Positions 1-64,000 of a stretch of DNA of 64,000 nucleotides are shown in pieces. Location of the stretch: contig CBFFRP010000410.1 of assembly GCA_965644295.1 (NCBI GenBank), forward strand, positions 1 to 64,000. Reading direction: 5' to 3'. The position numbers were made by a program, and so were the translations under genes. Origin of the DNA: Paraphysomonas bandaiensis. Lineage: Eukaryota; Protista; Chrysophyceae. Positions within the stretch are counted from its first letter, which is position 1. Every line of letters begins with the position of its first letter. The notes below the pieces were generated by a model. The model saw only the letters and a program-made list of their open reading frames with translations. It searched no databases and had not been told where the DNA came from.

Positions 1-326
1 ATTATAACTCACAGATACAATCATGTATTAAGCTGAATCCTAATACAGAGTAGCAGTCACTAGTTAATAATAAGCGAACTGCAGAGATGCCACTTTGTGA
101 GACCATCCTTCTAGTCCAGCACCATGATATGTATTGAACAAAAGTAAAAATAATGGTAAAAACACCGTGTGTAACTCGAACTATCCACCTAGGTCGCTTG
201 TGGCTTTTGGTAATTGTGATTTTGGTGTCTCTGAGATTGTTGATCGCTTTCTGTTGTTGTTGAGTGGGATGTCGAACTTAGCTCCCCCCATCAATGTAGT
301 TCACAATATGAGGAAGTTAGTTGCTC

Positions 327-410
327 CTAGAGTGGTTTCGTAAGAATATCTGCTAACATTGACTTGGTGGGTATATGATCAACAGTCAATATGTTCTCGA
401 ATTCATCCAC
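327..410 (-). mobile_element. Ty1/copia RNase H C-terminal remnant
   Basis: The minus ORF ends ILTVDHIPTKSMLADILTKPL, the copia RNase H terminal motif. A polypurine run (ggggggag on the minus strand, about 281-288) follows. The upstream part of the ORF matches poorly. Confidence 0.65.
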
Positions 411-714
411 AAAATCATGGACGGCATCTGCAATCACTAATTTGCAGTCTTGACCACGCACTTTGAGATCTAGACTTGATATTGAAATTGGACTATGTGC
501 CAACACACCGCAGACAGACACTGCGTGGTACAATGTAAGTGCTTCATCGATGTTGTTTTCTATGTCGAGATCATCCTCTACCAAAAAAAAGACATTACTT
601 TCGTCAAACAATTTAACCGAATTCACCCAGAACATCTTATTGGACATTGCATTTTCTACAGTTTACTCGCCTAATATAGTGCACCAAACTAAGAGATAAA
701 CCAACGAGTTTAAA

Positions 715-1323
715 GTCGATGTGATGCCCAAACCTGGTAAAGCGGTCAAAAGCTGGTGAAATTTTGAAAATGTTGATTTAAGTTGAAGTTTTGTTGCGTT
801 TTGCAATTAATAATGTAGTAGGTGTAAAGAGAACATGTTTTTAGAGACATTTAATAAATTTTATATTAGTTTCAGGTCAAAAAAGTGAGAATGCAACGGT
901 TACATTATACGTAGTAGTGCTATCTATACCCTAATACAACATATAGCCATCACATAACCAATAGGTCACACATCTCTATTACTAGAGTATTCAGTCAGTT
1001 CAACATATACATCACTCGATCAACACACGTCATACACTATCTCTCAGCGGTACAACATGAGCATACTGAGTATTCACTCAGCTCATCGTGAGACACACGT
1101 TGTATAACAATATCTATAATGTATTCACACCGCTCAACGAGATAACACACATTGCAACTGTGATACAACATATAATCATCACAGAACCATTTCACGCCAC
1201 ACATACTATCTCATGATACAGTATTCACCCAGCTCAACATATACATCACTCAACCAAAACACGTCATACACTCTCTCTCAGCGGTATAACAATCACTTTA
1301 CCAGGTTTGGGCATCACATCGAC
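715..1323. mobile_element. Non-autonomous TIR DNA transposon (MITE), probably PIF/Harbinger- or Spy-like
   Basis: Perfect 28-bp TIR gtcgatgtgatgcccaaacctggtaaag (715-742) and its reverse complement (1296-1323). Flanks are aaa|...|ttt; alternatively a 30-bp TIR with a tta TSD at 710-712 and 1326-1328. No long ORF. Internal ~70-bp direct repeat (about 986-1058 and 1220-1291). Confidence 0.85.
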
Positions 1324-1338
1324 TTTTACATCTTATTT

Positions 1339-2391
1339 CTATACCTGACTGATGAGATACTCCACGTCGTTGATTGCGCGATAAAGCGTAGGTGAGGGGC
1401 TGTTTATGTCAAACTCGTCACTGTACTCGAATTCTGACAGCACTTTTTGGATGAGACGAAGCACGTGTAACATATCACGTTGAATATCCTGGACACTCAA
1501 CCCCACCTTGTCTTGATGTACAATTGAATGGATGAACCATACCGCGAAAAACGCATCAATGCTGCCGTCAATAAGAATGGTGTCGAGCACATTAACTATA
1601 TTACGCCAAGCATCATTACCAGGAAAATAGTCGTCCCTCCACTCTGCGTCCGCCTTCAAAATAAGCACGGTATCTTTAAGTCGGCACCATGGAAGATTGG
1701 TAAGTGCCTGAATGCAGACCTTATGAGTTGACATCGGTGGTTGGAATGCAGCCAATCCATTGGGATTATTTACAGCTACGGTCACATGGCCGGGCTCCAA
1801 ATCATTGGCATCAATTATCCAATCAGTAACCGAAACAGATGCACCCTGGTCCAAATACACTGCAATTACTGATCGAACTTTGGAAACGGAAAAATTGTTT
1901 TTCGTCAACCGTTCACGCTCTCTTAATTCAGAAGATGTGGGAAAGGTGTCCATTCGGTCAAGAAGCACATGTTGCGCACACGGACACTCCAAATAGCACG
2001 ATAATCCTTTAAACGCACCTGGGACTAATTTTGGCTGTGCAATTGCCATTTCTGTATCAACATCAAACAACACATCGGTACCTTCCCGAAGAACTAAGGC
2101 ACGAGAAATTGATTCACACTCGTCTTCATCTTTCCTTTTGAAATCGACATATCTCCATATTCGTTTTGAAAGAAGTCCCGTGTTGTTCAATCTATCGCGT
2201 GGCTTCAGCATCGATTGGAGTGCTTTGTAGTCGTTAGATTCGTTATCAACAATTTCCATCAAACTCTCAATGTGGTAAAATCGAAGGTCATCGATGTAGC
2301 AAGGAACAAGCTCGTCTGGTGATTTACCCAGTGTCGAACACAAACCTATCATATTAATTCCGAAACTTTTAAAGCATTTCTCTGTTTCCAT
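1339..2391 (-). CDS. Hypothetical protein, 350 aa, intronless
   Basis: Long ATG-started ORF in AT-rich DNA; no motif recognised. Confidence 0.6.
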   Translation of the reverse strand: METEKCFKSFGINMIGLCSTLGKSPDELVPCYIDDLRFYHIESLMEIVDNESNDYKALQSMLKPRDRLNNTGLLSKRIWRYVDFKRKDEDECESISRALVLREGTDVLFDVDTEMAIAQPKLVPGAFKGLSCYLECPCAQHVLLDRMDTFPTSSELRERERLTKNNFSVSKVRSVIAVYLDQGASVSVTDWIIDANDLEPGHVTVAVNNPNGLAAFQPPMSTHKVCIQALTNLPWCRLKDTVLILKADAEWRDDYFPGNDAWRNIVNVLDTILIDGSIDAFFAVWFIHSIVHQDKVGLSVQDIQRDMLHVLRLIQKVLSEFEYSDEFDINSPSPTLYRAINDVEYLISQV

Positions 2392-3841
2392 TATTGCAAA
2401 TGTGTTCTGTGTTTATATTATGACGTTCCTGACTAATAATAGTGTTAATATGAGGCCACGTGCATGATAATCAAAACTCTTGTTCAATGAAAAAAACAAA
2501 GTACGGTGTCCATCCAATATATTCATGTCTTTCCAATATATATGGCATGAAACCCCCCTTTTCTTTACAAACACTGGTTTTTGATTGTTTCTCCTATAAA
2601 AAGGGGTTAATCAAGTGCAATTGCATATACATAGTAAGAGTTTTGTTTCCTTTAAGTTAATCAGGGAAGCAACCCTCAAATAGGTATGCATTCTAGATAT
2701 CAGGAATTATGAGGATAAGCTACAATTCAACCTAGGGATAAGGAGTATCGCCCCTTGTCCAAATTTTATATTTCATACATATCAGTGGTTAAGTATGTAA
2801 CTGTATATATATAATCTACTGATAACGTGACGCGAAAATATAATAAAAAATGTAATGACACAACTGCCTGAAGTTTCGGTGAGACGTAACAAAAATATTA
2901 TACGAAATAGTAAGAATTAAGTTTCTTTGATTTCATTGTTGCATGATTTCTCCTCTCCCTGCATCAATAAAGGATACGGTAAGGTATTACATTGAGATGA
3001 CAATTATTTTTCTTTTATTAACTACAACCTACTCCATAGATAGATAGATAGTACGTACTTGTAGCTTGTTAATGTTTATCACCTGTTGAGTTCTGCTGTA
3101 TGATGTGATATATATTGTGCAATTGAAATGAGTTAAGAGTGTGCAATAGGTGAAGTCAACCCATAGGTGTAACGGGTGATCATAGTCACAAAGGAATTAA
3201 ATTAAGTTCCTGATGTGTGACTATATAAGATATAGGACTGTCTGATGAACATATGATAAAGATAAACAGATTTTGCTGAGAACAGATGTTACACGAATGT
3301 GTAGTGAAGTGTTCAGAACAGTAATTATAATTTCTTACTAGAAACTTGAAAGTGCATTGTGTTCAACTTAATGTCCAATTATGACATCGCCAGTAGTTAT
3401 CCTGTATTCTGTGTAGCAATTACGTACAGAATCTACGAAACTAGGAATAGGAATAAAAACACTAGCTCTTAAAGATATGACTTGTAAAGAAAAATATTTG
3501 TATTGGTGATAGATGTGTTGCTACTATATATATCCCTATATATATAATTGTGCTTCCTAAGCAAACCCAATTCAACATCACCTATTAACATATTAATATC
3601 TCGTCCTGATTAATAGAAGTCTTTTATTTCGATATCTTATGAGTATTTGTATTTATTAATATAGCACTATTTTCCACACTAGCACTACGCAGTGTCACTT
3701 CACTCCAATAAAAAGTATATAAAAAAGCAACTAATTGGTTAACGTCTTTGAAATAAATATTGCAACGCCAACGTCGCAAAAGCATAATGCTCATATCATA
3801 CCATCCAACACTCAAGTAACACTTAAAACGAAAATAACTTA

Positions 3842-4619
3842 CTATAAGAACTTGACACCATCCTCATCTGAGTTTGCACCCTCTATTACCGTACACTACA
3901 TGCAGTCAATACAAGAAATTGAGAATATCTTTATTCACTTACTTTATTCTGCTTTTCTAAGGCATAGAGTGCTCGTTTGAAAAGGTATGGATCAGTCTGA
4001 CCAAATCCTGCGAACCCGACGTCACAAAAACACTCAACTATATATCCATCCATTCACCTGAATCGCTATACTCTTCTCCATTTAAAAGCTCATACACTGT
4101 AAATACCGTGCCAATATATCCATTACTTGTAACCTGTTGCAACTATAAGCTCCGTAGTGCATTGATGTTCAATATTACCCAGGAGTATATATCTGACGCT
4201 ACGGCTTCAGCTGTGCGCCACATGATTCGAGCCCTAGAGCGGTTATCATCCTCCCATTCCGCATTGCCTATAAAAAATCAGAAACAGAATCTTAACCAAC
4301 AGAGTTTCCCACTACATATTTCGTACCAGATGCAATGAGGTGAGATATGACGGCCAACACGCCTTCTCTACTGAGCTTTCGGTCTATAGACTGATTCTCA
4401 AAGTAAGGAAACTCAGTCAAGGTCATTGTATGTAAATTTCGAGTCATATGATACTCTAATATAAGCTGCTTCCATATATCGAGTTGCTTTATGCGAGTGG
4501 CTTGAACAGGCTGAATCCTGCAACACAATAACCACAACACACACACTGCAGATATATAATTACGTGAAAAAAGGAGGAAAAGACCACAACTCCGGTGGAT
4601 TGAAGTCGAAAGAGGTCAT
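3842..4619 (-). CDS. VPS25: ESCRT-II subunit VPS25 (multi-exon)
   Basis: Spliced reading MTSFDFNPPELWSFPPFFT / IQPVQATRIKQLDIWKQLIL...FENQSIDRKLS / AEWED...IMWRT / DGVKFL*. The FPPFFT N-terminus and GVKF C-terminus are VPS25 hallmarks. Confidence 0.9.
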
Positions 4620-5077
4620 GATAGCGGATGGTTATTGAGGGGTCTTCGGTGTTATGTGGTGGCAAGGGTTATAGTTACTCTTACAGTATATATATGCATA
4701 CTCTGCATTGATATGCTCTGTATCAACTACACATCCGTATGACTGTATAAAACAACACTATATACGCATACCGTATATACAGCAATATACTGTATGACTA
4801 TTTTTTTCTCTTGAATTTTCTCTTCGTTCTTCTCATCAAAAAAATGAATGAAAAGATTGCTATCGCTGCGCTGTAGTTCTATAGGAAGTGTTGTACTGTA
4901 CGCTGCTGTAGGAGATAATTACACCTCTACACTATACCACACTGCCGAGTAGCTCTTCACTCTACCTTATAACATAACCATACAGCACACAGCATACAGC
5001 AGTGTTGACGGATCATTGAAATCAACTCACATACCTACTAAATTATCCACCAATAAATAACTGGAGATACCAACTCA

Positions 5078-8000
5078 ATGCTAGCTCTGCCTATAAAGCG
5101 CACGAATCAGTATGATTTGTCGTCTAATTTAATTGATTTTCTGAAGAAAGAGTGCACTGATGATGAGGTCAACAAACTAACGCAAGATGTAAACACTCTT
5201 CAACAACTTAGGAATAATATTTGTGGAGCTCATGCCACCTCAGGTGAGTCCGGCTTACAGCAGTTGATGATCTATCACCACCATATGAAATCTGTATCGA
5301 AACGTCTCTCTGGATATGAGTCTGAAACAAAATTTCGCTTCACATGGACGGATGCGTTTCGTCCGAGTATTCGCTGTGTATCTGGTAGTCTATATTTTGA
5401 TTGGGCGTGTGTGTTGTGGAACATTGCGAGTTTGGAATCGAACATGGGCTCAATACTTGATCGAGGATCTGACGAGGGTGTTCGTGCTGCAAGTTTGCAC
5501 TACCAGCAGGCTGCAGGTGTAATAGAATTTATGCGTACTGAAGTTACACCGAAAATTATTGGCTCCAAGTCCCCAGAATTTGTGGAAAACTTTCTTCAGA
5601 TGGCAGTAAGTTTACTGCTTGCCCAGGCTCAGGTCTGCTTTTATGAGAAGGCAGTGAGGGAACGGAAGACAGGAACTATGAAGCCCGCGATAATAGCCAA
5701 GTTAGCTAGTCAGGTAGTTATTTTGCATTCTAATGCTGCATTTTGGTTAACGCGTACCGGTTATGTGGTGTCAGGTTGGGACATTTTACGAGAAAGCTGC
5801 TCACACATGCAAAGAGCGAGACGTTGCCTCAACTATTGATCCTTCCTGGACTCACCACATGGAATTTCAACGAGACAGCTTTAGGGGGGTGTCGGAATAC
5901 TGGCAAAGTATAGCGGCGAAAGAAGTGGCCCTTAGCCGGTTTGTTTTGTAAGTTATTCCTTTCTTGTCTCAAGAGTGTCGTGCGGTAGGGCTACGGGCTA
6001 CGGTGAGGAGATCACTCGGTTACGCCGCGCTGAAAGCATTGTGCACCAGGTATGTCATGTTTTCTGTCATGTTTCGTAAGCCTCGTCTTACGAGTTCTAT
6101 TAGGCGGTGCAGGTAGGCACTCAAAAGAAACTTGGACGACAGGTTCTGTCCATGGCCGAGAGCGTACTGGCTACCATTCAGCGAGCACGTGTGTCAGCTG
6201 AGAAAGACAATTCTACCGTGTATCATGATACCATTCCTGATCTCAGTAGCCTGTCACCAATTGTACCAGTACCTATGGTAAAAGCATTACCCATGTCTGC
6301 TTTATCGACGGACGAGAAGCCGCTTTTTGCTGGTCTACTCTCGAAGAATGTGCGGGAGCTTGAAGCCGCATACAGGCAACGCGCGGATGAACTTCTTAGA
6401 AATATCACGGCGGCCGCTACGAATGCTACTAATGAAGGCCGATCCTCTTTAAGCGCTATTGGGCTACCGGGAAGTCTGGAAGTATATAAAACAGGAGGAG
6501 TTCTTCCAGACAACATGTGGAAGAAAGTGCAACAGGTTCAATCTATGGGAGGATTGAACGAACTCAAACGGTAGTTGTACATACACTTGAGCGTAGTTGA
6601 CACTTTGGTGCAGTAAGTACGAAGATCTGGAAGGTCTTGCTAAGCGGGCACGAAACACCATCGATGGAATTGAAAACTCTATTAAGCGGTATCTCTTTCT
6701 AGTACCTTTAATTCTTTGTCTTATATGTTCTCAGTGAAGAGAACGCAGATAGAAGCTTTCGTCAGAGATATCCGGATTGCACATACACACCATCGGATCG
6801 TCTTAACGCAGAGATTGCGAATACAACTCGTCTTATGCTGCAAGCCTTCGAGAGTGCACGCAACAGTGATTCGGTGATAGCAAAGCACCTGAGAGATGCC
6901 CAATTTCTGGAACATATGCGTATGATGGGACTATCCCGAAGTGAAATTACAGATCTGCTTCCACGTGCCTCCTCGCCAGCCACAGGTATCAAATATCTAT
7001 TGTTTGGCATTTCCAACCTTATATTACTCGTGAACTAGCTTCACGATGCGATACGTCGAAGCTAGAGAGACTGTTGATTAGGATTGCGGATTTGTTTCAG
7101 GCACGCAGTGATGCTCTTCAGGCTCTTCAGGATCAAGTTTCTGCCGATGTGAGCGATACCTTCATGGATCTGTACAACAAATATATAGGAACGGGAGTAG
7201 GTGGTGCGAACGCAGAAATGGGGCTACCTGAGGATACCAAGAATTCTATCGTGTCTGCTCAAATGGCACAACTAGAGAAGTATGTGGAAGATGTGAACAA
7301 TACTCTCGTTGAGCAGAAAGAGATATTACAGAATGTGGGTATATAGGAGTGTTATGTTTTAGGAAATAGTGCGATTTACTTATCAAATTATAGGTGCATG
7401 AGGAGAACATATTGTTCACAAATGCCCGTGAGAATGATCCTACTACGCTGGAGCGTGAGAAAGTTATGAAGTCACTTGAACAAGGCATGTCGGCTTACTT
7501 CGCGATGCAGTCACAGCTCAATGCCGGGTGCACCTTTTACCGTGACATGCAGGTCTTACACCATATGGGTACTTGATATTGCTTACATGTATGTACAGTC
7601 TCGACTGACGTCTCTCATGCAACAATGCGACGACCTCAGTTACACACAGCAGCTTCAACGCCAGGAATATGAAGCTGACAGAATGAGAGCGCAAGATAGA
7701 ATGAGCCAGGTAAAGAAACTATTAACTCTCATTTCAGCAGCGTGTTACTCCATTACATGACTATTCATTTTGCAGGAAATGAAGGATCATGAGCTTGCAG
7801 TCCAATTAGCTGAGGAAATGAAAAGAGGTGCCAATATTTCTGCTCCTCCGGTACAGTCAGCGCCTCAGAACAGGTACATGTTGCTTTGTATTCTCGAACC
7901 TCCGTATCCAACACTGTGTTATATCATCCAGTGCATATGAGGGCTTTCAGCCAGCGGGAAAGCAAGAAGCACCCAATCCCTACAATGTGGTGTATGGTCA

Positions 8001-8801
8001 ACCGGTCAATGGCCCTCCTTCAGGATCTGCAGTGAGGACTAGCGGGTCGGCTCCATTTAATCCTAACACGAATCAGAGTGGCCAGCAACCTTCGCAGTCT
8101 TCACAGTCATATGTCTATAACGCTGGTTTTGGGTCTGAGCGAAATCAATTCCCTCAGCAGGGTCAGTCTCAAGGCTTGGGGTCTAATCCTCCTTCAATGC
8201 ATATGGGGGTCGGAGGATCCGCACCTTATGAGAAACAATTTGGGAGTCAGTTGCAGCATCAGTCGTCGCCATATTACTTCGGAAATCAATCGACTTCACA
8301 ACAATATGGACATCAGCCGATGTCACAACAGTACGGGAACCAACCGATGTCACAACAGTACGGGAATCAGTCGATGCCACAACAGTATGGCAATCAGCCG
8401 ACGTCACAACAGCAGCACGGGAATCAGTCTATGTCGCCTATTAATCAATCGTATCCGTCTCTCCCTGGGCCACTCCCACCTCAACATAATCAGCAGGTCC
8501 CATCTGGGCCAGGCGGCCCGGGGACAATAACGGAGGAGAAGGTGAGTGGTTACGTTGATGTTTACGAATCGTCTTTATTCGTGTGTTATGTGTGCAGATA
8601 AACCGTTTGGTCGAAATGGGATTTAGGCGGGATATTGTTGTTCAAGTGCTGAACTCAGTGAATGGTAGCGAAGAAGCTGCAGTGAGCGAGCTATTGAATT
8701 GCAGTCCTCCCCCTCCACCAGCATCACAGGAAAGTGATCAGGGAAAACCTGCACAGCAATCGCAGTCGAGTGGAATGTTTAGCAAGTTTTGGGGAAAGTA
8801 A
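5078..8801 (+). CDS. BRO1/ALIX-family protein (Bro1 domain, V domain, Q/P-rich region, C-terminal UBA)
   Basis: MLALPIKRT, FTWTDAF, ACVLWNIA, LLAQAQVCFYEKA, AEKDNSTVYHDTIP and GCTFYRD are Bro1/V-domain motifs. The last exons give EEKINRLVEMGFRRD..VLNSVNGSEEAAVSELL (UBA). Confidence 0.9.
8281..8436 (+). repeat. Coding 27-nt tandem repeat (GNQPMSQQY-like, about 5.5 units)
   Basis: Degenerate units gg(a/g/c)aa(t/c)ca(a/g)(t/c)cgatgtcacaacagta within the BRO1 gene. Confidence 0.85.
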
Positions 8802-9058
8802 CTCCCGCCTCTAATTGATGCACTGATGCTCTTTAGTTGATAGTAAAGTATAACATATAATACACGATTGTACGCTAACTCAGAAATGTAAACACCTGTT
8901 TCACATGTAGCTAAAGCGTTTTTCATTCCTTTCTTTTTTGACTCAGAATGTGTTATTTGTTATTATAACTCCAATCTCATCACTGGGAAAGCATAGCTTA
9001 TCTAGGTGCAATACGTAACTGGGACGATAACTCATCAACTTTCAGCAGTGAATGTCTG

Positions 9059-9487
9059 ATTATTAGCAACATGCGTGTAAGAGTCAGAACTGATGTATGT
9101 AGCAAACAATTTAACTAACTAGGGCTTAACACTAATATCCTACTATTTGATGCTACGAAAGCTGCTTGTGTGTTGTACTGCAAGCGCCAAAGTGCATCCA
9201 CTTTCGCTCTGTGTCCTTAAGGTGAACAAGCCCGGTTGCTTGACTACAGTAGGTGGGCCCATTTCCGGATGCCTGTTTATTCGTTAAAGCCCAAAAACGT
9301 CTACACAAGTGACACTAATTTGTGTCCTCCCTTGTACCACACAAGCATTTGGCTATGAGTGGGCAGAACAATATCTGCTGACTATATATGCGGCTCGAGT
9401 TAGTTTCGCGGAGAAATATTTCCGGTACTTATTCCCCAGAACACCAGGAAAAGGTGCGAGTCCGACTTTGTTGAGCGATTAACTTTC
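9059..9487 (+). repeat. Dispersed hairpin-rich repeat, copy 1
   Basis: Starts attattagcaa and ends ...ggtgcgagtccgactttgttgagcgattaactttc. Collinear with the copies at 22897-24498 and 31990-32537. Strand label is arbitrary. Confidence 0.85.
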
Positions 9488-10107
9488 ATAAATTGAAGTA
9501 AACTTGGCATTAGCATATCATGAGTTGAGCTACAATTTAACGTCGGGATATAACCTCCTTATGACTTAAACATAACTATATTAGTGCGTCTAATTATAAT
9601 TCCTTCTGGAGGAGTAGTTGATGCTTCTACCTCTTGAGCTTCACTGCGCATATATATTTATTAAATACGCCGGCGAGAACGGAAATTTGTACCTATTATA
9701 AATTTATCCGACGTTTTTACTAAGTTAAAATTCTATTCGATGCTACAATATTTTAATACGGCTCAACTGCAAGCTTTAGTTTAGTAGAAACGTCTACTAA
9801 CAAATTTAGCTCAATAGGTACAAGCGGAAATTTCAGTAGTTTTTAAAAATAACACCGCCGGTGAGAGAAGTGCGTAAAATTCATTGGAATTAACAGTCCT
9901 AGACGAATAAATGAATAAAGTGCGATTAAGTGGAATGCACAAAAACGTATATTTTAGTCATTAGTGCGTACAGCAATCACAATATATATCATGTTGGTAT
10001 GAGATATTGAAATAATTCTATCTAGCAATACACCATCACAACCACCGGCAAATGAGCCATAATAACAGCATAAAACACCTAGAAACATGGAAGCACAGTG
10101 CATATAT

Positions 10108-10800
10108 CTAGAGCGCTGATATCGCAAACCCTTGGGTGATTTCTTGCTCATGTGTTCTTATCTCTTGTTCTATGCGACGCCGTTCCATTGCCATCCTGAA
10201 AAAAGATTACGGGACTTCTATGAGACCATACTTTATAGTATACCTGACAGCATTCCTTCCCCTTCTTGCCGCAGACACTATCTGTTGCTGTGTGGTACCT
10301 TCTGATATAATATAAGCCGCAGTTAAGCGATCTGCTACATCAGGAACAAGAGCAACTCCTTCTGTCTCCTGCTGCCACTGTAGTGGCGTGAGCTTGCGTC
10401 GGCACACAGGACAGTCACTCCGATTCCGCGTTTTAAATTCATGTAGACACGCGAGATGAAACAAATGCTTCACAAAACATTAACATGAAGTACATTCTAT
10501 CGAACACATATAGCATACCTTGCACTGCGTCTCTGTAACCTCTCTGTCTATTTTGTTCTCAAGAGGGCTCAAACATATCGGACAATCTGACCTCTCCGAC
10601 TCCCTCTCCGGTGTTAATGTTAGTAGAAATGGAGATATTCTCTGTCGCATTGATAGTAATCATATCATATGTGGTTACATATAGAACACTCTTACGTTCT
10701 TTGGTGTGGTTTGTTCGGAGAGTGTTACCCGTATAGAGGGCTTCTGAGGTGTTTGATGGGACCCCACTTCACCCCTATTGATATCACCACTTGTATTCAT
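10108..10800 (-). CDS. RING-H2 finger protein (multi-exon)
   Basis: Spliced CPICLSPLE...TQCK/HLFHLACL...DCPVCR gives a C3H2C3 pattern. Confidence 0.8.
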
Positions 10801-11273
10801 ACTTCACTATTCGTGCGGTGTCTGCTTGTAGCTAGCTCCAGTTAACCCTCTGCTCTCTTATGGAAGTACCTGTACATAGATACTCATACCGTATATGGAC
10901 TTACTGCTCCTCTGCATATATAATTGGCTCAGTATTCGTCAGCATCTGCAGATATGCTCCTATGGAAACCAACTATTCCCACTTGATAGGCTGACTTTCA
11001 ACAGTGCTAATACTAACGGCCACTTCTGATAGCTGTATAAAAACAGTATTCCACTCGTATACCGCTAGACAGGTTATTTTTGGTGGAAGAAAAGTACAGT
11101 GTTTTTATGCAAAAATTTAGGGTTTTGAGGTGTCATATATCCATAAAATGCACATCACATAAAAACTAGTTCAAACTGCCCTTCTTATTTTAAAGGCACC
11201 CTCCTCTATAGACCTGCACATATACATGACAGGACGGCATATATCTGCATAAATCACAGTCATCTGTATTTTG

Positions 11274-11847
11274 ATGCAGTCTACTGGAAGAACTAAAGAT
11301 GCCACTATTATATCTAATGCATCTCGGCTCCCACTTGGCCGACGAAGCCACTTCTATATACTTATCAGCGGAGAAGAAGATCGATTAATCCCGATGTATT
11401 TGCATGTCATCGATAGGGATATCTCATGGCTCAATCAAAATCTAGGTGATGCATATGTAAATGAGTTGTTCTGTTTTGCTCTCACATATTTTCGCCTCAG
11501 ATGAAATACTAAACGACTTGTGTGCTGCTGTTGTGGACAACATCGATCTAATTCAAGTACAGGCGAAGGAAGCATCAAAATATGCGAATAAACGAATGCA
11601 AAGGATGAGGGGGGCTTCTATTTCTGTGGCATATACTACTCAAGCTAGAAGTAATCCCTGCAACTCTGTGCTGGTATACAAAGACGACCACTGCAGGACA
11701 CCGTCTGTAATACCCTTAGCTAGCTTTGTATTAAATCCGGTATATGTATTCCCCTACGATATTTCGAAATCTCATGCTCTTTTACCGATTGAGAGCCATC
11801 TCTCTGTCGATAGATATCTTACAGAGTTTTTTGATCTCAAGAGCTGA
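11274..11847 (+). CDS. Small hypothetical protein (2 exons); possible remote SLX4IP/UPF0492-like
   Basis: A GT-AG intron at about 11446-11500 joins two ORFs in frame (NL/DEIL). The similarity to SLX4IP is only an impression. Confidence 0.5.
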
Positions 11848-12433
11848 TATACTTGAATTTTTCGTATCTGTGTAGTAGATATGTAGATTGAAGTAGTCAC
11901 GAGAACTTCATAGTTTTGACTGACGTAAGTATGTTCCGTGAACTTTAATATGTATTAACAGTAACATATGTATTAACAGTAGGGTTGTCATACAAGCAGT
12001 GTTCATATACATCCCATTAAATGATAAGACAAAGAGAATTATTTAAATTTCATTCGGTGAACTGTGACATATGACAGGTTAACAACCTGCACAGTCTGAA
12101 TGCAGCAAATCTGAAACCTAGGATATACTGACTTCCAAACTCACGTTCTCAACTAGAATAGATGCTATTTTCTTTCCTCCCCTACACATTTCAATTATTT
12201 TAGCGTAGAAATACCATACAAATATATTTAGAATTCCTAATTTCATTTTTTAATGTCGTACGTAAACCACATAAATATTTCAAAGTAAAAGTTGAGTAGT
12301 AGTTTACCAGTTTAGTTACATATGGCGGCACGCAAACATATTAAATTCTATTGCAACTATAAACATCCCTACAAATGTCTATTGAATTTCATACGCTTAA
12401 AGGATGGGCCGTACGGCATCACATGCACGACAT

Positions 12434-13875
12434 TCAGCTTCCTTCTCTTCCTCGTTTGAGGACGTCGGGTGTAATAGTTATGTCAGGAAGAATTCCATTC
12501 GACCCAGTGGACGCAGAAGCCGTCCATATTCCCATCACAAGCCGCTCGACCTCTTCCTCTTCACATCGCATATAAGTACTTACAGGGAAGTCAGCTACAT
12601 CCTCACCAAGCGGGTTAGAGAGCATATTGTACCTGAATAGTACAGTGTATAAGAACGGGATTGTATAAGAACGATTCATACATATGTAAAATCCCAAGCA
12701 GCACAAACGTCAACAGAAATGAGGTAACGTATCCAGTCACCACATATGAAGAATCTTCTAGCAGGAACCCTTGGCCTATAATCCCCGCACTAACTAGAAC
12801 TAATTGGGCAAGAAATGTATACACTGCAACTAGTTATGTAAATACTAGACAAAATAAGTAACCTACCAATTACAACTGTCATCTGCACAAAAGGATACGG
12901 AAGTTGAACACGAACGTACATATCAGCATCGGCTGCTGCGCTCTGTATGGCTGACAAATCGGCAAACATAGAGTTGAGGTGATTACCAGATGAGCCGGGA
13001 GCAGGACCCAGTAAGCCTGCTGCAGCTGCTCTCTCAAGCGTAAGAGCAACCCAACTGTAAGCTTGAAACGGAGATAAAAGTCTCTCTGCGTCTGAATCTG
13101 TGGGGAGCTCGTGCTGGCAAAGCCGTGATGACTCCGTAGTGGTCAAAAGTCCGCGAGAGATTAGGTCTGCGGTACTGCAGTTCCCATTAGCTCGTTTGTA
13201 TATTAGCGCATGTCCGAGAGCCAGATAGCGCTTCACTGTAAGTACAATACCTAGTGCCTGCTCCTTGACATCGGGGGAGCAATGTCTTACGCTCACCGCC
13301 ACCACACTTACCACTGCAACTGTAAGTGCTTTGGATTTGTTCATAACATTACCTAGAGCTACACGGATACTCCACCACCGCTGCAAAAGATTATTGGAAA
13401 ATAAGCCCACTAAAAATGACGTTATCGTAAGTAAGGTCAGTGCTGTCATGTTGTCTGGCAGTGGGATACATTTGTACTGGTTATCACCACCACACTTCAT
13501 AGTAGCTAGAACAGTAGACAAGACGAGTTGCGCACTACAAATGCCTATAATTTTCCACTGAAACACTGAGCCCCTGCAGCTTATCTCTCACATACCTCAT
13601 CAAAACCACAATTCGTACCTGAGCGGTAACAGCCATCCATAAGATAGAAGCGCCGCAGAGTCATACCATACGATATTGCGAGTAGGAAGCTCAGTCGATT
13701 CGTACTTAACCGTTCGAGGCATTGGTACGGACTCATTAGCTTGTTGAGAACTGCTTCTAAGTCCTGACACCTCTGTAAATCCATCCACACTATCGCCAAT
13801 CACTGTAATGTATATATATGAGCACATATATATATATCCATGACGTGTACCTTCATACGAGTTGGAACGATTCAT
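12434..13875 (-). CDS. Bestrophin-family anion channel (multi-exon)
   Basis: SFLVGLFSNNLLQRWW, QLPYPFVQMTVVI/VYTFL and LSNPLGEDVADF match bestrophin motifs (RWW, P.P..Y.Q.V, NPFGEDDDDF). Confidence 0.85.
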
Positions 13876-15261
13876 TGCACAACTCACCGTATACAAAATG
13901 CTAGACACAATACTCAATTGTTCAATACTATGATGGGGTGGAGAGTCATGGGGGTGTAATTGTGTTAAAGTGTTCGTGTCAACTTGTGCATCCCAGCAGC
14001 AATATATCAATAGAATGGTGTATGGAGAAGATACTCGAATTCCAAGGGTTTAAAGGTAAAAATTACTATATTATTGCCGGTTTATTAGTTTTCAAGGAGT
14101 GAAATATTAAAATACCGTATATTTCATGAATCGCTATATCTTCAAAATCCATCGCTCCTCCATGCATCAAGCAACTGTATGAGTATTGAATTGAATGCCT
14201 GCATATTATATCGCATTAAAGTATATCCGATAAGTGACTTTCTGTATGTTATCTTTTAAAGTCACTACCTGTTCATTGTGCAACAGAGCACACAGTCATC
14301 ACATCACCATATCTTAAGCTCTATTCGATCATGCAGATACTATGAATACCAATTCGGCACACCGTGGGGGAAACTTAAGCCGCCAATCCTTATCTATATA
14401 GATATATAGCGGGCTGAGAAATTCAGTGAAACTTGGTTCACATCTGCAACGAATTTCTCTTTTGCATCTTTCCTCAATCCGCTGTCTACGAACTTAATAT
14501 TCTTTCGGAGGTTGGCTATTATAGAGCAATTGATTGAATGTGCTATGATAGTGGGGCAACAATATGGCAACAACTGACTTTTCTATGGAGTTCTTGGATC
14601 ATGGGGGCTGTCTCGAACTAATGAATTCTTCCTAGTTTATAGCCCCGACTGAAGATGTAGAGTTACAGAGAGAAGACTTTTTTACATGAGAATCCAAAAT
14701 GAGAACATGCTACACTCAAATTATGTTAGCTTGTTTAGAGTTGTTTATATTTGTATTATGTATGTAGTGATATATTCGTGGCTGGCGATGAAGAGAGTGT
14801 GTTTGCCTCAGAGAGACCAGTATCGTGACTATTAAATGTATTCGTATAGTAATTCAAGAATTGATCGTTTGAGATTGAAAAGTAGGTTAATCTTTCACAA
14901 GGCAGTAGTTACTACTGTAAACACGCATAATACGAAAAATATAATCGCGGTCATTAATATCTATGTAGCTAGCAATGTAGAAAGAGAAATTAGGCCATTG
15001 ACTCATTTACTTTTAAGGCGACCAAAGACATTTCTGTCTAAACCCTTAAAAGAAATTATTTTGGTCACCGGAATTGCGGTCAAGGAATGAAGACAAATTC
15101 CTCTCGAGCATTTCACTTTACTCTCGTCAGTTGCAATTAGTGACATTAGCAACTAATACATAAGCTTAAACGACTGCTTGTACATTTAAGAACATGTAAG
15201 CCATATGCGACCGTCATTCTCATGATACAGTTATAATAGCGGACAATTCATATCATTCTAA

Positions 15262-16170
15262 TCAAGCATTCATCAAAATATCGTTATCGTCATCTACAGA
15301 GCAATTGTTCTGCGCCTTGCCAAGAAGCCTGAATTTCAACTGTGACATATACCACCACAAAGAATAGAAAATAAAATTGACAACAAAGAGGATGTTATAC
15401 CAAGCAAAGCACGCCGCCTTATCCGTCTGCAAAAAATCATATGGCCAATCTTTGACGCCCTCTGCTACCGATGGCCATATAATTATAAGCCACAACAATG
15501 CCCATACAAAAGAGAATACAAACTCTTTGTAATGAATGTGAATGTTATTCAATGACATTTCAATAAGAAATGATACCGATGTCGTGAAGTGTGATACAAC
15601 ATTGAAAAAGTAGAAGCGAGGGCTCAATAATGTGAAATTAACAAGTGTAATGAAAAGGGCAGTAGCACCAGCAACGGCAAAGTGAATGGATATAAAAGTG
15701 CTAACTCTTCGTTTCACTAAATCAGAAACGTGCATATCATCTTTTCGATACTTCGTTACTATATGAAATATTGACGACAGGAACGCGAAGAGATAGTAGA
15801 GGGAAATAAAAACGAGGTTCCAGTTAGTGAAATATCTATATATACAAGTTAATGATACAATAAGATGATATTAATACAGCACTTACTCCCATCCGCCGCG
15901 ATAAGCTTTCCTCGTCAGTTTATATATTACCCCTATGCCCAAAAACCACAAGAAGAACAATAGTCTGAGCCCGCAGAGGAGAGCTGTATACTTCTCTCCG
16001 TGTATACTTGTAACACATGACTCGAATGTTCTCTGTTCGAATATAAGCCATCTCCTGCTATCGGGGGGAAGGGGGGAGTATCGGGAGTGCACGTACAGAC
16101 CGGCTACCACTATGGCGAACTCGATGAGTACCATCACTATCACTTCTGGTAAATACTCGAATTTCCCCAT
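15262..16170 (-). CDS. Multi-pass membrane protein, FAR-17a/AIG1/rolling-stone-like
   Basis: Several hydrophobic helices, with YFTNWN, VSHF and WPYDFL motifs; one intron near 15836-15886. Confidence 0.7.
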
Positions 16171-17228
16171 ATTGATAAGTGGTATACGTTACTTGGTTTG
16201 GAGTAGTATGTTTATATGATATTCGAGCAGAGGTGTCATGCGTATAGCATTGGCTGGTTTTATGGGCGTTAATATGGAGGCAGGATACATTCCTGCTCTA
16301 TGCTCTAGCTGAGCGATATCTACAGCAGTATACCGGTATATACTGTAGGTATATAGAGTACTGCACACAATCTGGAATTTTATTACCACGGTGAAGAAAA
16401 TTCTAGTTTTTAGGTTAGGCAAGTCTAGATATCCGGATAATTCACAGATCAATCAAAGAAGAACCAAAATATTCCTTAAACGATCAGTGCTATCATCATC
16501 GCATGTCATAGTGGTGGTGTATCTGAGCATATAGATTGTGGAGATGATAATGAATCGATGTGTGTACTGAAATGCTATTATGCAATGATAAAGCAGCTTC
16601 TCAGGCTTAAGAAAACAACCTTAGAATATGTGGAGCACTTGCGATACGTGAAACATCTACTATATGTGTGTAATATACCTGGTTTGCTATAGTTTATGAT
16701 GTGTATATCGGCACCATAGTGGCCCATATTTGTATTTCTTAGTTTCCAGCCCATGGTCCCTACATAAACTTAATATGTTCAGTAAATAATGAATAGGTAT
16801 TGTGTGCTCGGCAGTGACTAAGCAGACATATAGAATGGTGGTTGTTTTCAAAGGTCAACTCACTATCGCTACACTAGTAATGACGTTTAGTTGATAATAG
16901 ATTTGAGCAAGTACACTTTAGTTCAATGGAAACGAGCGAAGCACTATATGTACAGAAGAACCACGAAAGAGATAGCATACTATTTCAAAGCATAAGCTCA
17001 GACTTTTTTATTGGATAATTCGTATTGGTTTCAGCGAAGAAACACCATTTAGAATAACAGCAATAAAAAACATGTATCACTACCGTTTTATATACGTATT
17101 GTAGTTGTATGATCTGTATACACACAATCTAATGGCACTGTTCGTTCGATCATTGTGTGCTCAATTTCCCATATTAGGTGTAAATAATACGATACGATGT
17201 AGAGAGAAGACAAAAAAACAACTTTCAA

Positions 17229-18568
17229 TCAATCCCTAGCTGATATGCCAACGGAGTCAGCTGTTAAAACGCTGGATCGCTCATCTAGAGGTAGCCCACA
17301 TGAAGATTGCACGAACTGGTCAGAGGATAGGGACGATTCGCTGTCACGATATCCGTCGCATGCTGGACCAATGTCAGGAGTAATCGACGTCTCGGGATTC
17401 GAGTCATGGCGGCGATCACCGATGCAAATAATGCGTACTAGAAATCCCAATACAGGAACAGAGCGCAGCATACTAATGAGATTGTCAGTGTCCTCCTCGG
17501 AGGTTAACACGAATAGTAATGCATTAAAGAAACCCTGTGATGGGTCGAAAAAGGCCTGCATAATATGCAGCCAACTGTCGGACGCAGCGGATGCAGCACT
17601 TTCTGCAGCGCATACGAATTCAATTATAGTCCTGACAGATCCCCACACGCGCACAAACATAAATACTATTGGTACTGCCATCTGAACAGTAGAAAACAGT
17701 CAATATCAATTAATTAAATTGTATATTTACCCACCATCTTCAAATAAAATTTTCTAAATCTCATAGCCTTTCCTCTAACAACTCCAGAGCTGAGATGCCG
17801 CTTCGGCTGAATATCAGAACTCCCTTCTAATAAGGCTCTCTGGTCCCTAGGACCATACTCCATCAGAGGCTCCCTGAGGGCACAATTTGTGAAACTATTA
17901 GCCCAGCTGTTACTGGTGAGTGCAGACGGAGGGGAAACAGTGCAGGGATCAAGAGGACCCAGAGAGCTTTCCATTCCAATCAGCTTTTTCGTGGCAAAAA
18001 AATAGAATGCCGGTAGGATTATGAAACAAGATAACCACTCTATAAACTTGCCACCAACAAGTTCCCAAATGAACAGATTTTTGGACGTTTGTCCTCGTAC
18101 CCAGCAGACGACCCCTCCGCTGTGGTCAGAGCTATTGCGGCCGGCGTGATGAAACACAAGAACCAGTAAAATACATAATCCACTTATTCCCCAAGCTAGT
18201 ATGTGAAAATATCTCATCAACTCTTCTTTCTCCTTCTCTGATCTATACTTTCTCTGTACTATCATGGTGTATAAGTAATAAGCTATAAAATCGGTCCACA
18301 AAAAGCTGGCGACAGGGAAAAATATACCAAGAACTGCAAAGGCCTGGCATGCGGGAGTATTGTGGTCGTTATCATGCTCAAAAGTGGATGCGAAGTATAT
18401 GATTGAAGCCAAACAATCTGATAGAGACAAATAAAACAAGAGTCGCCTGCCTGTTTTTTTCCGCATATCCGCCGGGAAAAAACAGCAAAGCATTACTACA
18501 GTGGCGCCTAATATAGATAACACACACGAAAGGCGAAGAACAAGCGTGGATGTGTCTATATGGGACAT
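17229..18568 (-). CDS. 7-TM GPCR, cAMP-receptor/GCR1-like
   Basis: LLFYLSLSD, ACQAFA, ASFLWT.FIAY, FHILAWG, CWVR and QGFFNALLF motifs; one intron near 17684-17732. Confidence 0.85.
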
Positions 18569-19149
18569 TTCTCGCAGTTTCCGCTGAGTCTTTCTATAAT
18601 ATCCCTACACAGACAAAAAACTACTCATCCCAATAGGGCATATTGACTCCTCAGCTATTTTGACTATTAATCATAATAGAATATCCTGGAGCAGATAATG
18701 AGAGGGGTATGTAGCATTCATCTATAGTTAATACTACGTGCAGTGAATGTCCCCATACAACAGCAGAGCGTCAGATTTAACAGATCTACTGTATACTGCT
18801 GTATACCGCTGTAGGTATACGGAGGTACCGGCCCGTATTCCTGGTATTGCTGTATCGTGTATATGCGTGGCATACTGCTCCACATGCTATGTGCGGTCTA
18901 CAGCAGTATGATGCGCATTCCATATACTACATACCGTAATCTGTGTATGTGTATGTGCTATATGCATGTATCATATATATACTGCAGCTGCTGTACATAG
19001 CAGCAGGATGCATACATTATTTATTCACAGCACATTAATACGCATTTCATTATTTATATCCCATTTATAACCACAGGTGAGGGGGACGCGCTCACTAACT
19101 CCTTGATTCTCTTGCATCACCTGTTAATCTACCTACCAACCACTGAAGG

Positions 19150-22100
19150 ATGTCTCTTCTCAAGCAAATAGATGACAAGGGCGCTGTCATAGAGTGGTGC
19201 CCTTTATCCAGCCACGGCAACATGGTTGCTCTCGGAACTAAGGTAAAATACCCTCATTTATCATACTGATGTGTTCATTACATGCCCCTCAGGACTCCGC
19301 TGGGTCTGGTTTTGATGATTATGGTGGAGAGTTAGAGATTCATCGGATGAATTTTGCGGATCGAACCACTTCGAGTGTGTTAATTGGGCGCGCGAAGGCG
19401 ACGTAAGTAATGCATTGTATCATATAATGTATGTCTGACTGTGTGATAGATCTCGGTTTGCATCAATTGCGTGGTCTAAGATGGCAATGAAATCTGCTGA
19501 ATATGGGTATGGTCTTATTGCCACTGGCATGATTGACGGCACCATAAATGTCTGGGACCCTTCCCGTCTTGCATCAGATCACCCTGAACCTCTTATAGCT
19601 GCCGTGGAACAGCATACTGGGGCTATTCACGGGCTTCAGTTCAATCCCCACCGCGAATCATCCCACCTTCTTGCCTCAGGGGGAAGCGATGGGGAGGTGT
19701 ATGTAATGTCTCTCGACCGCCCTGATACTCCCAACGTATTTATTCCTGCCCCTCCACCTAACAACGCGAAGCATACAGCGGACATAACCAAAGTTGCTTG
19801 GAACACTCAGGTTGCTCATATTATGGCATCGAGCTCCCAGAATGGGTCATGTATTGTATGGGACTTGAGGCAAAAGAAGGCTTGGTGTGAGCTCAGAGAG
19901 CCCTCTGGCTGCTGCATATCTGACATCGCCTGGAATCCTGACCAGGGTCTTCACCTGGTCACTGCTGGGGGAGATGACAAGAACCCCGTTCTCAAGCTTT
20001 GGGACCTGCGTTCCAGCACATCATTACCTCTTGCGACTTTACAAGGCCATACGGAAGGCATCCTCTCTGTGTCGTGGTGTCCTTCCGACCCCTCGTTGCT
20101 CCTTTCCTGCGGAAAAGACAACCGTACTATGCTCTGGGACCTTTTCCATCTGCAGTCTGTGTATGACCTTCCTACAGGAGGAGTTGAACACTCACAAGGT
20201 GGACAAGACCAGGATCACAGCATGTTTGGAGGACTGGCCTCTGCTGTCGGGAATCGACGATATCATGTTTCTTGGTCACCTTGTCTCCCGGCAGTTATAT
20301 CTACCTGCTCATTTGACCGTAGTGTTCAATTTTACTCTCTATCCGGTGCAAAGTCAAAGCTTGGTCGTGCACCAAAGTGGCTCCGTAAGCCCACTGGTGC
20401 TACTTTCGGATTTGGTGGCAAGCTGGCGTCGTTTAACAACCAACCAGGTGCCTCTGACCAGAAGAAACCACAAGGACAAACAACCGGTAGTGTAAAGGTT
20501 AAAATTCACCAAGTGATAGAAAACACGGAGCTCGTAGATGCCTGTGATCAATTTCACAACGCTCTTGCGACCGAGGATTTCAATGGGTTCTGTAGAGCGA
20601 AGACGGAGTCTGCCCGTACCGAACAGGATAAGCGGGTGTGGGGTCTAATGCGCGTAATATGCTTTGAAAGTAACGCGAGAGAAGAACTCCTGACCCACCT
20701 CGGGTTCAACAGCCAGGAGATTGCGCGTATTGCTGAGGAGTATGTTACTACAATGACCGAACGTCGTTCTGAAGGGAATGACGGTGTACCCATCGCCGAG
20801 CTGGAGGGCCTCAGTCTCGATGCCTCGGAGGAGACAAAGCAATCAGCGGCCGAGGTCTTGGCAGCTACTAAAAGAGGCGAGGAAGCTGAGCACATGATTC
20901 GCAAAGCTCTCGTAGTCGGAAATTTTGCCGCTGCGGTGGATTGTTGCCTCGAGGCAGGCCTCATGACTGAAGCATTGTTGCTTGCTCAATGTGGTGATTC
21001 CTCTCTCTGGGCCAAAACTCAGAACTTTTTCTTCGAGCACCAGCGCAAGCGCAAACCTTTCCTCAACATACTTCAGGCGGTGATTAAGAACGAACTCATG
21101 GACTTGGTAATGTCTGCGGATCTGTCACGATGGAAGGAAACGCTGGCCATTTTAAGCACTTACGGGAAGAGTGATGAGTTCCCAGCTATGTGTGAATCCC
21201 TGGCGGCGAGGTTGGAAACTGAGGTCCAAGATATTGCCTCCGCCACACTGTGCTATATGTGTGCTACTAATGTATCCCGTACCGTTGGATTCTGGGTAGA
21301 TGAGTTACGAGCCGCAAATGCTGCAAAGGGTCATGTTGATACCATGGCGTTGCAGGAGTTTGTCGAAAAAGTTATTGTGTACACTCGTGCTAACCCTTCC
21401 GATGACTTAGGAGAAGATTGCAGTATGTACTTCGCTGAATATGCCAAGCTCCTGGCTTCACAGGGTAAGCTTGATGTAGCACCCAACTACCTGAAGGGGG
21501 ATCACATTGAGGAACAAATTCTAAGAGACAGACTTTATCATGGTGGTTCTGTTAAGCCAGTGGGATCTCGTCCTCCTCCCTTCCCCTTCGAGAAACAGTC
21601 CATCAATATGTCGTCAGGAGGACAGCAACAGGGTGATGCCCTGGCATTTCCTAATCATGCAAAGTCCACAGGTGGTGATGCGTCAGGCGTGTTCAATGCC
21701 AACCTATCTGCTGTCAAGACTCCACAGCAGCAGACACATTCTCAACAGGCGGCTACTTCTCTTCATCACACACCTTCTGCTCAAACGGCTCCAGCTCTGC
21801 CTCCGGGATGGCTACAGCTGGTTGATCCGTCTTCCAATAGAACTTACTATGTTGATCAGGCTACAGGGCAATCTCAATGGGAGCCACCCCAACGCCCGGA
21901 ACAAACTCAGGCTTCACCCGCCCCTGTGCCGACACCTGCTCCCGCTGCCTCTCCTGCTGTGCACCAGCAGCAACAGCCTGTCCCCAGTGCCTCTAGCTCT
22001 CTTCATGGAGGTGGATTGCGGTCTGCGTCTCATGACGAAGAACCTTCTCGTGTTGTTGGACCAACCTCAACTGATCGGGCAGCTGCTTCGCCGTCTGCAG

Positions 22101-22576
22101 CTTCTTCTGCTGCTCCTGCGGCTGTTGAGAATCCCACAGTTGCTGTGTCACCTACAGGTCCAGGGGCAGGTCCCACTGTCGACGCCCTTTTGCAGTTGGC
22201 TACTCTACTTCAAGGTATTTTTTTTATGTGTATGCAGTTACTATTGAGATGACGTACGAATTCAGGGAAGGCACTCCCAGGACCTGACAAGCGCTCGTTG
22301 TCTGCTGTCAATCAAGCACTTGCATGCCTACAGCAACAGATGTCTGCTAATCAAGTCAGCGTAGAGACGAGCGGTAAGCTTGAACAGCTTGTTGCGGCGC
22401 TCCACAATAAACAGATCTCGGCAGCAAATGCGATTCACACGGTCAGTCTATTTGCGAATTGTAACTGCTGAAGTAACACTTTATTTTAGGATCTCGTGAA
22501 TACGTGCTGGGCGCAACACAAAGATTGGATTAAGGGTCTGAAATATCTCATTCAGCTGATAGCAAAGCATAATTAG
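19150..22576 (+). CDS. SEC31: COPII outer coat protein SEC31 (with WW domain insertion)
   Basis: N-terminal WD40 repeats, RAPKWLRKPTGATFGFGGKL, ALVVGNFAAAVDCCL solenoid, Pro-rich region and C-terminal ...KDWIKGLKYLI. Confidence 0.93.
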
Positions 22577-22896
22577 GCAGTACGCAACTGTGACAATTTG
22601 TCTGTTCCCAGCGTAGTAGATATCGCCGTATTCAAGAATATTCGGTGCTTAGTTCATCAGTATCATAGTTACATCGATTTCTTGAGAATAATTCAGATTA
22701 ATGAAGCAGATAATGCAGTTTACATTTAATTTGTACTGTTCTGTTTCAACCACAGAACATTTAGTATAATGAATCAGTTATGAACGTAGATAAAAACCAA
22801 GCATCATACAATGACATAGTAAACTGAACACATACATTTGTCAGCACCAGATATGCGATCGACTTTGTAGTTCTAACTAGTAGTAGTGAGTGCCTT

Positions 22897-24498
22897 ATTA
22901 TTAGCAATAGGCGTTTAAGAGTTAGCATTTGTCGGATTAGTGCTTAACACTTTATATATAATATCTGATTATATAACAATAGGCGTGTAAGTGTTAAAAC
23001 TAAACAGAAATCTATCTAATACTTAATAATAATATCCTACTACTATTTGACGCTGCAAAGGCTGCTTGTGCGTCACCGCGAGCACCACTTTCGCTCTCTG
23101 TCCTTTATTGACTATTGATCATTTTTCACAATTAAAACCGTTAAGAGAAGTTTATTGTAAGTAAACTAGCTATACACCCATATACCATTTCACTATACAC
23201 CTACGTATGGGACAAATCATACGCGATGGGAAGAAACCGAGCCAAAGGAAACCGGGCCTGATCACATAACGGCCTCAGCATGCGCAGACTGTGCACACAC
23301 CCGGACCTCACTCACATACGTGAAGGTGTTCACCAAGCACACCACAACAAGCTCGACAAACTTCGCACACGCACGCTCCCCCATCCCTGGTTTCACACCG
23401 CCATAATCAAACTAGCAAAAGCCGCATGGAATCCACACACCCCCCAGGTTAAGCGCTACTGATCCGGCCACATTGCTGCCACACAATTCGGACGCCACAT
23501 ATCCAGCTCACTGCTCGAACATCAGTTCCACGTCCTCGAAACATCCCAAACCTCTATCCTCCTTCCCCTATATGGTGGAGGGCTCCGCATGCTTCGAAAC
23601 AGAGGTCTCAGACATCACAACACAGACACGGCATCAGTAACACCGATTACGACCCCACCACACTCTCAGCAACGCCCGTCGCAGGATACTCACCCGACAC
23701 CAAAAATACTCCAACTACTCCTAGCGACATCCACCCCAAGAATTCTATCCTCTGCAAGAGTCCGAACCCGACAGAGACAAGCACCACCACTCCGGAAACA
23801 ACTCCTCCTTACTTGTGGTCGAAATCCCACCTCGACAACCAGCACCATCTACACCACCGACTTACACTCTCATATACATCTAGCCCCAACAATCCCCCGT
23901 AAAACTCATGATACAGGCCCGGCAGACACACTGCTCAAAGGCAGACCCCCCGATTAACCTTAATTATCTAAGATAAACTCTTTATTATGTCAAACACAAT
24001 TGTGTGTGTTGTCATGTAAAACATGTCAACAACATGATAATTTATTTTGTTCATATCAACCACTTGCTCAACTTCAGTATCTTGAATCGTCATGATACAA
24101 TACTTCAGTTTCACAGTTATAGTTATAATATAGTATCTTTGACTACACGTGTTACTGTTTTTCACATTGTATTTAACGTATTCTACATTACTATCTTTGA
24201 GAACCATACGTATTCCAACATCCTTAAGGTGAACTAGCTCCCTACAGTAGGCAGCCCAATATTCTAGTTCCTGAATGCTCTTGAGGTGGGCCCATTCCCG
24301 GCAGCCTGTATATTCGTCAAGTGAAACTTATATTTGTGTCCCTTGTACCACACAAGCATTTAGCTATGAGTTGGCAGAACAATATCTTCTGACTATATAT
24401 ATGCGGCTCACGTTAGTTTCCCGGAGAAATATCTCCGGTACTTTTTCCCCAGAACACCACGAAAAGGTGCGAGTCCGACTTGGATGAGGGTACTTTTC
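22897..24498 (+). repeat. Dispersed hairpin-rich repeat, copy 2 (split by an insertion at 23106-24220)
   Basis: The left part (22897-23105) and right part (24221-24498) rejoin at tcctt to match copy 1 (cgctct.tgtccttaaggtgaac). Confidence 0.85.
23106..24220. mobile_element. 1.1-kb insertion with 5-bp TSD; LTR-like ends; contains a decayed non-LTR-RT-like fragment
   Basis: TSD tcctt at 23101-23105 and 24221-24225. Ends tattg...caaca are one change from TGTTG...CAACA. The C/A-rich interior encodes ILLPLYGGGLR (about 23556-23588), resembling the LPxxxGGLG motif of non-LTR RTs. Confidence 0.6.
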
Positions 24499-25511
24499 TT
24501 CCATGGGTAGTTTTCAAATGTATATTTTAAGCTATTGTTCTAGCTATCTTGTTGTTTTTATATATCCATCAGACTCTACCTGTGTAATCACAGATACAAA
24601 CTACAGGAAAATAGCACCCAATATTTAGATATGAACCCTGGTGAAATTGATTTACCAGGTATTACCCTGACTTGTAACTATCAATAGAATTATTGCCAAA
24701 TAAATTAATTGGTTGGCTTAATTACATAGATAGCATCTCAAGCCGTATAGCTGCTGGCCTTTGGTAAAAAACCATTATCTCAAAGCATAGAAGAACTTGG
24801 ATGTGTTAGCACTGCGTACAGTCACTACAGCATTATTAATCCTAATTGTGCGACAGCATACACTTTAACCTCAGCATGTAAGAGTGATAGCATGTTGACG
24901 ATCCTGTTGGCAAAGAACAAATTGAGCATATTGAAAACAATCGTCGTAATACACAGCTCAAGCGGATTGCACATACTCAAAGGCTTCGAAAGGTGAATTA
25001 TGTAGTATATCGGCTGGGGAGCATTATTAGCTGCTATTTCACCAGTAGAAGTGTGTGTGCAACAATAACGGAATAGTATCATTGAATAGCAATGTTTATG
25101 AAGCACTTGTATAGCACTACAAGTGTTTGTGAGATGAGTTTTTATGACTGATTTTTTCAAGCGAATGACACCTAGACACCTTAAAATGTTGATGTTTCTG
25201 ATTAATTTTATGGTAATTCTGAAAGTTGTTTAAAAAGCAATTAATTCGGTGCTTGGTAAAAATTGCAATTCATACGTCTCACCAATTAATTGTAATGCAC
25301 TCTATTAGCACAACAGCATCTAACTATTACTACCTCATAATTACTATCTATTCTTTCTACGTAGGGAAAGATCGCCAACATAGTCTATGATGTATGCGTA
25401 AACCTTATTTCGACTACAATATTATTAAATCGGATGTAGATGCTAAAATCTAGATAGTATACACCGAACTACAAGAAAACATTTTAAACCCAAAAATACT
25501 TTCTATAAGTT

Positions 25512-27097
25512 CTACTTTACTTTCATAGGTGACGGTTGTTTCCAAACATATTCTATCGCATACGGGTTGGGGTCGTCAAGTGTACAACTCATGGAACACG
25601 TGAACACATCTAATGAGCCCCAGTCAATGTCCTGACAACAAAAATCATCAATTGTTATATCAGGAAACAAATATCTAACCTCTCGCGTGGTGTTCTCAAA
25701 TGCTTCTTCAGATGCCAATGCGGCAGCTTTGTCTCCCTCTTGTTCCTCCTTTTCTTTGCTCTTACTCTTTAGTCGAGTATTGTGGTCGATGTTGAGAAAG
25801 TGAAGTAGCTGTGGCATCACCTGGAATTCGAAAGTCCTAGCAGCCCCGCACCTTTCACATACAGGTACAGATTCTTCATCAACTGTTCCTATAGAGCTGA
25901 CTGGAAGAGGTAGTCTGCTACTGCTTCCTTCAGTCGTGGAGACATCTTTCATCCCTCTGGGTCCACAATAGTAACGCAGTACTTGGTCATTGCCACCAAG
26001 GCTCACTCGAGTCAGAAACTTCACATACACAGGGTCGGTTAGTCCTTCTTTATTTCCAAGCGCAGCATTGTAGTCCGCCTGTCTCAGAGCGGCATCTGCT
26101 TCCTCACCCTCACCTCCGGGAGTCACTGTATGTGAATGTTAGTATACGTCCAGTAACGACACCGAACAGAACCTGCCCCTTCCCATACTTCAGTGCGAGG
26201 ATCCAACCCCTTCAACAAGTCGTTTTCCGTGGTAGGCTGCTGGTCTGAGGATGTTTGGTTGTCGTGATCGGCGGGGACTTCTTCAGGCTCTATGGCTATT
26301 TCATATTCAGGGAAGAGAGCACCCGAAGAAGGCGCACTAGAATCCACCTCGCCTGTTCCACATGCTGACTTATGATGCCTCCAGTGGAGTTTTTGATGGG
26401 ACCGAGAGCAATAAAACACATTTCTACACTTCCCACAGCAGTGCGACCCGTGACACCTGCATCCAACAAATATAAGAAGCATCAAGCAACGCAATATTGC
26501 TACAACCCACCCGCAAACCGCACATAAATTGGGGTAAGAGCCCACTGGAACACATACTGATTCAGATTCAGATTCGTCGGGTGCAATAGGAGGATAGAAC
26601 TTGTTCACTCGAGGAAGTTGGCATCTGATACATTTAATGCTGTCGCAACCATTAGATGCAAATGGAGAAACAGATACTCGGACACCTTCCGCTGTCAATA
26701 CACTCCGCCTTTCGGCAACAGAACAAATATAAACTTCTATGAAAAGCTGTATCCGGCTGATCCAGTGGGCAGTATATCTGTGTGCAGATTGATTCATAAA
26801 ACCCATATTGGGGATGTCTACCTGCACAAGTAGAGCCATAGTCTCCTTACAGCTACTGCACTGAATATCCCCATATGAAGGAAGCGTATCGCGGTTCAGC
26901 CATATCTGCGGTACAGTCACACGAGATATCCTCTGCAATAGCAGTCAATTAACCGGCTTTCCTCCCACTTTCCCGCCATCCCAATTCTTCCAATTGCTGT
27001 CGTTAAACAGAGGGTTGGTGGCTTCTTCTATAAACCCGAGTTGGATGTCATTCTCCTCTGGGAGATCATCATCGATAAAGTCTTCTTCAGCGGCCAT
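25512..27097 (-). CDS. PDCD2: Programmed cell death protein 2 (zf-MYND + PDCD2_C)
   Basis: GGKVGGKP, RCQLPRVNKFY, CGKCRNVFYCSRSHQKLHWRHHKSAC (MYND), QVLRY, CERCGAARTFEFQVMPQLL, IDWGSLDVFTC and EYVWKQ. Confidence 0.9.
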
Positions 27098-27278
27098 GGT
27101 ATATGTATGTTTGCTGTTATGTATGTGTGGGTGTTATGTACATAAAGCTGTACACACACATCAATTATGTTCCTCAACATAATACGGAGCGAGGAATACA
27201 CTGCCATATATACATGTATATACCTCCACAGCAAAGCACTTCTTGGCCATACGCTGTACCATATACAAGGAATACATA

Positions 27279-27399
27279 CGTATGTAAGTATGTATGTACT
27301 GTATGTATGTATGTATGTATGTATGTATGTATGTATGTATGTATGTATGTATGTATGTATGTATGTATGTATGTATGTATGTATGTATGTAGGTATGTA
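27279..27399. repeat. (GTAT)n microsatellite
   Basis: Near-perfect gtat array between the divergent PDCD2 and 27610 ORF starts. Confidence 0.97.
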
Positions 27400-27609
27400 C
27401 TGCTGTTTGAGGGAGGAATGTAACGGCTTCGAGATGGATCATCATATCATACTGCTGTCTGGCTTCAACAATTGCTTAGATTACTTATCGCCATTACAAC
27501 TTCCTTTCTGATGTACATCCCTTATCCAAGGCTATAGTGGTCGGCTTAATACATTGATTTTGCATTTGTAAGTATTGCTGTTCTATCGACCAATACTACT
27601 ACTGTTTTC

Positions 27610-28059
27610 ATGCCATCCAAAAAAGAATTCAGCAATGGACACAAAACTTTGAATGCTGCTGAGGCTAAAGCTTTACAAGAGCTACTAAAATCTGAACGCG
27701 ATAAAAGAACATATTTTGAAAACAATAAAATGAAGATGGTCCGTGCTCGCAACCCACTTGCGGGAGAATTGACTCCTCGTGATGGGTATGGAGAACCTAT
27801 CATAAACACAAACTGGGTTGACCGTGAACTGCCAACTAAAAAGCAGAAGGAGTTGACCCAAAAAATAGGTATTGTTCCTTCAAGATATGAATGCCTTGGA
27901 AACAAGTCTTCACGGCCGTCAAGTCGTCTTTCCACTCCATTTTCCAGTAGGTTGTCGACGCCAATGACGCCAAGCACTCCGCACTCAGGAGCAGATGTGG
28001 CGGCTTGTGATCATATATGTGAATGTTGCAAGAAAAAAATTGAAAGTAGAGTAGAGTAA
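27610..28059 (+). CDS. Hypothetical basic protein, 149 aa
   Basis: ATG-started single-exon ORF in the divergent-pair position; no motif recognised. Confidence 0.55.
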   Translation: MPSKKEFSNGHKTLNAAEAKALQELLKSERDKRTYFENNKMKMVRARNPLAGELTPRDGYGEPIINTNWVDRELPTKKQKELTQKIGIVPSRYECLGNKSSRPSSRLSTPFSSRLSTPMTPSTPHSGADVAACDHICECCKKKIESRVE

Positions 28060-28653
28060 CTTTTCCGCAAAGTATATGATTATGTTGCTGATATAGTTTG
28101 CTAGTTGCTGTTTTATATTATAGGGATCGTTTTGTGCGTGAAGTCTCAGTTGATAGATAGTGTGAAAACATAAGTAAAGATAACAATAAGTAAAGACTAA
28201 GATAGTCTGTCGACATAAAATTTGAAGGCTATTTTATACATTGTTTACCTCCAGGATACTAAGTCTTTAGTTTTAAAAGATCATATACTACTACTTCAAT
28301 TACTTAATTGCTTCGATAACAGCTCAAATATTCTTCTGAAGTATTTTATCCTTACGAGATGCTCAGCTTTAAATGTGTCACAGCACTATGGTTACAACTT
28401 CGAAAAGATGTATTGGCATTGCGAAAGCTCGCGACCAAACAGACAGAATAGTTGTATTTTACACACACACTTACTTAGATAAAATTGCGGTAATTATAAT
28501 ATCAGATCAGTTTTACGCTCGGTCAAACTCAGTAACGGTACTGGCACAAACTACAACGGTATTATTCGTATTCTCTTACAATAGGTCATTGGCTAAACCA
28601 CAAATCCCATGGTATCGAATTTCATACTGTTTGTAGAACAATAGAAAGGCCAA

Positions 28654-31031
28654 CTACTCTGTGACTGCGAACTCCGAGGAGCATCCTGAGAACTCTCCGA
28701 TCTCCCCAGACACCTTCTTGTTGTTACCAAAATAGCAGAGTCTGTACGTGCCAAGGGCAGCATCGGACGGTATATCCCATGACAGTGTGGCCTGTGACAG
28801 TCCCGATATGCCGATATTTAGTGGGTCCTCGGGTCCAGCCCGCCACTGGAATTTAGTGCTCCAGTCCCCATCCACGGCTACGGTTTCCCAGGACCCATCT
28901 GTTGCCTGGAGATCCACCGAAAGGTATGTGCCCTGTGCGCGTTGGTTGTTGCGAGGATTGGCTGCGTGAAATACAGCAGAGGCGATTTCACCACGCTGAT
29001 GACGCAGAAACCAGTGTCAGAAAAAAGAAAAACAACATAAACAGCATCGTGAAATGAGTCATACCTGATATGTGTTCTTCACGTCGCCTCCATCAACCAC
29101 ATCCCCAAAGCTGGTTTTGAGAGGAGTGCGGTCGAAGGGCACTTTGGGGGCTCCTAGGGTGATTTGCACATCGCTGAGGTCCTCTGGTGGGGGGGCAGAA
29201 GCACTTTTTCTGCCGGCCGCCATGTCCGATACAAGCCTGGAGAATTCTTGCTGATATCCTGTCAATGTGTGGGGACCTGTACCACGCATCAGCATCAACA
29301 CGCCGATATGAAAATAATGATTGTACCGTAAAGAGTAGAAGCAGCCTCGTAGCGCTGGGCCTGGTACTCCTCATATGTAGTGACATAGTGTGAGTACGAG
29401 TTAGAAAGTCCAGCTATAGTAATATGTGGAGTGTCTCCATCTTTCAGCATGCCTGAGGATGCTACCAGATCGCTTAGAGTATTTCGTAACCGACGGCCGG
29501 CCATGGTTGTGAACTCTGACGGGGGTACAGCGATGAAAAGGCTACCCACACGCAAGACTTGGATGGGCAGCGTAGAGGGCTCCCATGCATATGGACGATC
29601 CATATCTCCTGTGTTGAATAGAATTGGCTTTGGCGCCTGGCATGCAATCTCTTCCTCAGTTGGGGTAGAAAGAACATCCCTCACCTGCGAACGCGCTCAC
29701 AAACAGTAGTGAAACAAAGCGATGAACCACACCTTGTCCCAAAACGGATTACCGGTGGTAGTACCCTGAGTAAAGTTGAGCATTCCAGGTCCATCCGTAG
29801 TACCAGCTGCAAAAGAGTAACCCAGTGCGGCCCTACAGAGAGTGGTAGTGGAACCATCTGGAAGAGCCACCTCCAGCTTCGGCATATCCAGATACGAGAG
29901 GCGATAGTCAACAGGACCTGTCACTTCCTGATTCGCTGCTTCCATCAATTCGACCGCATGCTCATATTGGTTGCGGCCAATGATCTCTGTTGACTCAAAC
30001 ATGTCTCCATTAGTGCCTGCACAAGACGGGGTCACATAGTATACGAATCGATTTCAGAGCAGTACCTGGCCCGAAAGCAATACAGTTCTCGCAGCGACCA
30101 TTGCAAGAAGAATGCTCTCCATCACAGGGTAGGCCAGTATCGATGCACTACACACCATGTTATCTTTACCTCTACAGTATAACTCACAAAACACACATAC
30201 CTTCGGTCCGGCAGTGTTGGGGGAAACATCACCAAGGTTAGTAGAGGCAAAGGCCGAAACGAAAGGGCCCATACCAGGTTGTTTTCCTTTGTTGTGATCC
30301 TTCTCCAACAGATAAGATGCATAGCCCTTGTTGTCACCACTCACAAGAGTGTTGGTATTGTTCATGCTAGTGCCATGTACAGCGAACCAGTTCAGGACCC
30401 CAATGTCGGTGCCATCCTCGCCAACCATCTTCAGAAGTAACATGTTCTTGTCAGTGTCGGCGTCGTAGCGTGCTCTCTCTTCTTCAGGGTTCAATAAGTA
30501 AGAAGTAGGGGATCGGTTAATGTTAGAGTCCTCAAGCTCTCCTTCCGCAAGGAATATTTTACCAGGCTTCATATTCTTGTACGCCATCACGATAGATTCA
30601 ACAATACCCTCAACAAAAGCATCGAATGTTTCTGGCACAAATCCCCACGATGTAATTTGATAAATTGTATACTGAAGAAACCCAGCAGGACCAGAGTGCG
30701 TATGGGTACCAGAAATTGCAACGTTATCATAAGAGAAAATTCCTTCCCCAATACGCTCATTCAGCCCATCGATAACACGCATCTTAAGGAGGTCTGAACC
30801 CATACCGATATCCGCACTCACAAATGCGATCATGTGACTCTCATCGTCCTCAATGACAAACGCGCGTGACCTCAGTCGCTGGTGAATTCCCGTTCCCCTC
30901 TGAGAGGGAACAGCGTAGCCCATGAAGTTAATCTCTACAGAGGGTCCTGTTATATCATATATTCCAGCCCCTATGTTATATGAGGCAACCACAGACACGA
31001 GGGAAAGAAAACTTAGATAGGACAGCATCAT
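28654..31031 (-). CDS. Neutral/alkaline non-lysosomal ceramidase (multi-exon, signal peptide)
   Basis: SGTHTHSGPAG, NINRSP, NWFAVHGTSMNN, SGDNKG, GDVSPN, AAGTTDGPG, EFTTMAGRRLR, QRYEAASTLYG. Confidence 0.95.
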
Positions 31032-31989
31032 CTTTGACTAGGACTGAATAAATGTCCTTTGTTTAATTAATGTTGTCCAAAGACACTGTCAAATAAGTGT
31101 TATGTAATATATTTGTCAGTGTATGTCAGTGTATGTATATACCACACTGTGATGTGTGTGTGCCTGTGTGAAGAATATGGTATACTACGATGCAAACTCC
31201 ATATCCCTGCTGCTGGTGCTGTATATGGTGTGGTGCTGATGCTGTACATTGCCAGGTATACGATGGTATACAAGTGAAGATATGTATGTACCGGTTTGTC
31301 CACCTCTGGCTCACACTTGCAACAATGTGGTTGAGCTTGTCGAAGGTGCAACAATATATAAGTGGATAGCTATACAGTAGATGTGTGTTAAACATAACGG
31401 GTTTAATCACATTGATATTGTCATACAAGAAAAAAGTTTCTTACATTACTGTGATAATTGGTGAAAGTCACACTGAATGAGATGACCACACGTGCGACAT
31501 CGATCACTCATATCTTTTTCTGCCTTTAGAAGCATTAAGTACTTAAGGTGAAGTAATCTGAGAATCAGGGCCTCAGAACCTCATTGAGCTGTGCAATTTT
31601 GTCCTCGCAGAAATGAAACGCACCTGAGCAATGGAACAGTTGCAACACGCGACACTAAAACACCGAGATCAACCAAAAAGAGAATCACAGTTACTCCTAG
31701 TTCGGCAAAGCGTTTCTCAACAAAGTAACCTGCTCGTAAAGTGGAGCATGTGGAACGATTGCTTCACGTTTCTTGTAGCAATGCACGAGCACCTAACATC
31801 AACCTCGACGAGAGTACTATACAATCATAGTGTGATGATATATGATGTTAGAGTAAAAAATAATGCGTCATCTATTTACACATCTACAGCACCTGAACTC
31901 GGTGATGCTAGAAAAATATAAACGAGATGTCGTTTAGGCTAAAAGTTCCTAGCCTCAGCTTTCCTTCACACGCTAACAACAATCAGCTA

Positions 31990-32537
31990 GAAAAGCTATC
32001 CCTCAACAAAGTCGGACTCGCACCTTTTCGTGGTGTCTGGGGGATAAGTACCGGAGATATTTCTCCGGGAAACTAACGTGAGCCGCAAACATAGACAGCA
32101 GATATTGTTCTGCCGGCTCATAGCCGAATGCTTGTGTGGCATAAGGGACACCAATTAGTGTCACTTGTGTAGACGTCTTTGGGCCTTGACGAATAAACAG
32201 ACATCCGGAAATGGGCCCAACTTAAGGGTAACCGGAGTATTGGGCTACATGCTGAAGTCAAGCATCCGGGATGATCACCTTAAGGACTCAAAAAACCTGA
32301 AGTCAGCAGATGTCAGATATATCAACATTCTGCTTGCTCACGGCATTTGCTTTGAGCGATAGAGCGTAGGTGGTTGCACCTTGGTGCTTGCGGCGACGCA
32401 CAAGTAGCCTCAGTAGCGTTGAATAGTAGGATAATAGATTTTGTACTAGTTAATTACAGGTGGACGTCTACCTAGCTTGACTAGTTTTCTTCTAGCTCCT
32501 AAACTGGTGCTGACTGTTAGCACCTATTGCTAATAAT
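31990..32537 (-). repeat. Dispersed hairpin-rich repeat, copy 3 (longest)
   Basis: Reverse-complement match to copies 1 and 2, from attattagcaatag to gactttgttgagggatagcttttc. Confidence 0.85.
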
Positions 32538-33054
32538 ATGACCTTCAATACAGCAAGCTATGCTCTATGATAATAACTTATCTACCACATACGCTGCATA
32601 TGTAAATATATGACTTTTTATAATTTTATATTTTGCATTACTTAATATCAGTATTAAATCCTCTGTGTCGCTAGATTTGTTTACAATCATCCTTGAAGCC
32701 TTGATGCTCCAGAATAGAAGTATAGGGGCTAATACGTAAATTGTGGACACTATATCGCTCTATTTGTAAATTTAAAAAATTTGTGATAGATAGACGCCAT
32801 ATTGGTGCGATCACTTCAGCGCTAATTCCTAGTGGCATGACACCATTGTAAGATTGATCTGAACTATTTCTCCACGATTTTTATTCTATAGTCAAAAGAT
32901 CCAGTCTATTCAAAGAATAAAAAATATAGAGCGCGGTGTATTATATGGCATACGCATAATGCATAGTAAAGTATAATTTAAATGGTTCTATTGTTCTACT
33001 ATTACTCACAGCAGAATTTATACGCAATAAAAAATGCAACCACTGGACACGACT

Positions 33055-33568
33055 TTAAATAGGGTCCATTCTTAATGTTGAGAGGTCATCGCCATCTTTG
33101 ACAGCATGTGCAGCTTTGATACCGGTGGGGCTTACATAGCGAGTTACGTTAATCTGATCACGCAGTAATTATAACGCAAATATTAAAAATATAACATACC
33201 TGTCCCCACACGTTTTCTTTATAGAAAGGATCATTCTTATAAAATGTGTCTACTTCTTCTCGGGTGCCGTAAACCATTATCATGCTTCCTATCATGTACT
33301 TGCCATCCTCAGATTCTAGTGGCCCTGCAGATAACTTTCGAATAAAATTCGGACTTTCTGGGTTCGCAGTCTCCACTTGATATTTCTATCAGTCACAATA
33401 ACGATCAATGGTTGTGAGTGACTCTCAGTAAGGTACAAATCACACCTTATGCTCTGCATAATTCTCTATCCTCTTGGCTGATCCGCCAAATCTGCTCCCT
33501 TTCTCAACCATTCCACATGACAGGTCATCCAAGCAGTGAATAACATAAACGTATCGCTCCTGAGACAT
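33055..33568 (-). CDS. YciI/YCII-related domain protein (3 exons)
   Basis: YVIHCLD...R..NYAEHK / AGPLESEDGKYMIGSMIMV...FYKNDPFYKENVW, the typical YciI pattern. Confidence 0.8.
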
Positions 33569-34124
33569 TGCTGGTATTGTGTATCGCTTAGCTAGATAAT
33601 ATGTCTTTGTTTAATGCACTATGGCATATATGCATTGCATATGTGTATGTACACCAGCACTCACTCTTGTTCTGTGTGTATATATTCAGATCATAGTGGA
33701 TATCAGATATTCTGTATTTCCCAGTATCTAGACGTACACCACATATATATGCGGGATATTTCGAAAAACTTCATACTTTACGTTTTCTAAATTATAATAT
33801 CCATAGTTTTCTACTATATGTGGTGTGTCTCCTGCACACACTCTGTGAGGAGTATCTGTTGACGCCAAGACATACACTGTTAGTACATACATGTAGACAC
33901 ATATTCCACTATCATGACAAGAACATCCCTCGATCGAGAGTAACAAATGAAACCACAATAAGAACAAGTCAGTTGATGGTGTAAGGGATAGAAGGGTCCA
34001 TTCATCGTCCCACTATCAAGGGAATAACTCTATATCGGTATTGTTTTCTGTACGAGTGCATTCAATGGGATGCTGTATAGATATCAGCGTGTATTATAAT
34101 TTTGAAACATAAACGTCGATTGCA

Positions 34125-37100
34125 ATGAGCGATTTTGTTACTATCTTAATGCCGAACGTCTCAGGGTGGTTCGTATTAACTCTTCGGATAATCTTCTGCT
34201 ACTTTTTGTTTTTTCTTTCCTTGAAGATTACTGAGCTGGGCTTGTCATATGCTATTCCTATCATCGCTGCCCGTGTTAAGAACACTGCTCCAATAGTTAC
34301 TTTTAAAATAAGACTATTCTACTTTGAGATATCCCTTAGTGGGATAAGTATAGATACATATTTGCTTTCCGTTATTAATGACCTTTTGCATTTCAACTGC
34401 CAAATTGCTGAGTTCAGAATACGTGAAATCAAAATAAAGGTGCTACCGTACCTTCATGTCACTATTTCTGGGATACGATTTCGTGGATTTTCAAAGAATC
34501 CAAACTGCTGGAGCGCAGATAGCGTGATGAGTGCACTACGCCTGAGCCGTCTGGATGTTCTGGACTCCTTAACGAGATCCATATTGGCCAGACTAACGAA
34601 GTGTAAATATGGTTATTTGTTTCAAAATCTTCAGCTACTTCCATTGCATTGCATCGACATTTTTATTGCGAAGGCTTTTCTTGATATTTTTGATACAAGT
34701 GTAGGGTTTTGCGCTCGGCAGTCGGGCCAACGTAGTGACACAATGTCTGAGGTGTTCATTGAGCATCTGCAGGTACATCCGTCGGGACCCATTTGGGTAT
34801 TGCTGTTCACGCCAATGTTTAAAGTAAGATTCTGATTGCACTTTTAATGTCAACTGGTTTAAGGAGTAAATTTCTTTTTCTGCCATATAGATGCGCACTG
34901 TAATATCGAAGATATCTGTGACGTCTCGACAATTTCTCAATGAAGGTAACCAACTGACTATACTCAACTGCGCTGCTACCCATGACTCAATAGTTATGTG
35001 ACTATATGTTTTACAGAGCGCTCGGTTGCTCCACCACTATTGTACCCTGCTGTTGTTACAGGCGAGATCACATTGCCCAAGGTGCTCTCACAAATGCTAC
35101 GCTCGGAGCCATTGCAGTCGAAGTACTGTCACCTAGATATGACTGCCAGTCATCTGACTGTAGACTTCGGAGCTGTAAATGCACTTGGAGTAATCAACTT
35201 CAGGTGTGGTTTTGCAAAGCGTATGTGGTTTGTATTAATGTATCGGTATATATCAGTCTTGCTATTATTCTCTATCGTGCATGGTACACTTCCGTGTTGG
35301 AGAGTTTTCAGAAGGTAACTGGAGCTATATTGTTCATACCATAATCCTATATCGCAGTCTCATGACGCTCCAACTGAGAACACCCGAGAAAAAGATACTC
35401 TAGCAAGTTACTTGGCTTTTTATTCGAGGTGTAGTTGTTTGCTATCCTTTGCACGCTGGAATAAAGCTGTACTGTTAGCTATGCAAACGAGAAACGCTAT
35501 CGCCGTAGGAGGGAGTTACTACGGAAGTGTCGCAAACTGGAGGCAGATATGAGCTCGAAGGCTATTGCTTTTGGTCGGGCGTTGGCTTTAGGGTGGAGAG
35601 AGGATGCCGACTTCTATAAATGTTTCAATATAAGCTATGCTATTGACGATAATGATGATGTTGTCGAGTTCGACAAGGTTAGCTCCTACGTGGTAACCTC
35701 GTGTTCTCAATGTAATAAATGGACTGCAATGCATGTAGATTGTGAATAGCATATATGATCAAGAACTGCTGAATCTAAAGGAAATGAGGTTTATAAAGGT
35801 GAACCTGTCAGTGAAGTTGTCTTGTGGTGCGTTTGCTGATTTGCTTGTGGTTATGCGTTAGGTGGATGTGGTTGCCGATCAGGTTGACTTCAGACTCTCT
35901 ACCCCACGGACAAGCTGGAACTTAAATAGAGATGGAAAGTGTCCTCCGAGTTCTGCTCCGCCTGCAACAATGTCGCTTATGGGAATTAAGCTGAGTATCG
36001 TAGATCCATTAGTGGTACCGTCGTATGCTTATGATAAAGTCAGGTTTGTGCGTATAGCACTGCTACTCCTAGACTGTCTGAATTTGTTGTACCAGAGATA
36101 TCGACATAAAACTACATAGATTGAGATTTGCAGCTGGGGAAATAAGGGCACCTACGAGCCCCTCTGAGTGCATGCGGCGTACTATCATCGACCGCTGCAT
36201 GGTGGTGAGACCTGAAAACTCTCTTCCCGACTCGGACAATGATATGCAAGAGCATACCTTAGACGAAAAGCAGACCGCTTATTGCGATGGTACAACTCAG
36301 GACGAGTCCAGCGTTATCCTGAACATTCATGAAGATCCAGATGCTGAAATATTGACGGTATAGATCTTTTTTTTTGTTGACTGTATGGTTGATATATGTG
36401 TAGGTGGATGTCGTTTTATCCCATGTATTGGTCGTGGTGGATATAGTCAATTCCATTGAAGTCGTGGAGTATGGCCTCACTGTTGTTGAAGACATGGCTG
36501 GTGCGGTGACGTTTTGGTTAAGTTCCGTCGATATGCCAATAGTAGATGAACCTGTTTTGCTTCCGTCATCCCTCTTCGGAGGGAAAAAAATGAGGGTGAA
36601 GGCAGGAGCTACTGATATTGGTTTCGCCCTTCTCGGTATGGATTCATGGCTCTATATTCGTAGTTTTATTATATCTACTTTAACCAGATTATGAAATGCA
36701 AATGCACGATAAGCCTCACCTTAACTGCAACGCAACGTCCAGTTTACTCCGAATTGGATTTGATGCTACGATATGCATAACCTCTAATGTACAATCCGAA
36801 GCGCTATCAGGCAAAGTGCATAATCTTCAGTTTGCTCCTTATGTGCAGGTCGAAAAGACTGAATTACTTTACGATGCTCATATTGACATACAGGACACTA
36901 GTGAGGTATCACACGACAACAATTATAGAGGAGTACGAGCGATTCATCTTCTGATACGACGCTCACAATCAATATGTCTTGACCTTCTCGATCCATTTCA
37001 TTTGGATTTTCTATATCATTTGAATGCTGAGAGAAGAGCTCCACCAACAGTCTTTCTGTCTGAGGCAAGAGATACTGCTGAACCGCGCGTGGAGTGCGGT

Positions 37101-40100
37101 TTACCTAGAGGTGATTCGCAACTATCGACGGGCGACGACGTGGTTAGGTCAGCACGATACTATCGAAGGCGTGCAAGCTTCGTTGACGAGCATCATGAAA
37201 GCGAATGTGTTGAAACTGAGGTTCCGGTCGAGGAAGAGAATATTGATCAAATGACACTTATGCGTTACATATCTGTAATATCTAATCCCCTAGTTGTAAG
37301 CCTTTCGGAGCATGAAGCGAAGATACTGTTGAGTTGGATCAATTATATGATAAAAGTTGTACCGTCCGTACTGGAGAGTTTGGGGTTGAACATCATGCGT
37401 ATCCAAAGGGCTGCACAGGGCGTGAATACAAGAACTGAGCGACGCGAATATCTATCATTTATGGACCGACTCTTTTTTAAGTACAACACTGGAGAAAACG
37501 ACGTGATTCCACCCCAAATACTGAGGGAGTTGTTTAAGTTATTCTTGGAGCCTGCTCAGCTTCTTTCCTCAGAGATAGAGGAGCAGATTCGAGATCTCCG
37601 AGTTTTATTTGATCGTAATTTTGACGGACGAATTTCTAGGGCAGAGTTTACCGAAGCCGGTCTGGATTTGTACAAGAAGTCAAGCTGGAGAGAAAGCGGC
37701 GAAGTTCCGTTGCATGTAATCCATTGACAATGTCCTATGTACAATTTTGAAAACTATTATATTGTAGTTGAAGGAATATACTGGTGTATTGCCTAGAGAA
37801 TGCTTTACTCGGGCTTTCTCGGACGGATATGCTTTAAATGAGACCTGGCGACTAATTGAATCGGAAACCCCACTTAGACGTGGAAGCGGAACTCTAGGTA
37901 TATACTAGTACGAAATATCCATTAAATGGCACTTGACAAAATGTAACTGTATTTTAGGAGCACTATCTCCAGTTACCGTACAGATGATGCTGACCCGACT
38001 ATGTGAGGATTGTCATATTGCTCGAGCTTTATGGGAACAAATAGTGCGAGTAGGTTTAAGAGACCCGATGATGCAGCTCTATCCTTGGGTCATTGGAGAT
38101 GATCAGCTTGTAGTGTCAAGGCTCCCAGTTGGTCAGATTGTGAGAAGCATGGTGTATGGCCGTAGTGCGACATCTTTGATCATGAATCAGCAAGTTTATG
38201 ATGATCATTTGTCAAGGCCGTCGTCACAAAAGCGACGCACAGTGGAATCAATTACTCGCGGAACAGTTATTGATATGTCATTTACAGATTTCAACATCAG
38301 TATAGGAACTATTCAACTCAATTACACTGATTCCCTTCTTGGTCCTAAAATGCCCCGGTTGCAGTTGAATGCGTCGAAAATATATCTACAAGGAGCCGTA
38401 TCTCATCAAGGTGTTGTGCCTGATTTGTCATTTACATCTTACTATGGTCTTGTGAGCGGAATATTTGGAGGGATAACAATCGATTGCAGTTTCTTCAACA
38501 GCCGAGTTGGGTCCCATGAGCCCTTTGTTGAGCCCTACACCGTTGAAATTGCGGCAGTAAAACTCCCGCAGGATCAAAACATTCGTATCAATGTGAAAGA
38601 TCAAGGATTGCTGGTTTGTAATGTGTCTGCGGCTCTGTTACAAACCACTGCTGCAATAGTGGTGTCACTGGAGAAGCCGGACACGATCGACCAGGACGAG
38701 GATTTAACGGTACGCTGATAACGTAATATGTAGTGTGTCTTTCATACTTAATGATACTTACAGTCATCGATCGATCGAACCACTGACTGCAGCAGTTTGA
38801 ATGAACATGATACGGCGATTGGGCGAGATTTGTCAGAAAGCCTACAGCTTATGCTCGCCAGTGAGGATTTTAGTGATGATGATGACACCAATCCTTATTT
38901 GACCCGCATGGAATCTACCGTAGATACACCAAGGCGACAAGTAGACCCTGATTCTAGTTTATTCCAGCAACACTTTCCACCTCCTAGCATCAAGCTTTCG
39001 AGACAACGTTCATCAGTAATTTCTACTGTCGCTTCTTCCCCAGTACAAAGTGTTCCATCCTTTATATTACACAATCACTGTGGCGAAGATTTGAATGTAT
39101 CACTCTATGCTTCTCCTACGCGGATAGATAGATCGGTACAAATTAGTAGTGTCCGATGCTCTCCACATCATGCAACAAGAATATACACTCCGTGGAGTGC
39201 TATATACAAATGTTATCCAGAATTCACATTCCCATATGTTCATTTTACCACACTCTGTGATATGCCTGTTTATTCCGCAAAGCTTTGTCCGCTTCATTCT
39301 CTTTCCCTGGATAAAGTTGTGTTGACCCGTCAAAGTACAAGGTTTGCACTTACTATTTAGCGGTTGCCGGAACTGACAGTTTGATGTGTAGTAGCCCTGT
39401 GGAAGCCTTAAATGTGAATGATATTTTACCTGCAATTATACTCGAGCACGAGGTAAATAGTATATCAGCTGTCTTTATACTATTTACATTGACTACAAAC
39501 GCTCCATAGGCACAGCAGTATGACAGCAGCTCAGACAACTTAATCAACTACACAACTACACTAATTGCGCGATCCAATATACAATTTAGGAATCTCACAG
39601 GGAAGACACTTAGAATTAAGGCAACTGCTGCGTCGAGAGAATTTGGGATTCCTTTGGAATTAAAAGTTCGGGATTTGAATAAGAAGTCGATACCGATATC
39701 AATAGTGGAGGATCCAAATGCAACACTTTCTTTTTACAACGAGAAGTGCGGCGAGTGGAGCACTACTATCCGACTGATTGACTTGATTCATTCAAGCAGC
39801 AAACGATGCATACTAGGATGTGTAGTGCTCTACGTTGGTAGAGAAGTTTTAAATGACAGTGAAAACAAGAAAGCAGTCTGCGACTATTCTATAGAAGTTG
39901 TGGGAGGCTTAAAGTTTGTTAATTCTTTGCCATATAGAGTGGAAATAAAGTATACGGAAAGAATAAACGGCACGACCGCGTTCCCCCATGCGCCCAAAGC
40001 ACATAAAAACAACCGTGTTCGCCTGAAATGTGGTCAAGAAGTGCTTTTACCGATAGGGCTTGAGGTGGAGATGGCATCTACATTTAACGTAAGGGTCGTA

Positions 40101-43100
40101 GGGGTAAGAAAAAAGATGAAACGGGCGGATCGAAAAAAGTTTTCACATATGTGGTCTCGCTCTGTTGTTTTGGACGATATGTTTAAACCAGGCGTACGCA
40201 ACATGACTGAGGAGGAAATAGAGTTGCCGTGCTGGTTCACTTCATCCAGTTCTTGTGTCGTTAGACTCAGAAAAATCCGCGATCCGAGTAAAGAAAATCT
40301 CAGCAGCTCGAAATATGCTTCCACACCTATCATTGAGGTGTACACAGACTTATGGATTCAGAACAATTCAGGTACCAATAAGTGCATTTCAATTTCGTGG
40401 TATGATTCGCACCTACTATAGGAATCCCTATGTGTTACAAAATGAAATCGAACACTGGTCAAATCAAGGTCGTGAGTGATGCGGAGTGTGGACCAAATGA
40501 TTTTGCTGCAAGAACGCGCTCCCAAACTAACCATATATATGAAAACACTGTCCAAGGAAAGCAGGTCAATGACTGTGATTAAATTTTAATTTGGTCTAAT
40601 ATGGAATAGATATGTGCAGAGCAGGGTCCAGTTTTGGGACTGCTTGATGTGAAGCACATCCAAATGCAGCGTGATCATCAACAACAAGCTATTCAAAATG
40701 TTGTATCATTACAAGATTTCGGTAAAGTTTTGACGCAGCTTCCCATTGCAAGCATCGCTGGTGGTCAGTGGAGCTCGAAGGTACAAATAACTTCCACGTT
40801 CTTTAACGGCGAGCTAGTGTGTGGCAATGCATGGCTTGGAGTTTCGCTGCAGTCAGCCCACGGAACTTTTTCGAAAACTAAAATTTTAGTTTTGACTCCG
40901 CGCTATGTAATTCAGAATATGACCTCTCTTGCAATAAACATATTTCCTGTTTTGATGTGGAAGCGCATTCGGTGGTCATCAACCGAAATTGAAACACAAG
41001 GTGCGTGTTTTCACAAGGCATCAGTTGATTATGATACGCGTTCCACTATCGGAAGTTAGAATGATATCTATGATCTAACTTTATTTCTCAGCCGTTCGAG
41101 AAGCTGCTAATGAACGATACTCCGCTGAGGCTCATGCATATAGGAGAAGTGAAAATACCCTACCTTCTTCTAACGGTCATGATAATATGGATGATATGGG
41201 CCCTAGAAATCCACCCCCAGTGAAAAGCACAGGTCGATGATTACTCTTTTATCGTAGTAAAACTGACTATTTTGACACTGAAGGCGAAAAATTCCAGCCG
41301 AACCGTTGGTCGTCGTACGATTCTCAAAACAAAGCTGCTACCGATGATGATGCGGAAGATCTCATCGTATTAAATAATGACAATGTTGATTTGAATGACG
41401 ATCAGGAATGTGATGAGGATTCACCAAGCAGTAAGTTGTCACATGTGTGAAATGTCAAGGGTAACTGTTTGTAAGTTATTCAAGGCGCTGCCACATATGA
41501 CGACTCAACATCTGTATCCCCTACCGAGATACTGGCTCAGCTTCCGACTGATATTCAGGACAACAGAGTATTTTCAATTCCTCCGCATACTTCGTTGTCA
41601 TTTTTTTCGTTCAGTCAGAGCTCGAAGAAATTTAAAACTGTTGTTCACTCTCAGTACTCTGCAATGTCTGTCGCTGTGGTCAGCAATCGAACCCACGCTG
41701 ATGTTCAACGCATCAAAAATGTATTGGTGTTGACAGTGGTATCAGCGTCGGGACTAGCTAAGGCAGATCTTGTTGGGCTAAGTGACCCGATGTGTGAAAT
41801 TGTATGGCAAGGTGAGCGTATTCATCATACGCGATGTGTGCGCAACACACTAAATCCAACATGGAACGAGGAATTCTTGATACCTATTTCGCTGGAAAAC
41901 GTCTTGATGTCTGAGTTACGGATGGAAATATACGATGTTGATGTTGCCACGAGATCGGATTTTTTGGGGCAAGTCGTGCTATCGAGTGATGATATATTAG
42001 AATGTGCTGGCGGAGAGGTTTGTATTTTCATTTTTATTGCCTTTTGCAGCTGATGCGTTATCGATAGAACGTAGAAAAGGATTTGCAACAACAGCAGCAA
42101 GACAAGCAATCTAAATACGTGAAAGGCAAACTCGTATTTCGCATTAGACTTGAACACAGAGAGCTAAACAAGTGGAGTGCCCCCTTGCCTATTAATAATC
42201 GAATTGTTGAGTACATAACAGCCCGATGCGATGCGGGGGTTAAACATCTGCTTGAGGTCAGCGTGAAAGATATCGATTCTTTGATGGTAGTTGTAATAAG
42301 AGAACATTCCAGCTCCAACCTACCAGCGTTTCAAATTGTCAACAGAATTCCCGATCTGCACTTGAGGTTACGGCAGCAATACTCAGACCCCCTAATCATT
42401 CCGCGAAGCATCATTCGCCCTGCATCTTATATATACTACGCGTGGGATGATCCTAACCTGCCGAAGGCTGTGGAGATTGTGGCCGTAGATGACAAAGGCA
42501 ACCAATCTCCAGTGGTCACTTACAACTTGTTAACTGTGAATAGCTCACTACCTAGTATCAATGTATCTGGCCTGTCGAACCGGCGTGTGGAATTACAGGC
42601 CCAAGTGGTTGTAAAAGGACACACCAGGGTGCTGATAATATCCAACAAAGAGAATAAGAATGCAGGAAGCAAGCCTTCGTCATCGGACTATATACCATCT
42701 GAGACACTTTGTTCCGTAATTTCATCAACTGAGGTTGATGTAGCGCTCTCTGGAGTTGTGGTCACCCTAATTGATGAGGTTTTGTTCCCTGCACATCGTT
42801 CTGTTATGGTATAATTTTTTAATAGGAACCTCAAGAACTTTTGTCGCTAACGATCGATGATGTAACTCTGTATTCAGCATACAATTCCCGTAGCTGGGTT
42901 CTGTCTATTAACCACATTCAGCTGGATAATATGAACACGGACAGAAAGTTTCCTGTAGTACTATCACCTCCTGACAGTGGCCTCAACAGGTACATTATTA
43001 GCCTGTAAATATGTTTGATTGGTGTGTGACTACTCTTTGATGCAGCCGCCTTCACGAAGACTTTAGTGATGTTGACAAAGTTCCTATTCCTTTCTTCCGC

Positions 43101-45807
43101 ATTGTATTAAACCCTGATTTTGATAACTTTAGTCTCACGAAGGATGCCTTTGTCATTAACCACTTAGAAGTTCATATGCAAGAGTTACTCATACGTATCG
43201 ATTTCAATTTTATAGTTCGAATGGTAACATCAATTGTAACACCAAATGTTTTGCGTGCTTTTGGAATCGGTTATCGCGTATTGTCAGTGATACAGAAGGA
43301 TGCCATCTCGAAAACAGAAGATATTCTAGTTCACAGAATCATCGCTCCTGGTCCGGGATTTTTCCCCACATTTATGATTTTTTTGAAGACATTAAAGTTG
43401 CACTCTGTGCACATCAAAATTCTTCTTTCGATTGCAGTTGAACAAGTAAGCTCCCTTAACATATCAGGATTGTCTTACCTATATATCCGTGAAGGTTGAT
43501 ATTGACCCTCATAGCATTGGCGCGAGGGTGAAGTACTCAACAGTTCAAAATCTGATAAGTTTGTCTCGTGGAATCACCAATATAAATCCATCTTTCAATT
43601 TCAATGGAATGGTGATTCATAACGCATTTGACTCCATTGACAACTTAGCGATGCGAGTCGCAATGGTATATGCGACTCAGGCTGCGATGCAAGCTTTCAA
43701 GGTGATGTGTTAGATTTGGTATTATGTTTATTCATATGCCAACGTGTAGATCCTGGGTTCAGCGGAGATATTAGGAGATCCCGCGGGAGGTATTGCGAAC
43801 TTAGGCACGTCGGTGCGAATGTTTGTAAAGAAAACACGATCGGAAATTGTTGGTCATTCTAGTTCCAAAGGAAGTGGTCTGCGAAATTTGGTACAGGTGT
43901 GGGCGATGCGATACCTGTAAATACGTCTAATGGATAGTATTTTCTGTTCAACAGGGTGTTGCAGGTGTATCTTTTGGAACAGCTGCTAAAATGACGAAAA
44001 GCATTGGCGAACAACTTGCTTCAATATCCGGTTCGGATTTCAAAGCATATATGCAACAAGATATTCCAGAGCATTTAGGAAAAGGAATAATTCAAGGAGG
44101 GTCCGTATTCGTTCATACGGTAGCTAATGGTGTTGTTAACGTTGGAAAGAAACCACTTGAGGGTATTCAGGCAGGAAGTGTCAGTAAAACTGCAGTAGGG
44201 CTGGCGACTGGTATGTCTGGCCTCGCCCTCGCTCCTGTTATAGGGGTTCTCGGAGTTACTGCCAAATTTTCCCAGGGCATGGAGTTGACCACTCATATAT
44301 TCGACGAACAGCCCATTGGTCGGAGACGTCCAGCTAGGGCATTGTTTCATGACCCTAGACTAAAACCGCTTCCTAATTCAGTGGTTTTCACTGAATTTCA
44401 GCTGCGCATTCGTGGTGGTGACTTCTTGTTTCTTGAGTCAATGACAGGGGAATTACATGATCGACATGGAATGCCTCTATATAGAGCTGTCATAGCTGTT
44501 AAATACGGCAAAGATACGAGATACTCACCCCCATTTGAGTTATCTCGATCTTTTCGATGTAGCAAGGATGACGTGAACTGTTGCTTCAAATTTCGCGTTA
44601 ACACAGAAACTGGGAAGTACAAGTATAAAGTATGGGTAGTTTATACTACGTAGTTAATATATATAACTATATGTATTACTAGTTGCTGAAGGTGAAATGC
44701 ATATTGGTGCCGAGCAAGCGCAGTTTCAGATTCAATGCTGGCAGTGGTGGTGAGACAATTTCCAAGTGCTACTTTCATCCACTTGATCTTGTGAATAGTC
44801 GAAGAGAACAAATAGTATGTGTTGCTCACTCACTGTTTGGTAATTTCATTTCGTGTTTGTTCAGACTATGGTGCCGAGTGATGAGAGTCCTACGTCAAGC
44901 ATTGAAGGCTTTAGCATTCTTGCTAACATACGACTTCGGTGAGTGCCGTTTTGTTGCCATAAGATGGTCTGATTTATCGCTGAACTACAGCCGCAAATCC
45001 AGCGCGAAGTCTGGAAGTCTGCTCGACACAAGATCACTTGGTGTTGCTGCACCATCTTGTCAGAGGCGTCTGAGTGTGGAGGACTTATGTCGAAAACACG
45101 TCGAAACTGATGATGAAGGCTCCACTTCCCGATCCGACGTTTCTCTTAGCAGTATTCATTTAGGGTCACCAGACACCAGCGCCCTCAGAAACGAAATTAA
45201 CAATCGTCAGAGGTGTGTACTGTCAGAATTCACATTAAATAGCAGTTTATACGGCGATTGTGTGTTTGTTTGACGGTACATTCTTCAGGAATTTTTCTCC
45301 TGATACATCTCTCGTCTATGCACAGCATAAGCATGCCAGAAAAAAAGGTATGCAAGATATGATTCGAAACTTTCACTCGCCGTCGAATCATATTGTAACC
45401 GGTACCTGGAATCTGACTTATTTGTATACAGATGATGTGCTAGAGTTTTATATGATGCCTGTGCTAACAGAGCCACAAGCGAAGAGCTCCAATCCTGCTG
45501 ATGACGTTTTTTCCGTGGATTTAGTATCTAAAGTTAACCAAAATCGTGACACGAAAACTTTTGAACAGGTTATTGTGAATTATAATAGGTTCATATGCGT
45601 TCATCTTTAATTTCATTTTAGCTATATCGCGAGTCTTCAAGCGTCCAACGGATCCCTCAAGGCGGAGATTCCAATTCTCCGAGCGGCAATTCGACCGATG
45701 AATGGTCGTTTTCATCAACTCCAAGTGGAAGTGTTCTTTGCAAGTTGTACCTTTCTGGTGCGTTCTTAGATGCGACATCGCAATTAGCTAAGCGTGCATC
45801 GGAATGA
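34125..45807 (+). CDS. VPS13-like bridge lipid-transfer protein (many exons; EF-hand and C2 insertions)
   Basis: FFNSRVGSHEPFVEPY, TKILVLTPRYVIQN, YYAWDDP, IQLDN...FPVVL, ILGSAEILGDP and Gly-rich C-terminal GVVNVGKKPLEG...R.RPAR are VPS13 signatures. C2: GLAKADLVGLSDP...TLNPTWNE. EF-hand: DRNFDGRISRAE. That the 5' exons belong to the same gene is inferred. Confidence 0.8.
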
Positions 45808-46047
45808 GTTTGAATTCTCATGCCTTGTACAGGACATGAGAAGTACATATGTATGTAAATATGAAATTAACACTATTAAGACTCAGAATGTTGTATTCTG
45901 CGCTAGCAAAAACACTTTACCTGGTAATCAGGTATTTAATTACGAAGTTACATATCTCGACAAAACCAAGGATATGAAAACAGCTATGCACACATCTATA
46001 ATGTAAACTACAGGCAACAAATTTTTAGTGCTATCTACATAATATTA

Positions 46048-47538
46048 CTAACAAGCAGTCATACTACAAAAGTCTGAAACTCGAGTTTTAAATAACAGCC
46101 CAGCGTCATCGCATAACGAATTCAAGAAACGGGAAAGAGGTGAATTCTCATCTGATAGAGACCTTCTAAAATACGCACCTAGTATCCGACCCAAATGTTG
46201 ACCACTCTGTTTAGATTTTGTGGTAAGAAGGCACACAACCGCCTCGAAATATGATTGGTCTTCACAAAGCTTCTCTAATTCATTCAAGATAAAAGCAAGA
46301 GTAACTACTTTGTCACAAGACCCACAACTATTACACAATTGAAAGGATACGAATTCGTCCCACATAAGGTTCAGGAGATAAGGGTACTGGGAACTGTCAG
46401 TTGCATTCGTGTCACACCCTGCAGAAATTAACAATTCTGCGATGGAGCAACCAATCATTAATCGAACAGCAAGAGGAAACAGAGTAATACAGCTGGATTG
46501 CTGTTCACTCTTATAGCGCGATGTCGCGGGAGATAATGCAATATATAAATCACGAAAGTAGGCGCTATTCTCAGATACAGTCCCATACTTGCTCTTTCCC
46601 CCCACAACACCGAGCACATGTTCCACGTACGTTGTAATCTCCCCATTATGTTTATCACACTGGTCGGTGGACCTCAATAGGAGTTGGAGCAGAGGCATAA
46701 AGTCCATAGTGCGGAGGGATAACAGCGCGTAAACAGCATACCATGTCCACCCGCATACCATCACTGCTTCCTTTACACCTCTCCCTTCAGAAGCAATCAC
46801 AGCAGTCGCCACTGCAGCCAAGTTCTCAGCAGATGCATCACAACAGAGTAACTGCATTGGGATGAACCCACACATCGAAGCGCAAACCGAAGAGCCAAGG
46901 AGGTCTCGCAAGAGAGGGACAGCCGTGACAGCCCTGGAGAACGGTGAGCATACAGATAGAGCAACTTGCCAAACGCAGGAAGACCACATCACATCCTGGA
47001 CAACATCTGGACCAAACCAAATCGACAGCTCACCAGTGGTACTTGTGTCCAAAAGGACTTCGGATTCCAGATACTCCACTCGACGTCCTCTAACGCGGCG
47101 AAGAGGATTCAATACTTGGAGTGTAAAAACAAATCGCAGCATCCCACTCCACTTCTCCATTGGAATCAAATGTCTCTCATGAGAAGGCAGAGTTGACCGT
47201 ATCATTTGAGTCCCTCCTGTCCACAACTGGTTAAAAAACACTTCCCGTTCCAATAATTCATGTGTTCTATCCATAACATACTGAGGACACACTTCAAATT
47301 TATTTTCTAGTAGCATTAAAATATTTCGTAGTGTATAATCGATACGTTCAGTGAGTGTGAAGACTGCATGTTGCCCTATACGCTGATTGTGTTCATCACT
47401 ACAGTCACATGCAGCACTACATATCGCTGTAATACACTCTTTAGCGGATGTTAAATCAATTGGAGAGGCTCTTAATATCCTCTCGAGCTCATGAAGTCTC
47501 TGTAGGGTTGATTTGGTGGGAGCTTCACTCATAGTCAT
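46048..47538 (-). CDS. Hypothetical protein, 496 aa, intronless, probably alpha-helical
   Basis: Long ATG-started Leu-rich ORF, convergent with the VPS13-like gene; no motif recognised. Confidence 0.7.
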   Translation of the reverse strand: MTMSEAPTKSTLQRLHELERILRASPIDLTSAKECITAICSAACDCSDEHNQRIGQHAVFTLTERIDYTLRNILMLLENKFEVCPQYVMDRTHELLEREVFFNQLWTGGTQMIRSTLPSHERHLIPMEKWSGMLRFVFTLQVLNPLRRVRGRRVEYLESEVLLDTSTTGELSIWFGPDVVQDVMWSSCVWQVALSVCSPFSRAVTAVPLLRDLLGSSVCASMCGFIPMQLLCCDASAENLAAVATAVIASEGRGVKEAVMVCGWTWYAVYALLSLRTMDFMPLLQLLLRSTDQCDKHNGEITTYVEHVLGVVGGKSKYGTVSENSAYFRDLYIALSPATSRYKSEQQSSCITLFPLAVRLMIGCSIAELLISAGCDTNATDSSQYPYLLNLMWDEFVSFQLCNSCGSCDKVVTLAFILNELEKLCEDQSYFEAVVCLLTTKSKQSGQHLGRILGAYFRRSLSDENSPLSRFLNSLCDDAGLLFKTRVSDFCSMTAC

Positions 47539-48023
47539 TCATAGTTACTGTATAATGGATATGAGATACAAGGAGTGGTTCAGTTTATTCCCTGTAAGAC
47601 TTGTGATGAGTGAACAGGCCGATTCAGTTCATATCATGTGGGTATGTGGGGTGCATCATGCGATATGGACATTAAACACCACCACAGACCTGATGCCCTA
47701 CATACATACATACAGAGTCTTGCAGAAGTCTTGAGTTTTTAGAAGAAAAAACTTCCTGGTCAATGAAAAGTTGGGGTTTTATCATTTTTAGAGCCATAAA
47801 ATACTGGATTTTATAATATATAGAAACCTACATACGGAAGTAGCTTCAGTGTCCAGTCCATTACAATGCAGACATTAAAGGGGCAGAGGGCATGACATAC
47901 ACGAGCCCTCCACTATCAGATACACACAGGCACACAGATAGACAGATAGGAGGATCACAGAACCCTTGAGTTGTTTAGATACTGTTGTTATGAGAGCTAT
48001 CAGTCACAGTGATGGCTGATGAC

Positions 48024-48320
48024 TGTAGACCCCCCCGTGAAGCCGTTGACCAGAAGGGGGATACAGAAGAGTACTGAGAGAGATAGCGTTACGAGTGTGG
48101 TGGTACATATACGGGAATAGCAGAGCGGCTAACACATACACGTGAAGCATATGGCGGATCAACCTCCTTCCTAGTTACGGATGTGTGTCCGGTCTCTTGT
48201 ATTACTGACTTCTATCGGTGTGTTTGCTGTTGTAGTATTACACGCTTGCAAGCTTAGTTACATGCAATTCCCTCACTGTTATACCTGATTAGGTAGAGAC
48301 GTAATCACTATTCCCCTACA
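48024..48320. mobile_element. Possible LTR fragment
   Basis: Bounded by tgtag...ctaca, but no TSD and no clear PBS. Confidence 0.3.
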
Positions 48321-48667
48321 GCGGGAGTAGAACTCTCAAACAACATTTTTACTGCGATGACGCTCAACTACATAATAATTCTATATGCTTTGAGCTATCC
48401 CACCTCTCCATACATTTAGTGCTTGCGTGTTAACAGCATGAACTCCTGTTTCTCTACCCGCATCCTACTCAGCGTTGAACTCTTCATCGCGCATTGTAGT
48501 CATCCATATGAACTTCTTCTTCGAAGAACTCCGTAGTTCGGGTGACAAGACGGCAAGAAAATGGGTTCCCATTGATTCTCTCCGAAAGAGGTGTTGCTAT
48601 ATAATAGGTTCCATAAAAAATCTATTAAAATATATTCCCACATTGCAGATTTTTAAACCAATATATT

Positions 48668-49059
48668 TCATAAAGCCACTTTTCAGACTATCTAGCACAG
48701 CCTTGTGGTCAAATGCTACGTCGGGGAGACAGCTATAATCTCTCTTGAACTTAGATAAGCCAACAACTCTAAGCCACTTGGTAAGTGTGCTATCTGAAAG
48801 TGGCATGATCATTTCATCGTATCGTGTAGATACGCATGTGGTCCGCAGAATGGCCCCAAAGAAAATATCTCCTGTGTGCATTGTTGTCTTGTACCACCTG
48901 CCGACTGTGTACCAGCAATTTAAGCAACGATCATGCCACTTTCAGATAGCACACCTACCATGTGGTTTAGGGTTTTTGGCTTATCCAAGTTCAAGAAAGA
49001 TTATAGCTGTTTCCCCGACCACAAGGCTGTGCTAGATAGCCTGAAGAGTGGTTTGATGA
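48668..49059. repeat. Diverged inverted repeat (arms about 48668-48813 and 48925-49059)
   Basis: gatcatgccactttcagatagcacac... occurs on both strands, with multiple substitutions and a 12-bp indel. Confidence 0.85.
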
Positions 49060-49749
49060 GAAGGACTTCTTGTGGGATATGACGCAGGGCCCCAATAAGG
49101 ACGAGACTGGAAGTTCAGTTGTCGAAGTAATGTATGATGACTGTAACATCACTCGAAAGCGTAAGGGAGTTTCTCGTGGTAATAGTGTGAAACCTAAAAG
49201 CATGAAGAAGTCTCGACCATCGAAGTCCACTATAATTAGAGATTTGTATATGGCTATTATGCAGGAAGAGATGAATAGAATGAACTCTGCTGTACTACCT
49301 CCACCTGCACTGCCTGCTTCTCTTCCACCAGCTGAAATTCTACAGGAACTTCCAGTCTTTGCTTTATCTACTTTCGTTGCGACGTCGACACCCCAGCAGC
49401 AGGTTCCGTGTGTGGACAGAGACACAATATGTGTCCGATGATGTAGCTGATGCGTACATGCGACAACAAATAGCACAGGATCAAACAGCTATACCGTCAA
49501 ATGATCAAACCCTCAGGCTTCAAATTTACGAGAATCTTCTCATGCGGAGGTGTAGTTGGTAGTTTGTACTGCTATTTTTAACTATTTCTGTAGAAATTTA
49601 ACTTATAGCAATATAAGTTAATAATAATTCCATTGACAACTCAGACCTGTACTTGTTTTAACATAACAATGATACTTTTAGTATATCTACTATATACCAA
49701 CAAAACCTGGTAAAATCACTTTACTAGGTTACATCATGATCACATCGAC
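48925..49749 (+). mobile_element. Right-end remnant of the 28-bp-TIR transposon family, with decayed accessory ORF
   Basis: About 49250-49749 is collinear with about 63245-63775 (MQEE..RM.SA..PPAEIL.ELPV...QTLRLQIYENLLMRR) and ends aaacctggtaaaatcactttactaggtt...tcacatcgac|tt. The left boundary is uncertain. Confidence 0.75.
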
Positions 49750-50682
49750 TTGTTATCAACGCCAAATTATTTGATGGTGACCCGCGGTTATTCCACGAAT
49801 ACGCTCGCCACATAGCCCAGGCTACCCATGCGGCTTTTTACAGGATAACTCTTCTTTTATTCCACCGATGATGAACCACATCAGACCCACGGAAACATCT
49901 TCAGCAACCCCCTCATCTGCCCATTGATGAATCAGAGCGGCCGTTGCCTTCCTTCTTATGCGTGATTGTGGTGTTGGGGAAGTCTTATGCCATATATCCC
50001 CCGCAATTCATTGGGCTTTGAGAACAAGTTGGTCTAGTGATATGTCCTTCTTGAGGTCGAATCCAGGGGGGGGGGTTGTAGGAACATATGATAGTGTCTG
50101 TAGAGAGGAAGAATCAGTGAGGGGGTATGGGCTACCTGCGGGCGCGGGCAAGTTGGCATCCAGCCATTGGTCAGTTGGTGGATTCTCTCAGAATGCACTG
50201 GAGCGCGTTGCAAGACGTCGCCATAGTCGCGCCGCTTTCCTCTGAGCAGATGAGTGTATGGGCAGTCCGTAGGTTGCCGATAGCAGGAATGTCTGCAAAG
50301 GGAATTCAGTTCGCCAATTTGACAAATCTTCCTTCTATATACTATACTACAACCTTTGCTAATTAATTGTTTCGCATCCTGAATACTTGTATTCGCACAG
50401 ACATTTTGCTTACATTTCGACGTACACATGATGCGTGTGTTGTTTTATATTTGTACATTAATTTCTGAATTTCATTAAAATATAACAGCATATGATATAT
50501 TTTGCTTAAATATATACTAAAGCCTTTATGTTATATGAGAGGGTATTTTCTATTACGCTGTGATGACTTTATGGAATTGAGAGTGCCATTCATTCACCTT
50601 CACAATAGCTGTTTCACGACCTGGCTATTTGAGCCTTACAATGTAGCCATCATTTAAATAACATATGAACTTCTTTAAATTA

Positions 50683-51920
50683 CTACTCTGTAACGTTCAA
50701 ATATGCTTCAACTGCTTGTTCTATACTTTTTCTTTGGTTACGGTGATTGATATTGGGCTTTCCTCTTACATACACTAGATCTTGCTTGTATTTCTGGTTG
50801 AAAGCTTTTAACTTATCAGGACTCACTTCTTTCTTGTAGGAGTCACCTACTCTTGCAATGTAACCACCCCTGTGTTGCGTAAGACCAAGATACTCCCGGT
50901 CTGAATCTATACAGAAGTCTGAACTTTCTTTCGTCCGCCAGAACGCTTTAAGCGCATCGACAGGTGTGCCTAATACCGAATCCTCAACGATACAATAAGA
51001 ACCCTTGGTCGCAAGAGGAATACAGAGTTGCATCAGTTCGTCCCACACAGTCTTTGCCTCATGAAAGCTGAGGAAAAAGCACCACGTATTAGAAATATAC
51101 ACAGGTATATACCAAATTTATGACAATACAATACAATATACGAAGGTCGTGTTGCCAGCTCACCTGTCGAGAATAACAAGCACGCGTTCTGCAGAAGCAG
51201 ACATATTACGCGCAATTTGCAGAAATTCCATACTGTCTGAGTGCTTTTGCACAAACGTGACTCTATCTTTCCAGGGCTGTTTGTCGGTAGGTAGTTCTCC
51301 CCCAAAACGTGCTTGCCACTTGTTCAGAGGCTGGGTGTCCACCGTTAATATGCGACAATTAGGGTTGAATGCAGCCATCATAACAGCCATGTATAGAGCG
51401 CTTCCTCCAGCATTCGTTCCAGTTTCAATGATAAGATCCGGCTTAATGTCGTACAGAATCTGCCCACCGAGAGAGTTAGCAAGCAAATAATAGAAGACAT
51501 ATATACCTCTGTAATAGTCTGTAGATCGAAAGGAAATTGTCCCATACGAGTGCCCATGAACCTCTGCTTCCAGTGAAGACGATTTCTACCATCATAAAAC
51601 CGTAAAATATCAGAAAAGAGTTCATCTTTCGACTCCACTCCTGCAATACTTCTATCTACACGATTCTTCAGTTTCTCGGCAGGACATCTGTGTGCTATCA
51701 TATACTCCTCTACAGGTGCAGGTAAGTAATCTTCATATATATCTTTTGATAAGAGTTGTCTAGTGTTTGATTTAATAGGCACATAGCCGTTTATTGGAGT
51801 GTCTCTCTCATTGTTTCCTTTAAAGAGAGATATAGAAGGGAAAGACAGCTCTCCGAGATAGAGTAATAGAGTGTGGTAGAGGAGGATTGATACCACTCCC
51901 GTGATTGTGAGAGTAAGCAT
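50683..51920 (-). CDS. CmcI-family (cephalosporin hydroxylase / rhamnosyl O-methyltransferase-like) protein with N-terminal signal anchor
   Basis: FMGTRMGQFPFDL...ILYDIKPDLIIETGTNAGGSALYMA, VLVILDS.H, GSYCIVED; two short introns. Confidence 0.85.
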
Positions 51921-52475
51921 GTTTCTATGTACAATTAAAGATACAGAGATGAGATGCTCGACACATACACATATACATACATATACACATCTATCTACTT
52001 AAGCTAGTCGACTATGTATGTATGCAGCAAATATATGCTACTGCTGTATTCCATCCTAAAAATTAACTAAATATTTCCCAAAATCCTCATTTTCAGCAAC
52101 AATAACAGAGTTTCCTTAACAATATCGAATATTCTGGCTGTATACTGTCTAAAACTCCTATTTTTTCATGTCCTCTTCCTATATTTCCGAATATTCAGAG
52201 TATTCCATATTTTTTTTAGATATAGTTGTGTTGCTGTGTGTGAATACTAGCAAGTGACCGTTGACTTTTCGGTGTGTTCAACTGTCAATTTTACAGTATG
52301 GAAACACTATCCCAACTGTGCATATATATACACACCCTTGTGCACTGTACTATTAATTGATTGCATTAAATAACACCACAGCTTACTTATTAACTGGTTG
52401 GTAGTTTTATAAAGTGGAATACCCTTTAACCAAGGCTACGAATTATCTGATCCTGGACTGTAACAAAGTATATTA

Positions 52476-55400
52476 ATGGCCGAATCATCAGTGAAGGTGG
52501 GGGTACGCATCAGACCCCTGCTTCCAAAGGAGCGGCATCAGAACAACTCTATTACATCTTATGATGAGGCAAGCATTGAGTTTAAGAATCAAACATTTAC
52601 ATACGACTATGTGTTTGGGATGGAATTACCACAGCAGCAGCTATACCAGGACACGGCTGCTCCTATGTTGAAATCATTTCTGGATGGCTTTAACGTCACT
52701 ATTATGGCGTATGGCCAGACTGGTTCTGGAAAGACGTACACTATGGGTACTGCTGAGAATGATTCATCGGATCCCAACTCTGAGGGTCTTATTCCAAGAT
52801 TCGTTTCTGATTTATTTGACAACTTGGAGAACTTTTCTAAGGAGGAGAGACTTGAAGCCAACGTAAGGATTATTACCTTTAATGGAAATTATTAACACGC
52901 TATCTTTACATAGGTTAAAGTTTCTTTTCTTGAAATCTATGGCGAGGATGTATATGATTTACTTGGTGACTCTCGCAGTACGGAGCGACAGTCTCTCCCT
53001 GTTCGTGAAAACGACAGCGGTCTTGTTTTTGTTCAAGGTTTACAAGATGTCAAGGTTCTTTCATCGGAAGAAGCGTTATCTGTGTTGACTGCGGGTACCA
53101 AGAATAGAATTACTGCTTCTACGGCTATGAATGCCGGGTCAAGTCGCTCTCATGCGGTGTTTACGATTATTCTAGACCAGACATTTCGTTCGGCGGAGTC
53201 GGAGGATGACACAACACGCATCAGTTCCAAACTGACTTTCGTCGATTTAGCAGGCTCGGAGCGTATCAAACGCACTGGTGCCGAGGGTCAACGAATGAAA
53301 GAAGGTATTCAGATCAATTCGGGACTGTTCAACCTAGGCCAGGTTATAAACGGTCTCGCCGATGATAAGAGGATCAAGACTGGAGCTAAAGCAATGCACA
53401 TTCCTTATAGAAATTCGAAACTAACCCACTTGCTCAAGGTGTACTTTTATTCTGCGTTCATAAATTTATATGACATAGTTGTGTTGTTTATCTCAGGATG
53501 CACTTGGTGGCAACTCTCAGACGCTGTTTTTGGCCTGTGTGTCTCCGGCGGAGTGCAATGAGTCAGAAACATACTCCACTCTATCGGTATGTCTATCCAT
53601 TTCAGTTATATACCAAATTGACAGTATATTTCATGTTTTAGTATGCTCGGCAGGCTAGAAATATACAAAACAAACCAGTGCGCAATATGGACAAGCACCA
53701 ACTGGAAGTCCGCCGCCTGAAGTACGCTGTGAAGACGTGGATGACCAAGGCACTCATGCACATGTTCGGTAACAAGGGATCTGGTGGTAGCGGGCAGGGA
53801 GATGACGATGACAACCCACGTGAATCCTTCTTGCCTGATGTAGCCATCAATGACACTGCCTCGCCAAGTGATTACTCTCGTGGACCTGGCTCAGAGATTT
53901 TCATGCGCCCTGAGGTGCAGCAGTATATTTATAATGTCAACGAGGTACAGTGAAGTGCACGCGTTTTACTTGCATTTCAACTCTATTGTCGATTTCATCA
54001 AAATAATATTTCCTCGTGTATATCAATACTTGTCTCACTATATTGCAGAAAATCAATACCATCCTTCAGACTGGAGGATGCCATCCCTCGCCTCGAAAGG
54101 TCCGACTATCTATCATGCCTTCCCCACGCACTAGAGGAACGGAGGCAGGTGCAACTTTTTCACACGTCAAGAGGCGACTCCAATTTAATGATGACGAGGC
54201 CCCTGTGGGTGGAAAGCGTCTAGACAGACGCAGTCTCTCAGGTATTACAGAAGAAGACGATCATGGGGGCTTGAGTGGAATCGAGGATTTTCAATCGCCT
54301 GAAGAGACTGAAAAGCTCGTATCCAGAATGATTGAGGTGATTTACTGGTACTAAATGCAATCATTTTAACAAGCATTGATTTAGTTGGTTCACAAAGAAA
54401 AAGAGTCTGCTCAGGAACGTGATCACCCCGTCAGCGAAAGTGAAGAGGGGGATGTTCTCGACAAGGAAGCTATCGACGAAGTCGACAAGGAGATTACTGA
54501 AAAAGAGGAAATTCTCGTTAAGTTAAAGGATGCTGTGAAAGGATTTGGCGCTATGAAGCAAGAGTACGAGTCGTTGCTTCACGAAATCAATGCTTTAGAA
54601 GCTGAAAGACACGAGCTTGAGGCAGCACTGGAGAAGGCCAAAAAGCAAGAGGAGCTGCTTGTGGCGCAAAAGCAGCCAGTTAACCCTGTTGCAATGGAGC
54701 GTTTAAAGGAGCGGTTCTTGAAGGTCAAGGAAGAACTCTCGCGCATGAAGAGTGACAAAACCAAAAAGGAGTCAGCCTACAAACTTATGCAGAGAGAATC
54801 AAAACAATTAGAATCGTTACAGCGAGAACTTACTAAGCTTAAAGAAATGAAAATTTCTTTAGAAAAAGCCAGAAAAAGTCAAGTACAGCAACACAACAAG
54901 TTTAAAAAGGAACAACAGCAAAAGTTGACCATGCTCAAAAAGAGTGATGTCAAGAAGCAGCGCCAGATGAATGATTTGAAGAGTGAGCTACAGAAGAAGG
55001 TCCGCGTGCTTGGTAATAAGGACAGGGAAATTAACCGTATACAATCGAAACTTAAAGCTGCGGAAGAGCACATTACTCATCTTCTTCGCCTTGCTAACAA
55101 GTCCCGCCAGAAAACGATATCTTCTACACCTTGTAAGGCAAACAGCAACCATGAAGAAAGACAGGGAGGCTCTGGAGGGACACTAGACATGGGATTTGTT
55201 CAGTCATCGAAAAATATGCTCGACAATATGGTACAGGACCGTGTGCATCTAAAGTACATGAAATCTATGTGTGCAAAGAAAAGCCGAACCCTAAAAGATA
55301 TCAAAGAAGAACTGGCTGAGGAACTTAATGAAAAGAAATCCTTGGTTGTGAAGAGGGATAAGCTTGAAGAAGAAAGTGTAAACTGCGCGGAAACTTTTGA

Positions 55401-57975
55401 TGAAGAAAAGCGTAACGCATTGAATGATATTCTCCTGCAACTGAAGACTTGTGATTCTAGTATCGACAGACTGACGACTGATCAGAACATGCTCAATGCA
55501 GACCTTGCTGAGTTATCGAAGCAAATTGGAGAGGCTAGAGACGAATCAGACTCCACCTGGGAATCATTTGGTAAGACCGTTGTGGGAAATCTTTCTCTCT
55601 CTCAGTGTCAACACATCCTTTGGGACATGGTTATGGATAAGAGTGAAGCTCTAGATGCCCTCCGCGAGGAAAAAGAGAAACGTCACGAGGTCACTGAGGC
55701 TTTTGAGTCTGCCCAGGAAACCATATCACAATTGGAAAAGCAGCTTGAGCAGAGTCGCAAAGAGATGAAACAACGTCTTGATGACGCTGAACGTCAGCGA
55801 GTGCAGGATGTGTGGGCATTGATGAAGTCACGAGATAGCGCGACTGTTTCCGAGGCATCTAATGCATCTGCACAGAGTGTTGCCTTTACTCGAGCACAGG
55901 AGCTGGAGGTTGCACTCAATGATTATATTGCTTCAGACTCTGAAATGAAAGCAGAAATTTCCCAGCTTAAGTCTCAGAATACTGAATTGATGAAGAAACT
56001 TCAAGAGAAGCTCTTTCTAGGAAGAGTCGGTTATTCTTCAAGTAAGATGGAGGCAGATGATATGGCAAAATGCTTTAAAGATCTTGACTCTATTTGGACA
56101 AGCCTTGGAACCAATGTTGAAGATCGCGAGTCAGTTCTTAATACTATTGAGAAGGCCAGTGGCCAGGCTCGAAAGGAGGCACTCGCTGCTGCCAAACAGT
56201 CTTTGGAATCCGCACAATCGGAAGTGTCCGAGCTGTTATCCAATTTGAAAATGATATGTGGCCTTCTTCATACTGCAGGAGATAAGTACTTTGACGAAGG
56301 AAAGTATAGTGAATGTTCTCTTCAGGACAAACTTGTGAATTTAAGAAAAGGGTACGCTGATGCAACTCGAGATTTCCAACAGTGCTGTATGTCAGCATAC
56401 GCATTGAAGGATAAGTTAAGCGCTTTGATTACTGATATGGGCCTTCAGGCATCAGACATGTCTGTAGATCTTAACCTTCTAAGTATTCTCGATAGTTCGC
56501 ATGCAAAGGACTGCCCCTCTGACCTCGCGTCGTATATGATCGCTACAGGAATAAACTTGAGTGCAAGCCATTTATCTCATCTAGAGTCTGCTATTCGTGA
56601 TCTATCTGTAAAACGTGCCGATACTATATCACAGACTGTGGAGATGGTGCAGCAGATAACGACTCTGCGACATGTACTGGGACTAACAACTGCATCTGCA
56701 TTACAAGAGGTTGATCTTGGGCAGGATTGTGATTCGATGGTTAAGCAGCTTGCCATTGATATTGTTCTTTCGCCTTCAGCAAATATCACAGGAAATGTCA
56801 AAGTTGTAAATGTGCTGGAAACGCTTTCGCTCAGCCTCATGACAATGAAGTCTATGAGACAGAGCTGTGCTGAGAACATAGATCAATTGGCTGCTACGGT
56901 CAATCGACTCTTTGGTGTATCACTTCTTGGTAACCTAGATGATAGCGGCAAGACTGATATTAGCAGAGAATGCCTATCCGCTGCCGCGGAGTGTATGTGT
57001 CAGTACTCAGACTGCATTGCTAATCACTTGAGAGACATTCAGCGGTCATCGTTTCTGCGAGCAACTGAAACAGGGGTACAGGGAGAAGAGTATAATTCTC
57101 ATCTTGCAGCACTATCAGATATGCCCGCCAAGACGCAGGAAGAGCTTACTATGCTAGCAGATATTGAAGCGCCCATAACCCAGTTTGAGGAAAATATTAT
57201 GTTTATTGATGAGAAGTGGCTGCATACTGCAGTGTGCTCTGTCGTCGATACTTTTAAACAAAGTAACAACGACACAATATTTGTAAGTTGCAAACTTTAC
57301 TCTCCAGTTGTCTCTAAAAGCGCATTCTATTTCAGGCTATTGTTTTGTCTACCGAAAAACGCCGCGTTGACACGTTTGCCAATGCTGTGCGAGACATGGA
57401 GAAGCAAGACAGTTTGCTAGAAAAGCATATCACAGATATGGAAGCCTTTGAAACAACATCAAAGCAAAACCGCCAAAAAGTACTGATGGGTGAGTTTTTT
57501 GGTATAAAGTTGTTTGTTTGATGTTTGTGTAGGTAATTCTAAGGCTTTAATGGACGAGGAAAAGTTTAGGAAAAGTGGAAAGCGTAAATTTGAATCTATA
57601 TGTGACAAATTGTTGGATGCTGCTCGCACCGCACAAGCTCATTCCGGAGGTATTCCACTGGACATATCCAAGCTTACACCACAGAGTCAAGGTCTTCTGA
57701 AAGGAAAAATTCAGGAACGAACCGAGCTTATGCACTTGCATACAATGACTCATGGTGCTAGGAGATGGAGCGGAGAAAGAGACAGCATGCCAACCGAGGA
57801 TTTAAACAAAGAAAATTCAGTTGGAAGTCTTAATACTGAACAAACCTCATCAAGATCAAAGTCACCTACGCCTTCTCGGATTGCAAGATGTGGCCCTCAA
57901 TCTCCAAGATGCAGAACTGCCAAGAAAGATATTTCTAAGCATTCGGTAACTTCAATATCTTCAGCTGCAAAATAA
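52476..57975 (+). CDS. Kinesin-4 (KIF4/KIF21-like) with C-terminal PRC1/MAP65/Ase1-like region
   Basis: P-loop AYGQTGSGKTYTM, switch I NAGSSRSH, switch II DLAGSER, HIPYRNSKLT. Kinesin-4-like stalk LKKSDVKKQRQMNDL...KVRVLGNKDRE. The C-terminal MAP65-like motifs are described in the findings. Confidence 0.9.
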
Positions 57976-58849
57976 AATATTTCATGCTAAGATATACCCA
58001 ATATTTAACAGCAAAACGTTGTTCACGTATGGATATTTGATGGTCAATCCACTCTAACCTCAAGTATACTGATATATATTCACATATGATGGTATTGATG
58101 ATAATAGAACTATTTTTAATAATCAATGGTATTTTCTGCAAGTTTGCAAGTTTACTGAACTTATTCATTATCACAACATATATACATTCAACGTAGTCAT
58201 AGAACTAATATATATGCGGTTGAAATTTAATAGCTTTTCTGGTCCTACTCCTTTTCAGTTTTTAGACCTGTGTAGATGGATACATTGCTAATTGGTATTA
58301 ATGAAAGTTGAAACTCATAAATGTGAAGAGCATGAGTCTATATTCTATGTTTAGTGTTGACAGTTCAATAGAATTTGTAATAGTATGTTCATACTTTTCT
58401 GACATCTGACATGTAGTAAGCATAAAAGCTTTGTATTGTGCTTCTGAAGAGTATACGTGCACGACATTACACACAAGTTGCTTTTGAAACCAAGGACATG
58501 CAGTTCTCTTGCTACTTACTACACTCATTGAAGAAAATCTATGACTGTCCATGATACAAGATGATTGTCATATTATTAGCCATTAGCCCGTTTATATGAT
58601 TTTCTTATGCAGAGAGGAAAAAGTGGTTACACCAGTATTGGTGGGGATAGATATTTTGAATTTGGAATACCAAAAGTGGGATTGACACATCCACACTAAC
58701 GATAGTTAATAGGGCAGCTAAACGCAAATGCTCTTGAGTGAAAGTAAATTCATTCTTAGGTTCGATTGTAATAAGTCAAAGTGTCATTATGGGTACCATA
58801 GCAAGCACGGTAGACACAAGGAATGAGCCTGACTATTCAGCATATTTAC

Positions 58850-59822
58850 TTAAATAACTCCAGCCTCATTCTTAAGTTTGTTGACAAGCTCGTCAACTGT
58901 CTCAACCACTACGCCAGCCTTTCTCACGGGAGGATCCTCAACGGAGACAACAGTGTTCTTAAGATCCATATCAATGCCCAAGGATGACGCCTCCACTGTG
59001 TTGATAGGTTTCTTCTTTGCCTTCATAAAATGGAAGAATCAGAGTACACACGGCGTTACAAAAATGATGTACCTTCATGATATTGGGAAGGGTAGCATAG
59101 CGAGGCTCGTTCAAACGAAGATCGGCTGTGACAACTGAAGGTAATTTAAGAGAAAGCTTTTCCGTGCCACTGTCGGTTTCTCTGTCCAGAATTAGTTTCT
59201 GTAGATAGCGTCAGCACTTTCCGCACACATAAATACACACTACAGCTCACCTCGCCATCGATCTCCATACCACAAGCGAATGTTCCTTGGGACCACCCAA
59301 GGAGTCCTGCTACCATGGGACCAGTCTGAGCATTGTCACCGTCAATGGCTTGCTTTCCAACAATAACCATGTTAGCTTCCTCGCTTTTGGCGAAGTGGGA
59401 GATGATATTCGCCACAGCTAAGGGAGAAATACCCTGATCTGTTCTCACATCAGTGGTAACATGAATACCCTTATCTGCACCCATCGCAAGAGCTGTACGG
59501 AGGGTCTCAACACATGCTTTTGGCCCAATAGATATAGCAACCACCTATAACAACAATACTCTAAGTACTACCCACCAATCAAACCTCATTACATGTACCT
59601 CATTGGCAATCTTCTTTTCCTTTAAACGAATTGCTTGTTCCACAGCAATCTCACAGAAAGGATTCATAGACATCTTCACATTAGCCAAATCCACACCTGA
59701 ACATGAGCTCAGCTCATACATACACTCCAGTAGATGGATATCTCCTCACCTGTCTTGTCGGGAAGGACACGGACCTTTACCGCATAGTCTACGGCTCTTT
59801 TTACTCCAACAAGAACTCTCAT
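58850..59822 (-). CDS. ETFB: Electron transfer flavoprotein beta subunit
   Basis: [77 protein letters not shown]. Confidence 0.95.
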
Positions 59823-60369
59823 TGCTATTATCTAGGGCTCTATTTATTGTTAAGGGTGTGGTACTGCCTGTTGTTGTTATTGCCTATGCATATGAGCGAG
59901 TGTGTCTATACACACACTACGCAGCACTGTCACGCAGCAGTAGTATACACTGCGTGTATTTGTATATAGAATACTGTACTGTATATAGTGTGTATATATT
60001 GTATATATCTGGAGCAGTATATGGTAAATATATGGTATATATGTGCATATGGAGGTTTTCATATACAGGGTGTATTCACTGTATTTGGGACTTATCTTTT
60101 CGGTTTACGATATTCGAGGTTTTCAGTTTAGTGCTTCGGAGTTTTAGTTTAGTAGCTGAGATATTCTGATGGCGATTCACATTTCGATTAGGACTGAAGT
60201 CCAGAACTTCAAAGTTTTAGTACAAAGTACGTGATTTCGTAGATAGTCGAGTTTTCGTATGTGAATATTGATTTTAGTACGTGAATATTGATTTTCGAGT
60301 GTGAAGTGTCGATCGTAGTGTAGTGTTGACCTGTGTTGACCTACGTTGAACGAGATGGGTGTTTGCTCA

Positions 60370-63136
60370 TTCTTGTCACTGACTTTATAATTTACTTTTC
60401 TTAAAGAGCACATACGGTTTGTTAGTGTTTCTGGCAGTGCGCCCGTCGTTGCGCCTGGACAGTATCGCAGCCCGCTGGCGGATACTTTTTGGTGGTTGTA
60501 GAGTCTAGACAAGAGATCATCTTTTCTTGGTCCACACAGAGTTGAGTCACGGTTGGTGAGTCACCTGCGGGCACAGAAAAGATACAGTAATATTACTTAG
60601 CTTAGCAGTAAATTGTACCAAGTTAACATATATTGAGCCCAAGAGATAAGTGAGTTTAGTTTTTCGTGTGATTGAGCCATGGAACCATGTGTATCAGGAT
60701 ATGGCCAACATGTTCAGTCAGCAATTCCAGCAGCTTCGGGAGGACATGCATCAGCTTAATCAGCAACAACTAAGGCAGGAGGAGAATTTCAATGAGTTTT
60801 GAGTGGAAGTTAATAATCAACGTCTAACAACAGTTGAAGAGATAAGATCTCGGAGGACTTCACCAGCAGCTTCAGTTGTAGGTCTATATGAAGTGGTACC
60901 TCGTGAGGAGGACATATCGAATATAATTCATAATGAAGATGCGTCAACTACTTCTAGAGGCATTGAAGTTACTGTAGGACCTATATTCCTCATCATCATA
61001 CAGAGCAGTACATTGATCCAGCGCTATTGCAGTCACAAATTGAGACAGCTATTCGACAGGGAGTTCGAAATGCTACTCAGAGTATTTTGGAGGAGAGCAG
61101 TATATAGTGCAACCCCGTCAGGATAAGAGGCAAACGCTACAAACGGTACAGGAAGCGGTTGCTGAATCAGAGAAGAGGCAAGTCAAGAAGATTATGTTGA
61201 CAACCGAGGACAAGTCATATAAGAGAACGATTTCGCTTCCGGAGATCGATATGGATAAGTTTATGCAGTTTCTTGAGGATATAGCTGAGTTTGGAAAGTG
61301 CAATTATGATCAACCAATTCCTTCAGTATTCATATTGATCAAGGGTCGAGCCAAAGAGACTGTGAAGCATACTTTAATGGGGTTATTTCCTCATGTGTAT
61401 CCAACTACTTTGAGTTGTAATGATGCTTCGATAACTGATATAATGTCTGCAGTAAAGCATCATATCAGGCCACTGGATGTAGTCGCATTTAATGATATGT
61501 TGTTAAAATCTTGCACTGCGTACCAAGTGAACATGGATAAGTTGGAGGATTTTAAGAGAGTTGATGAGGAGTTATGCATTCTTGAAACAAAGTTTACACA
61601 GCGTTACGAATTCTTGGTTGATGCGTGCAAAAACAATGATTTGTGTGAAAGTATTCCTTCGTTTAAACTGCTGGTTCTTCTCATCCAACTCTCTCGTAAT
61701 CTTCAAGTGACCAAAGAACACAGTAAGAAATGCTTGTACAGAGGCAAAATTCTCTACTTTCAGAAGTCTCTTCATAGTATCCTTCATGCTCAATGGAATC
61801 AACCTCATAAAAGTCTCCAGAGAACCCCCATTCTTAATTGTTACTAATGGAATACTTTCATACAAATCATTATTTTTGCACGCATCAACCAAGAATTCGT
61901 AACGCTGTGTAAACTTTGTTTCAAGAATGCATAACTCCTCATCAACTCTCTTAAAATCCTCCAACTTATCCATGTTCACTTGGTACGCAGTGCAAGATTT
62001 TAACAACATATCATTAAATGCGACTACATCCAGTGGCCTGATATGATGCTTTACTGCAGACATTATATCAGTTATCGAAGCATCATTACAACTCAAAGTA
62101 GTTGGATACACATGAGGAAATAACCCCATTAAAGTATGCTTCACAGTCTCTTTGGCTCGACCCTTGATCAATATGAATACTGAAGGAATTGGTTGATCAT
62201 AATTGCACTTTCCAAACTCAGCTATATCCTCAAGAAACTGCATAAACTTATCCAAATCGATCTCCGGAAGCGAAATCGTTCTCTTATATGACTTGTCCTC
62301 GGTTGTCAACATAATCTTCTTGACTTGCCTCTTCTCTGATTCAGCAACCGCTTCCTGTACCGTTTGTAGCGTTTGCCTCTTATCCTGACGGGGTTGCACT
62401 ATATACTGCTCTCCTCCAAAATACTCTGAGTAGCATTTCGAACTCCCTGTCGAATAGCTGTCTCAATTTGTGACTGCAATAGCGCTGGATCAATGTACTG
62501 CTCTGTATGATGATGAGGAATATAGGTCCTACAGTAACTTCAATGCCTCTAGAAGTAGTTGACGCATCTTCATTATGAATTATATTCGATATGTCCTCCT
62601 CACGAGGTACCACTTCATATAGACCTACAACTGAAGCTGCTGGTGAAGTCCTCCGAGATCTTATCTCTTCAACTGTTGTTAGACGTTGATTATTAACTTC
62701 CACTCAAAACTCATTGAAATTCTCCTCCTGCCTTAGTTGTTGCTGATTAAGCTGATGCATGTCCTCCCGAAGCTGCTGGAATTGCTGACTGAACATGTTG
62801 GCCATATCCTGATACACATGGTTCCATGGCTCAATCACACGAAAAACTAAACTCACTTATCTCTTGGGCTCAATATATGTTAACTTGGTACAATTTACTG
62901 CTAAGCTAAGTAATATTACTGTATCTTTTCTGTGCCCGCAGGTGACTCACCAACCGTGACTCAACTCTGTGTGGACCAAGAAAAGATGATCTCTTGTCTA
63001 GACTCTACAACCACCAAAAAGTATCCGCCAGCGGGCTGCGATACTGTCCAGGCGCAACGACGGGCGCACTGCCAGAAACACTAACAAACCGTATGTGCTC
63101 TTTAAGAAAAGTAAATTATAAAGTCAGTGACAAGAA
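60370..63136. repeat. Large palindrome: 1288-bp arms (60370-61657, 61849-63136), 191-bp spacer
   Basis: Mirror ORFs 60803+/62703- and 61107+/62399-; the arms are near-identical, with three substitutions noticed. Confidence 0.97.
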
Positions 63137-63775
63137 GTGGTAACAGCAGTTGTGAACTTGAATCAATTTTCATGCGAGGAGTTTAAAGCTGCTGCTCATC
63201 GTTGTGGTGTCACTACAAATGCAACTAGAGGAATCACGGGCGATGTGTCTAGCTATGCAGGAGGAGATAAAGAGAATGAAATCTGCGGCGCTATCTGCAC
63301 CGAATCCGCCTACACCTGCACCGAATCCGCCTGCACCTGCACCGAATCCGCCTGTATCTCTTCCACCAGCTGAAATTCTACGTGAACTTCCAGTCGTCGC
63401 TTCTCCTCCTCTAGTCGCGACGCCGACACCCCTGCAGCAGATTCCGTGTGTGGACAGACACAATGTGTTCGATGAGTACATGCAACAACAAATTATGCAG
63501 GATCGAACAGCTCGTGAAATACACTCTCATGAGCAAACCCTGAGGCTTCAAATTTACGAGAATCTTCTAATGCGGAGAGGTAGATAGTAGTTTGTACTGC
63601 TCTTTTTATCTACTTCTCTGTAGAAATTTAACACTTATAGCAGTTAAGTTAATAATAATTGCGTTGACAACACACACTTGTAATTGTTTAAACATAACAA
63701 CGTTACTTTTACTATCTACTATCCACCAACAAAACCTGGTAAAATCACTTTACCAGGTTTGGGCATCACATCGAC
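63137..63775 (+). mobile_element. Right-end remnant of the 28-bp-TIR transposon family, with Pro/Gln-rich ORF (63204-63587)
   Basis: Ends ctttaccaggtttgggcatcacatcgac (63748-63775), identical to 1296-1323. Subterminal hairpin at 63732-63760. A 21-bp tandem repeat occurs about 3 times at 63295-63354. Confidence 0.85.
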
Positions 63776-63780
63776 TTATT

Positions 63781-64000
63781 ATAAATAGTTATGGTGAAGA
63801 GATTGATGTCGATATTGTTTTGTTTGATTCAGGTGCAAGTTCGAATAATTTTATATCGGATAAGTTTTACAAGAGATATGAACGTGTTTTGAAGAAGGAT
63901 GTCATATATAATAAATTTATAGTGAGAGTAGCAAATGGACAGGAGGTAGTCATACCGGGATATGTGCCAGTGAAAATTGTATTCAAAGATCATGATAAGG
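63781..64000 (+). pseudogene. Retrotransposon aspartic protease fragment (runs off window)
   Basis: The frame from 63781 reads INSYGEEIDVDIVLFDSGASSNNFISDKF...VRVANGQEV: D-S-G-A active site and flap motif. Confidence 0.85.

Follow-up and report, generated by a model that had tools for sequence, protein, structure and literature searches.

The window (the whole stretch of DNA analysed, 64,000 nucleotides) comes from a golden-alga-type protist and carries, on the forward strand at 52476..57975, a gene of eight exons that encodes 1695 amino acids and joins a kinesin-4 to a PRC1/MAP65/Ase1-type microtubule cross-linker; the fusion is also found in many relatives. The gene model (exons 52476-52862, 52914-53438, 53497-53586, 53642-53944, 54049-54336, 54385-57282, 57336-57489 and 57533-57975) rests on splice sites and reading frames, on RNA joints and on the match to database protein P0002. 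All seven introns are GT-AG and are present as joints in RNA contigs from two runs, and the last two are additionally joined in a poly(A) metatranscriptome. Translated separately, the exons tile the 1695 aa of P0002 without a stop and differ from it by a single substitution. The transcript was found in bulk cultures and in field metatranscriptomes, although contigs cannot rank expression.

A sequence-only reading of the locus had proposed that one polypeptide holds both halves, a proposal that two separate genes would have refuted. A single RNA contig of 5299 nt spans all exons, an independent DNA contig carries the gene unspliced and continuous, and single-ORF orthologues exist, so the proposal stands. 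The uninterrupted ORF of 1011 codons on which it was based is present (54385-57420), but only 966 of its codons are exonic, the rest being read-through into the intron 57283-57335 and beyond. The start of the gene, an ATG at 52476, lies 5' of the stretch named in that reading, and the full kinesin motor is encoded upstream of that stretch by exons 1-4. The stalk/MAP65 junction (56017..56046), which varies in length among homologues, falls within exon 6, a single exon of 2898 nt, without an intron or a stop.

The kinesin-4 half

The motor domain (aa 1-345; 52476..53674) occupies exons 1-3 and the start of exon 4 and matches Pfam Kinesin at E 2e-102. Its P-loop, switch I and switch II are all intact in a motif check, and its closest PDB matches are KIF4 (4.8e-82) and KIF7 (7e-76), with the next named families at 1e-66. 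Judged by its sequence, the N-terminal half is a kinesin-4 whose motor motifs are intact, the family assignment being a similarity ranking made without a tree of named reference kinesins. That the fused motor moves to plus ends and suppresses their growth is inferred by analogy, without assay data.

The neck of the motor is separated from the stalk by a spacer (aa 346-531; 53675..54336) that is poorly conserved and variable in the alignment, matches no significant Pfam family and contains a single CDK consensus site (SPRK, aa 449). The kinesin-4-type helical stalk (aa 532-1075; 54385..56016) is an inferred coiled coil. It includes a KIF21A_4th domain at 54397-54945 (PF25764, E 2.9e-9; 36-37 bits against a cut-off of 33.1), which is 47-72% identical among homologues. 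From a landmark in the stalk to the dimerisation Trp of the second half, the distance is 59-90 aa across homologues.

The PRC1/MAP65/Ase1-like half

The C-terminal half opens with a PRC1-type dimerisation hairpin (aa 1086-1159; 56047..56268), identified by Pfam MAP65_ASE1 (E 1.8e-4) and by a profile match to 4L3I; its CFKDL helix begins exactly at 56071, as had been claimed. In the predicted model of this half, the hairpin helices lie at 2-21 and 25-75. W1102 (PRC1 W26) and G1106 are invariant in the fused copies and R1112 is kept in 30/32; identity between fused and stand-alone hairpins is only about 24%. The position of PRC1 E58, a motor-docking glutamate, is A1134 (56191-56193). It is E in all 73 stand-alone MAP65 copies versus none of the 32 fused ones, which have small or hydrophobic residues there; this loss was probably one inherited event and not 32 independent ones.

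The helical rod (aa 1160-1491; 56269..57264) is supported by full-length alignment and structure matches. It is weakly conserved (12-26% identity in its middle part) and exceeds the rod of PRC1 or of the stand-alone MAP65 by about 70-90 aa. Next comes a putative spectrin-type microtubule-binding domain (aa 1492-1622; 57265..57753), which spans two introns and is the best-conserved region of this half. The motif FE..S...R / G-NSKAL..EEKFRK, previously placed after both introns, is present but divided: its MEAFE...VLMG part follows one intron, and its NSKAL part follows the second (57490-57532), which splits the codon of Gly1549. R1543, G1549, E1557 and R1561 are invariant, and the positions aligned by eye to PRC1 R377, E388, E389, K390 and R392 are 90-100% conserved; that of PRC1 K387 is acidic in the fused family and likewise in the stand-alone profile. 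In the models the third helix is short and broken, and it ends in a family-specific ELMHLHT motif. The protein closes with a Ser/Thr/Pro-rich tail, its disorder inferred from composition alone (aa 1626-1695 plus stop; 57763..57975), with a net charge of +6 and one CDK consensus site (TPSR, aa 1661). The basic tail reported earlier is borne out by its last 40 aa (net charge +9, 40% S/T/P), and in 16/17 family members the tail carries a net positive charge and is rich in S/T/P, with no conservation of its sequence.

Evidence for the origin of this half comes mainly from profile and structure searches. A single-sequence search of the C-terminal half against the PDB gave no matches, and its pairwise BLAST alignment with the stand-alone MAP65 reached no significance (E 0.23); profiles were therefore needed. 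With the family profile, human PRC1 is the top match (E 2.7e-4), and hhalign aligns the profile with stand-alone MAP65s over 411 columns (92.4%). In Foldseek searches with the AlphaFold model, the top four matches are all PRC1 (E 3.6e-5 to 1e-3), with the first other match at 0.13. PRC1 also ranks first in VIA (408 residues aligned at rmsd 13.5, Z 13.1), ahead of a runner-up at Z 8.5, and MAP65 clusters rank top in a language-model search of the Atlas. The superposition of the whole half on PRC1 is loose (TM 0.38-0.47, rmsd 13-16 A). Reversed MAP65s and the family's own stalks, used as controls, scored below 10 bits, compared with genuine scores of up to 34. In the organism's own genome the stand-alone MAP65 (E 2.1e-6) is the one match of the fused-half profile besides this gene. 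The Pfam MAP65_ASE1 match has an E-value of 1e-4 to 3e-4 but falls below the cut-off in score (20-21.6 bits against 26.9); at E <= 0.01 the model matches 9/39 family members, the best at 2.7e-6.

These results leave us in hardly any doubt that the fusion is real and that its C-terminal half is a diverged PRC1/MAP65/Ase1 homologue over its length, and a merely generic coiled coil, the outcome that would have overturned the earlier proposal, is not what profile and structure searches returned. For the dimerisation hairpin and for the fold as a whole, we regard homology as firm. The binding domain is a different matter, since searches with it alone, whether by HMM, Foldseek or VIA, bring up generic helical hairpins and not PRC1. 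Its homology, inferred in the sequence-only reading, remains putative and rests on motif register, collinearity, a language-model match to MAP65 clusters in the Atlas (0.90) and one weak Pfam match (1/52 members, E 0.0011). The MAP65 domain order is as had been expected: like the PRC1/MAP65/Ase1 family (PF03999; 4L3I, 4L6Y), the fused half has in sequence a hairpin with Trp and Gly, a rod, FE..S...R and L..EEK.R on a long helix-loop-helix, and a basic S/T/P tail. Unlike that family, it is not free-standing, scores below the Pfam cut-off, and has the longer rod, the broken third spectrin helix and the new ELMHLHT motif. Because it is fused to a motor and has lost the E58 position, we file it as a homologous module and not as an ordinary member of the family.

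Distribution and comparison with known systems

A survey of relatives recovered the fusion in at least 24 sequence clusters, the kinesin-4 stalk being present in 24 of the 31 clusters that include the dimerisation helix. Searching for homologues of exon 6 by word matching yielded nothing beyond the organism's own transcript; the family was recovered with the conserved C-terminal region and an exhaustive search. Mallomonas annulata is the only named host. In three relatives the whole protein is one ORF, and two of these single-ORF orthologues lie on contigs that also hold adjacent genes. In the motor tree the fusion motors group as a single clade; the P0005 motor is mis-predicted there (long branch), and the C89 kinesin-4 was omitted for want of a sufficiently long exon segment. 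Seven matches lack the stalk. Three that were examined as possible fissions all have a same-strand stalk or motor directly upstream (split gene calls or contig end), and a fourth clusters with a full fusion of 1630 aa; a fission reading of the other three is not covered by these checks. PF03999 matches on contig C394 were rejected, as they fall on the opposite strand of a repetitive coiled-coil protein. The organism's own genome retains a stand-alone MAP65 and two unfused kinesin-4 genes alongside the fusion. The best explanation is an ancient fusion of single origin in the chrysophyte lineage, in which a kinesin-4 would have lost its own C-terminal tail and a duplicate PRC1/MAP65/Ase1 gene would have taken its place.

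In animals and plants, kinesin-4 and PRC1/MAP65 are separate partner proteins in cell division. Kinesin-4 proteins (KIF4, KIF7, KIF21; PF00225 plus PF25764) share with the fusion the N-terminal motor, closest to KIF4/KIF7 among solved structures, and the KIF21A_4th stalk domain. Their tails are cysteine-rich or carry WD40 repeats; Pfam finds no such tail in the fusion, which ends in the MAP65-like module instead. Kinesin-5 and kinesin-14 HSET/Ncd also combine a motor and a second microtubule-binding site in one polypeptide, but as a bipolar tetramer or with a disordered basic tail, whereas the fusion has a structured PRC1-type cross-bar of unrelated origin.

The human PRC1-KIF4A pair, like PRC1-Xklp1 in Xenopus and MAP65-Kin4-Ia in moss, couples a kinesin-4 motor and stalk to a PRC1-family cross-linker (PMC6200392, PMC10620760, PMC10316633). 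In the human complex the kinesin C-terminus binds the N-terminal dimerisation region of PRC1 (PMC6200392, PMC10620760), and the fusion joins these same ends. The coupling is covalent and 1:1 in the fusion, whereas in humans it depends on a bipartite aromatic motif of micromolar affinity on a separate protein and is proposed to be phospho-regulated; in the fusion the kinesin tail is absent and the PRC1 docking residue is replaced. No description of a kinesin-MAP65 fusion was found in the literature searched, which did not include most subscription papers, or in the kinesin surveys PMC2867816 (with supplements) and PMC1434745.

Proposed mechanism and its significance

The product is most likely a one-chain motor and cross-linker for antiparallel overlaps, by analogy with PRC1 and KIF4A; its function is untested. 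As inferred from PRC1/KIF4A biology, it would form a homodimer with two plus-end motor heads on a long stalk, which would measure no more than about 80 nm even with all of its 550 residues in coiled coil. Beyond a hinge, the stalk would connect to a PRC1 four-helix bundle with two rods pointing away from each other, and at the end of each rod there would be a passive microtubule-binding domain followed by a basic tail. This cross-bar would bridge antiparallel microtubules while the heads transport it to the plus ends, so that the protein could label the ends, slide overlaps up to the point at which these end tags collide, and restrain growth at the plus ends. Dimerisation and selective antiparallel cross-linking are likewise inferred, the models being of single chains only. 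The result would be the PRC1-KIF4A overlap-length module in a single chain with fixed 1:1 stoichiometry, acting most likely at the anaphase spindle overlap. In Ochromonas, a chrysophyte, the interdigitated overlap of the spindle does not become shorter as the spindle elongates (PMC2110780). That overlap, the loss of E58 in fused copies, the joining of the same ends and the conserved putative binding domain count for the mechanism. Counted against it are the binding domain that alone misses PRC1, the short third helix, the long rod, the loose superposition, the retained MAP65 and other kinesin-4s that could serve the midzone, and the lack of localisation or biochemical data. On balance we lean towards an overlap-length module in one chain. 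The stronger proposal, an undescribed lineage-wide chrysophyte midzone organiser whose two kinesin-4 heads and PRC1-type antiparallel cross-bar suffice to recognise antiparallel overlaps, slide them, tag their ends and fix their length, has in our view slightly less than an even chance; if true, it would show that overlap-length control can do without separate, regulated motor recruitment.

Several alternatives were considered. The MAP65 half may have been re-purposed for a role without antiparallel selectivity, whether as a second tail that binds microtubules non-selectively, as a site for cargo or adaptors, or as a domain that folds back for auto-inhibition. The altered third helix with its conserved family-specific motif, the unmatched domain, the diverged and lengthened rod and the normal MAP65 still in the genome would suit such a change, but the invariant dimerisation Trp and Gly, the nearly invariant Arg, the full-length fold and the conserved PRC1 R377, E388, E389, K390 and R392 positions make it unlikely. 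Rather more doubtful is that the same biochemistry serves mainly non-mitotic, interphase arrays such as flagellar roots or cell-shape and feeding microtubules: the midzone is the canonical site of the PRC1/kinesin-4 pair, and the CDK consensus sites in spacer and tail are a weak sign in the same direction. This reading draws on the action of moss MAP65 and kinesin-4 on interphase overlaps (PMC10316633), on the availability for mitosis of a stand-alone MAP65 and of two kinesin-4 genes that are not fused, and on the transcript in bulk cultures and field samples, without ranked expression.

Each chain has a parallel and an antiparallel dimerisation module, independent of each other and with a variable-length linker in between; the two modules could engage different partners, giving bipolar tetramers or chains through the hairpins, or pairing of the hairpin with stand-alone MAP65, as a kinesin-5-like slider or network former. 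We think this improbable, because a simple homodimer satisfies both modules, two PRC1 hairpins meeting at a two-fold axis (PMC9355583, PMC10620760), and the two hairpin types have so little identity. An artefact (neighbouring genes, mis-assembly or a chance MAP65-like coiled coil) has only the weak single-sequence scores in its favour; it is effectively refuted by the junction inside one exon covered by RNA and independent DNA contigs, by the single-ORF orthologues, by the agreement of profile, structure and language-model searches and by the negative controls.

The smallest module that has been reconstituted for setting the length of antiparallel overlaps consists of PRC1 and kinesin-4, and the size of the overlap in that system varies with the concentration of the proteins and with their recruitment (PMC6200392, PMC10316633). 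The fusion is a natural, conserved, covalent version in which stoichiometry is set at 1:1 and the docking step is removed, so that one purified protein could test the need for tunable recruitment. Since the partners are separate in animals and plants, the fusion also offers a natural test of the reasons for their usual separation, and it suggests that the partnership existed in stramenopiles too. For the persistent spindle overlap of Ochromonas (PMC2110780) it provides a molecular candidate. Pfam annotates the fusion proteins only as kinesins, and their architecture is therefore hidden in databases.

Gene structure and transcripts

By splice-site and frame analysis, the fusion gene comprises 8 exons running from an ATG at 52476 to a TAA at 57975 on the plus strand, separated by 7 introns (all GT-AG, 43-104 nt). 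The sequence-only reading had placed the fusion at 54385-57975; the kinesin motor lies upstream of these coordinates. Its 1011-codon ORF (54385-57420) and the motifs that it quoted were found where it had located them, and the ORF is indeed uninterrupted, but it consists of exon 6 (966 codons, to 57282) and read-through into the next intron. The junction between the kinesin and MAP65 parts falls within one exon, without a stop codon.

That both halves are carried on a single transcript, as had been proposed, is supported by assembled contigs of several sequencing runs. Joints for all seven introns are present in contigs of X1 and X2, two runs classed as RNA by an automated guess, whose contigs are spliced; a single 5299-nt contig of X2 spans 8/8 exons, and the last two introns are also joined in the poly(A) metatranscriptome X5. 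Run X13 contains the same stretch in one piece, unspliced. Such a contig is not in itself proof of a single molecule. The whole chain is also found in two database proteins, P0001 (1632 aa, MMETSP transcript) and P0002 (1695 aa), and the exons translated one at a time show 1 substitution relative to the latter. The window gene was searched exon by exon, and whole-protein searches used the database proteins. The intron at 57490-57532 splits Gly1549 and is seemingly common to many homologues: many database fragments start or stop at this residue, and an intron is present there at locus L057 and absent at six other loci.

Homology of the two halves

The motor matches Pfam Kinesin with E 2e-102, each of the six motor motifs examined is intact, and its closest solved structures are KIF4 (4.8e-82) and KIF7 (7e-76), with other named families well behind. 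Together with the stalk domain KIF21A_4th, which scores over its Pfam cut-off, this similarity assigns the N-terminal half to kinesin-4, without a tree of named reference kinesins.

For the C-terminal half (aa 1086-1695), the MAP65/PRC1 identity suggested earlier is only weakly signalled by a single sequence, since Pfam MAP65_ASE1 stays under its cut-off (E 1-3e-4, over the first 230 residues), and emerges from profiles. A 39-sequence profile of the family, searched against 177,635 PDB sequences, ranked human PRC1 top (E 2.7e-4; next 0.34); in a profile-profile alignment with stand-alone MAP65s, it covered 411 columns (92.4%, E 5e-7). Within the organism's own genome, only two genes matched it, the fusion and, with E 2.1e-6, the stand-alone MAP65. 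With a threshold of 15 bits, an N-terminal profile recovered 65 stand-alone MAP65s, but none of these when reversed and no stalk of the family itself. PRC1 also came first by predicted structure. With the AlphaFold model of the C-terminal half (pLDDT 90), the top four Foldseek matches were PRC1 (~540 columns, E 3.6e-5; best unrelated 0.13), and PRC1 was also top in VIA (Z 13.1 against 8.5 for the next match; 408 residues, rmsd 13.5 A); in the Atlas, MAP65 clusters lead both the feature and the shape ranking. An rmsd this high is what long hinged rods would be expected to give, but it limits the detail that can be read.

The weak point is the putative microtubule-binding domain (aa 1492-1622). 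Residues 1520-1622 are the best-conserved part of the C-terminal half among full-length homologues (33-54% identity; mid-rod 12-26%). Aligned by eye, R1543, E1557, E1558, K1559 and R1561, which are 90-100% conserved in the family, correspond to PRC1 R377, E388, E389, K390 and R392, of which K390 is a known microtubule contact. Another contact, K387 (PMC6683753), is acidic at its position in the fusion and also in the stand-alone MAP65 profile. Language-model features of this piece fall with MAP65 clusters (0.90), and 1/52 members matched Pfam MAP65 here (E 0.0011). The isolated domain did not retrieve PRC1 in profile, Foldseek or VIA searches, and hhalign of the C-terminal half to the stand-alone MAP65 profile gave a different register in this terminal part. 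In the models, two long helices separated by a short loop helix are followed by just two short ones, in the place of PRC1's long third helix. Position and motif make homology of this domain to PRC1 likely; that it binds microtubules has not been shown.

Distribution, origin and possible mechanism

Exhaustive searching yielded 76 clusters at 50% identity. The dimerisation helix is covered in 31 of them; among these, the kinesin-4 stalk is present as well in 24, and 20 combine stalk, hairpin and C-terminal domain. Nine proteins, some near-copies, run from motor to tail in one record; the whole fusion is a single ORF at three loci, and at two of these the contig carries neighbouring genes too. 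Stalk-less matches might have been gene fissions, a reading rejected for the three checked (split gene calls or contig ends). The only named host among the matches is Mallomonas annulata, most others being metagenome contigs; a stand-alone MAP65 homologue comes from Dinobryon. In a tree without named reference kinesins, the fusion motors group on a single branch (100/100), apart from the other kinesins of the genome, as a single origin would predict.

Still present in the genome are a conventional MAP65 (contig C408, E 5e-35), the kind of stand-alone copy that the earlier survey proposal had in view for related protists, and two further kinesin-4-like genes that lack a MAP65 half (C89, C242). 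Their retention marks the fusion, as judged from gene content, as an addition made of duplicates and not a replacement. The unfused C89 paralogue (L049:1800-5408, minus strand) has three N/D-[IV]-F-x-R-L motifs in its disordered tail, two then followed by NPS-x-FTG; these are possibly repeated microtubule- or partner-binding sites. The kinesin repertoire is large (159 exon-level matches) and includes several pairs that are almost identical, among them L013/L014 and L025/L028. On contig C394, a coiled-coil protein with many near-perfect ~40-aa tandem repeats (L003:664-3353) adjoins a kinesin motor on the same strand.

Human KIF4A binds with its C-terminus to the N-terminal dimerisation/rod region of PRC1 (PMC6200392), through a bipartite aromatic motif docking on PRC1 I25, W26, M54, E57 and E58 (PMC10620760); these are the two ends that the fusion joins. 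An aromatic doublet is absent from the last 400 residues ahead of the fused hairpin. Counted gap-free from the invariant Trp, the E58 position is Glu in 73/73 stand-alone MAP65s and in 0/32 aligned fused copies. A covalent link would make this docking site redundant, with which its loss, probably one inherited change, is consistent. PRC1 hairpins pair at a two-fold axis, with a rod of 32 nm (PMC9355583), and a parallel stalk dimer could run straight into such a hairpin dimer. The form inferred from this is a T-shaped homodimer, in which two motor heads are combined with two passive binding ends. The PRC1-KIF4A analogy would have it bridge antiparallel microtubules, move to their plus ends and slide overlaps until end-tags meet, and also limit microtubule growth; all of this, including the homodimer, is inference. 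A plausible site of action, again by analogy, would be a spindle overlap like that of Ochromonas danica, which is interdigitated and undergoes no shortening as the spindle elongates (PMC2110780).

The literature examined, including kinesin surveys, contains no account of this fusion, although coverage was incomplete. Both halves belong to known families and their partnership is also known; what is new is the architecture of a known module. The fusion is well supported, conserved and overlooked by standard annotation, and one purified protein would be enough for direct testing.

Neighbouring features

Upstream, a divergent gene (50683-51486, minus strand) encodes a rhamnosyl O-methyltransferase/CmcI domain (PF04989) that is spread across exons; downstream, a convergent and ordinary gene (59146-59544, minus strand) encodes an electron transfer flavoprotein domain. 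Near the window end lies a perfect 1288-nt inverted repeat (60370-61657 and 61849-63136) with a 191-nt spacer; it duplicates, on both strands, an ORF without a Pfam match, and may have arisen through a recent palindromic duplication or be a fold-back artefact of the assembly.
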